Positions 1-64,000 of a stretch of 64,000 nucleotides of DNA are shown in pieces. A program made the position numbers and the translations under genes. The notes beneath the pieces were generated by a model. The model saw only the letters and a list, made by a program, of their open reading frames with translations, had not been told where the DNA came from and made no database searches. Position 1 is the first letter of the stretch. Every line of letters starts with the position of its first letter. The stretch comes from Promethearchaeota archaeon (GTDB taxonomy: Archaea; Asgardarchaeota; Lokiarchaeia; Sigyniarchaeales; SOKP01): assembly GCA_018238625.1 (NCBI GenBank), contig JABCSY010000004.1:1-64000 (forward strand). Reading direction: 5' to 3'.

Positions 1-47
1 ATCCATCTAATAAAAAAAGATTCAATTTCTATGGGAGGATTAGAAAA

Positions 48-869
48 ATGATAAGCGATAGTCTAAATAGAATTTGGATATTAAGTAAGAAAAACATCGC
101 GCTCTACATAAAAAGAGGTCCGGTTTTAATTTTTGGCTTGTTATTTCCTTTCTTCATGACGCTTTCTTGGGCTATTGGTAGAGCCATCCCTATCAACCAT
201 GTTTTTATTGGAATTGTATCTATGACTTCTTTCTTCACAGCAACAGCAATTAGTCCCGTTGTATTACCAATTGAAACTCGTGAAAAATCGTTAGAAAGAA
301 TTTTAGTCTCTCCGATTTCATTAAGCGAAATTTTATTAGGGATAGTCATCGCTTCGACTCTATATACATTAATAATTACATCAGTAATAACCACTATCTT
401 TATCCTATTGTTTTCAATTGTGTTTAATTCAATTGCAACGATCTTTTTAATGTTTTTAGGGATTGGTCTAATGTCAATCTTAGGGTCTCTATTGGGGCTA
501 TTATCTGCAGCATATCCTACAGATAAGACTTCTGATGTAATGCTTATTATGAATCTTATTAAGTTCCCTTTACTATTTATGAGCGGTATTTTTATTCCTC
601 TTCATAGTTTGCCCCCTTATTTATTATTTTTATCCTTTTTTTCACCAATAACCTTTCTAACGGACTTATTAAGATTTTGCGTAGACGGAAGTAATTTCTT
701 TACATATCAATTTGATGTCGTCTTGTTAACCACATGGATTGGTGTATTATTTATTGTAGGTTATCTGATACATAAAAGAACAATGCCTAAGAGGCTGGCA
801 GAAACGGGAAAAACTAAGAAAAAAATGAAGATGATGAAAAAGAATATAAAAGCATCAAGAGTGTTATAA
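48..869 (+). CDS. ABC-2 type transporter permease
   Basis: About six hydrophobic TM segments, an 'ETREKSLERILVSPIS' ABC-2 motif and 'FMSGIFIPL..LP'. GGAGG RBS upstream. Confidence 0.85.
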   Translation: MISDSLNRIWILSKKNIALYIKRGPVLIFGLLFPFFMTLSWAIGRAIPINHVFIGIVSMTSFFTATAISPVVLPIETREKSLERILVSPISLSEILLGIVIASTLYTLIITSVITTIFILLFSIVFNSIATIFLMFLGIGLMSILGSLLGLLSAAYPTDKTSDVMLIMNLIKFPLLFMSGIFIPLHSLPPYLLFLSFFSPITFLTDLLRFCVDGSNFFTYQFDVVLLTTWIGVLFIVGYLIHKRTMPKRLAETGKTKKKMKMMKKNIKASRVL

Positions 870-871
870 TT

Positions 872-1174
872 ATGGCGGATTTTTTAAAGAATTTAGAATT
901 TTTATCAGGAAAGCCGGATTTAAAGAGAATCGTTAAATCAAAAAAGAAGTTTAACATTGTTCGCATTTGTTTAGAAAAAGGACTGGAAATAGAACCCCAC
1001 CCAGAACCTTACGCCGTTTTCTTTCTAGTTTTAGATGGTTCGGGAATATTTACCAATAAGGAAGGAGAATTTAAACTGAAAAAAAATGATTTTATCTTTA
1101 TAGAAGCTGATGAAATAAGAGGTATAAAATGTCTTGAAAACTTAGTCGTTTTAGGAGTCCAAGACGGACACTAG
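872..1174 (+). CDS. Cupin domain protein
   Basis: 'IEPHPEPYAVFFLVLDGSGIF...LKKNDFIFIEADEIRGIK' matches the cupin_2 pattern. Confidence 0.8.
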   Translation: MADFLKNLEFLSGKPDLKRIVKSKKKFNIVRICLEKGLEIEPHPEPYAVFFLVLDGSGIFTNKEGEFKLKKNDFIFIEADEIRGIKCLENLVVLGVQDGH

Positions 1175-1308
1175 AACACTCAAGAAGAACTAAATACATG
1201 GATTAGAATTTATAAGTTTAAGTTTGAGAAAATATCATCATATCTAGAAAATTAGAAAAAAATCTGTAGAAAATGTTAAGTTTTTAGATTTAAGTCATTT
1301 TAAATGTT

Positions 1309-1482
1309 TTATTCTCTTGAAATATAGTATCTAAATTTATCGTTATCAACCTGCCACGCTTTAAAAAAATCAAATGCCTTCTTAGTATCACATAATTTTT
1401 CTATATTTTCAATACTATTATAAAGATCTTTTAAAAGAGTTTTATCACAAGGATATTGTCTGTGAGAGAGATTAAGTTCCAT
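1309..1482 (-). CDS. Small hypothetical protein (57 aa, below the ORF-track cutoff)
   Basis: Hand-translated MELNLSHRQYPCDKTLLKDLYNSIENIEKLCDTKKAFDFFKAWQVDNDKFRYYISRE*, preceded by a GGTGA RBS on the minus strand. Confidence 0.45.
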   Translation of the reverse strand: MELNLSHRQYPCDKTLLKDLYNSIENIEKLCDTKKAFDFFKAWQVDNDKFRYYISRE

Positions 1483-1559
1483 TTTATTGTTCTTTTCACC
1501 TAGTTTTATTAATTTAGAAAGAGTTTTTAGAACTCATTATCTAGTTAGGATAAAAGCAT

Positions 1560-1997
1560 TTAATTGAAAATATCTTCTACTTGCTTTAGACTTTTTCCAA
1601 ATTCTTTTAATTTAGAAGGAAGTTTTTTAATGATTTTTTCATCTGCAGTGAAAAAAATTTTACCTAATGCAATACTTATTCCAAGATAGGAAGTATCATA
1701 AATCGATATATCATGGTCAACAGCTATTTTAATCATGCATTCACGTATCTCTTTTTTTATCGTAATTACTTTAAATCCATAGTTCTCTAGACTCTCACCA
1801 GCATCATTAAGTTCACTTGGATCAAACAATTTACTATATTTCAAGGCGTTCATGACTTCAAAGTATAATAAGGATGGGATTAATAATTCGATTTGTCCAT
1901 CTATGAACTTATCTCGCAAGAATTTTGCTTTATCTGATTCATTTTCTTCTATGAACCACTTAACTACCACACTAGCATCTATAACTATTTCGATCAT
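1560..1997 (-). CDS. vapC: VapC-type PIN domain toxin
   Basis: PIN motifs 'IVIDASVVVKW', 'FEVMNAL', 'SIYDTSYL', 'TADEK'. Confidence 0.9.
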   Translation of the reverse strand: MIEIVIDASVVVKWFIEENESDKAKFLRDKFIDGQIELLIPSLLYFEVMNALKYSKLFDPSELNDAGESLENYGFKVITIKKEIRECMIKIAVDHDISIYDTSYLGISIALGKIFFTADEKIIKKLPSKLKEFGKSLKQVEDIFN

Positions 1998-2020
1998 TTA
2001 AGATTCTACTTTTTTCTCTT

Positions 2021-2251
2021 CTAATGTCTTTCTTCCCTGAATTTACGAATAATGTCTATGCTATTGAAATTTTCGGGAGCCTTTTTACGGATCCTTTCGT
2101 TCAGCAAGACAGCTTTAGCTTTATTTATCTCGGTTTTATTCTGAATTTCTATTTTAATTGCTTTACGAATTATCTCACTCCAGTTAAGATGCTTAAGTGC
2201 ATCCATCTTCTTTTTTAATTCAGGATCGATTCTTACACTTATGTTTGTCAT
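2021..2251 (-). CDS. vapB: Ribbon-helix-helix (CopG-like) antitoxin
   Basis: 'MTNISVRIDPELKKKMD...NWSEIIRKAI' RHH pattern, directly upstream of the PIN gene. Confidence 0.85.
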   Translation of the reverse strand: MTNISVRIDPELKKKMDALKHLNWSEIIRKAIKIEIQNKTEINKAKAVLLNERIRKKAPENFNSIDIIRKFREERH

Positions 2252-2261
2252 AGAGTGTCAA

Positions 2262-2304
2262 TATATACATATATTACGTATATACATGTATTACGCATAT
2301 ATAA
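2262..2304 (-). promoter_or_regulatory. vapBC promoter: TATA box plus two tandem 17-bp operator repeats
   Basis: TATATACATATATTACG (2262-2278) and TATATACATGTATTACG (2279-2295) lie between a minus-strand TTTATATA box (2297-2304) and the antitoxin ATG. Confidence 0.6.
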
Positions 2305-2351
2305 ATATTATCTTTGGGTTATACTATTTTTAGTCCTCTATCGGTCTGATA

Positions 2352-2693
2352 ATGTTTATAATTGGGATTGCTCTTTATATTGTTGCCTTGATTAATTTCG
2401 CAAAAACTCCTTTAAATGGGCCCATTGTTATCACATTTATTGGAGTATGCTTTGCTTCGGCATCTTGGATTTTATTATTTCTACTTGTTCTATATAGCCA
2501 TTTACATCATATTACAACTATAGCAGTAAAACGCTTCTGCCTTGAGAAATATGGTGATGCTTGTCCAGAATATATGAATAAAACTCATAAATATATAGAA
2601 TTTCCAAAAAAGATGGTTAGAAAATCATGTAAAGCAAATATTTTCATGGAAATATTTAATAGTATTTGGGAATTTAATAATAAATATGGCTGA
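2352..2693 (+). pseudogene. Degenerate isoprenylcysteine carboxyl methyltransferase/PEMT-family membrane protein
   Basis: 'FCLEKYGDACPEYMNKTHKYI' resembles the ICMT C-terminus (EE..L..KYG..Y.EY...TP..I). The central 'G.Y..SR.PMY' motif is missing and the conserved EE is replaced. Confidence 0.55.
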
Positions 2694-3453
2694 TTATAAA
2701 TACTGGTCAATTAGATTCGAAGATAATATTTTTTGGCTTTACTTAAATCGCCCTGATAAAAAAAACGCTTTTGATATTATTGTAGCTAACGAATTAGAAC
2801 AAATATTAGATGAAGAAGTCGAAAAGAATTTGAACAAAATTCGCGTATTAATATGCACTACTTCTATGGACGATATTTTTACCGTAGGGCTTGATATCAA
2901 ATGGCTCGTAACTCTGGACGAATCTAAAGCAAAAGATATGACAAGGAAGTTACAGAAAATTTTTGGTAAGTTTGAAAGCATTTCAATCCCCGTTATAATG
3001 GCTATAAAGGGTTTGAATCTTACGGCGGGATTTGAACTTATGCTGTGTGCAGACATTATCATTGCTGCCGATAACGCAAGATTTGGACAAGTTGAGACAA
3101 AATGGGGTATGACGCCTGCTGCTGGTGCAACTCAAAGATTAATTCGTTTAGTAGGACCTCTAAAAGCAAGAGAGATTATATACACTTCGAGGATCTTCGA
3201 CGCTCAAGAAGCTTTGAAAATGGGTTTGGTAAATGAAGTTGTCCCGTTGATGGAGCTTGAAGATCGAGTCGAAGAAATGGCAAGAATGATGATACAAAAT
3301 TCAGGTAAAGCAATTGCTTTTTGCAAGCGATTGATTCAAGAAGGGATATATAACAACGAACATGGGTTTCAAATGGAAGGAGAAGCTTTTCACGAGCTTT
3401 TTACTTCTGGAGAACCTAAAAAAAAATTAAAGTTATTCTTAGAAAAGAAATAA
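2686..3453 (+). CDS. Enoyl-CoA hydratase/isomerase family protein
   Basis: 'LNRPDKKNA', 'AGFELMLCADIIIA', 'FGQVETKWGMTPAAGATQRL'. Confidence 0.9.
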   Translation: MADYKYWSIRFEDNIFWLYLNRPDKKNAFDIIVANELEQILDEEVEKNLNKIRVLICTTSMDDIFTVGLDIKWLVTLDESKAKDMTRKLQKIFGKFESISIPVIMAIKGLNLTAGFELMLCADIIIAADNARFGQVETKWGMTPAAGATQRLIRLVGPLKAREIIYTSRIFDAQEALKMGLVNEVVPLMELEDRVEEMARMMIQNSGKAIAFCKRLIQEGIYNNEHGFQMEGEAFHELFTSGEPKKKLKLFLEKK

Positions 3454-3892
3454 AGAATGCTATTATTTGCTATTTTTTCAATTATATTGAGAAAAAACTC
3501 TTGTTCTTCTTCTGTAAGAACATTCATCATCCTTCTATATATAATATCTCTCTGTTTCTGATAAAGATTCACAATCTCTTTACCCTGTTTACTTATAGAT
3601 ACCTTTACAATTCTCCTATCGGATTGATTTCTCTTCCGGAGGATCTTTTTTTTTTAACTAGCCTATCTATAATCCCTGTTGCTGTGCTAGAATTAATCTC
3701 TAATTTTTCAGCAAGTTCTCTCATTATAATTTCTTTTTCACTATAAATCGTTACTAATGTTAAAAGTTCAGGTTTACTTACACCTATTTCACTGCTATGA
3801 CTTTCCATCGAAGAAAAAAAATTACTAATTTTATCTGATGCTTTTATTAGTCGATGTATCTTTTCAGACCCATTTTTCTCTTGTGAGCTCAT
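3390..3892 (-). pseudogene. MarR-family transcriptional regulator split by a frameshift in an A10 run
   Basis: The HTH 'MRELAEKLEINSSTATGIIDRLVKK' continues in the -1 frame as 'KILRKRNQSDRRIVKVSISKQGKEIV' (MarR DRR wing). The break is at T10, 3646-3655. Confidence 0.8.
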
Positions 3893-4156
3893 AATTTCGT
3901 TATAGTATTTTATTACTTAAAATAATTAATATAATAATATTTCGTTACTTGAATAGTTCCTTTTCTAATCTTTCTAATATAGAGTAATTAAAAAACATGT
4001 TTGCAAAACCTTTCAAGCATATTTAAAGTTTGAAATAAATTCATTTCTATTTTTTATTATTTACAATATCTAAAGAATAACACTAATTTAGAAATTAATA
4101 TTATTATTATTATCATTAAAAAATTGAAAATAAAACTATCAAATTCACATATTTAA

Positions 4157-6127
4157 ATGACACATTATAAACCTTATCCTTTTACGGCAATAGTAGGACA
4201 AGATTTAATGAAATTAGCTTTAATTTTAAACGCTATTAATCCAAAAATTGGTGGAGTTTTAATAAAAGGTACGAAAGGAACGGCAAAATCTACAGCAGTA
4301 AGAGCATTAGCAGATTTACTTCCTGAAATTGAAGTTGTAAAAGATTGTCCCTTTAATTGCAATCCCAAAAATTTAAAAGAATCGTGCCATTCGTGTCAAG
4401 ATAAAATTATCGCAGGCGATATTAAAGAAGAGAATATTATCCTTAAAGAAATGAGAGTTATTAATTTACCAATTAATTCTACAGAAGATCGTGTTGTTGG
4501 TACTATTGATATTAAAGAAGCACTCTTGAAGGGAATAAAAGCCTTAGAACCCGGAATATTAGCTGAAGCAAATCGTAATATACTTTATATAGACGAAGTT
4601 AATCTCCTAGCAGATAATGTAGCGGATATACTTTTGGATAGCGCTGCGATGGGTTTAAATATAATTGAACGTGAGGGCATTAGTTTTCACCATCCATCTA
4701 ATTTTATCTTGATAGGAACTATGAATCCTGAAGAAGGAAACTTGAGGCCACAGCTTTTAGATCGCTTTGGGTTAAGCGTAGATGTAGAACGTATTGAAAA
4801 TGTTGATCAGAGAGTTCTAATAATCAAATATGTTGAGGATTTTCAGAAGGATCCAAATAATTTCTATAATAAATTTAAAAAAAAACAAAAGGACTTAAGA
4901 AATAAAATTGTAAAAGCTCGAAAAAGCCTAAATTTAGTTCAAATTTCTGACGAGGATTTAAAAAAAATTGCTCAATTATGTATTGATTTTCGAACTGACG
5001 GACATAGAGCGGATATAACAATAACTCGTACAGCAAAAACTGTTGCAGTATTCAATGATAGAACTGTAGTAAATGAAGATGACATTAAAATTGCTGCTAA
5101 ATTATCTTTAAGCCATAGGTTAAGGCGCTTACCTTTCGAAGATCAGACTTTTAACGAAAATGATCTTGAAGATATGTTTGAAAAGCAAAAAGAGTTACAA
5201 ACAGACAAGAACAACTTAAATGATATTACTGGCGATCATCAAATCTTAAACATCAAAGAGGAAGTATTTAAAATAAATAAAGATATAAAAGCAGATAAAA
5301 TCATTCAAAAAAAAAAGATAAGAAAAGATATGAACATATCTGGACAAAGAATCATACATCCAACTACTAGCTCTCGTGGAAAATACATAGGGGGTCAAAA
5401 ATCTAGGGATCTGAAAATTCCTATGTCTCACGATATTGCATTGAACGAGACATTAAATGAAGCCGCATTAGAACCTGAAAATAGAGATGCAATTAAGAAC
5501 GGTGGAAATCTAATTATTAAGGAAGAACACATTCATATAAAGAAAAGAATGGGTAAATCAAGTTATTTAATTATTTTTTGCGTTGATGCTTCTGGCTCGA
5601 TAGGAGCTAATGGTAGAATGGAAGTTGTAAAGGGTATAATTTTTTCCATTTTACAATCAAATTATGTGTATCGTGATAAAGTATCACTAGTTGTGTTTCG
5701 AAAAGATAAAGCAGAAATAATTTTACCACCAACTAGAAGTACAGATTTAGCTTATAAACTATTAAAAGAAATTCCGACTGGCGGAACCACTCCTCTTGTT
5801 GCTGGCTTAATAAAAGCTATGGATGTTGCGCTTGAAGAGAATCGAAAAGAATCTGGATATATACCTCTTATTATTCTCTTAACTGATGCAAGAGGTAATG
5901 TTTATTATAAAGATGCTATTGATGATGTGCTAAAAACGGGAGAACAAATCTCAAAACATAATATAGGCACAATTATTATTGATGTTGAAGATTCTAATGT
6001 AAAGTTAGAAATTTGTAAGAAATTAGCTAAATCAGCCAATGCAGCATATTACCATATAGATGATTTAAATAATAAGAATTTAAATGAAATTTTAACCATT
6101 GAAGGGGTTTTAGAGAAAAATAAATAA
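4157..6127 (+). CDS. chlD: Chelatase ATPase subunit ChlD/ChlI-like (AAA+ plus vWA)
   Basis: 'YPFTAIVGQ', 'GTKGTAKST', 'LYIDEVNLL', '[18 protein letters not shown]', with C-terminal vWA 'VDASGS' and 'GGTTPL'. Confidence 0.9.
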
Positions 6128-6131
6128 TAAT

Positions 6132-9100
6132 TTGATTAGTAAAATGAAAGAAAATTCAGAAAAAATTGAAAAAATACCCAAAATCTCCCTTATCACCGCC
6201 TCAGTTTTTATGAAGTGGATGACCGAAGGTATAATTGAAATTTATCAACAACTTGGGCGCCTTTTTACTTTTAAAATATATTTTTTAAACGATGTTAACG
6301 ATGGAAAGATCCCAAAAGAGGAATTTATTAAAGCTATTTATGAATCAGATATAATGCTTATTGATATCAGGGGTCATTGTTTAGCAGTTGACATCTTCGA
6401 AGAAGCTTACGGAAAGATGGAAAAAGAAAATCTTCAATTATTCGAAAAGAAACAAATAATAACGTTAATTGGAGGAAGTCCTCAGCTTATGAGGTTAACT
6501 AAAATTGGTTCTTTTATGGGCCGGAAAATTCCTTTACCAAAGAAGAAATTAGAATTAGGCTTCGATGAAATACCAGATATTACCGAAGCAATTAATAAAG
6601 GCATGAAAATAGACCAAATTATAAGAAAATTTTCAAAAATGTTTCCATTTGGATCTTTTAAACATATTAAAAACTGGGTATATTTAAGAGATTATTGGAG
6701 TCATGGTTTTGCAGGAATAGCAGAAAACCATAAAAATTTGATTCTCTTTCTTTTAAAAAATTACTTGGGATTTAAAGACTTAAAAGTGTCTAAACCACTG
6801 AAAATTCCTGAAATTGGGATATACGATCCAAATTCCAACAAATATTTTGAAACTTTAGACAAATTTTTACAATTTAAACCTATAGATCCAAATAAACAGA
6901 CAATAGGATTATTTTTTTATGGATCGCTTTATTTTGAGCAATCATTACCGATAATTGAAGAATTTGTAAAAAAATTCTCTAATTTTAATATTATTCCTGT
7001 TTATTCAGAAGTACTATACAATGTGGAAGCTCATCAAAACTTCTTTTTTAAAAATGACAGAAATCTCGTGAGTATTGTTCTCAATTTTCAATATTTTCAG
7101 CTTAATGGAGGACCTTTTGGAGGAGATTCTTCTATAACTTTAGATTTATATAAAAAAATGAATGTCCCCCATCTCAATCCATTAATTCAATACGATCTTC
7201 TCTATGAAGATTATCTTAAGTCTGAACAAGGAGCAATACCAATAAACCAAGTAATATCGATTGTAATGCCGGAATTAGACGGAAGAATTGAGATGATGAC
7301 AGTTGGATGTATGCAAAATTTAGGTTACTCCGAAGAGATACACTCAGATGTCTTAGAAGTAGCTTCTATTTCTCATCACATCGATTTTATAGTTGAGAGA
7401 GTCAAAAAGTGGCTTAATCTGCGTATTAAGGAAAATTCTGAAAAAAAAATTGCTATAATTATTTATAATTATCCTCCCAGCGAGGATAAAATAGGAAATG
7501 CTGCCTACTTAGACGTCTCAGAATCCGTTAGAAATTTGATTTCCATCTTAATTCAAGAAGGATATAACTTTGAAAACATACCAGAAAATAAGAATCTAGC
7601 AGATTTGTTTATTGAAAGTGGAACGTTAAATAATTCTAAATATATAAATGTCAAAAACTTCAAGGGAGTATTATGGAGTAAAGATGAATATTCAAATTAC
7701 TTTGGTCAATTACTTGAAAACCTACAAAAAGAAATAGTTGATTATTGGAGTGAAGTACCTGGGAAAATTAATGTGACAAATGATCATTTTAAACTTCCTA
7801 TTCTTCAATTTAAGAATTTATATATCGCATTGCAACCTGCCAGAAGCTTGGTCTCTGGAGATCCTAACGATTATCACGATAAAAACCTACCTCCACATCA
7901 TCAATATCTTGCTTTTTATCGTTATCTTGAAAAAATATTAAATATTGATGCTATGATTCATTTTGGGACCCATGGAACCGTTGAGTTTCAACCAGGAAAG
8001 CAAACATCTGGGGGTCCAGATGATTTTTGCTTAAATCTCATAGGAACGATCCCAAATTTGTATTATTATCACATAACAAACACAAGTGAATCTGCAATCG
8101 CTAAAAGAAGAGGAAATGCTGTTGTAATAAATCATGCTGGACCCACTTTTAAAAAATCGGATTTATATCAAGAACTTGCTAATTTAGAGTTCTTAATCTC
8201 AGAATATCAAAATGAAAGTGTTTTAAATTCGAGGGAATCAATTGAACCAGTAATAGCTGAAAGAATTAGAGATTTAGAATATGATATTTCTGAATTGGCT
8301 AAAAATCTAAATTTTGAATATTCTTCTATCGATGAGCTTGATGATTTATTATATAGATATAAAACTTCAGTTATTCCAATGGGACTTCATGTATTAGGTA
8401 GAAATTATACTATTGAAGAAAAAAAAGATTTGATTCTTCAAATTCTTTTGAATTCAGGGGAAATACCTGACGATTTAAAGGATGCTTTACTAAAATTTGA
8501 ACAACAAGAAAAACAGAAATCAAATATTTTCGAAGAATATCTAAAAGAAATTGTAGAAGGGTTCTATGGTTCAAGAAATATAACTAAACCATATGAGATA
8601 AGCGAGGAAGAACATTTGATTTTGATAAATTGGGTTAAAAATTTCCTTTTTAACATTGATAATTCTATGGAAATGGAAAATTTAATTCAAGGATTAGAAG
8701 GGGGATATATAGAACCCGGACTTGGTGGCGATCCAATACGTTCGCCTCACATATTTCCAACAGGTAGAAATTCGTACGGATTTGATCCGAGATTAATTCC
8801 AAGTTCAACAGCTTTTAAAAGAGGGGGAATAATAGCGGAAAGATTAATTGAAAATTATAAAAAAGAGCATGGAACATTTCCTGAAACAACAAGTGTAGTT
8901 CTATGGGCTTTCGAAACAATGAAAACGGGAGGCGAAACTATTGGTCAGATTTTTAATTATTTAGGTGTTAGACCAATTAAAAATAGATCTGTATGGACAA
9001 CTGAACTTGAAGTAATACCTCTTGAAGAAATGAAACACCCTCGAATTAATGTTATCGTTACAATCTGCGGGATTTTCAGAGATACTTTTCCCTATATTTT

Positions 9101-9932
9101 AAATTTAATAAATGAAGCAGTAGAATTAGTCGAAAATTTAGACGAACCTTTAGATAAGAATTATATCAGAAAAAGCGTGTTAGAATTAAGAAAAAAAGGT
9201 CTAGAACATCCCGAAGCTAGAATATATGGACCCGCACCAGGAAAATACAATACAAATTTGACTGATATTGTTTCGGCGGGAGTTTGGGAAGTTGAAAAAG
9301 AATTAGTTGACGATTATATAAATTGCATGAGCTTTGCGTATATGAAAAATCAGAAAATCAAGAAAATTTCTGATACTTTTATAGAAAATGTCAGTAAAAT
9401 TAATATCATGAGCCAAGTTAGAGATTCTTCCGAATACCATATTACCGATCTCGATCATTACTTTGAGTTTACTGGAGGATTAGCTAGGGTTTTTAAAGAA
9501 ATTAATGGAACACAGGCAAATATATATATTGCAGATACAACAACTAAAGACATAAGAGTTGATTCCTTAGAACAAAGTATCAAGGAAGGAGCTATTACAA
9601 GGTCATTAAATCCTCGGTGGATAAAAGCAATGCTAGCTCATAAATATCATGGCGGTCAAAAAGTTGCTGAAAGAGTTGAAAACATTTTAGGATTTGCTGC
9701 TACTACAGATTCAGTAGATAAATGGATTTGGGATAAGGGCTACGACCAATACATCGAAAATGAGGAAATTAGAACGGCTTTAATCGAAAACAATAGGTTT
9801 GCTATGATGGATATTGTAAAAAATATGCTTCAGGCGGAAAAAAGAGGTTATTGGGATGCAACCGAAAAACAACTTGATAATTTGAAAAAGTTATATCTCA
9901 ACCTCGAAAATTGGGTCGAAACAACTTATTAA
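6132..9932 (+). CDS. cobN: CobN/ChlH chelatase large subunit
   Basis: 'MPELDG', 'KKIAIIIYNYPP', 'PPHHQYLAFY', 'HFGTHGTVEFQPGK', 'PTGRN', 'NPRWIKAM'. Confidence 0.9.
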   Translation: MISKMKENSEKIEKIPKISLITASVFMKWMTEGIIEIYQQLGRLFTFKIYFLNDVNDGKIPKEEFIKAIYESDIMLIDIRGHCLAVDIFEEAYGKMEKENLQLFEKKQIITLIGGSPQLMRLTKIGSFMGRKIPLPKKKLELGFDEIPDITEAINKGMKIDQIIRKFSKMFPFGSFKHIKNWVYLRDYWSHGFAGIAENHKNLILFLLKNYLGFKDLKVSKPLKIPEIGIYDPNSNKYFETLDKFLQFKPIDPNKQTIGLFFYGSLYFEQSLPIIEEFVKKFSNFNIIPVYSEVLYNVEAHQNFFFKNDRNLVSIVLNFQYFQLNGGPFGGDSSITLDLYKKMNVPHLNPLIQYDLLYEDYLKSEQGAIPINQVISIVMPELDGRIEMMTVGCMQNLGYSEEIHSDVLEVASISHHIDFIVERVKKWLNLRIKENSEKKIAIIIYNYPPSEDKIGNAAYLDVSESVRNLISILIQEGYNFENIPENKNLADLFIESGTLNNSKYINVKNFKGVLWSKDEYSNYFGQLLENLQKEIVDYWSEVPGKINVTNDHFKLPILQFKNLYIALQPARSLVSGDPNDYHDKNLPPHHQYLAFYRYLEKILNIDAMIHFGTHGTVEFQPGKQTSGGPDDFCLNLIGTIPNLYYYHITNTSESAIAKRRGNAVVINHAGPTFKKSDLYQELANLEFLISEYQNESVLNSRESIEPVIAERIRDLEYDISELAKNLNFEYSSIDELDDLLYRYKTSVIPMGLHVLGRNYTIEEKKDLILQILLNSGEIPDDLKDALLKFEQQEKQKSNIFEEYLKEIVEGFYGSRNITKPYEISEEEHLILINWVKNFLFNIDNSMEMENLIQGLEGGYIEPGLGGDPIRSPHIFPTGRNSYGFDPRLIPSSTAFKRGGIIAERLIENYKKEHGTFPETTSVVLWAFETMKTGGETIGQIFNYLGVRPIKNRSVWTTELEVIPLEEMKHPRINVIVTICGIFRDTFPYILNLINEAVELVENLDEPLDKNYIRKSVLELRKKGLEHPEARIYGPAPGKYNTNLTDIVSAGVWEVEKELVDDYINCMSFAYMKNQKIKKISDTFIENVSKINIMSQVRDSSEYHITDLDHYFEFTGGLARVFKEINGTQANIYIADTTTKDIRVDSLEQSIKEGAITRSLNPRWIKAMLAHKYHGGQKVAERVENILGFAATTDSVDKWIWDKGYDQYIENEEIRTALIENNRFAMMDIVKNMLQAEKRGYWDATEKQLDNLKKLYLNLENWVETTY

Positions 9933-10062
9933 ATATGATAATAAGTTTTTATTAAGAGTTAAAACAAATTTAATTATTATTATTTATTAAAATATATATT
10001 CTTTAAAGATAGTGCAATAAAAAGGAATAAAGTATAAAATAAATAAAGTGTAGAGGATTTAT

Positions 10063-11211
10063 ATGGATTTTTCGTTAACTGAAAAGCAGAAAATGATCAA
10101 AAAAATAACTCGTGAATTTGCAGAAGAATATATTGCTCCGGTGGCACAAGAGAGCGATCAAAAAGCTGAATTGGACCCAACTGTTTTAGAGAAGATGAAA
10201 GAATTGAAATACTTCGGTTCTTGTATTCCAGAAGAGTATGGAGGTGCTGGATTGCATAACGATACTATAAGTTTTGCGATTATAACTGAAGAGATCGGAC
10301 GAGTTGATGCGTCTTGGGCCATAACTACGGGCGTCCACGCGAGCGTGTGTGCTTATCCTATTTATAAGTTTGGAACTGAAGAACAAAAGCAAAAATTTCT
10401 AATTGACCTTGCGAAAGGTAATAAGATCGGTGCTTTTGCTTTAACCGAAGCGAATGCAGGTTCTGATGCTGGAGGCGTTCAGCTAACTGCAGAGAAAGAT
10501 GGAAATGAATATACACTAAACGGTAGTAAAATTTTTCAGACGAATGGCGGTATTGCAAAAACATTACTAGTTGTTGCAAGGACAGGTGGAGAAGATACCA
10601 GAAAAAAATTAACTGTCTTTATAGTAGATACAGATACACCTGGTTATTCAGTAGGTGTGAAAGAAGATAAGTTAGGTGTTCGAGCATCTAACACTTCTGA
10701 ATTGGTATTTCAAGACGTGAGAGTTCCCGAAGAAAACATATTGGGCGGACTTGGAAATGGATTTAGGATTGGCCTTCAAATCTTAGATTACGGTAGAATT
10801 AGCATAGCTTCTCAATGCGTAGGGCTAGGTCAAGCGTGTTTAGAAGCGTCTATTAAATACGCCAACGAGCGGGAACAATTTGGACGAAAAATATCGCGTT
10901 TTCAAGGAATTCAGTGGAAAATCGCTGATACGACAACTGATGTAGAATCAGCTCGGTTATTAACTTATAAAGCTGCGTGGATGTGCGATCAAGGAATGGA
11001 TTATGGATTATCGGGATCTATGGCTAAGCTTGTAGCTTCTGAAGCTGCGATGAAAGCAGCCCACCAAGCTGTTCAAATCCATGGCGGCTATGGTTTAATG
11101 AAAGCGTATGCGGTTGAGAGATATTTTCGGGACGCAAAGATGGGAGAAATCTACGAGGGTACGTCAGAGATACAAAGATTAGTTATCGCTAATCATATGT
11201 TAAGAAAATAA
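10063..11211 (+). CDS. Acyl-CoA dehydrogenase (butyryl-CoA DH-like)
   Basis: 'AFALTEANAGSD', 'LNGSKIF', 'R.QFGR.I..FQ.IQ', 'QIHGGYG', 'IYEGTSEIQR'. Confidence 0.95.
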   Translation: MDFSLTEKQKMIKKITREFAEEYIAPVAQESDQKAELDPTVLEKMKELKYFGSCIPEEYGGAGLHNDTISFAIITEEIGRVDASWAITTGVHASVCAYPIYKFGTEEQKQKFLIDLAKGNKIGAFALTEANAGSDAGGVQLTAEKDGNEYTLNGSKIFQTNGGIAKTLLVVARTGGEDTRKKLTVFIVDTDTPGYSVGVKEDKLGVRASNTSELVFQDVRVPEENILGGLGNGFRIGLQILDYGRISIASQCVGLGQACLEASIKYANEREQFGRKISRFQGIQWKIADTTTDVESARLLTYKAAWMCDQGMDYGLSGSMAKLVASEAAMKAAHQAVQIHGGYGLMKAYAVERYFRDAKMGEIYEGTSEIQRLVIANHMLRK

Positions 11212-11415
11212 TAATTAATTTTTTCAATTTTCTAATTTTTTGATATTTTATAGAGATTCTATTTTTAATTTTTTTAGATTTATTTCAAGTAAGCTCTAAA
11301 AAATCTATAACTTTGATAAATTTAATAAGATTTTATAATGTCTTTTAATAATTTGATATAACGTAATGAAGATTTAATTCTATCTAACTACATTAAAAAA
11401 TAGATATTTGAAACT

Positions 11416-12225
11416 ATGAAGATTTTTGTTTGTATTAAGCAAGTACCGGGTATTTCTGAGGTTAAAATTGACCCAAAAACCAATACATTAGTAAGAGAAG
11501 GAATACCTTCAATTATTAATCCACACGACAAGCATGCGATCGAATTAGGGCTTTCAATTAGAGAAAGTCATAGTGGAGAAGTGATCGCAATAAGCATGGG
11601 ACCACCCCAGACGGAGCAAGCCTTACGAGAGGTTTTATCAATGGGCGTCGATAAAGCGTACTTATTAACTGATAGAGCTTTTGCTGGGGCGGATACGCTA
11701 GCTACATCTCACACGTTAGCCTTAGCGATTAAAAAAATAATGAGAGAAGCAGATAAAGACGAGAAATACATTGTAATCTGTGGAACTCAAGCAATTGATG
11801 GGGATACTGCTCAAGTTGGACCAGAATTGGCAGAAGAGTTAGGAATCCCTCAAATAACATATGTATTAAAGTTTCAGTTAAAAGGCGAAGATCTTGTTGT
11901 TGTAGAGCGGGTGTTTAGAACTGAAGAGGTAGTTGTTATTGAAACAAAATTACCCGTATTAATTTCTGTATTAAAAAATATAAATAAGCCGCGAACACCA
12001 AGTATGGGAGGAATTGTAAAAGCTTATCATGAAAAGGAAGTTCATTTTTTAAATTCTGAAGATTTAAGCGCTAATAAAGCAGATATAGGATTAAACGGGT
12101 CGATGACGGAAGTTTGGAAAATATTTGTTCCTCAAAGAAAAGGAGATCATCTCATATTGGATGGCACTATAGAAGAAATGGTTTCAAAATTAGTTAATAA
12201 TCTGAAAGACGATAAAGTTTTGTGA
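11416..12225 (+). CDS. etfB: Electron transfer flavoprotein beta subunit
   Basis: 'VCIKQVP', 'AFAGADTLATS', 'G.QAIDGDTAQVGP'. Confidence 0.95.
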   Translation: MKIFVCIKQVPGISEVKIDPKTNTLVREGIPSIINPHDKHAIELGLSIRESHSGEVIAISMGPPQTEQALREVLSMGVDKAYLLTDRAFAGADTLATSHTLALAIKKIMREADKDEKYIVICGTQAIDGDTAQVGPELAEELGIPQITYVLKFQLKGEDLVVVERVFRTEEVVVIETKLPVLISVLKNINKPRTPSMGGIVKAYHEKEVHFLNSEDLSANKADIGLNGSMTEVWKIFVPQRKGDHLILDGTIEEMVSKLVNNLKDDKVL

Positions 12226-12239
12226 AAGGAGGTTTGAAA

Positions 12240-13433
12240 ATGAGTATTATTGTAGATAGCGATTTATGTGAAGGTTGTGGTGCCTGTATAACTTCGTGTC
12301 CTTACGGTGGCGTTGAAATTATCGAAGACATTGCTGTTTTTACTGAAGACTGTAATTTATGTGGGGCTTGTATAGAGTCATGCCCTGTAGATGCCATTAC
12401 ATTGGTACGGGCAGAAAGAATTGAAAAGGTAGATAAAACACAATATAAAGGAGTTTGGATAATAGCAGAACATTATAAAAACGAAATTCATAAAGTTGCG
12501 TTTCAGCTCTTAGGGAAGGGGCGAAAGTTATCAAACGCATTAAATGTGAATTTAACTCTTGTCATATTAGGAGATAAATTTGACGATAAACTGGAAGAGA
12601 TTGGTGAATACGGTGCGGACGAAATTATATACATTAAATCGGCAATATTTAAAAACTATTATTCGGACTTGTATGTAAATGTATTAACTGATTTAATTAC
12701 TGATTATAGGCCGGAGATTATATTAATAGGAGCTACTCCAACAGGAAGAGATTTTGCCCCAAGAGTTGCTAAGCGAATAAACGCGGGATTGACAGCAGAT
12801 TGTACGGGGTTAGATATCGAAGAGGAAACGGGTAATTTGATGCAGACGAGACCTACATTTGGTGGAAATATTATGGCAACCATCCGTACGCCTTCGAGCA
12901 GACCACAAATGGCAACTGTGAGACCTGGTACTTTCAAGGTTGACAAAACTTCTAAAAAGAAAGTAAGAATTATTAAAATCGAAAAGGAATTTAAAGAAAA
13001 AGATACTTTAACTAAAATCATAAAGATCATAGCAAAACAAAAGGAGAAAGTCAATCTAGAAGACGCCGAAATAATTGTTACTGGAGGGAGAGGCGTTGGT
13101 TCAATGGAAGGGTTTAAAATTATTGAGGAATTGGCTAGTGTCTTAGGAGCAGAACTGGGAGGTTCGAGAGTTCCAGTAGAACTAAATTGGTTAGGCGAAG
13201 ATAGACAAGTTGGGCAAACTGGAAAAACCGTTTCTCCAAAACTCTATATTGCATGCGGAATTTCGGGAGCGATCCAACATTTAGTAGGGATGCAAAATTC
13301 AGAAATTATCGTTGCAATCAATAAAGATCCACTTGCTCCAATTTTTCAAGTAGCTCACTATGGAATCGTTGGCGATTTACATAAAGTTGTACCTGCTTTG
13401 ATTGAAGAACTTAAAAAGACTAAATCTGAGTAG
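12240..13433 (+). CDS. etfA: Electron transfer flavoprotein alpha subunit with N-terminal 2x[4Fe-4S] ferredoxin
   Basis: Two CxxCxxCxxxCP motifs, 'GLTADCT', 'QVGQTGKTVSPKLYIACGISGAIQHLVGM'. ATG at 12240 follows GGAGG. Confidence 0.95.
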   Translation: MSIIVDSDLCEGCGACITSCPYGGVEIIEDIAVFTEDCNLCGACIESCPVDAITLVRAERIEKVDKTQYKGVWIIAEHYKNEIHKVAFQLLGKGRKLSNALNVNLTLVILGDKFDDKLEEIGEYGADEIIYIKSAIFKNYYSDLYVNVLTDLITDYRPEIILIGATPTGRDFAPRVAKRINAGLTADCTGLDIEEETGNLMQTRPTFGGNIMATIRTPSSRPQMATVRPGTFKVDKTSKKKVRIIKIEKEFKEKDTLTKIIKIIAKQKEKVNLEDAEIIVTGGRGVGSMEGFKIIEELASVLGAELGGSRVPVELNWLGEDRQVGQTGKTVSPKLYIACGISGAIQHLVGMQNSEIIVAINKDPLAPIFQVAHYGIVGDLHKVVPALIEELKKTKSE

Positions 13434-13477
13434 GATTATAAAAAAAATAAAAATAAAATAATTTCGTTAATTCGATT

Positions 13478-14269
13478 TTAGACTTTATCTAGACGGCCAC
13501 CGTTTATTCCTATGACCTCTCCATTCATAAACCACGCAGCATCGCTGCACAAAAATAATATTACTTGAGAAACATATTTCGATTCCCCTATTCCTAAAGG
13601 AATTCTTCCTGAGTAATATTTTCTCCATTTTCCTTCTTGTTTACTTAGTAATTCACCAAGAATCGGAGTTTCGATAAGTGTAGGCATAATTGCATGAGAT
13701 TTAATATTGTATCGAATTAATTCTAATCCAGCAGTTTTAACCATTCCAATCATCCCAGATTTAGCTGCAGCATAATTCAATTGACCAATATTTCCCTCAG
13801 CAGCTTGACTACTAATCGTAATTACTCGTCTATCGGGATAATCAGCGATCTTTTCTTTTGGATTTTCCTTACAATAAGATATCCATCGTTTAGCACACGC
13901 TTGTAGAGTTAAGTAAAACCCTTTAAGGTGAGTATTTATCACATCGTCCCAATATTCTTCTGATAATTTGTGTATCATTCCATCCTTTAAAATACCGGCA
14001 GAATGAACTAGAAAATCAACCGTTCCATATTTCTCAAAGGTTTTATTTACCCCCGCTTCGACCGAATCAGATTTTCGTACGTCCCCCTCAATAAATAGGA
14101 CGTCTCCGCCTGCGTCTTTGATTTCTTTCTCAACGCGCAACCCATTTTCTTTATCAAAATCAAATATTACCACTTTTGCTCCTTCAGTTGCGAAATCTTT
14201 AGCGGTTCTTTCTGCCAAGCCTGAAGCTCCACCCGTGAGAAAAGCTACTTTACCATCAAATTTACCCAT
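13478..14269 (-). CDS. SDR oxidoreductase (3-oxoacyl/acetoacetyl-CoA reductase-like)
   Basis: 'TGGASGL' and 'NIGQLNYAAAKSG' (YxxxK). Confidence 0.9.
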   Translation of the reverse strand: MGKFDGKVAFLTGGASGLAERTAKDFATEGAKVVIFDFDKENGLRVEKEIKDAGGDVLFIEGDVRKSDSVEAGVNKTFEKYGTVDFLVHSAGILKDGMIHKLSEEYWDDVINTHLKGFYLTLQACAKRWISYCKENPKEKIADYPDRRVITISSQAAEGNIGQLNYAAAKSGMIGMVKTAGLELIRYNIKSHAIMPTLIETPILGELLSKQEGKWRKYYSGRIPLGIGESKYVSQVILFLCSDAAWFMNGEVIGINGGRLDKV

Positions 14270-15273
14270 TTTATTCGACCTCGAGTTTAATTTTTTTTTT
14301 GTATTTTTTGTTATTTAATTTACTTCAATATAAATTTGAAGAATAATAAGAATTTAAAATTTTTATTATTTAAAATAATTCATTTAGATCTAGATTACGA
14401 TCTATAATTATATCGCGGACTTTTGTTTTGGCTCGTATTATATTTTAAATTGATGAATAAAATAATATTTTTGCTACAATTTTCTTTCCATTTACGATTA
14501 AAAAGGAATTACAAGGCGTAAGAAAAAAAAGATTAAGTAATGGAATGCGAATATATTTAGCGGGAAAAACTCATTCGTGGAGGAATAAATTATGGGCTAA
14601 AATAGGAACATTCCACTACAAATATCGATTTTCGATATTCTATCATAATAAAGATCATTCAGATATAAAAATATTTCGAAAAATTCGCTAATTTTACAAA
14701 CGCTCTATTTGAATATTCAATAAATTTACATGTTATAAGTTGGTTTGAAATAATATCTATGTTATTTTATCTATATAATCTTAGAATTAAATATAATTGC
14801 TAAGATAACTCATAATTTTAATTAAAAAAAAATATTTTTCTCGAATTTCATGGGACAAAAATCAATTTATTTCAAAAATATTATCCAAATTAGTGTACAA
14901 AATTTTTGATCGCTAAGAATAAAATTGTAAAATGTACGATTTTATTAAGAACTTAATAAGGAAAAAGGCGTCATAAAATGTGAGATTAATACATCGTACT
15001 CATATGTGGGATTTTTTTAATTTTCTAATTGTTTTCTATTTGATTTGTAGCTTATCTTTTTTCATTATACTAGTGCATATGTTATAGTTTAGTGTTAGAC
15101 ATTTTTTTTCAAATTATTTGTGATTAAATTTGATTTATTAAAATCTTTTAACCTATGAATGGGATAATAATGGGAACCTATTATCGTAAATAACGAATAT
15201 TTTAATTAAATTTAAGAAGCTAATTAAAATTATTAAAGATAGTGAAACTCTTAATTTTTAACGAACTTTAACC

Positions 15274-15894
15274 ATGGAAATTAAAAGTTATAATTTATTA
15301 AATGTAGGGGTGGGTGGCCAAGGTGTTATCCGAGCAGCGCAAATTCTTTCATATGCGGCTTTATTGGAGAAATATAAAGTGAGAACTGCAGAAACACATG
15401 GCATGGCCCAGAGAGGTGGATCAGTTGCGTCATATCTTCGATTTGGTACTGAAGTGGAAGGTCCACTTGTTCCACGAGGGAAAACCGATACTATTTTGGC
15501 TTTTGAAGCAAGTGAGGCAGCTAGGATTTTTAATTATGCTGGACCACAAACTGTCTTTTTAATAAATAAAAACATCATTATCCCACCTGTGATTCATCAA
15601 ATGAATATGGACTATCCAAACATAAAACAGATAAGCGAATTTTTGAAGAATGTTTCTCAAAACATATATTTTATAAATGCTGATGAGATGGCACTGAGTT
15701 TGGGGAATCCTCGAACCATGAATGTTGTAATGTTAGGCGTACTGTTAGGTTCAGAAGCTATACCCCTTAAAAAGGAGTCTCTTATACAAGCTATTTTAAG
15801 CTATCTCCCAACAAAAGTACACGATGTTAATAAAAAAGCATTTGAAGTGGGAATTGAAAAAGGAAAAAGCATAAGGAGGTATAATATTGAGTAA
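15274..15894 (+). CDS. iorB: Indolepyruvate:ferredoxin oxidoreductase beta subunit
   Basis: 'GVGGQG' and 'ETHGMAQRGGSV'. Confidence 0.92.
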   Translation: MEIKSYNLLNVGVGGQGVIRAAQILSYAALLEKYKVRTAETHGMAQRGGSVASYLRFGTEVEGPLVPRGKTDTILAFEASEAARIFNYAGPQTVFLINKNIIIPPVIHQMNMDYPNIKQISEFLKNVSQNIYFINADEMALSLGNPRTMNVVMLGVLLGSEAIPLKKESLIQAILSYLPTKVHDVNKKAFEVGIEKGKSIRRYNIE

Positions 15895-17794
15895 ACCATA
15901 CTACGCAGAAGACAATCCCGGAAAAAGAATCGTTATGTTAGGTAACGAAGCAATTGCTCGCGGAATTTTGGAAGCGGGCGTTGTCATTGGTGCGGGATAT
16001 CCTGGTACGCCATCTTCAGAGATATTACCTGCATTAGCTGAAATGCAAAAATATTTTCCACATCTCAAATTAGAATGGAGCATTAACGAAAAAGTAGGTT
16101 TTGAAGTAGCATACGGCGGATCTATGTCAAATGTACGCTCGGTTGCGGTAATGAAGCATGTTGGGTTGAATGTCGCGTCAGATGCATTTATGACGGCTTG
16201 CTACGCTGGGGCTCGAGGCGGAATGGTTGTGATCTCGGCAGATGACCCTAATTGCTATTCTTCTCAAAATGAACAGGATAATCGATATTTTGGGCTTCAC
16301 GCTTTAGTACCCGTCTTTGAACCTGCGACACCTCAAGAGGCAAAAGATATGATAAAATACGCTTTTGATTTTTCGGAAGAATATCACTCTTTAGTATTAT
16401 TTCGGACTACAACCAGGTTAAATCACGGAAGAGGAGACGTTATTCTTGGAGAGGTTAAAGAGATTAATCGCGATTACGGTTTTGATTGGGATCGTTCTAG
16501 ATGGGTTTGTTTGCCATCACACTCACGAGTTTTGCGTGTTAGATTGTTAGAAAGGTTAGAGGATATTTCTGAATTTGCTGACGAATTTCCTTTTAACTCG
16601 TTAAAATTATCAAAAGAGAAAATTAACGGTGTTAGATATGGATTTGTTGCTGCGGGCATACCATACTCTCAATTGCTAGATGCTCTCAATTATTTCGGTA
16701 TTACTAATAAAGTATCAATTTTAAAACTCGGGTTAGTTTATCCTCCACCTAAAAAACTAATTAAAAAATTACTTAAATCTACTGATGAAATTGTAGTCGT
16801 TGAAGAACTCGAACCTTTCCTTGAAAATATCATAAAGCAATTAGCATTCGAAGAAGGCATCTCAAATGAACTTAAAATTCATGGAAAAGACTTGTTTCCT
16901 CAAAATGGTGAATTCTCTGCAGAAATTTACTTAGAAAATATTGCTAGTTTGGTTGGATTGCCTTACGAAAAAGTTCCTGTACCAGAAAATATGATGATTA
17001 TACCTCCAAGGCTTCCCATTTTATGTCCTGGATGTGGTCATAGAGCAACTTTTTACGCAATTAAACAAGTAGAAAAAAAGATGAAAACTAAGTTCGTAAA
17101 TTCTTCTGATATTGGTTGTTACACGCTTGCAGTGTACAAACCCCTTGAAGGAATAGACACTGAAGTTTGTATGGGGGGCTCTATTGGTTTAGCAAACGGA
17201 ATTGCTAAAATACAACCGGAGAAAAATCCCGTGCTTGCAATATTAGGCGATTCCACATTCTTCCATTCTGGTATACCAGCTTTAATAAACGCTGTTTACA
17301 ACAAAAATAACATTTTAGTTGTTATTTTAGATAATAGGTCGACTAGTATGACGGGATTTCAAGACAATCCAGGTACAGGAATCACCCTCACAAAAGAACA
17401 GGGAATTCGCGTAATCATAGAAGATCTCGTAAAAGGATGTGGCGTATCTCCAGATAAGATTTGGGTAGAAGATTCCAACAATCTAAATAAAACTATAGAA
17501 AAGCTAGAAATAGCTGTTAAGGCTGAAGGTGTTCGAGTTTTTATTTCTAGACACTTATGTTCTTTAGTAGAAGCTAATCAATTTCGGGTACAACATATAG
17601 AACCACCCATAGTAAAAGTAGATCAAGACAAATGCGTTGGGTGTCTTATATGTGTTAATAAATTCGGATGTTCTGCGCTAAATTTTGATGATAGTGAAAA
17701 AAAAGTAACAATCGATCAAGCTATTTGTAGGGGGTGTAAAGTGTGTATCGAAGTTTGCCCTCACGATGCAATATATGAGGAGATTGAATCTTAA
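15887..17794 (+). CDS. iorA: Indolepyruvate:ferredoxin oxidoreductase alpha subunit
   Basis: 'LGNEAIARG', 'YPGTPSSE', 'MKHVGLNVA', 'CPGCGHR', 'DIGCYTL', 'GDSTFFHSG', C-terminal ferredoxin. Confidence 0.95.
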   Translation: MSKPYYAEDNPGKRIVMLGNEAIARGILEAGVVIGAGYPGTPSSEILPALAEMQKYFPHLKLEWSINEKVGFEVAYGGSMSNVRSVAVMKHVGLNVASDAFMTACYAGARGGMVVISADDPNCYSSQNEQDNRYFGLHALVPVFEPATPQEAKDMIKYAFDFSEEYHSLVLFRTTTRLNHGRGDVILGEVKEINRDYGFDWDRSRWVCLPSHSRVLRVRLLERLEDISEFADEFPFNSLKLSKEKINGVRYGFVAAGIPYSQLLDALNYFGITNKVSILKLGLVYPPPKKLIKKLLKSTDEIVVVEELEPFLENIIKQLAFEEGISNELKIHGKDLFPQNGEFSAEIYLENIASLVGLPYEKVPVPENMMIIPPRLPILCPGCGHRATFYAIKQVEKKMKTKFVNSSDIGCYTLAVYKPLEGIDTEVCMGGSIGLANGIAKIQPEKNPVLAILGDSTFFHSGIPALINAVYNKNNILVVILDNRSTSMTGFQDNPGTGITLTKEQGIRVIIEDLVKGCGVSPDKIWVEDSNNLNKTIEKLEIAVKAEGVRVFISRHLCSLVEANQFRVQHIEPPIVKVDQDKCVGCLICVNKFGCSALNFDDSEKKVTIDQAICRGCKVCIEVCPHDAIYEEIES

Positions 17795-19159
17795 ATGCAT
17801 AATTTTTTTTTTCCGAAAAGTATAGCAGTAATAGGGGCAACCGCAAATCCTAGAAAGTTCGGAAACGCAGTTACGATTAATATTTTAAAGAACAAAAATT
17901 TAGAAAGCAAATTGTTTCTTGTAACTCAAAAAAGCACCGAAATTTTAGGATTAAAATGCTATAAAAGTATACTAGATGTCCCAAAAGATGTGGATCTCGC
18001 GATAATTTTAGTCCCTGCAAAAGCAGTTGATGGAGTAATAAACCAATGCATAGAAAAGCAAGTAAAAGGTATAATAATAGTTACTGCTGGTTTTGGGGAA
18101 ATTAATCAAGAAGGTAAAAAAGCGGAAAAAAGAATCGCAGAAAAATGTACAGAAGTGGGCATTCGAGTTATGGGACCTAATTGTGTAGGCATACAAAACA
18201 CAGACATAGGACTTAACGCTTCTTTTATTCAAGCAGCGCCCCACGGAAATATTAGCATGATTAGCCAATCTGGTTCGTTCGGATGTGCCAGTTTTTATGC
18301 GATGGAGAGAGAAAGTCTCGGATGTTCAAAATTCGCAAATATTGGAAATAATGTTGACATTTCTTTTGTCGAAGTTCTTGAATTTTTTAGGGAAGATCCT
18401 AACAGTCGAATCATTTGTATTTACATGGAAACGATTGAAGATGGAAGAGATTTTTTAAAAGCTTTAAAATCTATTGTTCCTATTAAACCAATTATTGTCT
18501 TAAAAGGAGGAAGAACTTCATCTGGAATGAAGGCGGCAAGTAGCCACACAGGTTCGATAGCAACTAATTATAAAATGTTGAAAACATCCATTAAACAAGC
18601 TGGAGCAATACTATGCGAAAATGCTTCCGATTTTATTACAGCTTTGAAAACATTCTCTTTTTTACCAGTTCCTAAAGGTGAAAAGATAGGAGTGTTAACT
18701 AATAGTGGAGGGAGCTCTGTTCTTTTCAGTGATAAAGCGGAAGAATTTAATTTAAAACTAGTAGAATTCTCTGATACACTTAAAGAAAGAATATCGCCTC
18801 ACCTTATATCCTTAGTAAAGATAGAGAACCCACTTGATATGATAGGTGTTGCTGGTGAGGAACAGTATTACGAAATAACCAAAGCCATGTTAGAAGATTC
18901 AGAAATAGATATAGTTGTTCCTTGTTTGGTAGTACCCCCTTTCTTAGAAATGAAATCTGACGAGCATTATCGTGGAATGATAAAAGCTTGGAACCAAACT
19001 GGGAGGTTAAAACCTATTATACCTTTAATTTTTTTTGGAGAAGATTTTGAAGATCTAAAGAAATTTGCTAAAAAAGAAAAAGCACCAATTTTTTATACGC
19101 CTCACGAAGCGGCTTACGCCACAAAAATTTTAGTAGAACGATTGAAACTGAAAATGTAA
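17795..19159 (+). CDS. acdA: Acyl/acetyl-CoA synthetase (ADP-forming) alpha subunit
   Basis: 'PKSIAVIGA', 'MGPNCVG', 'SQSG', 'AASSHTGS' phospho-His motif, 'NPLD'. Confidence 0.88.
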   Translation: MHNFFFPKSIAVIGATANPRKFGNAVTINILKNKNLESKLFLVTQKSTEILGLKCYKSILDVPKDVDLAIILVPAKAVDGVINQCIEKQVKGIIIVTAGFGEINQEGKKAEKRIAEKCTEVGIRVMGPNCVGIQNTDIGLNASFIQAAPHGNISMISQSGSFGCASFYAMERESLGCSKFANIGNNVDISFVEVLEFFREDPNSRIICIYMETIEDGRDFLKALKSIVPIKPIIVLKGGRTSSGMKAASSHTGSIATNYKMLKTSIKQAGAILCENASDFITALKTFSFLPVPKGEKIGVLTNSGGSSVLFSDKAEEFNLKLVEFSDTLKERISPHLISLVKIENPLDMIGVAGEEQYYEITKAMLEDSEIDIVVPCLVVPPFLEMKSDEHYRGMIKAWNQTGRLKPIIPLIFFGEDFEDLKKFAKKEKAPIFYTPHEAAYATKILVERLKLKM

Positions 19160-19191
19160 AGTGGAATTCTTAAAAAAAGTAGTTTTTTAAA

Positions 19192-19617
19192 CTATTGTTC
19201 AAAATCTTCTACTAGATCAAAGCCATTCTTTTTTAACACTTCAAACCCATTTTCGTTATCGTCTAATCTTAATACTGTCACAGTTTTACTTTCTGACGAT
19301 TTTTCGGCAAATGTATATAAATATTCAATGTTAACTTTATTATCTCCAAGAGTTTTAGCAATGTTATACAATTGAGAGATGTTATCCGTAAGCCTTACTG
19401 CTATAACTTCTGTAACTGAATGCATATAATCGTTATCTTCTAATAACTCTACGCATTTCTCAAATGGTTTGACTAAAAGCAATAATAATCCATAATCTTC
19501 TGTTTCGGCAACAGTTATAGATTTGATATATATTTTATTTTCCATAAGGAATTCGAAGAAATTGGCTAGTTGTCTTGGTTCGTTAGGGAGAAAAACAGAG
19601 ATTTGTTTGAGTTTCAT
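19192..19617 (-). CDS. Double ACT-domain protein
   Basis: 'KQISVFLPNEP', 'AETEDYGLL', 'VNIEYLYTF'. This family is typically found next to ior/paaK genes. Confidence 0.85.
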   Translation of the reverse strand: MKLKQISVFLPNEPRQLANFFEFLMENKIYIKSITVAETEDYGLLLLLVKPFEKCVELLEDNDYMHSVTEVIAVRLTDNISQLYNIAKTLGDNKVNIEYLYTFAEKSSESKTVTVLRLDDNENGFEVLKKNGFDLVEDFEQ

Positions 19618-19825
19618 TTTTTAATCAAATTATGTTGATTTTTATTTGAAATATTATCTTAAATGATAATTGTACTTAATTAAATTACGTTTAAAAATGA
19701 TACTGAAATAGCGAAAATTGGAATTTTTTAAAGATCTCACTTAATTTTTTAAATGTAATTTACTTCTGGATTCATGAAGCGAAATTTCATTTATTTAAAT
19801 CTTAACAGAATAATTTTGGAGAAAA

Positions 19826-20563
19826 GTGGAAAATATGATTAATTGGGAGGACAAATTTAATGAGCAATTAACATGGACTGCTGAATTAAGAGATAGTTTA
19901 TATGAAAAAGCAGAATTCTCTCATAAAAATCAATTATTAGAAATAGGCTGTAAAACTGGTGAATTACTGAAAGAAATTGGAATAAAATATAATTTAAAAC
20001 TATTCGGTATAGATAAGAATAAAAATAAAATTGAATACGCAAGTGGTAACTTAGAGAAAAATCTTATCGATGCAAAGCTCGAAACGATGGATATATTAAA
20101 TAATAACTTTGAAGATAACTTTTTTGATGTTGTTATTACTTATTGTTATTTCTTGTGGGAAATGGACTTAAATTATATTTTAGCGGAAATTCATAGAATT
20201 TTGAAACATAACGGAGTTTTTTTGATTTTTGGTGAGCCTGATTTTGGAGGAATTATTGAATATCCTGATACGGGATTAAAAAAAGAGTTATATAATAGCC
20301 TTAAAAATTCAGGAGCAGACCCCGAAATAGGAAGGAAGATACCTCAATATTTTGTAAATAAATTTAGACTCGTGGAACATTTTTGTTCGAGTTTTCCATG
20401 GATCCCAAGCATAAATAGAGCCAGTTTAGTTAACGATTTAGAACTTTACATAAATAATTTAAATACTAAAAAATTTAATTCAGTTTTGATTATACAAAGT
20501 ATAGAAAGTGATAAATATTTTTTATTTATCCCAATATTTGGTTATTATCTTAAGAAGATTTAA
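19826..20563 (+). CDS. Class I SAM-dependent methyltransferase
   Basis: 'LLEIGCKTG', 'FEDNFFDVV', 'EIHRILKHNG', 'EPDFGG.IEYP'. Confidence 0.85.
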   Translation: MENMINWEDKFNEQLTWTAELRDSLYEKAEFSHKNQLLEIGCKTGELLKEIGIKYNLKLFGIDKNKNKIEYASGNLEKNLIDAKLETMDILNNNFEDNFFDVVITYCYFLWEMDLNYILAEIHRILKHNGVFLIFGEPDFGGIIEYPDTGLKKELYNSLKNSGADPEIGRKIPQYFVNKFRLVEHFCSSFPWIPSINRASLVNDLELYINNLNTKKFNSVLIIQSIESDKYFLFIPIFGYYLKKI

Positions 20564-20580
20564 AGAATTGATAAAAATTA

Positions 20581-21333
20581 ATGAGTTTAAAAGAGTTTTA
20601 CGACCACCATAAAAATTTTTCTGCTAGAAATCGTTTCGAATACGATATCTCACCCGGAATTAGATGTAAATTCGATTTATTAATCAAAATAATTGGTAAT
20701 AGTAGGATCTTTAAAAACGCGATAGATTTAGGTTGCTCAGGAAACTCTCTTCTTTACATCTTAAAAAATGTACAAAATAAATCATATTACGATATATCTA
20801 CTATACCTTTAAAGCGATATTCTGAACAGAATCCTTTATGTGGGGATGTTGTTAAATTACCTTATAAAAACAATACTTTTGACCTGGTACTTGCTTTAGA
20901 CGTGTTAGAACACGTAAAAAATGACGATTTAGCTATCTCTGAAATAAAAAGGATATTAACACATGGAGGATTTGCTGTAATTACAGTCCCACACAGGATG
21001 AAATACTATTCAAAACAAGATAAGATAATCGGTCATTATCGTAGATATGAAATTGAGCAAATTTTAGAATTGTTCCAACGTAATAATTTCAAATATATAA
21101 ATCACTTTGGAGTTTATGGAGTATTAATGAAAATGTCCTTACTTCAATCGATTAATCCGAAAAAAACGGAAAAAGATCTAATAAATTTACGCAATAAATA
21201 TCGCTCAAATTTAATTTTCAGAAAGATTTGGAATCTTTTTGTCAAACTTAGTTCGAAATTAATGAAAATAGACGCGAAATATTATTCTTCAAAACGAATG
21301 ATGAATATGGCGTTTATATTTCTAAAATTATAA
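20581..21333 (+). CDS. Class I SAM-dependent methyltransferase
   Basis: 'IDLGCSG', 'LPYKNNTFDLVLALDVLEHV', 'GHYRRY'. Confidence 0.85.
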   Translation: MSLKEFYDHHKNFSARNRFEYDISPGIRCKFDLLIKIIGNSRIFKNAIDLGCSGNSLLYILKNVQNKSYYDISTIPLKRYSEQNPLCGDVVKLPYKNNTFDLVLALDVLEHVKNDDLAISEIKRILTHGGFAVITVPHRMKYYSKQDKIIGHYRRYEIEQILELFQRNNFKYINHFGVYGVLMKMSLLQSINPKKTEKDLINLRNKYRSNLIFRKIWNLFVKLSSKLMKIDAKYYSSKRMMNMAFIFLKL

Positions 21334-21335
21334 TC

Positions 21336-21731
21336 TTATTTGTTTTCAGCGTATTCTTTTTTCAATTTTTCAAATAACTTTTTATATTGCTCTATGTATT
21401 TCCCGTCGTTAGTTTCCTCTATTTTCTTAAGAAGTTCCACTGAATTATTTAATACAGTTGAAGTTTTTTTGAGTTTATCAAAATATAATTGCTTTATTTG
21501 TTGAGATTTAGCAACTCTTAGAGAACTTTTATAACCCTTAATCGAGTTTTCTAAATCTTTTTGTGATTCGATTACTGAATCTGCTAACTGTTTTTTTCTC
21601 TGTTCTAATTTAATACAATTATCACATATTAATTTTCCCGATTTTTTTTGCCCTTTTTTAATCATAAAGGGATTTCTACATCTAGAGCATTCAACGAGCG
21701 CAACAATTAATTTATCGTTAGGTTCGGGCAT
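21336..21731 (-). CDS. Hypothetical Zn-ribbon plus coiled-coil protein
   Basis: CSRC...CDNC followed by a long charged helical region. Confidence 0.65.
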   Translation of the reverse strand: MPEPNDKLIVALVECSRCRNPFMIKKGQKKSGKLICDNCIKLEQRKKQLADSVIESQKDLENSIKGYKSSLRVAKSQQIKQLYFDKLKKTSTVLNNSVELLKKIEETNDGKYIEQYKKLFEKLKKEYAENK

Positions 21732-21871
21732 AAAAGATAACTAATTAAAATTTAGATTTTTTTAAATTTTAAATTATTAAGTTAATAACTTTTTTATAAT
21801 ATAATTCTTGATTTTTTTGATACTTTCTCAGATCAAGAAAAGTTTATGATAAATTTTACATAGGTTTTTTT

Positions 21872-22672
21872 ATGGAAATATATCTTACAACAATATTTTT
21901 ATTAATACTATTAGGTTTTATAACGGGAACCCTTTCAGTTATGGCTGGAATTGGAGGCGGAGTATTTTTTGTCTCCATAATGACTCTTTTGTTTTTGATG
22001 CCAATTAATATTGCCATAGATACATCTACATTCATAATTTTAACGTCTTCATGTGCGGGATTTATAACTTATCTAAAACAAGGAAGGACAAATTTCAAAT
22101 TAGCTTTGACATATGGTGTTTTTTCTATTTTAGGGAGCATTTTAGCCACCATTTTATTTTCATTTATTCAAATCGATAATTCAATGTTAAAGATTTTATT
22201 TGCATTGACATTACTCGTGGCAGGGTTAAATATGATCCATAAAGCTATTAAAACAAAAGGAGGATTAACGAGTAAAGACTTAGAAAAGGAAGAGTTCCCA
22301 TTGCACGATTACGATTATAAAACTAATTTAAAAAAAGTAATTCCGTTATTCATATTAGCCGGTTTTGTTGCAAACCTACTTGGAATTGGAGGTGGGATAA
22401 TAAATACTCCATCCCTCAACATAATATTAGGTTTTCCTATCCATAATTCTACAGCAATTTCAACTTCAATAATCTTTTTCACAGCTATATATAATACAAT
22501 CATTAAGTGCCTCTTAGGGCAAATAGATTATCTAGTTGGCCTTCTAATAACTTCTGGCGCTATATTAGGTTCGATATTTGGGGCAAAAATATCAAGCAAA
22601 ATGTCGAAAACATATTTAAAATTTTTCGTGGCAGTTATCTTACTAGTTTTAGCAATTAGAATGTTTTTTTAG
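21872..22672 (+). CDS. Sulfite exporter TauE/SafE family membrane protein
   Basis: Duplicated 'GIGGG' motifs in a multi-TM protein. Confidence 0.88.
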   Translation: MEIYLTTIFLLILLGFITGTLSVMAGIGGGVFFVSIMTLLFLMPINIAIDTSTFIILTSSCAGFITYLKQGRTNFKLALTYGVFSILGSILATILFSFIQIDNSMLKILFALTLLVAGLNMIHKAIKTKGGLTSKDLEKEEFPLHDYDYKTNLKKVIPLFILAGFVANLLGIGGGIINTPSLNIILGFPIHNSTAISTSIIFFTAIYNTIIKCLLGQIDYLVGLLITSGAILGSIFGAKISSKMSKTYLKFFVAVILLVLAIRMFF

Positions 22673-22763
22673 AGTTAATATAAAAAAAATATAATGGAAA
22701 ACTGATAATAATATATGTAAACGAATTATGATGTAAGAAAAATAAAATAAATGGAGATAAAAT

Positions 22764-23555
22764 ATGGACGAAAAAATTGAATTAGTAATTAAAGATAATA
22801 TTGCGATTATAAGACTAACAGATCCAGAGAATTTTAACCCTTTAAATAAAAGTTCTGGGAAAAATCTATTAGAAACTATAGAATCTATTCGAAATAATAA
22901 CACTGTGAGATGTTTAATAATAACTGGCTCCGGAAAGGCTTTTTCGGCCGGTGGAGACATAAAACAATTTAAGGCGAGTATTGAAAATGGCACATCAGGT
23001 CAAGTTATGGACGATTTAACGAAAGACCTTTATAAAATTGCGTTAATTTTGCGTCTTTATCCAAAACCTGTTATCGCGTCTGTGAATGGCTGGGCAGTAG
23101 GAGCTGGAATGAACCTCGCTCTCTCGTGTGATATCATAATTGCCTCAGAAAAAGCGAGGTTTAGGCAATCTTTTTCCAAACTCGCTCTAATTCCTGGATT
23201 CGCTGGAACTATTTTGTTAAGTCGTCAGCTCACGTGGCAACAAGCGACACAAATGGCGTTTTTCGGAGACACTTATACAGCTAAAGAGATGAAAAAACTT
23301 GGTTTTGTTAACGAAATCGTTCCTCATGAAGATTTAGAAAAGATTTCTTTACAATGGGCTGAGAGACTCGCCAAGGGACCAACATTAACATATGCAAGGA
23401 CAAAAAAATTATTCTTTGATGCTCTTAGCACGCCCTTAGAGGAACACCTTGAAAAAGAACGACAAATACAGATAAAATCGGCTGAATCTGAAGATTATAA
23501 AATTGGTGTATTTGCACTAAACGACAAAAAGGAACCTAAATTTATTGGAAATTAA
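22764..23555 (+). CDS. Enoyl-CoA hydratase/isomerase (PaaG-like)
   Basis: 'AFSAGGD', 'KPVIASVNGWAVGAGMNLALSCD', 'K.EPKF.G'. Confidence 0.9.
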   Translation: MDEKIELVIKDNIAIIRLTDPENFNPLNKSSGKNLLETIESIRNNNTVRCLIITGSGKAFSAGGDIKQFKASIENGTSGQVMDDLTKDLYKIALILRLYPKPVIASVNGWAVGAGMNLALSCDIIIASEKARFRQSFSKLALIPGFAGTILLSRQLTWQQATQMAFFGDTYTAKEMKKLGFVNEIVPHEDLEKISLQWAERLAKGPTLTYARTKKLFFDALSTPLEEHLEKERQIQIKSAESEDYKIGVFALNDKKEPKFIGN

Positions 23556-23636
23556 TATATTCGTGTAAAGTAATTTCTATAAATCTTAAATCCTTTTTAG
23601 AATATTATATATTATTTTAATAACGCGTAATTTAAA

Positions 23637-24464
23637 GTGATTCTTTCGATGAGTAAGGGATTTAGACTTCTAAGGGTTGAATATATTTTTGCTGTGCTCA
23701 TTCCTTGTTTATTGAGCATATATTTAAACGATTACGATGTTTATCCTCACATTTGGATATTAGCTGGATTTGTGTTTTATGCCATTACGGGAAATACACT
23801 TAATGATGTAATCGATATGAAAGATCCAAACGAAAAGGAAACGCTAGAAAGAGTACAGGGTTATAGCCGAAAAGAAATATTCACAATTTCTCTAGCAAGT
23901 TTTTTATTAGGGACCGTATGTTTCATGAAAAGTATCGTAGAAAAACCCCTCTTAGGCGTTTATTTAGCTATTATCGTTATTTCCGTAATTCTATACTGTC
24001 TATTTAAATCGCAGGTTATTATTAACCATATTATTTTAGGAATATCGCACATTTTTTTACCTTATTTTATAATAAAAATCAACGCTGGCGATATTTCTAT
24101 GAATTTCTTTCCTGGTCTAACTTTATTTGAGTTATTAATATTACTTTCTATAACCTCTGTGGCATTTTCCGGTCAAATGCTTCACGAAATGATTGATGGA
24201 GATTCGTTATCAAAATTATCTCCAAAAGCGTCTCGCTTAATAATATGGATTGCCTCTGTGATATCACTGATAATCGCTATATTTTCTCTTATTATCACTC
24301 AGTTAATCATATTTTTGCCAATCTTTTTCTTTCCTTTTGGAATTATGTATATTTTTAGGAAACCTAGAAGTGATTTAGCAGGAAGAAGTTCGTTAAAAGA
24401 TGTGGGGATCATATTAGGAAATCTAATATTCGCTTATATCATAATTTTAATTATTGCACCTTAA
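23637..24464 (+). CDS. UbiA prenyltransferase family membrane protein
   Basis: 'GNTLNDVIDMKD' (NDxxD motif), about 8 TM segments, second acidic motif 'HEMIDGD'. Confidence 0.7.
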   Translation: MILSMSKGFRLLRVEYIFAVLIPCLLSIYLNDYDVYPHIWILAGFVFYAITGNTLNDVIDMKDPNEKETLERVQGYSRKEIFTISLASFLLGTVCFMKSIVEKPLLGVYLAIIVISVILYCLFKSQVIINHIILGISHIFLPYFIIKINAGDISMNFFPGLTLFELLILLSITSVAFSGQMLHEMIDGDSLSKLSPKASRLIIWIASVISLIIAIFSLIITQLIIFLPIFFFPFGIMYIFRKPRSDLAGRSSLKDVGIILGNLIFAYIIILIIAP

Positions 24465-24554
24465 AAAATCATTCTTAATAACGAATTTAAAAGATTATAA
24501 CTTTTTATCTAATCAAATCAAGAAGAAATAAAGAATAAAAAAAATGAGTTTGAA

Positions 24555-25823
24555 ATGACTAAAATTGAACCTGTTGATAAAGATTTTTTTTCTCCGTTTA
24601 ACGAAGAAGCTTGCACTCTTTGTGGAGAATGTTTTCATAATTGTCCCGTAATGGGCCTTTCTATTGAAGAATCCATTGAAGAAATGAAAAAATTAATCGC
24701 TGGGAATGAAACAAAACGAGTGTTAAAAGAATGTCAGAGTTGTCATTCATGTAATTTTTATTGTCCTGAAAATGCTCATCCAGCAGAGTTGATTTTGCAG
24801 AGATGGAACGAAAAGTACAAAAGAGAGGGGTTAAAAATCCGTGGGAAGCATTATATGACGCTTTATCCTCACTACCCTAACTTCCGATCTTACGTTATGG
24901 ACCACATGCCTAAAAAAACGCAAGAACTTGTTAAATCATGGGCAGATTTATCTCCTTTAAAAGGTGACACGCTTACTTATCCAGGATGTAACATAATTAC
25001 CTATGCCGAGTTAACGCAAGCAAGCTTTTTTAAGGATCTAGATATTAGGGGTAGGCTTGAATATTGTTGTGGAGAAACATTATTTCGAACGGGATACGAA
25101 GACGAGTTATTTCAAGTTACTAAGAGGTTAGATAAATGGTTTAATATATTAAAACCAAAAAATTTGCTAGTTTTGTGCACAGCAGGAACTAATGTTTTCA
25201 AAAATGTATTACCTCGTTATGGATTAACCTATAAATTTGATTCTGTTAAATCTTATATCCAATATTTATGGGAAAAAATTGAGAATGGTAAAATTCAAAT
25301 TACAAATAAATTAGATATGACGGTTTCGATTCAAGATTCTTGTTATTCAAAAATGTTTGGAGATGACTACATGGATTTACCTCGAAAAATTTTAGAAGCA
25401 ATTGGGGTAAAAGTAATTGAAATTGAAGCATGTCGCGAAAATATGAGGTGTTGTGGAATTGGAGGCGGATTTTCTGTGGATTCAGCGTATCACACAATGA
25501 AATTAAGATCAGCAACAATGAGAAACATAAAAGAATTTAACAAAGCGAAAGTAGACGCTGTTTGCGTTTATTGCGCTGGGTGTTTAGCTACTTACAGCAC
25601 CGCCAAAAAATTATATCTCGGGAAATTTAAAGTGTACCACATTATCGAACTGCTCCAGATGGCCATGGGAGAAAAACCTATGTCCAATAAAGAGAAAAAA
25701 AAAAGGGCTAAACATTTCTTTTGGGGCATAATGAAAAAACAACTCCCGAAATTACCCTCAAAAAAAACATTTAAAATAGCAGATCTCCCAGAAGATCCAC
25801 CACCGTATAGCGAGGCGTATTAA
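24555..25823 (+). CDS. Fe-S oxidoreductase (HdrD/GlpC-like, 2x[4Fe-4S] + CCG domains)
   Basis: CxxCxxCxxxCP twice, 'YCCGE', 'QDSCY', 'RCCGIGGG', 'YCAGC'. Confidence 0.85.
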   Translation: MTKIEPVDKDFFSPFNEEACTLCGECFHNCPVMGLSIEESIEEMKKLIAGNETKRVLKECQSCHSCNFYCPENAHPAELILQRWNEKYKREGLKIRGKHYMTLYPHYPNFRSYVMDHMPKKTQELVKSWADLSPLKGDTLTYPGCNIITYAELTQASFFKDLDIRGRLEYCCGETLFRTGYEDELFQVTKRLDKWFNILKPKNLLVLCTAGTNVFKNVLPRYGLTYKFDSVKSYIQYLWEKIENGKIQITNKLDMTVSIQDSCYSKMFGDDYMDLPRKILEAIGVKVIEIEACRENMRCCGIGGGFSVDSAYHTMKLRSATMRNIKEFNKAKVDAVCVYCAGCLATYSTAKKLYLGKFKVYHIIELLQMAMGEKPMSNKEKKKRAKHFFWGIMKKQLPKLPSKKTFKIADLPEDPPPYSEAY

Positions 25824-25825
25824 AA

Positions 25826-27184
25826 ATGGTGGAAAATAAAAGAACTCCTGCTTTCAGAGAAGATTTATGTGATTTGTGTGGACTTTGTTTTCATCTATGT
25901 CCCGTTTTACAATTACCTTTGGATGAAGCAAAAGAAGAGATTCAAAATTTAGTCAAAGGTCGAAAGTCAAAATATGTACTTGAAAAATGTAATACTTGTT
26001 TATCTTGCAATCTATACTGCCCTCAAAATGCTAACCCATATCAATTGATACTCGAGAGATGGAACGATTCGTATAAAGAGAGAGGCGCGCCTCCTCTTTA
26101 CTATTTTGTTTGTCCTACTGAAGATCGTAACATTTGGCAACTTCTAAATTTGTTTTTATCTAATCGAGAAAGAAGATGGATATATAAGTGGATGCATTAC
26201 GTTCCTAAGAGCGAGGATACTGTTTTGTTAATTGGAAACTATACACATATATTCCCATTTATTATTGGAGGTAGTAAATTGCTTAATTACTTCAAGCCTA
26301 TCGATCGGATCGACCAATGGGAAGGAGGTGCCTACTTATACCAAGGAGGATACTTAGATATTGTAAAAAAGATAGCTGAGAGGACAAAAAGAGATTTTGA
26401 TAGTTGGGGCGTCAAAAATGTTGTTGCTACTTTAGATGCTGTTGAGTATTTCTTCAAGGAAGTCCATCCGAAGGAAATGGGGGTGAAACACGATCAGAAT
26501 TTTATAAATTTTCATCGCTGGTTATTAGATAATATTAGCTCCGGAGAAATCAATCTTCAAAACCAACTTAATCTAACGGTTACCGTTCACGATAACTGCT
26601 TTTCTAAAGCACTAGGAGGATATTGGGAGGAACCAAGAACAATATTGGAGAAATGCGGTTGTAAAATACTTGAGATGAAACACATTAAAAAAGATTCGTT
26701 GTGTTGCGGGTTTGGAGCTGGGGCATCGTGGGTTAAGAATATTTCTCTACCTTTTGATATGATCTCTGAAGGAGTAAAAAAATTTAAGGAAGCAGAAGAT
26801 ACTGGCGCAAAAGCTCTAATATCTTACTGTGGAGGATGTATTTATTTAATGTGGGCTACTAAGGAGTTGTTGAGAAGTAAAATAGATTTATATCATATCA
26901 TTGAAATTGTCAGAATGGCAATGGGCGAAGAATTAGATTATCCTAAGGATAACATTAAACGAGCGTGGGATGTCATTGCGATTATAACTTACTCTTTGCT
27001 ACTATCGTCTTTTAAGAAAAACTTTTACATAAAAAGTATTACCTACGACAAAGATTTTAGCACATATAAACCGAAGAAGTATTTACTATTAAGGTCGATA
27101 AGGTATCTATTTGATTTTAAGTTAATTAGAATCCTTTACGCTAAAATGTTTAGGTTAATGATGCCTATTATGAAGACACGATAG
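25826..27184 (+). CDS. Fe-S oxidoreductase (HdrD/GlpC-like), paralog of the upstream gene
   Basis: CxxCxxCxxxCP twice, 'HDNC', 'LCCGFGAG', 'YCGGC'. The first CCG site is degenerate (WEGG). Confidence 0.85.
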   Translation: MVENKRTPAFREDLCDLCGLCFHLCPVLQLPLDEAKEEIQNLVKGRKSKYVLEKCNTCLSCNLYCPQNANPYQLILERWNDSYKERGAPPLYYFVCPTEDRNIWQLLNLFLSNRERRWIYKWMHYVPKSEDTVLLIGNYTHIFPFIIGGSKLLNYFKPIDRIDQWEGGAYLYQGGYLDIVKKIAERTKRDFDSWGVKNVVATLDAVEYFFKEVHPKEMGVKHDQNFINFHRWLLDNISSGEINLQNQLNLTVTVHDNCFSKALGGYWEEPRTILEKCGCKILEMKHIKKDSLCCGFGAGASWVKNISLPFDMISEGVKKFKEAEDTGAKALISYCGGCIYLMWATKELLRSKIDLYHIIEIVRMAMGEELDYPKDNIKRAWDVIAIITYSLLLSSFKKNFYIKSITYDKDFSTYKPKKYLLLRSIRYLFDFKLIRILYAKMFRLMMPIMKTR

Positions 27185-27471
27185 AAAAAACAAACCTTTA
27201 GTAGTATAAAAGCTATATTCATATTTCAATTCATTATCCTAAACCAAATGAGGCTTAGGATTTTGAAAAAATTTCTTTATAAAGGTTTTTTATTGAAATT
27301 CTGGATAGAGATACTATTTATATAGGATTTTTTTTATATTTAAATTACCAAAGTCCGAAAATCGGTAATTTTAGTTGTTTAGCTAAAATTGTGCCTTAAA
27401 ACATAATTCTAAAGAAATCTAATAATTAATTAAAAAATTACATTTAATCGCGTAAAAAGGAGGGGAAAATT

Positions 27472-28704
27472 ATATCTGATTCTATTTCTAAAAAAAAAAT
27501 TGAATATATCCAGCAAAATGACGAATTTGATTATTTAAAAAGCTTAATTAACTCTCTTGAAAAGGGTAATTGCGCTGGAATTTTACTACAAGGTCCACCG
27601 GGTACAGGAAAAACTTTATTGGCGATCTCGCTTGCTAAGGCGTATAAAGCCTCTTACTATATTATTGATGGGTCGCCTGACCTTGATAGAAGAGACATCG
27701 AAGGTAATTGGGAGCTTTTAAAGGGCGAAACTAAATTTAATTACGGTCCTCTTACTTTAGCCATTAAGGATGCAAATAATGAGGGAATAGCTTTTATTAT
27801 TATTAATGAAATTAACGCTATTCGCGAAAATGAACAAATATCGCTAAATTCTCTTTTATCCGAAAATCATATCAACTTAATTTCAAAGGGTTTTGAAAAA
27901 CACGAATTAAATTCTGAAAGTAAATTAATCATTATAGGAACTATGAATAAAGGGGTTATTGGTATTAATAAATTACAAGAAGCTTTTGAGGATCGCTTTA
28001 TCATAACCCCTGAAATATCTTATCCTTTAAAAAACAAAGAAATTGACATTGCGAGCCAAATCTCGGGATGTAAGAAAAAGATTGCTGAGATTGTTGTAGA
28101 TGCTGCTCGCCAAATTAGGAAACAGGCGATCCAAGATTATTCTATAACAAAAATATTTTCAACTCGCTTAGTAGTAAATTTCTGTATGTTAATTTCTCTG
28201 ATGCCCCCTAAATACTTAAAACACAACATCGAAAATGTAATCATCAATAAACTCGGAACTACTACTGAAGAGAAGAAAAGCATCGCCATGATTCTTGATG
28301 GAAAGATGTTCGAAACCAAGTTAAAGGAAGAATTAATAGATAAAAAGACAACGTTAATGAGCCGGGAATGTAAGTTAGATAAAGATTCACTCGACCAACT
28401 ACTTACTAACACTAAAGTATGTTTTACTGATTATATTAGTAAATATGGCCGATCAAATGCGTTTAGACAAAACGGAAATATAATGTGGAAATTGATTCAA
28501 TGGATGTGGTTAAATAAAAGGGAAACTTTACAAAATTATTTTCAACTGACAGAGGTTCTAAGCTTACCTACGCAATACAAACAGCAAACAGGAAAAGAAT
28601 ACATTTACAATGGAAATATAACCTTAAATTATATAAAGTGGATATACCAGAAAAAACCCGAAGAATTAAAGAATTTTATGAAGAAATTGTATCCTGTTTT
28701 ATAA
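27472..28704 (+). CDS. MoxR/CbbQ/NorQ-family AAA+ ATPase (probable non-ATG start)
   Basis: Walker A GPPGTGKT is encoded at 27592-27615, upstream of the ORF-track start. Walker B is 'IIINE', with 'GTMN' and 'DRF' downstream. AGGAGGGG precedes ATT/ATA at 27469/27472. Confidence 0.85.
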   Translation: MSDSISKKKIEYIQQNDEFDYLKSLINSLEKGNCAGILLQGPPGTGKTLLAISLAKAYKASYYIIDGSPDLDRRDIEGNWELLKGETKFNYGPLTLAIKDANNEGIAFIIINEINAIRENEQISLNSLLSENHINLISKGFEKHELNSESKLIIIGTMNKGVIGINKLQEAFEDRFIITPEISYPLKNKEIDIASQISGCKKKIAEIVVDAARQIRKQAIQDYSITKIFSTRLVVNFCMLISLMPPKYLKHNIENVIINKLGTTTEEKKSIAMILDGKMFETKLKEELIDKKTTLMSRECKLDKDSLDQLLTNTKVCFTDYISKYGRSNAFRQNGNIMWKLIQWMWLNKRETLQNYFQLTEVLSLPTQYKQQTGKEYIYNGNITLNYIKWIYQKKPEELKNFMKKLYPVL

Positions 28705-28754
28705 CATATAATATATGTACATTAGCAAAAATCAGATTGAAAAGCTGTGAAATC

Positions 28755-30812
28755 GTGTTAACTGAATTAATAGACCTGTTTGAAAGGGATTTTACTTCCG
28801 ATGTATTAGCTTTAACCAATATTGGGAAACGAATTAGTGGAAACAAGGATATAATGATTCAGTATATAGGCAATATCCCTGCGGTTTATACTGATTGCAA
28901 ATTTATATATTTACCTAACAAATTTAAGGAGGATATAAAAGCGGCTCAAGGGCTTGTTGCTCACGAAAGCGGTCATATAGGATACGGTTCATTTGAACTA
29001 GGATTGATAAAATTGATTGATGTTCTTGCTAAAAAATACAAATTACCACCGCTCTTTATTAAAAACTTAATTAACGTCGTTGAAGATGTAAGAATTAATG
29101 GTATTAATGATAAAAAATTTCCTGGATTTTATAGAAATTTGAGGGAGTTAACAATTAAGATGTTACCACGAATTAAATCATCGATTAAATCGAACAATGA
29201 TATACTCTTATATATCAACTTGTATATGGAAGAATTCGAAGAGTTCCAAAAAAAACCATCTTTAGGAATGTTTAATCTAAGTGAAAAAGATTGGAAAGGG
29301 GTTTTGAAGGTTAAAAAATTTCTTTTAAAGTCGTTAAGCCCTAGCGCTTCTATTATTTCGTGTGATGTGTTATGTAACATTCTCAAAAAGTATTTCCCTG
29401 AAGAAAAATCGAGTTCGACACAAAAGAAAGGTAATCCCAATCCTAATATGAAACCTAATCCTAATATGAACCCCCATCCTCATATGAATACTATCAACCA
29501 TATGGAAATAAATGCTCGAAATAAAAAAAAAAAAGAAAAAACGGATTTAGATAAAATAAGCGAAAAGCTCATAGAAAAACTAAAAGATACTAAGATAAAT
29601 CCCGAGGATTTAGACGATTTAGAGGACCCTGCTGAAAAGTTAAATCCTAAAGCGAATAAAAGCCGTAAAGAAAAAGATAGGGGACAGAAAAAAAGTAAAA
29701 GCAAAAAGAAAGGAAACGGAGAAATAGATAAAGAATCTGATAAAAATAATCAAAGTAAAGATGTAAAGGAATCTGATAAACAGTTTAAAAATAGTTCTCA
29801 AGATGATGAACTTGATGATCTCATCAAGAAAAAATTTAATTTGGATGATTTAAAAAAAGATTTAAAACCAAAGAAAGAAGGTCATACCCCCATTAACAAT
29901 GAAAGAAAAAAAGATAACTTTTTAGCAGAAATTAGAAACCTTGTTAAGAACGCGGATGACGCTATGAAAGAACGACTATTGATTTTAGGGGGAGGTAAAT
30001 ATTTTATCAGTTCAAGTAAGTGTGAACGTGAAAGAAAAGTAATCAATGTTAAAATTGAAAGTCAGAAAATGTGTCCTGACACTATGACTTATGTCCAGAT
30101 TAAGTCTAATTATCAGGGGATAATCAAAAAAATGAAGTTAATTTTTGCTGACTTGAAAAATAAAGCTGCAGTTGACACGTTTCAAAAGAAAGGGAGGCTA
30201 AATAACAAATTTGTAAAGGCAGTTACCAGCGATTATCAATTTAAACAATGCTTTACAAGAAAAATTACAAAGAAAGAATTGAGGTTGCTACTAATAGTAG
30301 ATATTAGTGGAAGCATGAAAGGCGTTAAAATTCGAGCAGCAAAAATAGCCATGGTAATGTTATATGAAGCGCTTGAAGATTTGGCGAAAATTAGAATAGT
30401 TTTATTTACAGGGGGATATGACGCTTTAAATATTTTGGTGAAGGATTTTAACGAACCACTTAAATTAAGATATTTTGATAAATTTGGTTGTCACTCTACT
30501 TCTCGTCAAAATTTAGATGGAATTTCAATAAAACACGAGTCTGAAAAACTGGAAAGGAACGATCTCATAATAGTCGTATCAGATGGGCAACCCTCGGCAG
30601 ACGGGGGGTATAGCTTGTTTGATGCGATACCCGATATTCACGACGTTAGAAAACGCTTCAAAATGTTTGCGTTTTCTATAGATTCTCAAGGTGAATACTT
30701 GAACAAAATGTATGGTAAAGATTGGATACTAACAAGTTCTCGAAACGAGTTAGAGTTAGGAAACAAAATGCTGAAATTTTGCCAAATAATCGTAAAAGAG
30801 TTTTATAGATAA
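28755..30812 (+). CDS. CobT/NorD-like vWA domain protein partnering the AAA+ ATPase
   Basis: N-terminal 'AHESGH...NVVEDVRI', a charged low-complexity linker and C-terminal MIDAS 'DISGSM' and 'SDGQP'. GTG at 28755 is the more plausible start. Confidence 0.8.
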   Translation: MLTELIDLFERDFTSDVLALTNIGKRISGNKDIMIQYIGNIPAVYTDCKFIYLPNKFKEDIKAAQGLVAHESGHIGYGSFELGLIKLIDVLAKKYKLPPLFIKNLINVVEDVRINGINDKKFPGFYRNLRELTIKMLPRIKSSIKSNNDILLYINLYMEEFEEFQKKPSLGMFNLSEKDWKGVLKVKKFLLKSLSPSASIISCDVLCNILKKYFPEEKSSSTQKKGNPNPNMKPNPNMNPHPHMNTINHMEINARNKKKKEKTDLDKISEKLIEKLKDTKINPEDLDDLEDPAEKLNPKANKSRKEKDRGQKKSKSKKKGNGEIDKESDKNNQSKDVKESDKQFKNSSQDDELDDLIKKKFNLDDLKKDLKPKKEGHTPINNERKKDNFLAEIRNLVKNADDAMKERLLILGGGKYFISSSKCERERKVINVKIESQKMCPDTMTYVQIKSNYQGIIKKMKLIFADLKNKAAVDTFQKKGRLNNKFVKAVTSDYQFKQCFTRKITKKELRLLLIVDISGSMKGVKIRAAKIAMVMLYEALEDLAKIRIVLFTGGYDALNILVKDFNEPLKLRYFDKFGCHSTSRQNLDGISIKHESEKLERNDLIIVVSDGQPSADGGYSLFDAIPDIHDVRKRFKMFAFSIDSQGEYLNKMYGKDWILTSSRNELELGNKMLKFCQIIVKEFYR
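29433..29486 (+). repeat. 3x18-bp coding tandem repeat (NPNPNM/KPNPNM/NPHPHM)
   Basis: aatcccaatcctaatatg aaacctaatcctaatatg aacccccatcctcatatg. Confidence 0.8.
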
Positions 30813-30839
30813 AGTTAAATTAATAATTTATTTCATAAC

Positions 30840-31601
30840 TTATAAATACTTTTTCAACCACTTTACCGTAGGATTTATAAATTCTATCAGAAATTTTGCA
30901 TCAAAATCATGGGTTGCGTTTTGTATTTCTACAAGTTTATGATTCTCATCTTTCGGTAACATTTGGAATGCTTTTCTTGTAAGTTCTAGGGGAACTGCTT
31001 CGTCCGAGGTGCCTTGTACTATAAGAGTAGGAGGAACTAGTTTCTTTAAAGAAGGTTTTATCCGAAATTGTGCAAAATTTGTCATAAAACTAAGATCAAT
31101 AACGATAGGCTCACCATCTCCCGATGATGGAATTTTTACAGGTCCTTTGTTTAAATCCTTAAACCAATCAGTTTGATCTTCTGATGAATGGACAAAGAAG
31201 TACGGTGCCCAAAATATATAAGTAATAATACCGGATAAATTTGCTTTTAAAACAGTAGGACCACCATATGAAAGACCCAATACAGCAATTCTTGAATATC
31301 CTTGATTCTGTACCCAACTATAAACATTTTCGAGATCAGTAGCTTGTTTAGATAATGTAATTGGTTCTCTTTTATTTTCACCAGAGCCCGAGAAATCAAA
31401 TATAAGTACATCGTAACCCTCTTTATTTAACGCTTTAGCGGTCTCAGGAAAGCGTCCCAACTCATATTTATCACCTGTAAATCCATGACACATTATAAGA
31501 ATGGGGGGTTTTGCAGAGTTATTTTCTTCTGATGTTATGAATAATACTCCGTGAAGCTCATTCCCATTCGTACTGGGGATTAGTACTTTTCTCTCTTCCA
31601 T
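30840..31601 (-). CDS. Alpha/beta hydrolase (OsmC-associated/peptidase S9-like)
   Basis: 'CHGFTG', 'FDFSGSGEN', 'GLSYGG' nucleophile elbow, 'GTSDEAVP', 'ATHDF'. Confidence 0.88.
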   Translation of the reverse strand: MEERKVLIPSTNGNELHGVLFITSEENNSAKPPILIMCHGFTGDKYELGRFPETAKALNKEGYDVLIFDFSGSGENKREPITLSKQATDLENVYSWVQNQGYSRIAVLGLSYGGPTVLKANLSGIITYIFWAPYFFVHSSEDQTDWFKDLNKGPVKIPSSGDGEPIVIDLSFMTNFAQFRIKPSLKKLVPPTLIVQGTSDEAVPLELTRKAFQMLPKDENHKLVEIQNATHDFDAKFLIEFINPTVKWLKKYL

Positions 31602-31752
31602 AGAAATTACCTAATACATGAAAAATGTATAACAAACGTAATGATTTTAAAGTAGAATCATTTTTAAAATTAATTTTTAAATGAATATTTCTAAGCAAAA
31701 AATCTTAAATAAAACTGATCCCTTGTTAAAATAATTATTAAATAAGATTAAT

Positions 31753-32598
31753 GTGGAAATTATGACTGAAGAATATGCTGATTTAAATGGAGTTAAAATT
31801 TGTTATGAAATTTACGGAGAGGGATATCCGTTATTTTTTATTCATGGATTTGGAGCGAAAAAGGAATCTTGGATAGCTCAAGTACCTGAGTTATCTAAAC
31901 ATTTTAAAGTCATCCGACTTGACAATCGCGGGGCGGGAAAATCAGATAGACCCGAAACAGAATACACCATGGAAATATTTGCTGATGATATTAAAAACCT
32001 TATGGACCATCTTGGAATTGAAAAAGCAAATGTGTGCGGGTGGTCACTTGGAGGGATGATAGTTCAGAATTTTGTTTTAAAATACCCTAATAGAGTAAAC
32101 AAAGTAATTTTAATTAATACTAATTTCGGTTTCCCTGATGCCTCAGGACCAGAAGTCTATAAAAATATGCGTCTTAGCGAGTTAGAGGCGAAAAAGGTGG
32201 ATCCCGCCAAAGCATGGTGGTCTGGAACCCGTTCAAGTTTCTATATAAAATTTAGGAAACAGATGGAAGCGAACCCTTCAAAAAAGTGGTATGGCGTATG
32301 GTCCGCAGAAGATTTAATAAAGGAGAGTGCAATTAACCCACCTACAGCTAAAGACATTAATATGCAAGCTGGAGCATTAAAAACCCACAACACATTCGAT
32401 AGATTGGATACCATAAAAAATCCAACGCTATTACTTACTGCTTCTCACGATAAGTTAACTCCAAAAGCATCAATGGAACAGATTCATAAAAAAATACCTA
32501 ATAGTACTCTTGTAATTATTGACAAAGCTGGTCATAGCAGCCCTCTTGAAAAAACTCCAGAAGTTAACCAAAATATTATTGAATTTTTAAAATCATAA
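31753..32598 (+). CDS. Alpha/beta hydrolase (enol-lactonase-like)
   Basis: 'IHGFG', 'DNRGAGKSD', 'GWSLGG', 'AGHSS'. Confidence 0.9.
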   Translation: MEIMTEEYADLNGVKICYEIYGEGYPLFFIHGFGAKKESWIAQVPELSKHFKVIRLDNRGAGKSDRPETEYTMEIFADDIKNLMDHLGIEKANVCGWSLGGMIVQNFVLKYPNRVNKVILINTNFGFPDASGPEVYKNMRLSELEAKKVDPAKAWWSGTRSSFYIKFRKQMEANPSKKWYGVWSAEDLIKESAINPPTAKDINMQAGALKTHNTFDRLDTIKNPTLLLTASHDKLTPKASMEQIHKKIPNSTLVIIDKAGHSSPLEKTPEVNQNIIEFLKS

Positions 32599-32676
32599 TT
32601 TTTCCTTTTTTTAGATTTATTTTTTTCCAATTTTTTAAGAAAATTAGATTAAAACATCTCGAACGCATTAAAGCTA

Positions 32677-33894
32677 TTAAATAGAAGATAATTTTTCATT
32701 TATTTCGTTTTTATGTGTGAAAATTTTCTGGAAAGATATAATAAATGCTGGAAACGCAATAATTGCGACGACGATTCCTAACCAATAAGGTGGGAGCGTA
32801 TCAAGTATGAAAGGTCCTAATAACGGGCCAATTATTTGAGCAAGACTGTCTAAAGCAGAAGAAATACCATTTATTTTACCTTGTTCCTGAGGAGATGCTG
32901 TTTGGGTAATTTTACTAAGCATGGGACCCCGGGTTAAGGAGGCTGCAAAACTAATAAACATCATAAGAATAAAAAGAACAAAAATATTTGTTGAAAAACC
33001 CAATAAGAAAAAGCAGACTAGAAATGTAGCTAAACCCAAACGTATAGCATTATCTTCCCCAAGTTTCCTAATAGTTGGTTTAAAAAGAGTAAATCTTATT
33101 CCTGTCCGAAATATTCCAGACGTCATAAATAAGATTGAAATGTCGATTGGCGTAAGATCTAGAACGCTAACACTGAAAAAAGAAAGGGAAGACATTACAA
33201 TGGTAAAGGAGATTGTATGAAAGGCCCAGAGAGTTAGAATAGAGAGAGCACTTTTATTATCTCTTATTTTAGGCAAAACTTCAAATTTGTTTTCATGAGG
33301 TTGAATCCTTTTTTCCTTCGGCCATGTCTCTTCCAACATAGCTAGCGTAACAATAATTGTAATTACTGTTAGACCAGCTGCAAATAATCCAGGTCCTAAA
33401 AGACCAAACCACGTAAAAAGAACACCCCCAATTGCTGGTCCTATTAGAGATGCTAACACATGGGCGATCCCAACGTTAGCCATTTGAATACCTCTATCTT
33501 TTGGTGGAACTTTATCGCTTATGATAGCTTTAGCAATTGGAAAATTTCCTCCAAATATTCCATCAATCATGCGTGCTAAAAATAACATCCATAATGTGTT
33601 TGAAAAAGCGGTTAATATAAACGCTAAACATGTGCCGAATTGAGAAATCAAAAGTAATGGTTTTCTCCCATATTTATCGCTAAGTTTTGCTAAAATTGGT
33701 CCAAAAATAAAACTGAACATTGCATTAACAGAAAATATTAATCCGATCATTGTCATAGAAGTATTAAAGAGTTCACTAAAGAATCCTACCATAGGAAAGA
33801 AAAGCGTGAACCCCAACACATCAATGAAAATAGCAATCCATAAAGGCGTTAATATTCGATATTTGAATAGTTTTCTATTGTTATTTTCGGTCAT
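32677..33894 (-). CDS. MFS transporter, TetA-like drug:H+ antiporter
   Basis: 'LSDKYGRKPLL' motif A and about 12 TM segments. Confidence 0.88.
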   Translation of the reverse strand: MTENNNRKLFKYRILTPLWIAIFIDVLGFTLFFPMVGFFSELFNTSMTMIGLIFSVNAMFSFIFGPILAKLSDKYGRKPLLLISQFGTCLAFILTAFSNTLWMLFLARMIDGIFGGNFPIAKAIISDKVPPKDRGIQMANVGIAHVLASLIGPAIGGVLFTWFGLLGPGLFAAGLTVITIIVTLAMLEETWPKEKRIQPHENKFEVLPKIRDNKSALSILTLWAFHTISFTIVMSSLSFFSVSVLDLTPIDISILFMTSGIFRTGIRFTLFKPTIRKLGEDNAIRLGLATFLVCFFLLGFSTNIFVLFILMMFISFAASLTRGPMLSKITQTASPQEQGKINGISSALDSLAQIIGPLLGPFILDTLPPYWLGIVVAIIAFPAFIISFQKIFTHKNEINEKLSSI

Positions 33895-34208
33895 ATTTTA
33901 ATATTCCTAAATTATTTTAAGAAGAATAAGACAAGAATGCTCTTAATATTCCCTAAACTTATCAAATAAAATAGACGATGACTATTAAATTATATTAAAA
34001 AAGATTTTGAATTTTTATATTAGATGAGATTTTAGCCTAAGTAATTTTACTTTTAAGCCTCTCTATTTCAATAATTTTATATGTTAATACCAGATGATTA
34101 ATCTAGCAAAAAAAAGTTAAAGTTTGTTTATCGTCTTTCAAAAAGAGGTTAATTTTAAAATTCATTAGAGTTATTTTGTTTTTAAGAAAAAAAAAAGAAT
34201 CGTAATTA

Positions 34209-35318
34209 ATGATGTCTGAAACCTATGAAAACTTTATGATTTATGGATTAGAAAGTACTGGCGAAAAAGTTAGGTTAGATATTACCGAAGAAGATTTTCG
34301 CGCTAATAATGGAACGAACGTATTAAATCCTTACCAAGTACTAGTTATCGTAAAAGAAGGGTTAAGGAGAATCTATATTTGGAAGGGGGTTGAGTCCCCC
34401 GTTAGAAAAAAATTTATTGCGTCGCAAGTCGCCGCACAATTACAAAACGATTTAGTCGTTAATGGTCATTTTCATAGATGTAAGATAATTTCGGTTGACC
34501 AAGGAGACGAACCACGCGATTTCTTGAGAGCGTTTGATTTTGAATCGATAGAAATTCAAGAGATCTCGGAAGCTTACAAAAGCGAGTTTAGACAGATTCA
34601 ACCTATATCTATGGGTAAAGAAAAGAAGGTTTATCAATGGGGGGGACCTCCTCCTGCTTTAAAAGCTAATAGTACGATTAGTAAAAAAGTAAAAGAATCC
34701 GATAGAGAAATTACGCTAAAAAGTAAAGACCCTATTAAACCCCCCGAATTAGATACTAGGAAAATTATCGAAAAGATTGTAAAAAATGAGGTTCCAACCA
34801 ATTTCAAGCGTCAAAATTTGATTTTAGGTAACTTCGAAATTTACGGAGCAGTTATCAAGAAAGCTAAAATTTTCGGAAAAGAAGTGGAAGAGGTCGATTG
34901 GGAGCCAGTTAACTCCTTACCTCACGATATAGTCGAGTTAGATAATCGAACTTTAAGAATTTATTTCGATGGAGAAAATGGGACGATTGAAGGGCTAGAA
35001 ATACTCCAAAAAACGAGCGCCCCTCAAATTGAAGAAAAAAAGGATAACAAATTAGACTATAATAAATGGACGGTAAAAGAATTGAAGCAATATTGCCAAG
35101 AAAGCGACATAAAAATACCTTCGTCGTATAAAAAAGCAGATATTATAAAGCTTATTCAATACGGACCCACTCTAGATGCTATTGACCAGAAGATTGACTA
35201 TAACAAGTGGACGGTAAAGCTATTAAAGGAGTTTTGTCAAAAAAATGATATTAAGGTGCTAACTTCTTATAGAAAAGCAGACTTAGTACGAATTGTGAAA
35301 GAATATAATGAAAAATAA
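34209..35318 (+). CDS. Gelsolin-like domain protein with two C-terminal HeH/SAP/Rho_N-like repeats
   Basis: 'VLVIV...IYIWKG.ES.VRKKFIAS..A..L...IISVDQGDEP.DF' gelsolin fold; twice 'DYNKWTVK.LK..C...DIK...SY.KAD'. Confidence 0.75.
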   Translation: MMSETYENFMIYGLESTGEKVRLDITEEDFRANNGTNVLNPYQVLVIVKEGLRRIYIWKGVESPVRKKFIASQVAAQLQNDLVVNGHFHRCKIISVDQGDEPRDFLRAFDFESIEIQEISEAYKSEFRQIQPISMGKEKKVYQWGGPPPALKANSTISKKVKESDREITLKSKDPIKPPELDTRKIIEKIVKNEVPTNFKRQNLILGNFEIYGAVIKKAKIFGKEVEEVDWEPVNSLPHDIVELDNRTLRIYFDGENGTIEGLEILQKTSAPQIEEKKDNKLDYNKWTVKELKQYCQESDIKIPSSYKKADIIKLIQYGPTLDAIDQKIDYNKWTVKLLKEFCQKNDIKVLTSYRKADLVRIVKEYNEK

Positions 35319-35348
35319 TAGATAAAAAAAATACTATATTAAATTTAC

Positions 35349-38318
35349 TCAATCCTGAGAAGCGTAGAAATCGTCGAAGCTTTCTTGTAACTGAATCATG
35401 TATAGCTTTCTCTTTCCAGGTATAACTTTTTCTGTAAGCGTTTTTGCTTTCTCGTAGCAGGTGGCTGCTTCTACGCGCATTCCTAAGTGTTTATAGGACT
35501 GGGCTAATTTTAGAAAAGTGTGAAATGCGAACCAACTTCTTGGGTTGGCTTCTAAAGCTTGGGTAAATTTCTCGATAGCACCTTTGTAATTTTTTGAGTT
35601 CATTAATACCTCCCCGTATGTATCGTACAGGTTTGCATCGAGAGGTTCGATTTCGATAGCTTTTTCAATTGTCTCAATTGCTTCATCGTATCTTCCAATA
35701 TTACTCAATGAAATGGCTCTATTGTTTAATAACCCTGGCGAGTTTGGATAAAGATCTAAGGCATCGTCAAGAGTCTTGATCACTTCCAAATAATTACCCA
35801 TCGTGTAATGCGTAAAGCTTTTCAGTTGATACAACGATTTACGTTCCTGTGGAAATTTTTTCATCATCTCATCGATAAGAGCCATTACATCACCTCTCAT
35901 ACTATCGTTCGTAATGTACAAGTGAATTTTTGTATTATAGATATCGAAGTGGTCAGGGGTTAATTCAATTGCTTTTTCAATTTCAACTAAAGCCTCTTCA
36001 GTCCCATTTGTCTCATTTAAAATATAACTATACAGTTGATAATACCTAGCCAAATGTTTTTTATTCAGCCCCATTGATATCGCCTTCTCAAATTCCTCAA
36101 CAAAGAGCTCTTTGTTTGCTTTACTCACATCAAAATTGTATACAATGTTGAATCCGTGAACCAATCCGGTAATAATATGAGAAAGTGGGTGATTTATGTA
36201 ATGAAACCTTGCTTTATTGACTATGTCTAAGGCTTTCTCGAACTTTCCTCGTGTTAAATACGAGAAGGATAGTATCAAATACGCTGCTGTATCGATGCGG
36301 GGGTTATGATCGAGTAAATTGATTTTAACTACTTGTTTAATCCAATTTTTCCCCTCTTTATAATTAGTTGTGAATATGTATAATAGAGCTTTCATTACTG
36401 AGAGTTCTAGATCCCTAGGACTTATTTCAATTAATGAATTAATAAGTTCCAAAGGCCCGTCAATTGATTTTACACAGCACTCTTTATCTGTTAGGAGGCA
36501 CAGAAATTTAGTTCGTTGGAGCAAAATATTATCAGGGTATTCAGCTAAAGCTTCTTCTACAACGATTAAAGCTTTATCGTGGTCAAGATTTATTAGTATT
36601 TGGGCTTTTTGAGCAAAAAGCGATGCATCGTAAGCTCTGCTTAACCCAGATTCGATGACTTCTAACGCTCTATTGAATTTACCCATAAAGAAATAGGTTA
36701 TTGATTGAAACAAATAACCAATATATTCATCAGGGTGTTTATTTATGATTTCTTCAGTTAGCTCGAGCGAATCCTCCAATTCTCCATTGCTAGTGTAAAA
36801 TAAATCTTTCAGAATCATTAGTTCAATATCGTTCAAATTTTTTAAATTATCTGTAAGTAATTCGTTCACTTTCGATAGTCTTCCTTTCGCCAACTTACTC
36901 TCTATATTCGCCAAAAACTCAGCGTTCTTAGGGAAGTATTCCTTTTTGAATTGAGATGTTCGAATAAAATTAATTTTGCTCAAATAGAAAATGTCCAAGC
37001 TATCAAAAATTCTGTTGTGTAAGAAGTAATACGCTTCGCTATCGGCTGGTTTGTTTATCGAACTCGCCGTATCAGATGTATCAAAACTTTGAATTACCTC
37101 GAAAACGTTTTGAAAGGCGATCCCTTTTATTTTATCTGTATGGTCGATCAAACTCTTCTCGCTCTCAAATTTATACGCCAAATGCTCGATATACCCCGGA
37201 ATGAATTTTTTTAAAGCCGGTTTCAAATCGTCGTGGAATAAAATACTACACATATCGCCCGTTATATCTTCAAGTAACTCGTTGATATCAGGTATGTGTG
37301 GAGATTGAACGCCACTCGCTTTCTGGAACTTACTCAAATAGGTAAATCTCCTAATGAAATCTTCGATAATTATATTAAGCATTTTTTCTAACCGTTCTTC
37401 AGCCTGAATGTAGTAAGTGTATTTACCGCTTACATTTAGTTTAAAGAAGCATATCGGATAGATGTTATCTTCAACGATCTTCTCAATGAAGAAGTTCAAT
37501 GTTGTTAGCTTTATATCGTATTCTAAAGCAAAATCTTTAGCCGTGATGTAGTTAGGGTATTGATCCGGGTGATTAATAGCGAGATAAAGCAGAATTTTAT
37601 CAAAATCCACCTCGTTGGACAAAGTACTTTCAACCTTAGTATAATCCAACCTGAGCACCATGTTCAAAAATCTGTATTTTATCCCGTTATCATCGATATT
37701 GTATTCTTTAAAAAACTCCGCTACTTTATCTGTTATTACATCAACTCTCTTGCTCTCTTCGTCTAATATCGATTGGCGATCTAAATCGTATTTCTTTAAC
37801 ATATTAAAGTATTCTAGCTCACCTGAATTAGTAATCAGATACTCTCGATTATTTTTCTCAACATAACCATTATCAAGTAATAAATTCAAGTTTTTTGACA
37901 ATGAGGATTGATTGATTTTAAGCGGTTCCTCAAGAAAATCTGACCATTTACAATGGTGGTTATTGTACAACATCCACAGAATCCAATCATCGTAATTTCT
38001 CTTATTTGTTATAGTCTCAGGTGGATAATTCAATGATTTTTCAAGCATATCTTTAACTTGAAGATTGGCATATTGTTTTCGACCTTCAGCTGTAATCTTA
38101 TACTTACCCTTCCTCTCCTTCTCAATAAAACCATTATTAATTAAGATTGTAAGATATTTAGACAAAGTTGCTTGACTTATGTTTACAGGATCTGATTTAA
38201 AATCAGACCATGAACAATGGTCGTTATTGGAGAGCATCCAGAGTATAATATGCTCAAAATTTTTGTTGATTTTCATAGGTGTAATTATACCTTCTGGTGG
38301 AAATTTTGGTATACTCAT
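35349..38318 (-). CDS. Large transcription regulator: two winged-HTH domains plus C-terminal TPR array
   Basis: Two copies of 'ILWML.NN..C.WSDF...P..I.Q..LSK.L..L...G..EK....Y.IT..G'; canonical TPRs such as 'LLNNRAISLSNIGRYDEAIETIEKAIEIEP' and 'YDTYGEVLMNSKNYKGAIEKFTQALEANP'. Confidence 0.85.
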   Translation of the reverse strand: MSIPKFPPEGIITPMKINKNFEHIILWMLSNNDHCSWSDFKSDPVNISQATLSKYLTILINNGFIEKERKGKYKITAEGRKQYANLQVKDMLEKSLNYPPETITNKRNYDDWILWMLYNNHHCKWSDFLEEPLKINQSSLSKNLNLLLDNGYVEKNNREYLITNSGELEYFNMLKKYDLDRQSILDEESKRVDVITDKVAEFFKEYNIDDNGIKYRFLNMVLRLDYTKVESTLSNEVDFDKILLYLAINHPDQYPNYITAKDFALEYDIKLTTLNFFIEKIVEDNIYPICFFKLNVSGKYTYYIQAEERLEKMLNIIIEDFIRRFTYLSKFQKASGVQSPHIPDINELLEDITGDMCSILFHDDLKPALKKFIPGYIEHLAYKFESEKSLIDHTDKIKGIAFQNVFEVIQSFDTSDTASSINKPADSEAYYFLHNRIFDSLDIFYLSKINFIRTSQFKKEYFPKNAEFLANIESKLAKGRLSKVNELLTDNLKNLNDIELMILKDLFYTSNGELEDSLELTEEIINKHPDEYIGYLFQSITYFFMGKFNRALEVIESGLSRAYDASLFAQKAQILINLDHDKALIVVEEALAEYPDNILLQRTKFLCLLTDKECCVKSIDGPLELINSLIEISPRDLELSVMKALLYIFTTNYKEGKNWIKQVVKINLLDHNPRIDTAAYLILSFSYLTRGKFEKALDIVNKARFHYINHPLSHIITGLVHGFNIVYNFDVSKANKELFVEEFEKAISMGLNKKHLARYYQLYSYILNETNGTEEALVEIEKAIELTPDHFDIYNTKIHLYITNDSMRGDVMALIDEMMKKFPQERKSLYQLKSFTHYTMGNYLEVIKTLDDALDLYPNSPGLLNNRAISLSNIGRYDEAIETIEKAIEIEPLDANLYDTYGEVLMNSKNYKGAIEKFTQALEANPRSWFAFHTFLKLAQSYKHLGMRVEAATCYEKAKTLTEKVIPGKRKLYMIQLQESFDDFYASQD

Positions 38319-38340
38319 GATTTAATAATGGTATTGCGTC

Positions 38341-38420
38341 TATATAAGGTTTTTTGTTCGCATCGAACTTCGAAGTTCGTTCGAACTTCTCAAAGTCAAA
38401 CTATATTAAACCTTTCGAAC
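38341..38420. promoter_or_regulatory. Divergent promoter with a palindromic TTCGAA/GAACTTC operator cluster
   Basis: Minus-strand TTATATA at 38341-38347, perfect palindrome CGAACTTCGAAGTTCG at 38364-38379, overlapping inverted repeat GAAGTTCG-tt-CGAACTTC at 38372-38389, plus-strand TATATTAAA at 38402-38410 and a further TTCGAACTT at about 38414. Confidence 0.7.
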
Positions 38421-38469
38421 TTAATCAAATTAACAACAAAAAAAAATAAAAAAAAAGAGGTAAAATAAA

Positions 38470-38544
38470 ATGAAAAAGGATGAAAATAGAAAACTCATAA
38501 AAATGGTAGAATTTAACCCAGCAAATTTAATTTGTAGATATTAA
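38470..38544 (+). CDS. Small peptide 1 (24 aa) MKKDENRKLIKMVEFNPANLICRY
   Basis: GAGGTAA RBS at 38457, ATG 13 nt later, T-tract after the stop; first of three like units. Confidence 0.7.
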   Translation: MKKDENRKLIKMVEFNPANLICRY

Positions 38545-38616
38545 TTAAATAATATTTTTTTTATATAATTTTTAAACCAAAAAAAATTAAAAAAAACAAA
38601 AACGAGGTAAGATAAA

Positions 38617-38688
38617 ATGGAAAAGTACGATGAAAGATTGATAATAATAAGAAACGCGGGATACATTCCTGAGCGTTTAGAGTTTTAA
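38617..38688 (+). CDS. Small peptide 2 (23 aa) MEKYDERLIIIRNAGYIPERLEF
   Basis: GAGGTAA RBS at 38604, ATG 13 nt later, T-tract after the stop. Confidence 0.7.
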   Translation: MEKYDERLIIIRNAGYIPERLEF

Positions 38689-38792
38689 CCTAAATTAATT
38701 TTTTTTAATTCAACATTCAAAATTTAACCAAAACAAAAAACAAATCAAAAAAATTAAAAAACAACCAAAAAATAAAAACGAGGTAAAATGAT

Positions 38793-38867
38793 ATGAAAAG
38801 AAAAGAAAAGGATACCCAAACAATCCTAAACCCGACGGGATATAATACTGCAACATTAAGATTTTAA
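38793..38867 (+). CDS. Small peptide 3 (24 aa) MKRKEKDTQTILNPTGYNTATLRF
   Basis: GAGGTAA RBS at 38780, ATG 13 nt later, T-tract after the stop. Confidence 0.7.
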   Translation: MKRKEKDTQTILNPTGYNTATLRF

Positions 38868-38900
38868 ATTAAATTTTTTTTGTCTTTTTATTTTTACTCC

Positions 38901-39098
38901 TTATTTATTAATACTGCTTTCTATTTCGCTTATTCTTTTTTTACCCATTCTAGTTATCGTGTAATTTCTCTTACTAACTTTGTGAATATAACACTTCTCA
39001 ATGAATAAGCGAAGGTATTTTGATAAAGTTGCTTGACTTATATTTACAAGATCCGATTTAAAATCAGACCATGAACAATATTCGTTAGTATAGAGCAT
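38901..39098 (-). CDS. Stand-alone winged-HTH, duplicate of the regulator N-terminal domain (true start uncertain, possibly pseudogene)
   Basis: 'CSWSDFKSD.VNISQATLSKYL' is shared with 35349..38318. The frame stays open upstream to about 39197 ('IIYPSKEILNKFLDNSQKFEYCILW') without an ATG. Confidence 0.65.
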   Translation of the reverse strand: MLYTNEYCSWSDFKSDLVNISQATLSKYLRLFIEKCYIHKVSKRNYTITRMGKKRISEIESSINK

Positions 39099-39262
39099 CC
39101 AGAGAATGCAGTATTCAAATTTTTGGGAATTATCTAGAAATTTGTTTAAGATTTCTTTAGATGGATAAATTATTTTTCTAATTAATCTAAATTGTCTTTA
39201 TTTTGTTTTATTGAGAAATCCTTGTTCATGTACTAAAAAAAAGATTAAAATTAATTAGAATT

Positions 39263-40168
39263 TTAACTAAATACATTAGTTCCTTTCTGCTCTAAGAGAT
39301 TTCGAATCTTTACGAGATAGCTTCTTTTATAAAATTGAATTTTTGATTCTGAAAAAGGTAATAAACTCCAATAATAAGCCAGAATCTCTTCAGGATGTAA
39401 TCTGTGCTGGTTGTTGTAGGGGTCAATTTCTTCGCACAACTCAAATAATTTAAGTGGAGGAGTTATGAATTTTGGTCGGTTGTTTTCAAATAAAGGCAAG
39501 CATTTATTATCTTTCATTTCAAACTCAAGAAATGTAAAACGGAAGTATTCAAAAAAATATCCACCTCTAAAAGGAGTTTCAGAATAGAGAAAAGGAACTG
39601 CTTTTATCTGGGCCCCGTTATTTTGAAATGTTACATAGCAGTTCTTTCCAATTGTATCCGGATTTGACACATATAGGTGTTTATATTCGTTAGGGACATC
39701 TAATTCGGGACAAGCTGTAAATCCAAGTTTAAGATATAAGTCATTCCGGAATTTTGTGTTAGTAGTGCTAATTACGTGAAAAAGTTCGTGTGCGATTAGT
39801 TCTTTTAATTCGTCGTATGGCCATTGAACCATAGAAATTGGGACATAGATAGAAGTATTCCTCGTGTAAGCGGCATCGCATTCCTCTCGACCTGTGGTTT
39901 TTATAAGTTTAACGCTGTCCAATAGGTATTCTTTGTACGGCGCGTAGCAAATGTCCAATTCGCTGAAAATTCTATTAACGATAATTTCCTCAGAATCTGT
40001 CCATTCAACCGTTTGTCGGGAAAGAAACTCCACCAAGTCTTCTTTCGATACCTTTTCCGTGGTTCCTAAGCGAGACTGTAAGTCAAACTCGCTAAAATTA
40101 GAAATATAATCGTCTTTTTCGGCGATTACGGAAGATGCTGTTTGAGCATCAAGAAGTTCAGCCTTCAA
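39263..40168 (-). CDS. Putative zinc metallopeptidase (HExxH)
   Basis: 'AAYTR...IY' followed by 'LIAHELFHVIS' and a downstream 'HPEEILA'. GGTGA RBS before the TTG. Confidence 0.7.
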   Translation of the reverse strand: MKAELLDAQTASSVIAEKDDYISNFSEFDLQSRLGTTEKVSKEDLVEFLSRQTVEWTDSEEIIVNRIFSELDICYAPYKEYLLDSVKLIKTTGREECDAAYTRNTSIYVPISMVQWPYDELKELIAHELFHVISTTNTKFRNDLYLKLGFTACPELDVPNEYKHLYVSNPDTIGKNCYVTFQNNGAQIKAVPFLYSETPFRGGYFFEYFRFTFLEFEMKDNKCLPLFENNRPKFITPPLKLFELCEEIDPYNNQHRLHPEEILAYYWSLLPFSESKIQFYKRSYLVKIRNLLEQKGTNVFS

Positions 40169-40426
40169 TTAATTTTCACCCTAGTAAAATATGCTGATGG
40201 ATTTAATGATGAAAATTATGAGATAGTATTTAAGAAAACAGAGGGTAAAAAATTAGTATTTTAAATAAAAAGGAATTGTTATTTGGTTTAATAAACCCTA
40301 TTCTTTTTTAATTATCATAAAACTTAATTTTAAGAACAAGAATTTGCATTATTTATGGAACAAGAAGTTTTTTTGACACAAGAAACTATTCTGTAATTTA
40401 AATACTCGTTTAGGATCTAAGATTTT

Positions 40427-41803
40427 ATGGTTTATTTTAAGATTAATGGTTTAGGATATAACTGCGGACTAACCAAGGATAATTGCCCACAGAAAGCGCA
40501 ATCTTGTAGGGAATGTATTAAAAAGCGATTATTGGATTTAGGATTCGAATTTGAGTCAACCTTAGAGGTTATTAAAATTGATTCTGTCGATAAACAGCTT
40601 AAACTAGAAAGAAAGACCATTTGGAAGAAATTTTTAGATGTCTTGAATATCAAACATATTCTCTTAATGGATAAGCGTTCAGGGCTAACTTTATTAAATT
40701 ACGCAGTCTCAGGTGTCGATATTGATGCGGATTTACTGAGCGGCTTTATTCAAGCCAATATTACTTTTTCAGAATCTAGCGAAGTTTCGAACAAAAACAT
40801 CGTACCTTCCTTCGAGTTTCAATTCTACGAATTTCAATATAAGAAGTTTAACATTCTACTTAAAGACGGTGATATTATCAGAGTTTGTTTAATTCTAGAT
40901 CATAAAGCATCCATTAAACTAAGAAATCAAGTATTTCAGTTCTTAGAGGATTTTGAACCTCAATTTAAAGATGAACTTATAGATTTTCGAGAAAGGGGCG
41001 TGTACATTGATTTTCAAGACATGATAGGTTACATCGTTGAGTTTTTTAACATTAACCTTATGTTTCCCATGACTTTAGCTCGCTCGATACCACCTTATGA
41101 ATTAGATAAAGTAAAAAAAAATCGAGTTCAGAAAGCCATATACAACCTCGCAAAAGAAATGCTAGGCATAAAGCCCTTTTTTTTCATAAATAACATGCTC
41201 ATTAGACTAAAAAAAATTGCTGATATTGAGGACGAAGTTATTCTTTATGAACTCTATCAACTATTAGAGCGTAAAATTATATCTCCAACGCCGATAGAAA
41301 CAATTGCAAATAACATTGAGTCAGTTCAGTCCACAGATCAGAATAAATTGATAAAATCGAGTTTAATAGCTCCAATTATTAATAATAATACCGATCTGGG
41401 GGATTTAAAAGAACAATTAACAACTATGGACGTTTACTCAGCGAGTAGATTGATAAGAGAGATTATGAAAAAAGCTCGAGCCGCAGCAAAAGATTCTAAA
41501 TTTCAGGTATCCTTAAATGAATACAATAGAGCGCTATTAATTGCTAAAGAGCTAGATTTTAAAGAAGAAATAGCGAAGATATCGCTTAAGATTTTTAACA
41601 TCGAAAGTAAGTCCAAATACATTGAGCTTGATTTTAATATTGAAAAAGCAGAAAATGCTGAAAAAAAAGGCGATGTATTCAATAGCATCAACTATTATCA
41701 ACATGCGTTAAAAATTCTCGATGAATTCAAGGTGTACAATGTCTTGGATCCCAGAATAAGAAAAATTAAAAAGAAGATCCAAAAACTCAGAGAAGAAATA
41801 TAA
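40427..41803 (+). CDS. Longin-like domain protein with N-terminal Cys cluster and C-terminal TPR-like helices
   Basis: 'IKHILLMDKRSGLTLLNY...DADLLSGFIQA..TF...F.ILLKDGD.IRVCLILD...S..LR.....F...FE' follows the longin/roadblock pattern. N-terminal four-Cys cluster; C-terminal helical repeats. Confidence 0.65.
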   Translation: MVYFKINGLGYNCGLTKDNCPQKAQSCRECIKKRLLDLGFEFESTLEVIKIDSVDKQLKLERKTIWKKFLDVLNIKHILLMDKRSGLTLLNYAVSGVDIDADLLSGFIQANITFSESSEVSNKNIVPSFEFQFYEFQYKKFNILLKDGDIIRVCLILDHKASIKLRNQVFQFLEDFEPQFKDELIDFRERGVYIDFQDMIGYIVEFFNINLMFPMTLARSIPPYELDKVKKNRVQKAIYNLAKEMLGIKPFFFINNMLIRLKKIADIEDEVILYELYQLLERKIISPTPIETIANNIESVQSTDQNKLIKSSLIAPIINNNTDLGDLKEQLTTMDVYSASRLIREIMKKARAAAKDSKFQVSLNEYNRALLIAKELDFKEEIAKISLKIFNIESKSKYIELDFNIEKAENAEKKGDVFNSINYYQHALKILDEFKVYNVLDPRIRKIKKKIQKLREEI

Positions 41804-42169
41804 AATCGGTTTTCTGAAAGAATAGTTTCTACTAAAATATTAGTATTCAGATTTTAATTTGTAACTTTAATTTCATAAGATTGTTTAAATCTCTCCTAAT
41901 TCATACGATTTTTGATATCATTTTTTTAATATTTAATATTATATTTATATGGTATGTAGGGGTAATGTTATTTAGCAAACAAAATACGGTTTCTAAGCAT
42001 TGCGTAAAAAAAAATTAAGTATAATGAGATAATAGAGAGTATTACTAATTGTCTTTCAAAAATATAAATCTACAGCTTAGCTTAAGGTGGGAAAAAAATA
42101 GTAAATAATAGATTAATAAAAAAAATAACTACAAGAGTACTAACAGATAGTTCTGAAATTTTAACTTAT

Positions 42170-43123
42170 TTGCAATTTGGAACTAATATTCCAATTCTCC
42201 CTGATCTTTCAAAATACATTTTACATGATCTGGAGTACTTTAAAGCAAAATCCATTTTGCTATTAGAAGGTGGAAATCCTGTTGGACAAGTATTAGTATA
42301 TGACGATGGGCGAGATGCTTTATTTTTTGGATATTTTGGCATATTGAATCATAATAGTGCAAAAATAAATTTTTTAATTGATGAGCTTATTAAATATGCG
42401 AAAGAAAAAGAATATAAATTAATAAGAGGACCAATAAATATACCGGTAATTATATATGGATGGGGATTTATGAAAGAAGGTAGTTTCGAAAGTTTATTTA
42501 TTACTAAACCTGTAAATCCTCCAATATATCCAAAAACATTCTTAAAAAAGAAATTTTATGTAAAATCTGAACAGGTGACTTGGTTAGGTCCTCGTTTACC
42601 TCGATTTGATCCATGGAAACTCAAGAGATATGATTATAGTGATTACGAATATTTTTACCCTAATGATATTGCTGATTTTAAAAAGTATAAATCCGATTTT
42701 TTAAGAATACATGCAGAAAACTTGCCCCTCTCCGCTCAAATTACTCCGAGGATAAATGGGGTTTATGATAGTTATGTAGACTTTGTTTTTAGATATGGAT
42801 TTAACTTTATGATTTTTTTTGTAAAATTTAAACCTACAGAAAAAATTGTTGCTTGTGGAGCTTATTTACCAAATCCGTTTAGAAAGGATTTAAAAGGAAA
42901 CTATGATTCTTGTGTAATCTATACTTGGGCAGTTGAATCTAAACATAGGCGTAAGGGATTAGGAATGCTAATGTATGGGGCTACATCTCAATTACTATGG
43001 AAACAAAAAATTAAATATGGTATAGGCCCTATGCCTAAAAGTAATATTGCCAATATGGGTTTTGCGGTGAAACTTGGTGGTGTTATTAGTAGAACTCATC
43101 TTATTTTTGAATACAAGGTATAA
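42170..43123 (+). CDS. GNAT-family N-acyltransferase (double GNAT; start may be upstream at ATA 42098)
   Basis: 'FFGYFG', 'IRGPIN', C-terminal acetyl-CoA-binding motif 'WAVESKHRRKGLG'. Confidence 0.75.
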   Translation: MQFGTNIPILPDLSKYILHDLEYFKAKSILLLEGGNPVGQVLVYDDGRDALFFGYFGILNHNSAKINFLIDELIKYAKEKEYKLIRGPINIPVIIYGWGFMKEGSFESLFITKPVNPPIYPKTFLKKKFYVKSEQVTWLGPRLPRFDPWKLKRYDYSDYEYFYPNDIADFKKYKSDFLRIHAENLPLSAQITPRINGVYDSYVDFVFRYGFNFMIFFVKFKPTEKIVACGAYLPNPFRKDLKGNYDSCVIYTWAVESKHRRKGLGMLMYGATSQLLWKQKIKYGIGPMPKSNIANMGFAVKLGGVISRTHLIFEYKV

Positions 43124-43248
43124 TAAAAATAATAGGTTATGTTTATAATGTAGATAGGAGATGTTAAATAATGACAAGATCGGCAGGAATAGACTCAAAA
43201 GTTTAAAGAAAATGAAAGAAATTAAATATTATATTGATATGAATTAAA

Positions 43249-43578
43249 TCATAAAGGATAATTAGAGCGAAATGAAGTTCCTTTTTTTCCTTTAATCAAA
43301 TCTTTAACATCTTGTTCGATTAATCTAAAATTATTATCTCCTTCAACTTTAATTTCATATATTGGTTTAAAATTCTTTTTGTTTTCGAATAGATGGATTA
43401 TATAAGAACAAGGTACATCAATAATTGATATTATTATCCACTTCCTATTTTCTTCTTCATTAACATCTTTATAATTAAATATTACATTTTGTAAAGTGAT
43501 TTCACATATATTTTCGAATTTTTTAATTTTTATTTGATAATTAATACCCAGTTTTTCTAATGCTGCTAAAAGATTCAA
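43249..43578 (-). CDS. Hypothetical protein
   Basis: 109-aa ORF with protein-like composition; no recognised motif. Confidence 0.45.
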   Translation of the reverse strand: MNLLAALEKLGINYQIKIKKFENICEITLQNVIFNYKDVNEEENRKWIIISIIDVPCSYIIHLFENKKNFKPIYEIKVEGDNNFRLIEQDVKDLIKGKKGTSFRSNYPL

Positions 43579-43764
43579 AGTATTATCGGATAAACCATCT
43601 ATCGCTTTAATATAATCATCTTAAAAGTAATAATTTTAAAAAAAATTTATACAAACCTATAATGAAAGAATTTCTATATAAATTCAATTTTTCAAGTATT
43701 CAAATAAAAAGGAATTGCGATTTGATTTGAGAGTTATTTTAAATTGAAAAAAAGCTATTTATTT

Positions 43765-44481
43765 TTATAACTCACGCCCGATTCCATAATAAATAAAAAT
43801 TGCTGAGGAGATCATTAGAAAAAAAGTAACTACAACCCACACCGACCTAAAAAGAGGGTCTTGCCACGTGATATAAAGAACTGCCCCATAAAGTATTAAA
43901 TACATCCCGAAAACACCAATAATAAAAGTTATGAGTTTCTTCTTAAGTATTTTATCTTGAAATGTTTTTATTAAGCGTCTTGAATATATCACTGTTGGTA
44001 TAACAATACATCCTGTAAAAATAATATAAATACACATAAAAAAAGTCCAACTATAAATCGGTCGCCACTGTTCGGTAAATGTAATTCCATTGGGAATAAA
44101 AAAAAATAACCCATTAACAAAACCGTAAATTATTGTAATAATCAATTGTTTTTTTATTGTGAATACAAATTCAAGCTTAAGTATGCTGACTATAAATGTA
44201 AGGATAAAAATAGGTGAAAACAGCATTGGATAAAATGTGAAGATGTAAAGTATTTGTAACAACAATACATTGTCAGGTATAAATGCTGCTGTTACAATAA
44301 AAATAGCATTAAATATTAATCCGAAAGCTGTAAAAAAATAAACCATGCTTAAAGTAAGAATGGGACGCGGTCGATTACGTATTAGTAATTTTATCGCAAG
44401 AAATAAAAATATACATGCTACAATCAACTGTGGTATAAAAATGATTAATAATCTTGACGGATCTGTTGATTGTAATATCAT
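43765..44481 (-). CDS. Stand-alone 7-TM membrane protein (HisKA_7TM-like sensor domain)
   Basis: Seven hydrophobic segments with short loops and no cytoplasmic output domain. Confidence 0.65.
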   Translation of the reverse strand: MILQSTDPSRLLIIFIPQLIVACIFLFLAIKLLIRNRPRPILTLSMVYFFTAFGLIFNAIFIVTAAFIPDNVLLLQILYIFTFYPMLFSPIFILTFIVSILKLEFVFTIKKQLIITIIYGFVNGLFFFIPNGITFTEQWRPIYSWTFFMCIYIIFTGCIVIPTVIYSRRLIKTFQDKILKKKLITFIIGVFGMYLILYGAVLYITWQDPLFRSVWVVVTFFLMISSAIFIYYGIGREL

Positions 44482-44601
44482 GTTATAACACTACCTTTTA
44501 TTAACCACTTAGTTAATTTAATATAGTATTTCTATTATTAATTGTTCATTCTTTTATTTAAGTGTATAAATATGTGAATATAAATTAATGTTTATTCACA
44601 T

Positions 44602-45453
44602 TTAGAATTTGAAATTTATTGATTTTGACTGAAAATAATCGTATCCAATTATCTGAGGGGCAAGAATCATCCTTTTTATTTTAAGAACTCCCGAAAAAAT
44701 CACCTCAAAAGTAAGATACGAAGCAGCTATTCTTACTAAAGGAGCCATTGCTATAAAAGGAAGATTTCCTGAAAATATCCCGTCCATGGCACCCTTTTCA
44801 CGATCATAACGCGAGATTATTTCGGGAAACTGTGTCAATTTATCTAAAACCTGCTTTTTAATGTCTATTAAAACCGATTTTGATTGATAAATTTGGGGAA
44901 TTGTCATTTTATTTGTTTTAAAACCATAGCAAGTTTCGTAATCCTCGCTTTCAGAAGTAAACCACCACGCCCAAAGGTAAGGCACCGCCCATGCTTCTAG
45001 CATTAAAATCTTTAGTTCTCTACATTTACGCGAAATCAGTATAGAAACAATAGGATCGTCTAAAGTTAAAGCCACAACGGAAGAACCCTCTATAATTTTT
45101 AATACATTTCGCTCGTTAACTTCGTAATACTTACATACATTAATTTCGGGGTTAATATTCTTTAGTAATTTTTCAACTACATCGACTTTGTATTCTCCTA
45201 TATCTGCTCTTACGCATACTTGTCTGTTTAGATTAGATTCTTCAAACTTGTCGTTATCGCATATAACAAGATTTTCGCATCCAGAGCGAGCAAGTTGTTC
45301 CGTTAGTGGCCCACCAAGACCTCCTTGACCAAGAATTGTAATCCGAGCTTTACGAAGTTGTTCTTGTTCAATAAATGTTACGAGCCCGATATTTCTATTA
45401 ATTTGATTCCAATACGACTGAGACCAATTTTTAGGTCGTTTATCTTCAAACAT
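44602..45453 (-). CDS. ThiF/MoeB/E1-like adenylyltransferase
   Basis: 'RNIGLV...EQEQLR', 'ILGQGGLG', 'DNDKFEESNLNRQ'. Confidence 0.88.
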   Translation of the reverse strand: MFEDKRPKNWSQSYWNQINRNIGLVTFIEQEQLRKARITILGQGGLGGPLTEQLARSGCENLVICDNDKFEESNLNRQVCVRADIGEYKVDVVEKLLKNINPEINVCKYYEVNERNVLKIIEGSSVVALTLDDPIVSILISRKCRELKILMLEAWAVPYLWAWWFTSESEDYETCYGFKTNKMTIPQIYQSKSVLIDIKKQVLDKLTQFPEIISRYDREKGAMDGIFSGNLPFIAMAPLVRIAASYLTFEVIFSGVLKIKRMILAPQIIGYDYFQSKSINFKF

Positions 45454-45609
45454 AATAATCCGATTTTAATGATTAAATAACATATTTCAAAATTTTATAC
45501 ACTCTTTTCGTTTGCAGTTTTGGCTTAACTATTTCCCTTATCCTATAATCTTTGAATTATTTTTCATCGGAGAAATGTTATAACATAATTACCATTTAAT
45601 AAAAAGAAT

Positions 45610-46857
45610 TTACTTTTCTCTTATTTCTTTAAAATATTTTATAATTTTAAGAAACTCTTCCGTTTCTGGAATTAGTTTGATATCTTTATTTAATTCTTTT
45701 TCGTGATATACAAACAGTACTTGGTCTTCAAACAAATTTTTAGCTTTATTGTACTTGAAAGCGGGAATGTAGCCTGTTGGTTTAAATCCGGCATTAAAGA
45801 AAATCGTTTGATGTGCGGGATCATAAGCGGAAATATATGCTTCAAAATAGCGTAGTCTCAATTCCTGAGTTATTGATTTTATCTCTTTTAAAAACACATA
45901 TAACTCCTCTAAATTTGAAACTTTATAAACCACTTTTTCTGCGATACAGATATTATCGTAGTGTAAAAATTCAAAGAAAGAATTAGTTCCTTTTATCGAA
46001 ATAGTAATTTGCTCGTTACCAAACTTGTCCCTTTCAGCTCTTCTCTTTAAAAGCGAGCTTATGTTTACAATTTTATCCTTATCTAATTCTGAATCTAATG
46101 TATCGTAATTTTTTATTGCAGGCAGTCCTAAACTATAGTTTTGAAAAGCGTAAAAATAACAGAAAATCGCCTGAGATATTATTTTAGGTTTTTCAGAGCT
46201 TCTGTAATTAAATAATGCTTTCCGATTGTAAATAATAAATAAGATTTCTGATTCGGAATGGTTAAAAAATATGTCCTTATTAGGGAAAAACGCTGTTGGG
46301 TTAAATCCTGTTAACTTTGCTATATGTTGGATACTAGAAAAACTTGAGCGAATTTCAGCAAACCAAATTAATATTTGATCTTTAAATTTATACATAGGAG
46401 CAACCACACAGGCGATACTAGCAGTGGATATGTCTGCTTTATGTTGATAGTTCTTTCTAAAGGCGAAGCCAAAAAAATTTCCAATTTTTTTTTCAAAATC
46501 GAGGTGAAGGCCAATACATCCTATTACTTTGTTGGGTTTAAATCTAAAAATTATCCAATAATAATTGGGACTTCTTATCATGCTCCGAACTTCAGAGATA
46601 TCCTCCATTCTTTTATAAGGATAAGTATTTTCATAAACTTCCTTGAAGATATTTGTGATTTCCTCTGCGTCCTCTTCTGTGGCAAACTTTAATGAGGGAA
46701 TTCTCTTTCCGTTCCTTATGGGGTTTTCAAAATCATACCCTTTTTCTAAATCCATTTTCCTTGAGTAAGGATAATTTTTGAGCATATCCTCAATAGTAAT
46801 GATATCCTCTTTAGATTTAGAAACACTTTTAGAAAACATTATTAAACGGCTATCCAT
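45610..46857 (-). CDS. GNAT-fold protein (multi-domain)
   Basis: 'FATEEDAEEI..IFKEVY..TYPY', 'GF.PTAFFPNKD', 'GFKPTGYIPAF' give repeated GNAT-like C-terminal motifs. Confidence 0.6.
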   Translation of the reverse strand: MDSRLIMFSKSVSKSKEDIITIEDMLKNYPYSRKMDLEKGYDFENPIRNGKRIPSLKFATEEDAEEITNIFKEVYENTYPYKRMEDISEVRSMIRSPNYYWIIFRFKPNKVIGCIGLHLDFEKKIGNFFGFAFRKNYQHKADISTASIACVVAPMYKFKDQILIWFAEIRSSFSSIQHIAKLTGFNPTAFFPNKDIFFNHSESEILFIIYNRKALFNYRSSEKPKIISQAIFCYFYAFQNYSLGLPAIKNYDTLDSELDKDKIVNISSLLKRRAERDKFGNEQITISIKGTNSFFEFLHYDNICIAEKVVYKVSNLEELYVFLKEIKSITQELRLRYFEAYISAYDPAHQTIFFNAGFKPTGYIPAFKYNKAKNLFEDQVLFVYHEKELNKDIKLIPETEEFLKIIKYFKEIREK

Positions 46858-47059
46858 AAGCTACTTAACATTATTATTATTTTATTATTAAATTTATGGA
46901 ATATATAGGGGATAACTTATAATGACAACTTATAAAGGAAAAATTTTCGTCAACAAAAAAAGATTATTTTGTTTAAATCTAATCAGTTATTAGATGTATA
47001 ACTTGTTTTTAAATTCCAACAAGATCGTTGAAAAAATTATTTGCCAATTTTTCCAATAG

Positions 47060-47100
47060 TTCGAAGTTTGAGTAAAGTTCACGATTCGAAACTATTTATA
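47060..47100 (+). promoter_or_regulatory. Promoter with TTCGAAGTT operator matching the peptide-array promoter
   Basis: TTCGAAGTT (47060) ... AAACTAT+TTATA (47089) has the same 29-nt offset as TTCGAAGTT (38369) ... AAACTAT+ATTAAA (38398). Confidence 0.55.
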
Positions 47101-47175
47101 GCATCATACTTATCAGATACTAAAAGAAATTGAATTAAGTATTTAGAATCAATTTTTTAGGAGTTTTGAAAAAGT

Positions 47176-48471
47176 ATGGAAGAATTAACTACGAAAAAAA
47201 CGTTTAGGCATTACCTTTATTTTATGTTTGGGCAACAGTTTTCGCTGTTAGGCTCAGGAATTGTTGGTTTTGTAATCGCGTGGTGGATTACGATTGAAAC
47301 ACAGAGTGCTGTGTTTCTTTCAATTGCGGTATTTGTAATATTTGTACCGCAAGTTATTGTTACGCCATTTGCAGGCGTCTTAGCTGATAGGGTGAACCGT
47401 AAAACGATTATCTTTATGGTAGATTCTCTTCAAGCGGTTTTAACTTTTGTATTGTTCCTATTTTTCTTTATAGGATTAATTAATATTTGGGTGATATTTG
47501 TAATACATACTTTGCGCAGCGTTCTTTTTGCGTTTCACGTACCAGCATTTCAAGCGATTATTCCATCTATGGTCCCAAAAGAAAGATTAACTCAAATTAA
47601 TGGCTTCAATTTTCTTATTTCGGGAGTGGTTTTTATAATAGGACCCTTATTGTCGGCTATACTTTTAGAATTGTTTCCAATAACATTTATTTTTTTAATT
47701 GATGTTCTGACTTTTGTAATGGCTCTAATTCCGTTGCTATTGATAACAATTCCCCACGAAAATAAATCCTTAAAGGAATCAGAATCAGAAAAGAAATCGT
47801 TCACGAGAGAATTCAAGGAAGGTTTCCTTGTCGTAAAAGCAGTGCCAGGTCTCTTAAGCATGATAGTATTTGCTATGATTTTTAACTTCATAAATAGACC
47901 TTTTAACGTGTTATGGCCTTACTTTATTAACATAACACATGGTGGAACAGCGCTACATTTGGCTTTACTTTTTGGTTCTATGCAGATAGGAAGATTGCTT
48001 GGCTCTTTAATTACATCGATCAAAAAAGAGTGGAAACATAAGATCAAAATCAATATAATTGGAGCATCGATATTTTTTGCCTCGTATTTACTAATAGGTC
48101 TTGCACCCTATCAATCGTTTAATTTAATGATGATTGGTGGATTTTTCGGTGCGATAATCTTTCCAATAACAGTAGCTACTTATTTAACGATATTACAAAC
48201 AGTAGTTCCTTCGGACAAAATAGGAAGAGTTATGTCAATAGATCATACGATTTCTATGGCAATAGCCCCTATTGGTGCTCTAATGGCGGGACCTATGGCG
48301 GATTTAATAGGTATTAATACTTTATTAGTTATTTGCGCTTTCGTGGGTATTATCTATCCCTTTCTCTTATGGATTTTCACAAAGATTAGATATCTCGAAC
48401 ATCCTCGAGAAAAGGAGGAAATAGTTGTACCTAAACAAGAAATAATAGAATTGAAAACTCAAAAAGCTTAA
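47176..48471 (+). CDS. MFS transporter (MefA/DHA3 efflux-like)
   Basis: 'GQQFSLLGS', 'PFAGVLADRVNRK', 'LQTVVPSDKIGRV'; about 12 TM segments. Confidence 0.9.
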   Translation: MEELTTKKTFRHYLYFMFGQQFSLLGSGIVGFVIAWWITIETQSAVFLSIAVFVIFVPQVIVTPFAGVLADRVNRKTIIFMVDSLQAVLTFVLFLFFFIGLINIWVIFVIHTLRSVLFAFHVPAFQAIIPSMVPKERLTQINGFNFLISGVVFIIGPLLSAILLELFPITFIFLIDVLTFVMALIPLLLITIPHENKSLKESESEKKSFTREFKEGFLVVKAVPGLLSMIVFAMIFNFINRPFNVLWPYFINITHGGTALHLALLFGSMQIGRLLGSLITSIKKEWKHKIKINIIGASIFFASYLLIGLAPYQSFNLMMIGGFFGAIIFPITVATYLTILQTVVPSDKIGRVMSIDHTISMAIAPIGALMAGPMADLIGINTLLVICAFVGIIYPFLLWIFTKIRYLEHPREKEEIVVPKQEIIELKTQKA

Positions 48472-48545
48472 TTTTTTTTTTCTCTTTTTTTTGTCTAGAT
48501 AATCGGTTAAATAATTTTTTATAAGACAATAGTAATAATTATACT

Positions 48546-49352
48546 ATGAATGAGAACAAAGTAGAAGGAAAAGTTAATTCCGAATTTGAGCAGAAAAAAG
48601 GGCAAGTTGTCGAACTTCCCATTCTAGACTTCCTCAAAATTAATTTCATTAGCTTCTTGGTCCCTCTTTATGCGTGTTTAGGTTTTTTTTTATTATTTGA
48701 ATATGGTTTTATAATCTATTTTTCAATTCTACCAATAATTCATTTCTTATTACTCCCTGGTTTCCTACTATTTCTTTATTTTATTTATCTTATTTTATTA
48801 ATTGAGTTCACAGCATTATGGACTCGGCGATGGAGTAAGAAATCTCCTCCCGTAGAAGGGGTTTTCAAACGGGTTTTAGACGATGTTAACAGCGAAGAAG
48901 GAAAGATGATGAAATACTACCACAAAAGAGGATTCATAGTAAAATATCCGATGTGGTTGACGTCCAAATCGCCTTTTCCTTGGCTCGTGAATCGCGCGCT
49001 AAGAAGGATTAGTCACAATAAAATCGGAAAGAACGTAATTTATTGCGATTCTTACGTAGGTTTAGAATTCACAGATTTAGGAGATAACGTCTTCTTCTAC
49101 CCTACATCTGCATTGTCGAGCCACGCCGTTAATACTATCTTTGGAAAGATAAGTATGATGGAAATAAAACTTGGAAAAAACACGACGTTCTATCCTGGAA
49201 TAATAGCCGGTCCCAACGCTTTAACAGAGGATAATAACGTTATCTTTCCAAACACGGTGTTACATAAAAATTGGAGAGGGAAACCAGATAAATACTATTA
49301 CCAAGGAAGTCCTGGAAGACATATAGAAATCAAGCATTTGAAAAAAAAATAA
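48546..49352 (+). CDS. Membrane-anchored left-handed beta-helix (hexapeptide) acyltransferase-like protein
   Basis: Two N-terminal TM segments followed by 'KIGKNV', 'LGDNV', 'LSSH', 'LGKNT', 'YQGSPG'. Confidence 0.65.
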   Translation: MNENKVEGKVNSEFEQKKGQVVELPILDFLKINFISFLVPLYACLGFFLLFEYGFIIYFSILPIIHFLLLPGFLLFLYFIYLILLIEFTALWTRRWSKKSPPVEGVFKRVLDDVNSEEGKMMKYYHKRGFIVKYPMWLTSKSPFPWLVNRALRRISHNKIGKNVIYCDSYVGLEFTDLGDNVFFYPTSALSSHAVNTIFGKISMMEIKLGKNTTFYPGIIAGPNALTEDNNVIFPNTVLHKNWRGKPDKYYYQGSPGRHIEIKHLKKK

Positions 49353-49378
49353 AATCTTTAGTACAATTTTATTTTAAT

Positions 49379-50878
49379 TTAAGAAGCTTGTGTAGATTCA
49401 ATTTTTGGGAATTTTTTATGCTTTTGCAAGAATTCTCTATAAGAATTCACCTTATCTAAAACAGAACCCGCAAGTTCTAGCGATTCGAAAACAGGAACGT
49501 TGCGATTTAACAATTTTAGCTTAAATTTGTATCTACTTTTATACGCTTCGAATCCTTCGTTTATTTTTAACATAACGCAATACATTGGTTTCGTACACGC
49601 GCTTTTTGCTTTTGCAATATATCTTATAAATTGTTTGTTTAAATCGAGTCCTTTATACCCCAAATCGTCCAAAACTTCTTCAAACCCTCCAAATCTTTCG
49701 GGATCTTTAACGAAGATAATAGAGGAAATGTTAGGGTCTTTATCTAGCGCTAGAATTGTACGGTAATAAATGTTTGGTTGAATTCCCATTCCACCTAGAT
49801 CTATTGGATTTGATAGGTTGGTATTTACATCTGGGACGAATCTTTTCATTTTATTCATTGTCTTCTCTGATAATTGAGGTATTTTTAGATTGTATTTTTC
49901 TAATATGTCTATTGCCTCAATCGTGGAACCACCACCAATTCCAATCACCCCTACATTACGCGTGTTTGGTAAGCGAGTTAGATTAAAGGCAGAAGCTAGC
50001 GCAGCAAGCTCGTTTGAATTACTTGCTATACAACTACCTGTTTGTTTCCCTACTGCCTTCCAAATATCATTGTTCCCGGCTAAACCTCCAGTGTGAGATA
50101 AAATTGCTTTTTTTGTTGCTTCTCCATATCCCGCCCTCCAAAGTATTACTGGTTTCCTATTTAGATTACATTTCTTAACTATTTCCATGAATTTCCGTCC
50201 TTGTTCGATTGATCTCAAGTTCTCAAGGTACAAACCAATTATTTTGGTGTGTTCGTCAGTTAAGAAATATTCTAAAAATTCTACAGGAGATAGATCTAAC
50301 GAATTACCAATTGAAATCGATTTTGAGGTATATAATCCATATGAAACGATAAGCTGAGAGATATTTTGAGCAATTCCACCAGATTGAAATATTCCACCAA
50401 AGTTACCTGATTTTCTGGATTGTTCAAATGCGAAATAGAGCCCTCCTTTTGGATTGTAAACGCCGATACAATTAGGCCCTATAATTCGGATGTTATATTT
50501 TCGAGCAACTTGTATCGTTTGGTTTTCCAGCGTCTCGTTTCCAACTTCGCGGAAACCAGAAGAAAAGATTGTGCAAAAAGGGACATTTCTCTGACCTATC
50601 TCCTCCAATAATTTAGGAACCAGACGTGAAGGTACAGCTAATATGACGTAATCAATGGGTTCCGAAATCTCTAAAATAGAGTTATAAACTTTATGACCTA
50701 AGACTTCTTTTCCAGCTAATCGAGGATTAAATAAATACATCGGTCCTCGAAACTTATCTTTCATTGCTCGGACGAAAAAGCCTCCGCCTGCCGGATCCCA
50801 GCTTGCTCCAATAATTCCAATAGATCTCGGAAAGAATAACCTATTAAAATCAATTTTTGATTCTTGTAATGTAGACAT
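49379..50878 (-). CDS. Acyl-CoA synthetase (NDP-forming) alpha subunit
   Basis: 'PRSIGIIGAS', 'IIGPNCIG', 'QSGG', 'SHTGGLAG', 'NPIDL'. Confidence 0.88.
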   Translation of the reverse strand: MSTLQESKIDFNRLFFPRSIGIIGASWDPAGGGFFVRAMKDKFRGPMYLFNPRLAGKEVLGHKVYNSILEISEPIDYVILAVPSRLVPKLLEEIGQRNVPFCTIFSSGFREVGNETLENQTIQVARKYNIRIIGPNCIGVYNPKGGLYFAFEQSRKSGNFGGIFQSGGIAQNISQLIVSYGLYTSKSISIGNSLDLSPVEFLEYFLTDEHTKIIGLYLENLRSIEQGRKFMEIVKKCNLNRKPVILWRAGYGEATKKAILSHTGGLAGNNDIWKAVGKQTGSCIASNSNELAALASAFNLTRLPNTRNVGVIGIGGGSTIEAIDILEKYNLKIPQLSEKTMNKMKRFVPDVNTNLSNPIDLGGMGIQPNIYYRTILALDKDPNISSIIFVKDPERFGGFEEVLDDLGYKGLDLNKQFIRYIAKAKSACTKPMYCVMLKINEGFEAYKSRYKFKLKLLNRNVPVFESLELAGSVLDKVNSYREFLQKHKKFPKIESTQAS

Positions 50879-50982
50879 ATAAAAACAGCTTAAAATGACT
50901 TCTAATAATAGGTTTAGTAATAATTTTTAACTAAAATATTTTATTATGGCGTAAAGGGGAAATTATCTTTCTTAAAAAATTA

Positions 50983-51708
50983 TTAGGTAACTCTTCCTAG
51001 TAATTCATTGGCCATTGATATATCGTCAGTAATAATTCCATCGACCCCCATTTCGATTAATCGCTCCATAACATCCTTATCGTTTACGGTCCAAACATTA
51101 ACTTTAAGATTGTTGTCATGAGCAAAATCAACGATTTTTTTGTCAGCTACACTATAATGTGGATGTATTGCGTAAAATTTGTTATCAACTGCTTTTAAAA
51201 TCTTTCTTTTAATTTGGCGGACTCGCACAAGATCTGCAGATAACAACAAACCGAGCTTTATATTAGGTTCTAGATTTTTCAACTTCGCTAACTCGCCAAA
51301 TGCAAAACAGCTAACAATTGAAGTATTTAGAAGATTTTCTTCTTTCAAAAGTTTAATCAATTTCTCAAGTAGGCCACTCGATTTAATTTCTATTTGCAAA
51401 CCCACTTTCTTTTTTGCGACTTTAATTAATTCTAATAAAGTAGGGATTTTTTCGCCTTCACCAGCATCTAATTTCTTAATTTCTTCCAAAGTCATATCTT
51501 TAATCAATCCTTGGACGCCTGAAGTGCTTAAAGTATCTGAATCGTGAATTATTACAATTTCGCCATCTTTTGTTTTGTGTATGTCAAATTCTACCATATC
51601 AGCTTTTAATTCAATTGCTTTCTTAAAAGCCATCAAAGTGTTTTCAGGGGCGATCGCGCTTGCGCCTTTATGTCCAATTATTAAAATATCTTTTTTTTTT
51701 AATGTCAT
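50983..51708 (-). CDS. Glycerophosphodiester phosphodiesterase
   Basis: 'GHKGAS..APENTL.AF', 'EFDIH.TKDG', 'VWTVN', 'GVDGIITDD'. Confidence 0.93.
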   Translation of the reverse strand: MTLKKKDILIIGHKGASAIAPENTLMAFKKAIELKADMVEFDIHKTKDGEIVIIHDSDTLSTSGVQGLIKDMTLEEIKKLDAGEGEKIPTLLELIKVAKKKVGLQIEIKSSGLLEKLIKLLKEENLLNTSIVSCFAFGELAKLKNLEPNIKLGLLLSADLVRVRQIKRKILKAVDNKFYAIHPHYSVADKKIVDFAHDNNLKVNVWTVNDKDVMERLIEMGVDGIITDDISMANELLGRVT

Positions 51709-51742
51709 TAATAAAATCCCTTCAATTATTTAAGATTAAAAA

Positions 51743-52477
51743 TTAAGAAAATGATTTTAAAATAGCTTTCGCCCGAGAAATATCATTAGTAATTATACCG
51801 TCAACGCCTAGCCTTATAAGTTTCTTAATAGACACCTTGGAATCAACCGTCCACGGAAAAACTTTTACGTTATTAGCGTGAGCAAAATCCACAAACTGCA
51901 GATCTACCATCATTACTAAAGGATTAATCGCGTAAAGGTTATTATCTATACAATACTGAATCATTTCTTTTTTTTTATCCCAATCAATCTTTATAGTGCC
52001 TGGAGTTGGTTCTAATGAAGCTAATTTTAGGGAGGGCTCTAGCTTTTGAATTTTCAATAGCTCATCGTGTATAAAGGAACTTATTATCGTTGCGTCTAAA
52101 ATATCATATTCTCGAAAAATATGAATAACTTTTTCTGTAATTCCTTCTACTTTAATTTCGCAATTTAAACCAATCTTATTTTTTGTCAGCTCAACTAATT
52201 CTTGCAAAGTTGGAATTTGTTCCCCCTCTCCAAAGTTTAGTTTTCTCAATTCCTTCAGAGTCATATCTTTTAGTAATCCATCTTTACCAGTTATTCTTTT
52301 AATGTCTTCATCATGTGTAACTACTATATTTCCATCTCGTGTTTCTTGGACATCAAACTCCACATAATCGGCTTTTAATTCAATAGCTTTTTGAAAGGCT
52401 TTTAGCGTATTTTCGGGTGAAATCGAGCTTGCACCACGATGTCCTACTATTAGAATTTTTTTTTCCATTTCAATCAT
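51743..52477 (-). CDS. Glycerophosphodiester phosphodiesterase (tandem paralog)
   Basis: 'GHRGAS..SPENTL.AF', 'EFDVQETRDG', 'PWTVD', 'GVDGIITND'. Confidence 0.93.
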   Translation of the reverse strand: MIEMEKKILIVGHRGASSISPENTLKAFQKAIELKADYVEFDVQETRDGNIVVTHDEDIKRITGKDGLLKDMTLKELRKLNFGEGEQIPTLQELVELTKNKIGLNCEIKVEGITEKVIHIFREYDILDATIISSFIHDELLKIQKLEPSLKLASLEPTPGTIKIDWDKKKEMIQYCIDNNLYAINPLVMMVDLQFVDFAHANNVKVFPWTVDSKVSIKKLIRLGVDGIITNDISRAKAILKSFS

Positions 52478-52796
52478 CTTATAAATCTCATCTAAAACTT
52501 GTTAATGCTGAGGAAATTTAATATTACTTTTTAATTAAATTTATATTTTAGCAAATTAAAAACTATTAACTCAGAAAAATACGACTTCTGATAATTTATA
52601 CTTTCACAAACAAATTTCTCATAACCAATTTAAATAAAATTTAAATACTCAAATACGGCAACAAGTATTGGTCGCCATTAAATTTATAAATATAGAATAT
52701 TTTAATAATTAATTGATAGAAGATTATTGTATAATACTAACAAGTAATAATAAAGGTAAAATTTATAAAGATAAAATTTTGGTGGTCAACGAAACT

Positions 52797-53048
52797 ATGA
52801 GGTTTTGCCCAGATTGCGATAACATCCTGATACCTAAAAACAAAAAACTATTCTGCAAAGCGTGTGAGAAAGAATTCGAGATAGATCCAAACAATAACGA
52901 TTATAATATAGTTAAAACGATAAAACACGACGATAAAGAAGCAGCCCCAATAGTGATAAAGAGAGCTGTAACAAAATCTAAGATTTCTGCTCAAGATAGG
53001 AAAGCATTTGAAGAATTCTTCGATGTGGGCGATGCTAACGGGTATTAA
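52797..53048 (+). CDS. RpoM/TFS-like N-terminal Zn-ribbon protein lacking the C-terminal ribbon
   Basis: 'MRFCPDCDNILIPK...LFCKAC'; ATG at 52797 follows GGTGG; no C-terminal 'QTRSADE' ribbon. Confidence 0.7.
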   Translation: MRFCPDCDNILIPKNKKLFCKACEKEFEIDPNNNDYNIVKTIKHDDKEAAPIVIKRAVTKSKISAQDRKAFEEFFDVGDANGY

Positions 53049-53201
53049 TTTTGCGGAGAGAACCAATTATACGCAATTAATTCCTTCTTCCTTGTTTTAA
53101 ATTTTAATTTTCATTGATAAAAGATATTTTTAACTTTCACATTAGATTTAATTTAAGTGAAATATTTTTTTAATAGATTTTAAAGATAATAATGCTGAAA
53201 G

Positions 53202-53609
53202 TTGATTAAAATGGCTGAAGAAAAAAAGAAACGGTTAAAAGGTTTTGCTAAAGTTGTTGCTAAAGAGGTCGAAGTTTTAAATACAATTGAGCAGTTCAAA
53301 GAAGATTTTAAAGATTCCGAACTTAAAATTCTCTTAAACGCCAAAGATGGAAAATACGCTGCTTTGTTAGTAATCGATAAAGGCAAAGTTTATGTAGAGA
53401 GCATCGAAAACAAACCAAAAGAAAACATAAAAAAGAAGAACGCTGGATGGGATGGATTATTGCAAGCAAAAATGCAACTTTTTGTAGAGCTTTTAGGTGG
53501 GGAAGATGTTTCGACGGGCTCAATAATTTGGAAAATTCTTACCTTCCGAATCAAAATTAAGGGGATTAAAAACGTTCTAACTCTAATGAAATTATTTGAA
53601 TATGAATAA
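53202..53609 (+). CDS. SCP2 (sterol carrier/lipid-binding)-like protein
   Basis: C-terminal 'FVELLGG...KILTFRIKIKGIKNVLTLMKLF' resembles the SCP2 fold. Confidence 0.55.
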   Translation: MIKMAEEKKKRLKGFAKVVAKEVEVLNTIEQFKEDFKDSELKILLNAKDGKYAALLVIDKGKVYVESIENKPKENIKKKNAGWDGLLQAKMQLFVELLGGEDVSTGSIIWKILTFRIKIKGIKNVLTLMKLFEYE

Positions 53610-53682
53610 ACTTTTGTTAGAATTTCATTAGATTAGATTTAATGATAAGAATTTAATTTTTTCTTTCTATTTTTTCCTAATT

Positions 53683-54114
53683 TTAAACTTCTAATTTGAA
53701 TACGGTAATTAATGATAACATTTTTTCTTTTAATCCTTCAGAGGTCTCATCTTTGACAGATTGAATAAGTACGTTTTTATCTTGGTCAGAGATATCGTGA
53801 AATCTATCAAGAAAGAGTCTCAAGTAAAGAACTTTTTTTGATGGATTTTTCTGGATATTGGAAACGAGATTATCAATTATGGAACTGATCGAAATAAGTT
53901 CTGAGCTTTCCGTTTCAGAAACACAAAGATTTTCTTTAGAAAAGCCATGTTCTTTAATAATACTATTTTTTTCAATAATATCGTTGGTTATCTCTTTGAG
54001 AAGATCATTTCGTGAGGTGATTGTTAAGTTTGAAAGAAATTCTTCCATTTCTCTGTTTTTTTTCTCAATATCCTTAATTATTGAAATTGTTTTAATTATT
54101 TTTTCCGGCTCCAT
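53683..54114 (-). CDS. Hypothetical helical protein
   Basis: 143-aa ORF, charged and helical. Confidence 0.55.
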   Translation of the reverse strand: MEPEKIIKTISIIKDIEKKNREMEEFLSNLTITSRNDLLKEITNDIIEKNSIIKEHGFSKENLCVSETESSELISISSIIDNLVSNIQKNPSKKVLYLRLFLDRFHDISDQDKNVLIQSVKDETSEGLKEKMLSLITVFKLEV

Positions 54115-54167
54115 ATTAAACTAGACTTGTCTAAATTTTTAAATTTTTCCTTACTTATTTTAGTGGT

Positions 54168-54893
54168 ATGGACAAACTTATTATAGAAGACAAATTAAAA
54201 CTGTTTCAAGAGCTTATCAACTATCAATTTCAAAACCGCGAAATACTACTTGAAGCCTTAACTACCCCTCTATATGGGAATGAAAACAATTTAAGTCATT
54301 ATGAAATTTTAGAAACTCTCGGAGATGCGGTGATAAAATTGATCTTTAGTTTGAAAATATATAATTCAGGTGAAAATGATCCCGGCAGATTAACTAAAAC
54401 AAAACAATGTTTAGAAGATAACCAGACCTTTTTAAAGGTAGCTACCGAAATAAAATTATGGAAATATATTATTTCATCAAAGAAACAGAAAGTTAGGGAC
54501 ACTTCAATTTTAGCCGATGTTATTGAATCAATATGCGGTGCTATTTACATTGATTCTGGAAATAACCTCGAAATCGTTGAGCAAAAAATTATTAACACTT
54601 ATTTCTATGATTGGGATGCTTTAATAGAGGGGTCATCTAATTTGTTCAAAAACCAACTCTTAGAATACTTACAAAATATATTCAAAATCACGCCTACAAT
54701 TAAATTTGAATATGAAAAGTTAGGTCCAGACAATGACGCTCGTTGGATCGTGAAGAATCCTGAGATCTTAGATAAAAAACAAAATAGATTGTTAAACCTT
54801 CCCGATAATTTGAGATCAGAAAAATTCAGACGAATAAAAGATGCTGAAAAAGATCTCAGTTTAAAAGTACTAAAATATTTACAGTCGAAGTGA
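54168..54893 (+). CDS. rnc: Ribonuclease III
   Basis: Signature 'YEILETLGDAVIKL', 'ILADVIESICGAIYIDSG', then dsRBD-like 'KNQLLEYLQ...KDAEKDLS'. Confidence 0.85.
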   Translation: MDKLIIEDKLKLFQELINYQFQNREILLEALTTPLYGNENNLSHYEILETLGDAVIKLIFSLKIYNSGENDPGRLTKTKQCLEDNQTFLKVATEIKLWKYIISSKKQKVRDTSILADVIESICGAIYIDSGNNLEIVEQKIINTYFYDWDALIEGSSNLFKNQLLEYLQNIFKITPTIKFEYEKLGPDNDARWIVKNPEILDKKQNRLLNLPDNLRSEKFRRIKDAEKDLSLKVLKYLQSK

Positions 54894-55115
54894 CTTCTGT
54901 GTTTAATAAATATCCTATATTACTTTATAGTTTTAAAATAGATAGGAAAAGAATTGAAAGAAGTCTTGATATTCGAATAAATTAGAATCTTAATGTTTAA
55001 AGCTTTTTTATGCTTTTTTTTCTTACAACAATAAAATTTATTTAATTACATATTAAGATTATTTTTAGTTATAATTTTCAAATCTAAATATTTTAATTTT
55101 AACGGGTTAACCTTA

Positions 55116-56294
55116 ATGTCTGAATCAAGAATCATAAAAAAGACTCCTGAAATGGAAGATTACGAAGAAGAAACGGGAAAATTAGCAATATGGAAAGGTA
55201 AAGTAAATAAAGATTTTAAGAAGTGGCAAATTAAGAAGCAAAAGGATTCTATCAAAGAACAAAAAATAGAAACACTCTCGTTATCTCGTCAGGAAAGAAA
55301 ACAAGTAAAAACAGAACTAAAACAACAAAAAGAGGTCGGGAAAGATTACGAGCATCTTATTGTTGTTGAAAACCTCCACAAGACTTATTTGCTAGGGACT
55401 ACAGCCGTTGCAGCTCTACGAGGCGTGGATTTAACGATAGATAAAGGGGATTTCATAGACATTATGGGTCCTTCTGGGAGTGGTAAGACAACGCTCTTGA
55501 ATCTTTGTGGTGGTCTTGACACCCCTACGAGAGGAAAAATCTTTTTAGAAGGTCGTAATATTTCTATGCTAAATGACAATGATTTAGCAGAAATAAGAAG
55601 AGAACGCATAGGATTTGTTTTTCAATTTTATAATTTATTACCTCAAATGACATCTTTAGAAAATGTAATGGTTCCTTTACATTTTTCAGGGAAACTAAGT
55701 AAACGAGGAAAGAGAAAGAAAGCTTTGGATTTATTAAATCTTGTTGGTTTAGAAGAGCGTTCACATCATTCTCCTTCAGAACTAAGTGGTGGGGAACAAC
55801 AACGAGTAGCAATTGCAAGAGCATTTGCCAACGACCCAGCCATAGTAATTCTCGACGAACCGACCGGTGACTTAGACTCCAAAACCGGAATTATGATTTT
55901 GAACCTTATAAGAGATCTAAATAAAAAAGGAGCAACATTTATATCGGTATCTCACGATGCTGCGGTTTCTGAATTCGCTTCTAAAGTTTATCACATGAGA
56001 GATGGAAAGTTAACCCATGAAGGGAAAATAGGAGGCTTAAAAGAAACGGAAGCCATGCAAATAAGAAGAAAACAAGAAGCCGAAATAAATAAAGAAAAAT
56101 GTAAAAATATGATTTTTAGATTTTTATTTGCGAACCAAGGGAAAAATCAGATTAAAGTAAGTGATATTAAAAGTTCTGTTCCAAATCCAATTATTATGAA
56201 CTTACCAGAGCATTTTAACGATATTTTAGTAGAATTATTAAAAGAAAATAATATTAACGGAAATATTACAGGAGATAAATTGCTTCTAACTTAA
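55116..56294 (+). CDS. ABC transporter ATP-binding protein (LolD/MacB-type) with N- and C-terminal extensions
   Basis: 'GPSGSGKTT', '[14 protein letters not shown]', '[10 protein letters not shown]'. Confidence 0.92.
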
Positions 56295-56347
56295 ATGAAT
56301 TCATCTTTGTTAATATTTAATGTAAATAAAGAAAACTTTTAGTTCAA

Positions 56348-59338
56348 ATGACTAATATTAAATTAGTATTTAAATACGCATTTAAAGACCTTTCACGCCA
56401 CAAAGTTAGAACCTCATTAGGTATAACTGGGGTAATGATTTCTGTGGGACTTTTAGCGTTAGTTCTTTTTTTATCTGATTCTATTTCAGTAACATTTATT
56501 GATTACCTTAGTATAGACGCGGGTCAACAGGACTTTAATATCCGCGTAAGACATTACAATGGTGAACCCGATAATCGTTCTAACTATTTTGATTATCAAC
56601 CAATAGTAGAAACAATACAAAACGATATGGATGAAATTGGAGGTTTCATACCAAGAATGAGTTTATGGGGTAATGTAAACGTTTCAAAAGGGTTCGAAAC
56701 TCAAGAATTGATAAACGAAAGAAAAGGAGTGTCTATCTCAGGAATAAATTTAACTTTGGAAAACAAACTAACATTTGGTAGTTTTGTTAAACCCGGTTTA
56801 AACGAATTGTTAGATTTATCGAGTCTACCCTTATATCACTGCGCTATTTACTATGGTTTCAACGATGATATTAAATACGCCGAAAACGATTCAATTGAAA
56901 TAAGGATGGGTTTGTGGCACGGTGATAAATATTTTCATAGAGTTAGAAATTTTACGATAGATAGAATTTTTGATTTTCAATTAAAATGGCCAATAGGTTA
57001 TGCAAATAGACCGTTAATTGTTGTTGATATCAACACGCTCTATGATCTTTTTGGAAATGAAACGCTTAATGGAAAATGTAATGAATTAATTCTTACATTA
57101 AAAAAAGGTCTAAACTTATATGACGCAAGAGATATTGATGGTTCTGAAAACGTAGTGAAAGATCTAGCTGGTGAAATCCAATTTTTAATCGGAATTAATG
57201 AATATAACATCGATCTACCCAAATTAAACGTATTAGGCTTTTCAGAATATTTGAGCGTAGGAATCACGATAATCTTTGTCTTTGTATCGATGATATCGAT
57301 GTTGATATCAGGAGTTTTAATCAACGGAATACTTAAAACTTCTGTGGAAGAACGAATAAGAGAGTTCGGAATCTTTAGAACCTTAGGTGCTACTAAGAAA
57401 TATAATCTAATAATAGTCTTAGTTCAAGGAATGATTTTATGTAATTTGGGTACGATATTAGGTATTTTTTTTGCCCAACTGGCAACTCAATACGTAGTGC
57501 TCCCTATCGCGGGAGCCGTAGTGGCAGAATCCATACCTGGTTTGGCAGGCAACTTATCGTTTTCTATAACATTTTGGTCAATATTATTCTCATATATTAT
57601 AGGAGTAAGTGTAGGGCTTATAGTAAGCATCTCTCCGGCGTTAAAAGTAATGAAACTTCAATTAATTGAGTCAATTCATCCCTATCGTAAGGAAGATGAG
57701 TTATATAAGCTTCGAAAAAAAGCTGCTGTAAATTATAAATTAATAATAGTTGGGGTTATATTAGCTGCTAACGGTGCTTTTGTTCTTTTCGTTATTCCAA
57801 GAATATTAACAACTGGAGATGTTGCACTAATGTCAGGTGTATTAATAGCACTCCTTATAGTATTTTTAGTCGGAATGACACTAGCAGGACTAGGATTATT
57901 ACCTTTGATTTTAAGATTTTTTATTGAGTTTTTTCGCATATTTAATAAAAAACTAGCACCTGTGTATAAAATATTCATATTTAGATATGCAAGGAGAAAT
58001 TCGAGCACAATTGTTACTTTTGCTTTTACTTTTTCTTTCGTGATATTTACGGCAGGAGCTTTTAGTTTTTTGTCGAATGAAACAGTGCTTAGCGCAAATC
58101 TTCGCTATGGTGCTGATTTAGTGATAGAAACGCAAGGTTGGTACGAACTGGAAGAAGTAGATGATTTTATTTTTGGAGGTTTGGGTGGTGACTTAGCAAG
58201 TATTTCAATTAACGAGCTTAAAAGCAGTCAAGATAATGGGTATTCTGTAGATCCAACTAGAATCTTAACAAGCGACTTTAAATTTGAATTATTAACAATA
58301 GAGGGAATAGAAAGAGTATCTACAGTAATTGCAAGTCCTTTCCATTTAACGCAAATTTATTCAGAAGAAGGTAAAGAATTCACGGCAGAAATTGGAGATT
58401 ACGCAGGTTTAACCGCTCATGAAATTAGTTTAATAGGAATTGATGAAGTATATCCTTCTACAATTAAGACGGAATATATAGAATTTACCCAAGGTGATCT
58501 TTTATCGTCTTTTGAACAACTTTTTGAGGAACAAGAGGCATTTACATGTATTATTTCCGAGGGCATTTCTGTGAGTTTAGATATGCATCTAGACGATATT
58601 GTACGAATGGTAATTCAACGCGGCGACGAATCTGAGATATATCCATTTAAAGTAGTTGGTATAGCAGCCGTTATGCCAGGTTTCTTTGCGGAATTTGGCA
58701 GATCAAGCGCATCGGCACATATGGGAGGAGTTATGATTTCACAAGATGTTTACATGAATATTATGGATATCCCTCCTATCCCGTATTTAGATAAAGTATT
58801 TATTAAACTCAACTTAGATACTCAACTTTTTTCAATTAAAAACCAATTAGAAATAGAGAACGAGCAAAATTATGATTTTGATGTTATTAGCTTACAGCAA
58901 GCGGTTACACAACAACAACTATTTTTTACGATTATAGATGTATTTTTTACGATAACCTTAGATGCAACGATAGTTATATGCCTTTTTGGATTGCTCTCAT
59001 CTTCATATTCTACAATCATAGAAAGGAAAAAGGAGATTGGGATAATTCGAACGCTTGGGCTGAAAGGAAAGGAAATAACTAAGCTGTTTACTATCGAATC
59101 GTTAATTATAATGTTGAGTAGTGGAACAGTAGGCGTCATTGTGGGATGGACGACCGGATTATTATTAACTACATCAATGAATTTAATGAGCGATTTGCCA
59201 AATATTCTCACTTTTCCGTTATCAGACATGGTTTCAATTTTCACGATTTCAATTATATTCACTTTATTTGGGTTAAAAATATTACTAAGAAAATCCCGAA
59301 ACAAGAAAATTGTTGATATTTACAGAGAAACAATGTAA
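56348..59338 (+). CDS. ABC transporter permease (duplicated FtsX/MacB-type)
   Basis: 'EERIREFGIFRTLGA' and 'ERKKEIGIIRTLG' FtsX motifs, with two large extracytoplasmic domains. Confidence 0.9.
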   Translation: MTNIKLVFKYAFKDLSRHKVRTSLGITGVMISVGLLALVLFLSDSISVTFIDYLSIDAGQQDFNIRVRHYNGEPDNRSNYFDYQPIVETIQNDMDEIGGFIPRMSLWGNVNVSKGFETQELINERKGVSISGINLTLENKLTFGSFVKPGLNELLDLSSLPLYHCAIYYGFNDDIKYAENDSIEIRMGLWHGDKYFHRVRNFTIDRIFDFQLKWPIGYANRPLIVVDINTLYDLFGNETLNGKCNELILTLKKGLNLYDARDIDGSENVVKDLAGEIQFLIGINEYNIDLPKLNVLGFSEYLSVGITIIFVFVSMISMLISGVLINGILKTSVEERIREFGIFRTLGATKKYNLIIVLVQGMILCNLGTILGIFFAQLATQYVVLPIAGAVVAESIPGLAGNLSFSITFWSILFSYIIGVSVGLIVSISPALKVMKLQLIESIHPYRKEDELYKLRKKAAVNYKLIIVGVILAANGAFVLFVIPRILTTGDVALMSGVLIALLIVFLVGMTLAGLGLLPLILRFFIEFFRIFNKKLAPVYKIFIFRYARRNSSTIVTFAFTFSFVIFTAGAFSFLSNETVLSANLRYGADLVIETQGWYELEEVDDFIFGGLGGDLASISINELKSSQDNGYSVDPTRILTSDFKFELLTIEGIERVSTVIASPFHLTQIYSEEGKEFTAEIGDYAGLTAHEISLIGIDEVYPSTIKTEYIEFTQGDLLSSFEQLFEEQEAFTCIISEGISVSLDMHLDDIVRMVIQRGDESEIYPFKVVGIAAVMPGFFAEFGRSSASAHMGGVMISQDVYMNIMDIPPIPYLDKVFIKLNLDTQLFSIKNQLEIENEQNYDFDVISLQQAVTQQQLFFTIIDVFFTITLDATIVICLFGLLSSSYSTIIERKKEIGIIRTLGLKGKEITKLFTIESLIIMLSSGTVGVIVGWTTGLLLTTSMNLMSDLPNILTFPLSDMVSIFTISIIFTLFGLKILLRKSRNKKIVDIYRETM

Positions 59339-59355
59339 GGAGGATTAGAAAAAAC

Positions 59356-62300
59356 TTGAGAAGATTTAATAAAATAATAGTTTTTGTATTAATTCTGAGT
59401 TTTCTTTCTACTCCCCTTTATATAAATTTTAAGAAAGAAATCATTGCTTTGGGGGTAGAAAACGACGATACTTTTAAATGGGATTTGCTAAATCCATCTG
59501 ACATTGCAGGAACAGATCTTTATGCTGAACAGATTAATGTATTTGTCGCGGGTAACAAGTCCGTCATAAAACAGTCCCTTTTTACTAACGATACAAGTAT
59601 ATTGCCCCGCTTTGATACTAGGGATCCTGCTTTTTATAAATGCAATGTTCTCTTTAGTGTATCGAATGGAATTACGCCTGAAATTTTTCCACGCGTTCTT
59701 AACGAAGATGGTTTTTATAGGCAATATGAAATGACTTTCAACAGTTTTTCTGGATTCCTTTATTACGACGAAGAAGTAAACGAAGATAACGCTAAATTAA
59801 GGGCAGAGAGAGCTCTCGAAATCATAAAAAGAAAGTTTGAAATTGACCTTATCATGATTAACGCATCTAACCCATATCTTTTTCCCTTTGTTGGTTATTA
59901 TCCTAATTGGGACGTTTATTTTCGCGAAATCACTACAAATCTTCCTATGGACGGGTATTGGAAAGCGTTAGATGTTGATCGCTTAACATCTGAAGAATAC
60001 ATAAATAATCAGCATTTATCCTCGACATTTCTTTTAGTAAATTCTTTGGATTTATTAGATAAAGATATAACCGAATCAATAGATCAAGTTAATTTTAACA
60101 TCAATTCTCTCGATTTAGGGTATTTAGAAAATCTTGAGGTTGATAATATATTCGAGCAGTTTTCAAGTATTTTAGTTGATTATCCGTCTTTATTTGGTAA
60201 CTTTTCAGATTTTTTAGATTTAAATCAAACTACTCAAGAAGATTCTGAAGGTTTTGGTGATATGTTTAGCGGTTTAACTTTGTCAAACGAATCCCATTAC
60301 ACAAGTTTAATGGTGCAATACGAGGGTTTAAGTGAGGGTATTAAAAATGTTGGAGAAAATGAGTATAAATTTAATCTATGGGATGCTTTAGGTTATCAAG
60401 GAGAACCACTTCAACCAAGTCAAAAAATATTTATAGCATTAACGGGAGCCTTTATGAGCGAAATAGATATTAATATTTTTTGCACTGAAATAGTAGATGA
60501 AACACCTAAATATTTCACCTTTTACGATTTTTTGTTAGAACAAATAGCTTTATTGTCGTTCTATGCGGATGTTGATTTCGACATTCAATCATTAAAGGAT
60601 TATTCATTTGAATTAATTTGGGTGGATGAAAAAGGATTTAAACATAATTATGTCAAACCTGTAAATTTAAATGACCCTACGGACTATATAAATTTTTTAC
60701 ATCAACTGGGATGGCAAGGTTTACCCGGGATTCCTACAGGAATATTGAACCCTATCGAAGATTTTGTGATTACATATAAAGTTTCGAATTCAGAACCAAA
60801 TTTACTTATTACTAAAGATTTAATTGGGGAAAACGCATCATTTGGAGTTTATAATACTTTTTCTTTTAATATAACGGCAAAAAATGTAGGAAACGAAACC
60901 GCGTGGGGCGTTCCTACTCCCATTCCGATAGAATTGGACGACGTATTTTCAATAATTGTAGGTCCGGTTGGTGTATTTTTAGGCCTTGACGAAGACCTTA
61001 AAGATGCTATTTGGGAGGTGGCAAGAGTTGAATATTCCGGTCAATATGATTCCTTAGAAGATTTCTTTAATTTTGACGAGGACCCTCGATTGTTTTATTT
61101 TGATACCACGGGAGCTGGTTTAATCGATACTTATTATCCAAACTTTAGTAATTTCTCTAACCTTTTACCATATAACGAAAATATGAATCATGTGATTGAT
61201 CTAATAGCAATTGGCAATCCACAATTGATATCTTCTTTAGAAACAATAGGATTGCCTTCAGATTCTCTAAAAGAAACTTTCACTAATGATGATAGTATTT
61301 GGAACGATGATAATTGGAGATTAGAGCCAAATGAGATAATTTCGTATACATTTGATAATCTTTCCATCGAAAGTTTTGACACTTTTTCTCAATTTTACAT
61401 GTACAATTTCACGATTAAAGAAACATTTCCAGAACTACCCTCAATAATTTCAGGCGTTTCGATCGAAGAGACTTCGCCTCAAATGGCATTAACTAACGAC
61501 GATGAAGACTGGATTGTCGAATCAGAAGAAAAATATGTAGATCAACATGAAATTGAGATTCAAGTTCTTTTTCAGAATACGACAAATATAGATTTAATTA
61601 ATAATTCTCTAGATAGAGTTTCAATAGTAATCAACTTCACCGATCCTAGTAATGTTTTGGAATTTGAAGTTTTTAATTTTTCTACTGAAGAATTTCAAAG
61701 TATTTCCGCGTATTTGACGTCAACGGTTAATAATACTTCAACATTTTCATTTATAAAAAATCAAGGAACATTAGAATGGTTGTTTGATCCTACAGCGAGA
61801 GATAATCATACAATCATAATAAAAATAAAGGGTATTAGTACAAGTCTTTTCAATATTTCAATTAATGATTTAGATGTAGAACTTTATTATAGGGATATTA
61901 ATGAATATAAGGTTTTAGGATCGAGAGTCATCTATTCTTCGTTAAGCGGGAAAATTGAGTACATAAGAAACTCGAATTCGATATCTTTAAGCACTGACAA
62001 TATGGCTTCGATCGTTTCCTATTCTTATTTGACTAGTTATAGCACAAAAGTGGGAGATATTAATAACCTTACATTAGTTTTTAAAAACATAGGTTCTGAT
62101 TTTGCCAAAAATATTAACATTTCAATATTAATTCCAGGAATAATTTACGATCCAATCAACTTTACTATTGAAGAAAATTTCTTAAAATACAATGTAGCTG
62201 AACTTGCTCCTTATACGGAAAAACAAGTAAGTTTTTCTTTTTACATTCCAAATACTGCAGTAATTAGCAGTACAAATATTAGTTATAGCACCCTAGAACA

Positions 62301-63324
62301 TGTCCAAAATTTAAATTCAACTATTTTAGAATCTAATTCTAATCACGTCTGCTTTTCCGCTCCCATTGATTATCTAACTCGATTTCCCTATATTAAAACA
62401 ATAGAAATTCATTTTAATGCTTCGAATCTTACACCATCTATAGGAGAAGAACTGAACTTGTCCATTTATGTTAAAAACAACGGTCTTGAAGGATTCAACA
62501 TTCAAAACTTAACTATTTCAATGAACGATCAGTTTGGGGATTTAGTACGAATTGATAATGAAACTTTAAATATAGCGGAGTTAGGGTATAATATAGTTAA
62601 AGCCTTTAACATAACTCTAATTAAACGCGATTGGAAAGGGTATTTTTATCCTTCCATTAATTATGTGGAGAATTTAGAAAAAAGTTTAATTCAAATTGCT
62701 TCCTCAAAACCATTAATATTAGGGAGAATTAATTTTTCAATTATTAAATCAGTTGATAAGAACCAAGTTGAAATTGGGGACATTATAACGGTTGAGCTTA
62801 ATGTTAAAAATGTTGGAACAATTTGTGCTAAAAATATAAGCATTAATGACATCATTAGTTTCACAGAAATTGACTTCAACTTAATAAGTGGTAGTCTTAT
62901 TAACACGATCTCGTGTTTGCAACCAGGAGAGAATATAACCTTTTCATATAAAATTCAAGCTATATCTCAAGTCTTATTAAAGTTAAAACCCGCTGGAATT
63001 GAATATTATTACCTACTGAAGCTCGAGGACACATCTAATTTAGTTGAAATTAAAGTAGTAATTCCAGGAGTAATTCAAACATTTTTTGTTTTAGGTCCAA
63101 TGTTAATTTCTTTAACAGTTTTAACCATTTTCCTTTGGAAAACAAAAAAATATAAAGCTAAAAAGTACGAACTTCAACGGAACGAGTTAATGCTTTTCAA
63201 AGTTTCTGGTAGCAGCATTGTTTTACAAATTGAGAATACTTTAAGAGATAGATTTAATTCAATTTCTAAGATTCAGAGTGAAGAAATTATAGAAAAAGAA
63301 AATGGAGGTGAATCTATTAGCTGA
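59356..63324 (+). CDS. Large secreted, C-terminally anchored surface glycoprotein (DUF11/CARDB-like Ig repeats)
   Basis: N-terminal signal peptide, many N-x-S/T sequons, 'I.K.V.K..V.IGD.ITV.L.VKNVG' repeats and a C-terminal TM helix with basic tail. Confidence 0.75.
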   Translation: MRRFNKIIVFVLILSFLSTPLYINFKKEIIALGVENDDTFKWDLLNPSDIAGTDLYAEQINVFVAGNKSVIKQSLFTNDTSILPRFDTRDPAFYKCNVLFSVSNGITPEIFPRVLNEDGFYRQYEMTFNSFSGFLYYDEEVNEDNAKLRAERALEIIKRKFEIDLIMINASNPYLFPFVGYYPNWDVYFREITTNLPMDGYWKALDVDRLTSEEYINNQHLSSTFLLVNSLDLLDKDITESIDQVNFNINSLDLGYLENLEVDNIFEQFSSILVDYPSLFGNFSDFLDLNQTTQEDSEGFGDMFSGLTLSNESHYTSLMVQYEGLSEGIKNVGENEYKFNLWDALGYQGEPLQPSQKIFIALTGAFMSEIDINIFCTEIVDETPKYFTFYDFLLEQIALLSFYADVDFDIQSLKDYSFELIWVDEKGFKHNYVKPVNLNDPTDYINFLHQLGWQGLPGIPTGILNPIEDFVITYKVSNSEPNLLITKDLIGENASFGVYNTFSFNITAKNVGNETAWGVPTPIPIELDDVFSIIVGPVGVFLGLDEDLKDAIWEVARVEYSGQYDSLEDFFNFDEDPRLFYFDTTGAGLIDTYYPNFSNFSNLLPYNENMNHVIDLIAIGNPQLISSLETIGLPSDSLKETFTNDDSIWNDDNWRLEPNEIISYTFDNLSIESFDTFSQFYMYNFTIKETFPELPSIISGVSIEETSPQMALTNDDEDWIVESEEKYVDQHEIEIQVLFQNTTNIDLINNSLDRVSIVINFTDPSNVLEFEVFNFSTEEFQSISAYLTSTVNNTSTFSFIKNQGTLEWLFDPTARDNHTIIIKIKGISTSLFNISINDLDVELYYRDINEYKVLGSRVIYSSLSGKIEYIRNSNSISLSTDNMASIVSYSYLTSYSTKVGDINNLTLVFKNIGSDFAKNINISILIPGIIYDPINFTIEENFLKYNVAELAPYTEKQVSFSFYIPNTAVISSTNISYSTLEHVQNLNSTILESNSNHVCFSAPIDYLTRFPYIKTIEIHFNASNLTPSIGEELNLSIYVKNNGLEGFNIQNLTISMNDQFGDLVRIDNETLNIAELGYNIVKAFNITLIKRDWKGYFYPSINYVENLEKSLIQIASSKPLILGRINFSIIKSVDKNQVEIGDIITVELNVKNVGTICAKNISINDIISFTEIDFNLISGSLINTISCLQPGENITFSYKIQAISQVLLKLKPAGIEYYYLLKLEDTSNLVEIKVVIPGVIQTFFVLGPMLISLTVLTIFLWKTKKYKAKKYELQRNELMLFKVSGSSIVLQIENTLRDRFNSISKIQSEEIIEKENGGESIS

Positions 63325-64000
63325 AGAAACTAATTAAATTCACACTTATTTTATTTCTTATCATAGGTTCAACTGTAGGAACGAGTTTCATTTTTAATTT
63401 AATAATTCCATATAAATTAAATTTTGGAAAACAAGAGAGTGTTGACTATCTACATAGTTCAAATAATGGTAAAAAATCTGTAATCGTTTTTTTTAATGAA
63501 TCCACATTTGATGCTAATGCTAAAACTAGGTTTGAATTTTATGGAGGAAATTTTAAAGAAAACGAAGAATGGAATTCCTTGTTTAATAACTTTTCGGGGT
63601 TCGCAGGAGTAATTCCTATAGAAAACATTTCCACATATAAAAGCGAGTTTCCAGATATAAATGTAGAAACTGATGAAATTATTGAAGTTCAAATGAATTA
63701 TGCAAGCATTCAAACCCAATCAGTAAATTCAACATGGTACATAAATGGTTATAAAGGAAATACAGATTCTTCTATTGCTGTTTTGGATAGTGGTGTAAAT
63801 CTTAACCATGACTTTTTACAAGGCAGAATTATAGGTTGGCAGAATTTTATTAGTCAAGATCCGATGACAGATTATAACGGTCATGGTACATTCATATCTT
63901 CAGTTATAGCGGGCACTGGTACTTCAACTTATAATTCTAATAGTCCTTCAATAGTGAATTTATACGGCAATTATTCTCATTTAGATCTTTTTGACGAATA
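63321..64000 (+). CDS. Secreted subtilisin-like (S8) serine protease, partial (runs off the window)
   Basis: Hand translation gives a signal peptide 'KKLIKFTLILFLIIGS', catalytic 'IAVLDSGV' and 'DYNGHGT'. The start is probably CTG at 63321, after GGAGGTGA. Confidence 0.85.
   Translation, partial: MKKLIKFTLILFLIIGSTVGTSFIFNLIIPYKLNFGKQESVDYLHSSNNGKKSVIVFFNESTFDANAKTRFEFYGGNFKENEEWNSLFNNFSGFAGVIPIENISTYKSEFPDINVETDEIIEVQMNYASIQTQSVNSTWYINGYKGNTDSSIAVLDSGVNLNHDFLQGRIIGWQNFISQDPMTDYNGHGTFISSVIAGTGTSTYNSNSPSIVNLYGNYSHLDLFDE

Follow-up and report, generated by a model that had tools for sequence, protein, structure and literature searches.

A divergent array of putative micropeptide genes beside a winged-helix/TPR regulator gene in a Lokiarchaeia-type Asgard archaeon

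The locus and its three short reading frames

The DNA analyzed in this study is a stretch of 64,000 nucleotides (hereafter the window) from Promethearchaeota archaeon, corresponding to positions 1 to 64,000 of contig JABCSY010000004.1 in the 4.29-Mb assembly GCA_018238625.1. In the window, the start of a minus-strand gene for a 989-aa protein (35349-38318) and a further minus-strand open reading frame (ORF, 38901-39098) enclose an A-rich stretch of 580 nt. Three short ORFs (sORFs) are found on the plus strand of this stretch. Unit A (38457-38562) consists of a Shine-Dalgarno (SD) motif at 38457-38463, a coding sequence of 24 aa at 38470-38544 and a run of eight T residues at 38555-38562. Unit B (38604-38706) has its SD motif at 38604-38610, a coding sequence of 23 aa at 38617-38688 and the T-run at 38699-38706, and unit C (38780-38881) has the same elements at 38780-38786, 38793-38867 (24 aa) and 38874-38881, respectively.

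In all three units, the SD motif GAGGTAA begins exactly 13 nt ahead of the ATG (38470, 38617 and 38793), the stop codon is TAA, an A-rich leader lies upstream and the T8 run lies downstream. An earlier reading of the letters alone (hereafter the sequence-only reading) had described three units with identical ribosome-binding-site geometry, A-rich leaders and T-tract ends, and we could reproduce this description in every detail. The sORFs are located 152-549 nt from the start of the 989-aa gene, on the divergent strand.

This arrangement is rare. The exact pattern GAGGTAA-N6-ATG occurs three times in the 64-kb window, at units A to C in each case, while 0.08 occurrences are expected and none of 100 shuffles reached three. 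A relaxed pattern (GAGGT[AG]A, 5-7 nt, ATG) gave 67 matches in the 4.29-Mb assembly, 31 of which precede ORFs of 45 aa or shorter; eight of these ORFs are at least 20 aa long. When the 30 nt upstream were inspected by eye, the combination of an A-rich leader and an ORF of at least 20 codons was seen solely in the window units A to C among the relaxed-pattern matches. For comparison, 1995 ORFs of at least 250 aa were collected from the same genome. In these ORFs, GAGG is most frequent 13-14 nt ahead of the ATG (29 and 28 of 216 occurrences), and positions -8 to -12 show an enrichment of G. The 13-nt spacing of the sORFs is the preferred, modal spacing of the organism itself.

The exact peptides A, B and C were absent among about 15 billion predicted proteins. 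This fits the view, already expressed in the sequence-only reading, that annotation had missed these genes. Three metatranscriptome runs from the same sample or study were uninformative on transcription either way: the word share was 0.00, and the contigs matching 37800-39300 at 85% likeness comprised only low-complexity A-rich pieces of 31-60 nt, at 38730-38778, with 4-6 mismatches.

Conservation of the peptide genes and of protein X

Orthologues of the 989-aa protein, which we regard as a regulator on the basis of its predicted domains (see below), were found in 12 genomes including its own, with identities of 61-100% (61-87% in 10 species). Eleven of the 12 loci have usable upstream sequence; the remaining one (L010) starts at a contig end and was excluded. 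In all 11 loci, the divergent strand contains sORFs of 22-29 codons with an SD motif ahead of them. These sORFs fall into three types that correspond one-to-one with the window genes and follow one another in the same order. Type A is present in 9, type B in 11 and type C in 7 of the 11 loci; type B has six invariant columns, and two of its copies start with GTG. In one genome (G020), the DNA alignment showed that peptide A had been lost. The sequence-only reading had pictured a single cassette diversifying in place. This picture could not be maintained. Instead, the peptides represent three old types of paralogue that are each conserved from species to species and are arranged in the constant order A-B-C; they belong to what appears to be a genus-restricted family without database relatives.

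A profile was built from the peptides and run against 70 loci, in which the regulator family is represented by 72 copies. The short stop-to-stop frames of both strands, 14,878 in total, yielded 38 matches with E-values of 7e-5 or lower, and the next frame had an E-value of 0.061. Each of the 38 matches is encoded divergently to a long-form regulator gene, at a distance of 223-1048 nt from the start of that gene. A search for sORFs upstream of homologous regulators had been proposed as a check on the basis of the window sequence, and its outcome was positive by both counts, 11 of 11 orthologous loci and 38 of 38 profile matches. The 38 peptides, 21-29 residues in length, can be aligned as a single family: a charged N-terminus is followed by a short hydrophobic strand and then by a turn that contains Asn, and the C-terminus has a hydrophobic-basic-aromatic pattern. 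Conservation is concentrated in the C-terminal half of each peptide. The three window peptides align with one another as members of this family and have the same kind of end, in agreement with the related C-termini noticed earlier.

Three further searches, which did not depend on the choice of loci, agreed with this result. In a scan of 165,579 frames of the assembly that contains the window, the profile matched solely the three window sORFs (A, 8.6e-7; B, 7.2e-10; C, 2.6e-10), the next E-value being 0.27. A six-frame search of the genus covered 42 genomes; 18 of them contained peptide copies, 36 in total, of which 34 lie within 2.8 kb of a regulator copy. The same search of 109 genomes from 23 other genera of the order gave no match, which indicates that the profile does not fire by chance. 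When the count was restricted to regulator genes preceded by 500 nt or more of sequence, peptide matches accompanied 22 of 35 long-form regulators (about 820-1000 aa) and none of 33 short-form regulators (about 635 aa).

Some arrays stand apart from a regulator gene. The genome G024 contains two orphan A+B pairs without an adjacent regulator. The genome G007 contains a complete second A-B-C array, 1.5 kb past the first one and behind an exonuclease-like gene, again with no regulator adjacent. The promoter region of these orphan pairs and of the second array is a different one, and they have a promoter-proximal inverted repeat in common. The link between peptide and regulator is therefore not obligatory. 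A quick tree of the regulator family with a midpoint root placed peptide-bearing copies on both sides, which suggests that the association is old within the family. Every subclade of the regulator has a peptide variant of its own, and the two appear to have been inherited together. A regulator paralogue of the window genome is located on contig C8, which ends inside an A-rich leader 238 nt upstream of the gene.

In most relatives, the divergent unit does not begin with a peptide gene. It starts with a gene for a protein of 70-95 aa (hereafter protein X) in 9 of the 11 orthologous loci, and of 14 paralogous loci with peptides that were examined, 13 likewise have X in first position. The DNA alignment showed that X is deleted in the window genome and in G034, and that the promoter region of the window directly abuts the leader of peptide A. 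The sequence-only reading had contained neither protein X, deleted here, nor the operator between the divergent promoters that is described below. None of the nine copies of X has any other frame open. Judging from these alignments, X is coding beyond doubt. Its matches comprise 76 database clusters, all of them hypothetical and without a Pfam domain, and some are labelled by source as Promethearchaeota archaeon; searches with X itself gave no significant Pfam family (best E-value, 0.093) and no usable match in the ESM Atlas. In the AF2 model of X, the N-terminal half is disordered and residues 50-94 form one long helix. A likeness of the X C-terminus to the peptides had been considered and was dropped, because the model shows a helix there.

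The selection on the peptides was analyzed by pooled pN/pS values over the orthologues, which were 0.69 for type A and 0.50-0.51 for types B and C. Among the six frames, the sense frame had the lowest value for A, B, C and X. For type B, the sense value of 0.51 compares with 0.64-1.68 in the other frames, and for type C, 0.51 compares with 0.68-1.52. For type A, the sense value of 0.69 is barely separated from the range of 0.71-0.93 in the other frames and lends weak support. The amino-acid constraint on the peptides is moderate (pN/pS of 0.5-0.7).

Length differences among the called orthologous sORFs are whole codons. It is worth noting that the orthologous sORFs were chosen as open frames with an SD-like motif, and the argument from openness and whole-codon lengths is therefore partly circular. 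The antisense -1 frame, which has its wobble position in common with the sense frame, is open in 7 of 9 (A), 9 of 11 (B) and 4 of 7 (C) orthologues. This frequent openness results from the T-rich strand. Since the frame is often open and shares the wobble position, codon-position patterns alone do not fix the strand. The coding direction is fixed by the SD sites, the T-runs and the clearly coding neighbor X, all of which point the same way. In addition, although the species differ at about 30-50% of synonymous sites, they have retained the start codon, the SD distance, the stop codon and the length of the sORFs. The sORFs would therefore seem to have what is generally expected of a translated small-protein gene, namely a ribosome-binding site with a start codon, a conserved frame and length, and purifying selection, with the qualification that pN/pS is moderate and the choice of frame partly circular. 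From this comparative evidence, it is very probable that the three sORFs are real translated genes.

The regulator family and the control region

In Pfam searches, the 989-aa protein matched HTH_45 (1.5e-11), HTH_34, MarR and HTH_5 as well as many TPR families (TPR_2, 1.9e-27). The assignment of the gene at 35349-38318 (minus strand) as a regulator with two winged helix-turn-helix (wHTH) domains and TPR repeats rests on these matches and on an AF2 model. The protein is built of two N-terminal wHTH domains, a poorly modelled middle part, in which a third wHTH is possible, and about 545 aa of TPR-like helical repeats. The model (pLDDT 64, pTM 0.35) shows the helices and strands of the wHTH domains at residues 21-75 and 109-162, and helical hairpins at residues 445-989. 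Among the matches listed, the best PDB hits by sequence and by fold are designed TPRs, OGT/SPINDLY, LbcA and APC/C, and the repeats are consensus-like. With its low confidence and its generic TPR matches, the model gives no help in judging whether peptides are bound.

The N-terminal 420 residues were used as the query to search for the family. Matches were found in 33 of 36 other genomes of the genus, with up to 8 per genome, and in 1 of 24 genomes elsewhere in the class. The first divergent gene varies by regulator subfamily: X followed by peptides, an X-like gene without peptides, or other proteins. Among seven exemplars of the divergent partners that were scanned, two are Ras-family small GTPases (E-values of 5e-41 and 3e-43), one is a HATPase_c protein (1e-18) and four are membrane or unassigned proteins. 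Since the family pairs divergently with unrelated genes, adjacency argues that the neighbor is a regulated target; it gives no evidence for the neighbor as a ligand.

The intergenic region between the regulator gene and the peptide array contains several conserved elements. A presumed TATA-like box of the regulator gene (38340-38349, minus strand) lies about 25 nt before its ATG and is shared by all six orthologous intergenic regions that were aligned; this element also recurs across the intergenic regions of the family. The short distance suggests that the regulator mRNA is leaderless or has a short leader. A putative operator at 38364-38389 comprises a perfect 16-bp palindrome and a third copy of its 8-bp unit. 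In the alignment, the operator block (columns 51-71) is invariant in 6 of 6 orthologues, and it was found in 11 of 11 upstream regions. On the other side, a presumed TATA-like box of the peptide array (38398-38411, plus strand) is likewise conserved in all six of these orthologues. Just downstream of this box, at 38415-38422, the operator unit occurs for a fourth time. The same bidirectional layout with related repeats was observed in 69 family members with enough flank, and operator-related hexamers are about 6- to 10-fold enriched in the 69 intergenic regions relative to other parts of the loci. Such a layout would be the textbook arrangement for two divergent promoters under autoregulation, presumably bound by the regulator.

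The 14-bp core of the operator occurs exactly once in the 4.29-Mb assembly. Sites with up to two mismatches numbered 10, compared with 13.6 expected, none of them beyond chance, and no wider regulon can therefore be defined. The uniqueness of the operator in the genome would make the module self-contained, with the peptides (and X) as its only visible output. Control of the peptide array by the neighboring regulator through the palindrome thus appears probable from the arrangement of these elements.

The flanks of the locus were also compared. On the 3' side of the regulator, the gene order is hydrolase - MFS - gelsolin/HeH - regulator; the gelsolin and MFS genes are found in 10 of 10 and the hydrolase gene in 7 of 10 orthologous loci. 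Beyond the peptides, the neighbors differ among the 10 orthologous loci. With a syntenic 3' flank and a variable far flank, the conserved module consists of the regulator, X and the peptides. A Pfam scan of 15 neighboring proteins identified alpha/beta hydrolases, MFS, gelsolin/HeH, GNAT and ThiF, and 7 proteins were without a family; none of the 15 has a conserved place beside the array in the 10 orthologous loci.

Possible roles of the peptides

The observations described above could be explained as follows. The sORFs would be protein-coding genes of a genus-restricted family of peptides of 21-29 residues in a Lokiarchaeia-type Asgard lineage, and each gene would have its own SD motif at the preferred spacing and its own oligo-T stop. 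The peptide genes would form one transcription unit divergent from the 2xwHTH-TPR gene, with X as the first gene in most relatives. The wHTH-TPR protein would bind the palindromic operator and thereby control both itself and the peptide array. Since the conserved operator is common to both promoters and unique in the genome, this is the most likely circuit. We assign a probability of roughly 0.6 to this explanation as a whole, that is, genuine peptide genes in a divergent unit under an operator circuit.

As to the function of the products, we suppose that the peptides act inside the cell as small binding partners. Short peptides are known to be bound by TPR superhelices, and the TPR superhelix of the regulator would be the prime candidate target, which would give a feedback loop. 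That the peptides bind the neighboring regulator is, however, a tentative prediction and rather doubtful. Structure prediction of a complex between residues 181-989 of the regulator and peptide B (23 aa) gave a score of 0.00 in two runs, with a peptide that is below the calibrated size of the tool, and this result was given no weight in either direction. The points kept for regulator feedback are the conserved C-terminal halves, the co-inherited variants and the uniqueness of the operator. Alternatively, the peptides may be a regulated output that acts on another partner.

A precedent for such an intracellular role may be found in Methanosarcina mazei, in which a 23-residue micro-protein reportedly modulates a partner protein, glutamine synthetase. 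The peptides described here resemble micro-proteins of this type in size class, in having their own translation signals, in lacking a signal peptide, in having been missed by standard annotation and in their presumed intracellular action on a larger protein. They differ in that there is no sequence relation, in that they form a paralogous array under a dedicated divergent regulator, and in that they are confined to one genus. What is new is the peptide family; micro-protein genes under a dedicated divergent regulator, possibly also a peptide-TPR pair, are already known elsewhere. A literature search, with supplements outside its scope, turned up no account of the peptides or protein X, and none of peptide signalling in Archaea.

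Asgard genomes have been mined mainly for eukaryote-like proteins, and genes shorter than about 30 codons are invisible to standard annotation. The present locus offers a comparatively well-supported micropeptide gene family with a presumably dedicated regulator and a defined putative operator. As the expanded regulator family includes partners of the Ras-family GTPase and HATPase_c types, an understanding of one member may open the way to a lineage-specific regulatory network around Asgard signalling genes. If the peptides are ligands of the TPR domain, the regulator would be a new peptide-sensing transcription factor of independent evolutionary origin.

There is another possible interpretation of the locus, namely cell-cell signalling of the RRNPP type. 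In Rgg/SHP systems, short peptide genes diverge from the regulator gene. By analogy with Rgg/SHP or PlcR/PapR, the peptides would leave the cell, might be shortened to their C-terminal halves, and would be taken up again to bind the TPR domain, which would then switch the divergent promoters. Several features agree with this idea. As in RRNPPA systems, the regulator would be a cytoplasmic protein with a predicted N-terminal DNA-binding domain and C-terminal TPR(-like) repeats, and very short peptide genes, here of 21-29 aa, lie directly beside it, an adjacency kept in orthologues and in several paralogue clades. The conserved part of each peptide is C-terminal, many paralogous cassettes exist per genome (up to 8 copies of the family), each regulator subclade has its own peptide variant, and the unique operator delimits a self-contained module. 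An MFS_3-type transporter gene lies 1.1-8 kb from arrays in four contexts; the genome, however, has about seven such paralogues, and a role of these transporters as exporters is no more than a lead.

Other features differ from RRNPPA systems. The 38 aligned peptides, by reading, have no hydrophobic signal segment for secretion, the longest uncharged hydrophobic run being 3-5 residues. No ABC or Opp-type gene was found among the scanned neighbors, and no exporter, peptidase or maturase is conserved beside the array across the 10 orthologous loci. The regulator begins with two winged helices (HTH_45/MarR-like) in place of an XRE-type HTH or a Rap three-helix bundle, and with 989 aa, about 545 aa of which are repeats, it is far larger. 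No sequence similarity or preferential fold similarity to RRNPPA receptors was seen: by fold, the regulator is closest to generic TPR proteins, and RRNPPA receptors were absent from the fold and sequence matches listed. Divergent pairing is a property of the whole family and extends to non-peptide partners. The three distinct peptides have been retained, and also duplicated, as a set, which would be unusual for a single receptor, and orphan arrays exist without a receptor. In relatives, a helical 70-95-aa protein is present in addition to the peptides. The host is also an archaeon. In the parts of two papers that were available (PMC10075063, PMC9765709), RRNPPA systems are reported exclusively from Bacillota and the mobile elements of these bacteria; the RRNPP_detector supplement of PMC10075063 could name matches outside the Bacillota.

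Signalling of the RRNPP type is therefore improbable, and that the peptides are exported signals at all is quite improbable. It would likewise be a long shot to regard the locus as the first peptide receptor-ligand module in Archaea, in which leaderless peptides exit, possibly via the nearby MFS_3-type transporters, and are sensed by the TPR superhelix, the paralogous pairs serving as private channels in one Asgard genus by convergence with RRNPPA. If the peptides were exported, this would be the first peptide signalling system in Archaea, and a signalling module of this kind would give the prokaryotes most closely related to eukaryotes their own counterpart to RRNPPA quorum sensing.

The peptides might instead be RiPP precursors, with a charged leader and a short core modified by enzymes encoded elsewhere in the genome. 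The row of short, related ORFs, in which the N-terminal part varies and a short core (Asn, Gly and aromatic residues) is conserved, does resemble tandem RiPP precursors, and winged-helix domains can serve as leader-recognition elements in RiPP enzymes. This interpretation is nevertheless very improbable. Radical-SAM, YcaO, lanthionine synthetase, ATP-grasp and peptidase families were all absent among the 15 neighboring proteins scanned. Unlike in RiPP clusters, no maturase, transporter or immunity gene is conserved beside the array, the flank of which is variable. The peptides are shorter than most leader-plus-core precursors and have no conserved patterns of Cys, Ser or Thr. A 301-aa protein with an HExxH motif, considered as a processing protease, was rejected; it occurs in just two of the 10 orthologous loci and belongs to no Pfam family.

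Another explanation is that the ORFs are incidental and that the conserved feature is non-coding, either promoter/terminator repeats or small RNAs controlled by the regulator. The units are very A-rich and end in T-tracts, and the moderate pN/pS would be compatible with this explanation. However, the G content is 15-24% in the sORF bodies and 4-6% in the spacers. Rfam and tRNA searches of the sORF stretch gave no match, and the RNA folding of units A, B and C was no better than that of shuffles (z = 0.37, -1.24 and 0.16, respectively). Together with the retention of start, fixed-distance SD, stop and length despite synonymous divergence, the sense frame as the best of six and the silence of the profile in the outgroup genomes, these results make a non-coding origin very unlikely.

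Finally, it is scarcely credible that the real genes are hydrophobic antisense ORFs (e.g., 38710-38856, minus strand, 48 aa) encoding type-I-toxin-like membrane peptides, with the sense units as their antisense regulators: the -1 frame, although frequently open and sharing the wobble position, is expected to be so from the composition of the T-rich strand with its few stops, is not open in all orthologues, whereas a sense ORF is present in every called orthologue (though chosen as open), has a pN/pS above that of the sense frame and lacks a conserved SD or start, and the SD motifs, T-tracts and coding X point the other way.

The minus-strand ORF at the far end of the A-rich stretch (38901-39098) encodes 65 aa within an open frame of 98 aa. 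It is similar to the first wHTH of the regulator, with 54% identity to residues 17-87, and its match to HTH_45 (9.6e-5) is below the Pfam cut-off. The ORF may be a small paralogue or a remnant, and its membership in the system is uncertain. One of the 10 orthologous loci (L075) has a separate copy at this position, and a 68-aa ORF was found in the locus L006.

The wHTH-TPR family and its divergent partner genes

The wHTH-TPR family, to which the 989-aa regulator (window 35349..38318, minus strand) belongs, was present in 33 of 36 other genomes of the genus, with up to 8 copies per genome. The first gene next to the members of this family is always divergent and lies 160-320 nt away (L034, L041, L043, L049, L052, L066 and other fetched loci). 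The nature of this gene, which varies with the regulator subclade, ranged from a Ras-family small GTPase (E-values of 5e-41 and 3e-43) and a HATPase_c protein (1e-18) to a membrane protein of 125-131 aa or a protein of 180-260 aa without a Pfam family. Taken with its divergent partners, the family has the appearance of a regulator network that is specific to this lineage and centred on Asgard signalling genes.

Regulator-related sequences in the same genome

A short-form paralogue of the regulator, with 47% identity across residues 1-419, is encoded on another contig of the same genome (C8:1-2074). Related operator-like repeats were found upstream of the paralogue. Contig C8 stops 238 nt upstream of the gene, within an A-rich stretch like the leaders of the peptide genes, and it may be that another peptide array was lost in the assembly gap beyond this end.

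Beside the peptide array in the window, a small ORF on the minus strand (38901-39098, with the frame open to about 39131) is 54% identical to the first winged helix of the regulator. A counterpart of 68 aa occupies the same position in genome G002. The small ORF represents either a stand-alone wHTH protein or the leftover of a duplicated regulator.

Additional peptide arrays and nearby genes

In genome G007 (L077, G007:C22), a second full array of the A, B and C peptide types was observed behind an exonuclease-like gene, about 1000-2900 nt past the regulator start; a GTTTT-type microsatellite separates the two arrays. Two orphan A+B pairs were observed in genome G024 (L081 and L082). The second array and the orphan pairs have in common a promoter-proximal inverted repeat, which is unlike the operator at the regulator.

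In four contexts (the window, at 47176-48471 on the plus strand, and L033, L074 and L081), which include one paralogous and one orphan array, a gene for an MFS_3-type ('transmembrane secretion effector') transporter was located at a distance of 1.1-8 kb from the peptide array. Since about 7 such paralogues are present in the window's own genome, this proximity may be due to chance.

Pfam scans of three large window ORFs, 28638-30812 (plus strand, 724 aa), 40427-41803 (plus strand, 458 aa) and 45610-46857 (minus strand, 415 aa), gave no family. A 301-aa protein (39263-40168, minus strand), also without a Pfam family, is 83-90% conserved and occurs in 2 of the 10 orthologous loci; an HExxH-type motif was read in its translation, and the protein may be an unclassified metallopeptidase. 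The regulator's 3' end is adjoined in all 10 loci by a 369-aa protein (34209-35318, plus strand), which contains two C-terminal HeH/SAP-like motifs (HeH, 1.2e-8) together with a gelsolin repeat that scores at the Pfam threshold (2.2e-4).
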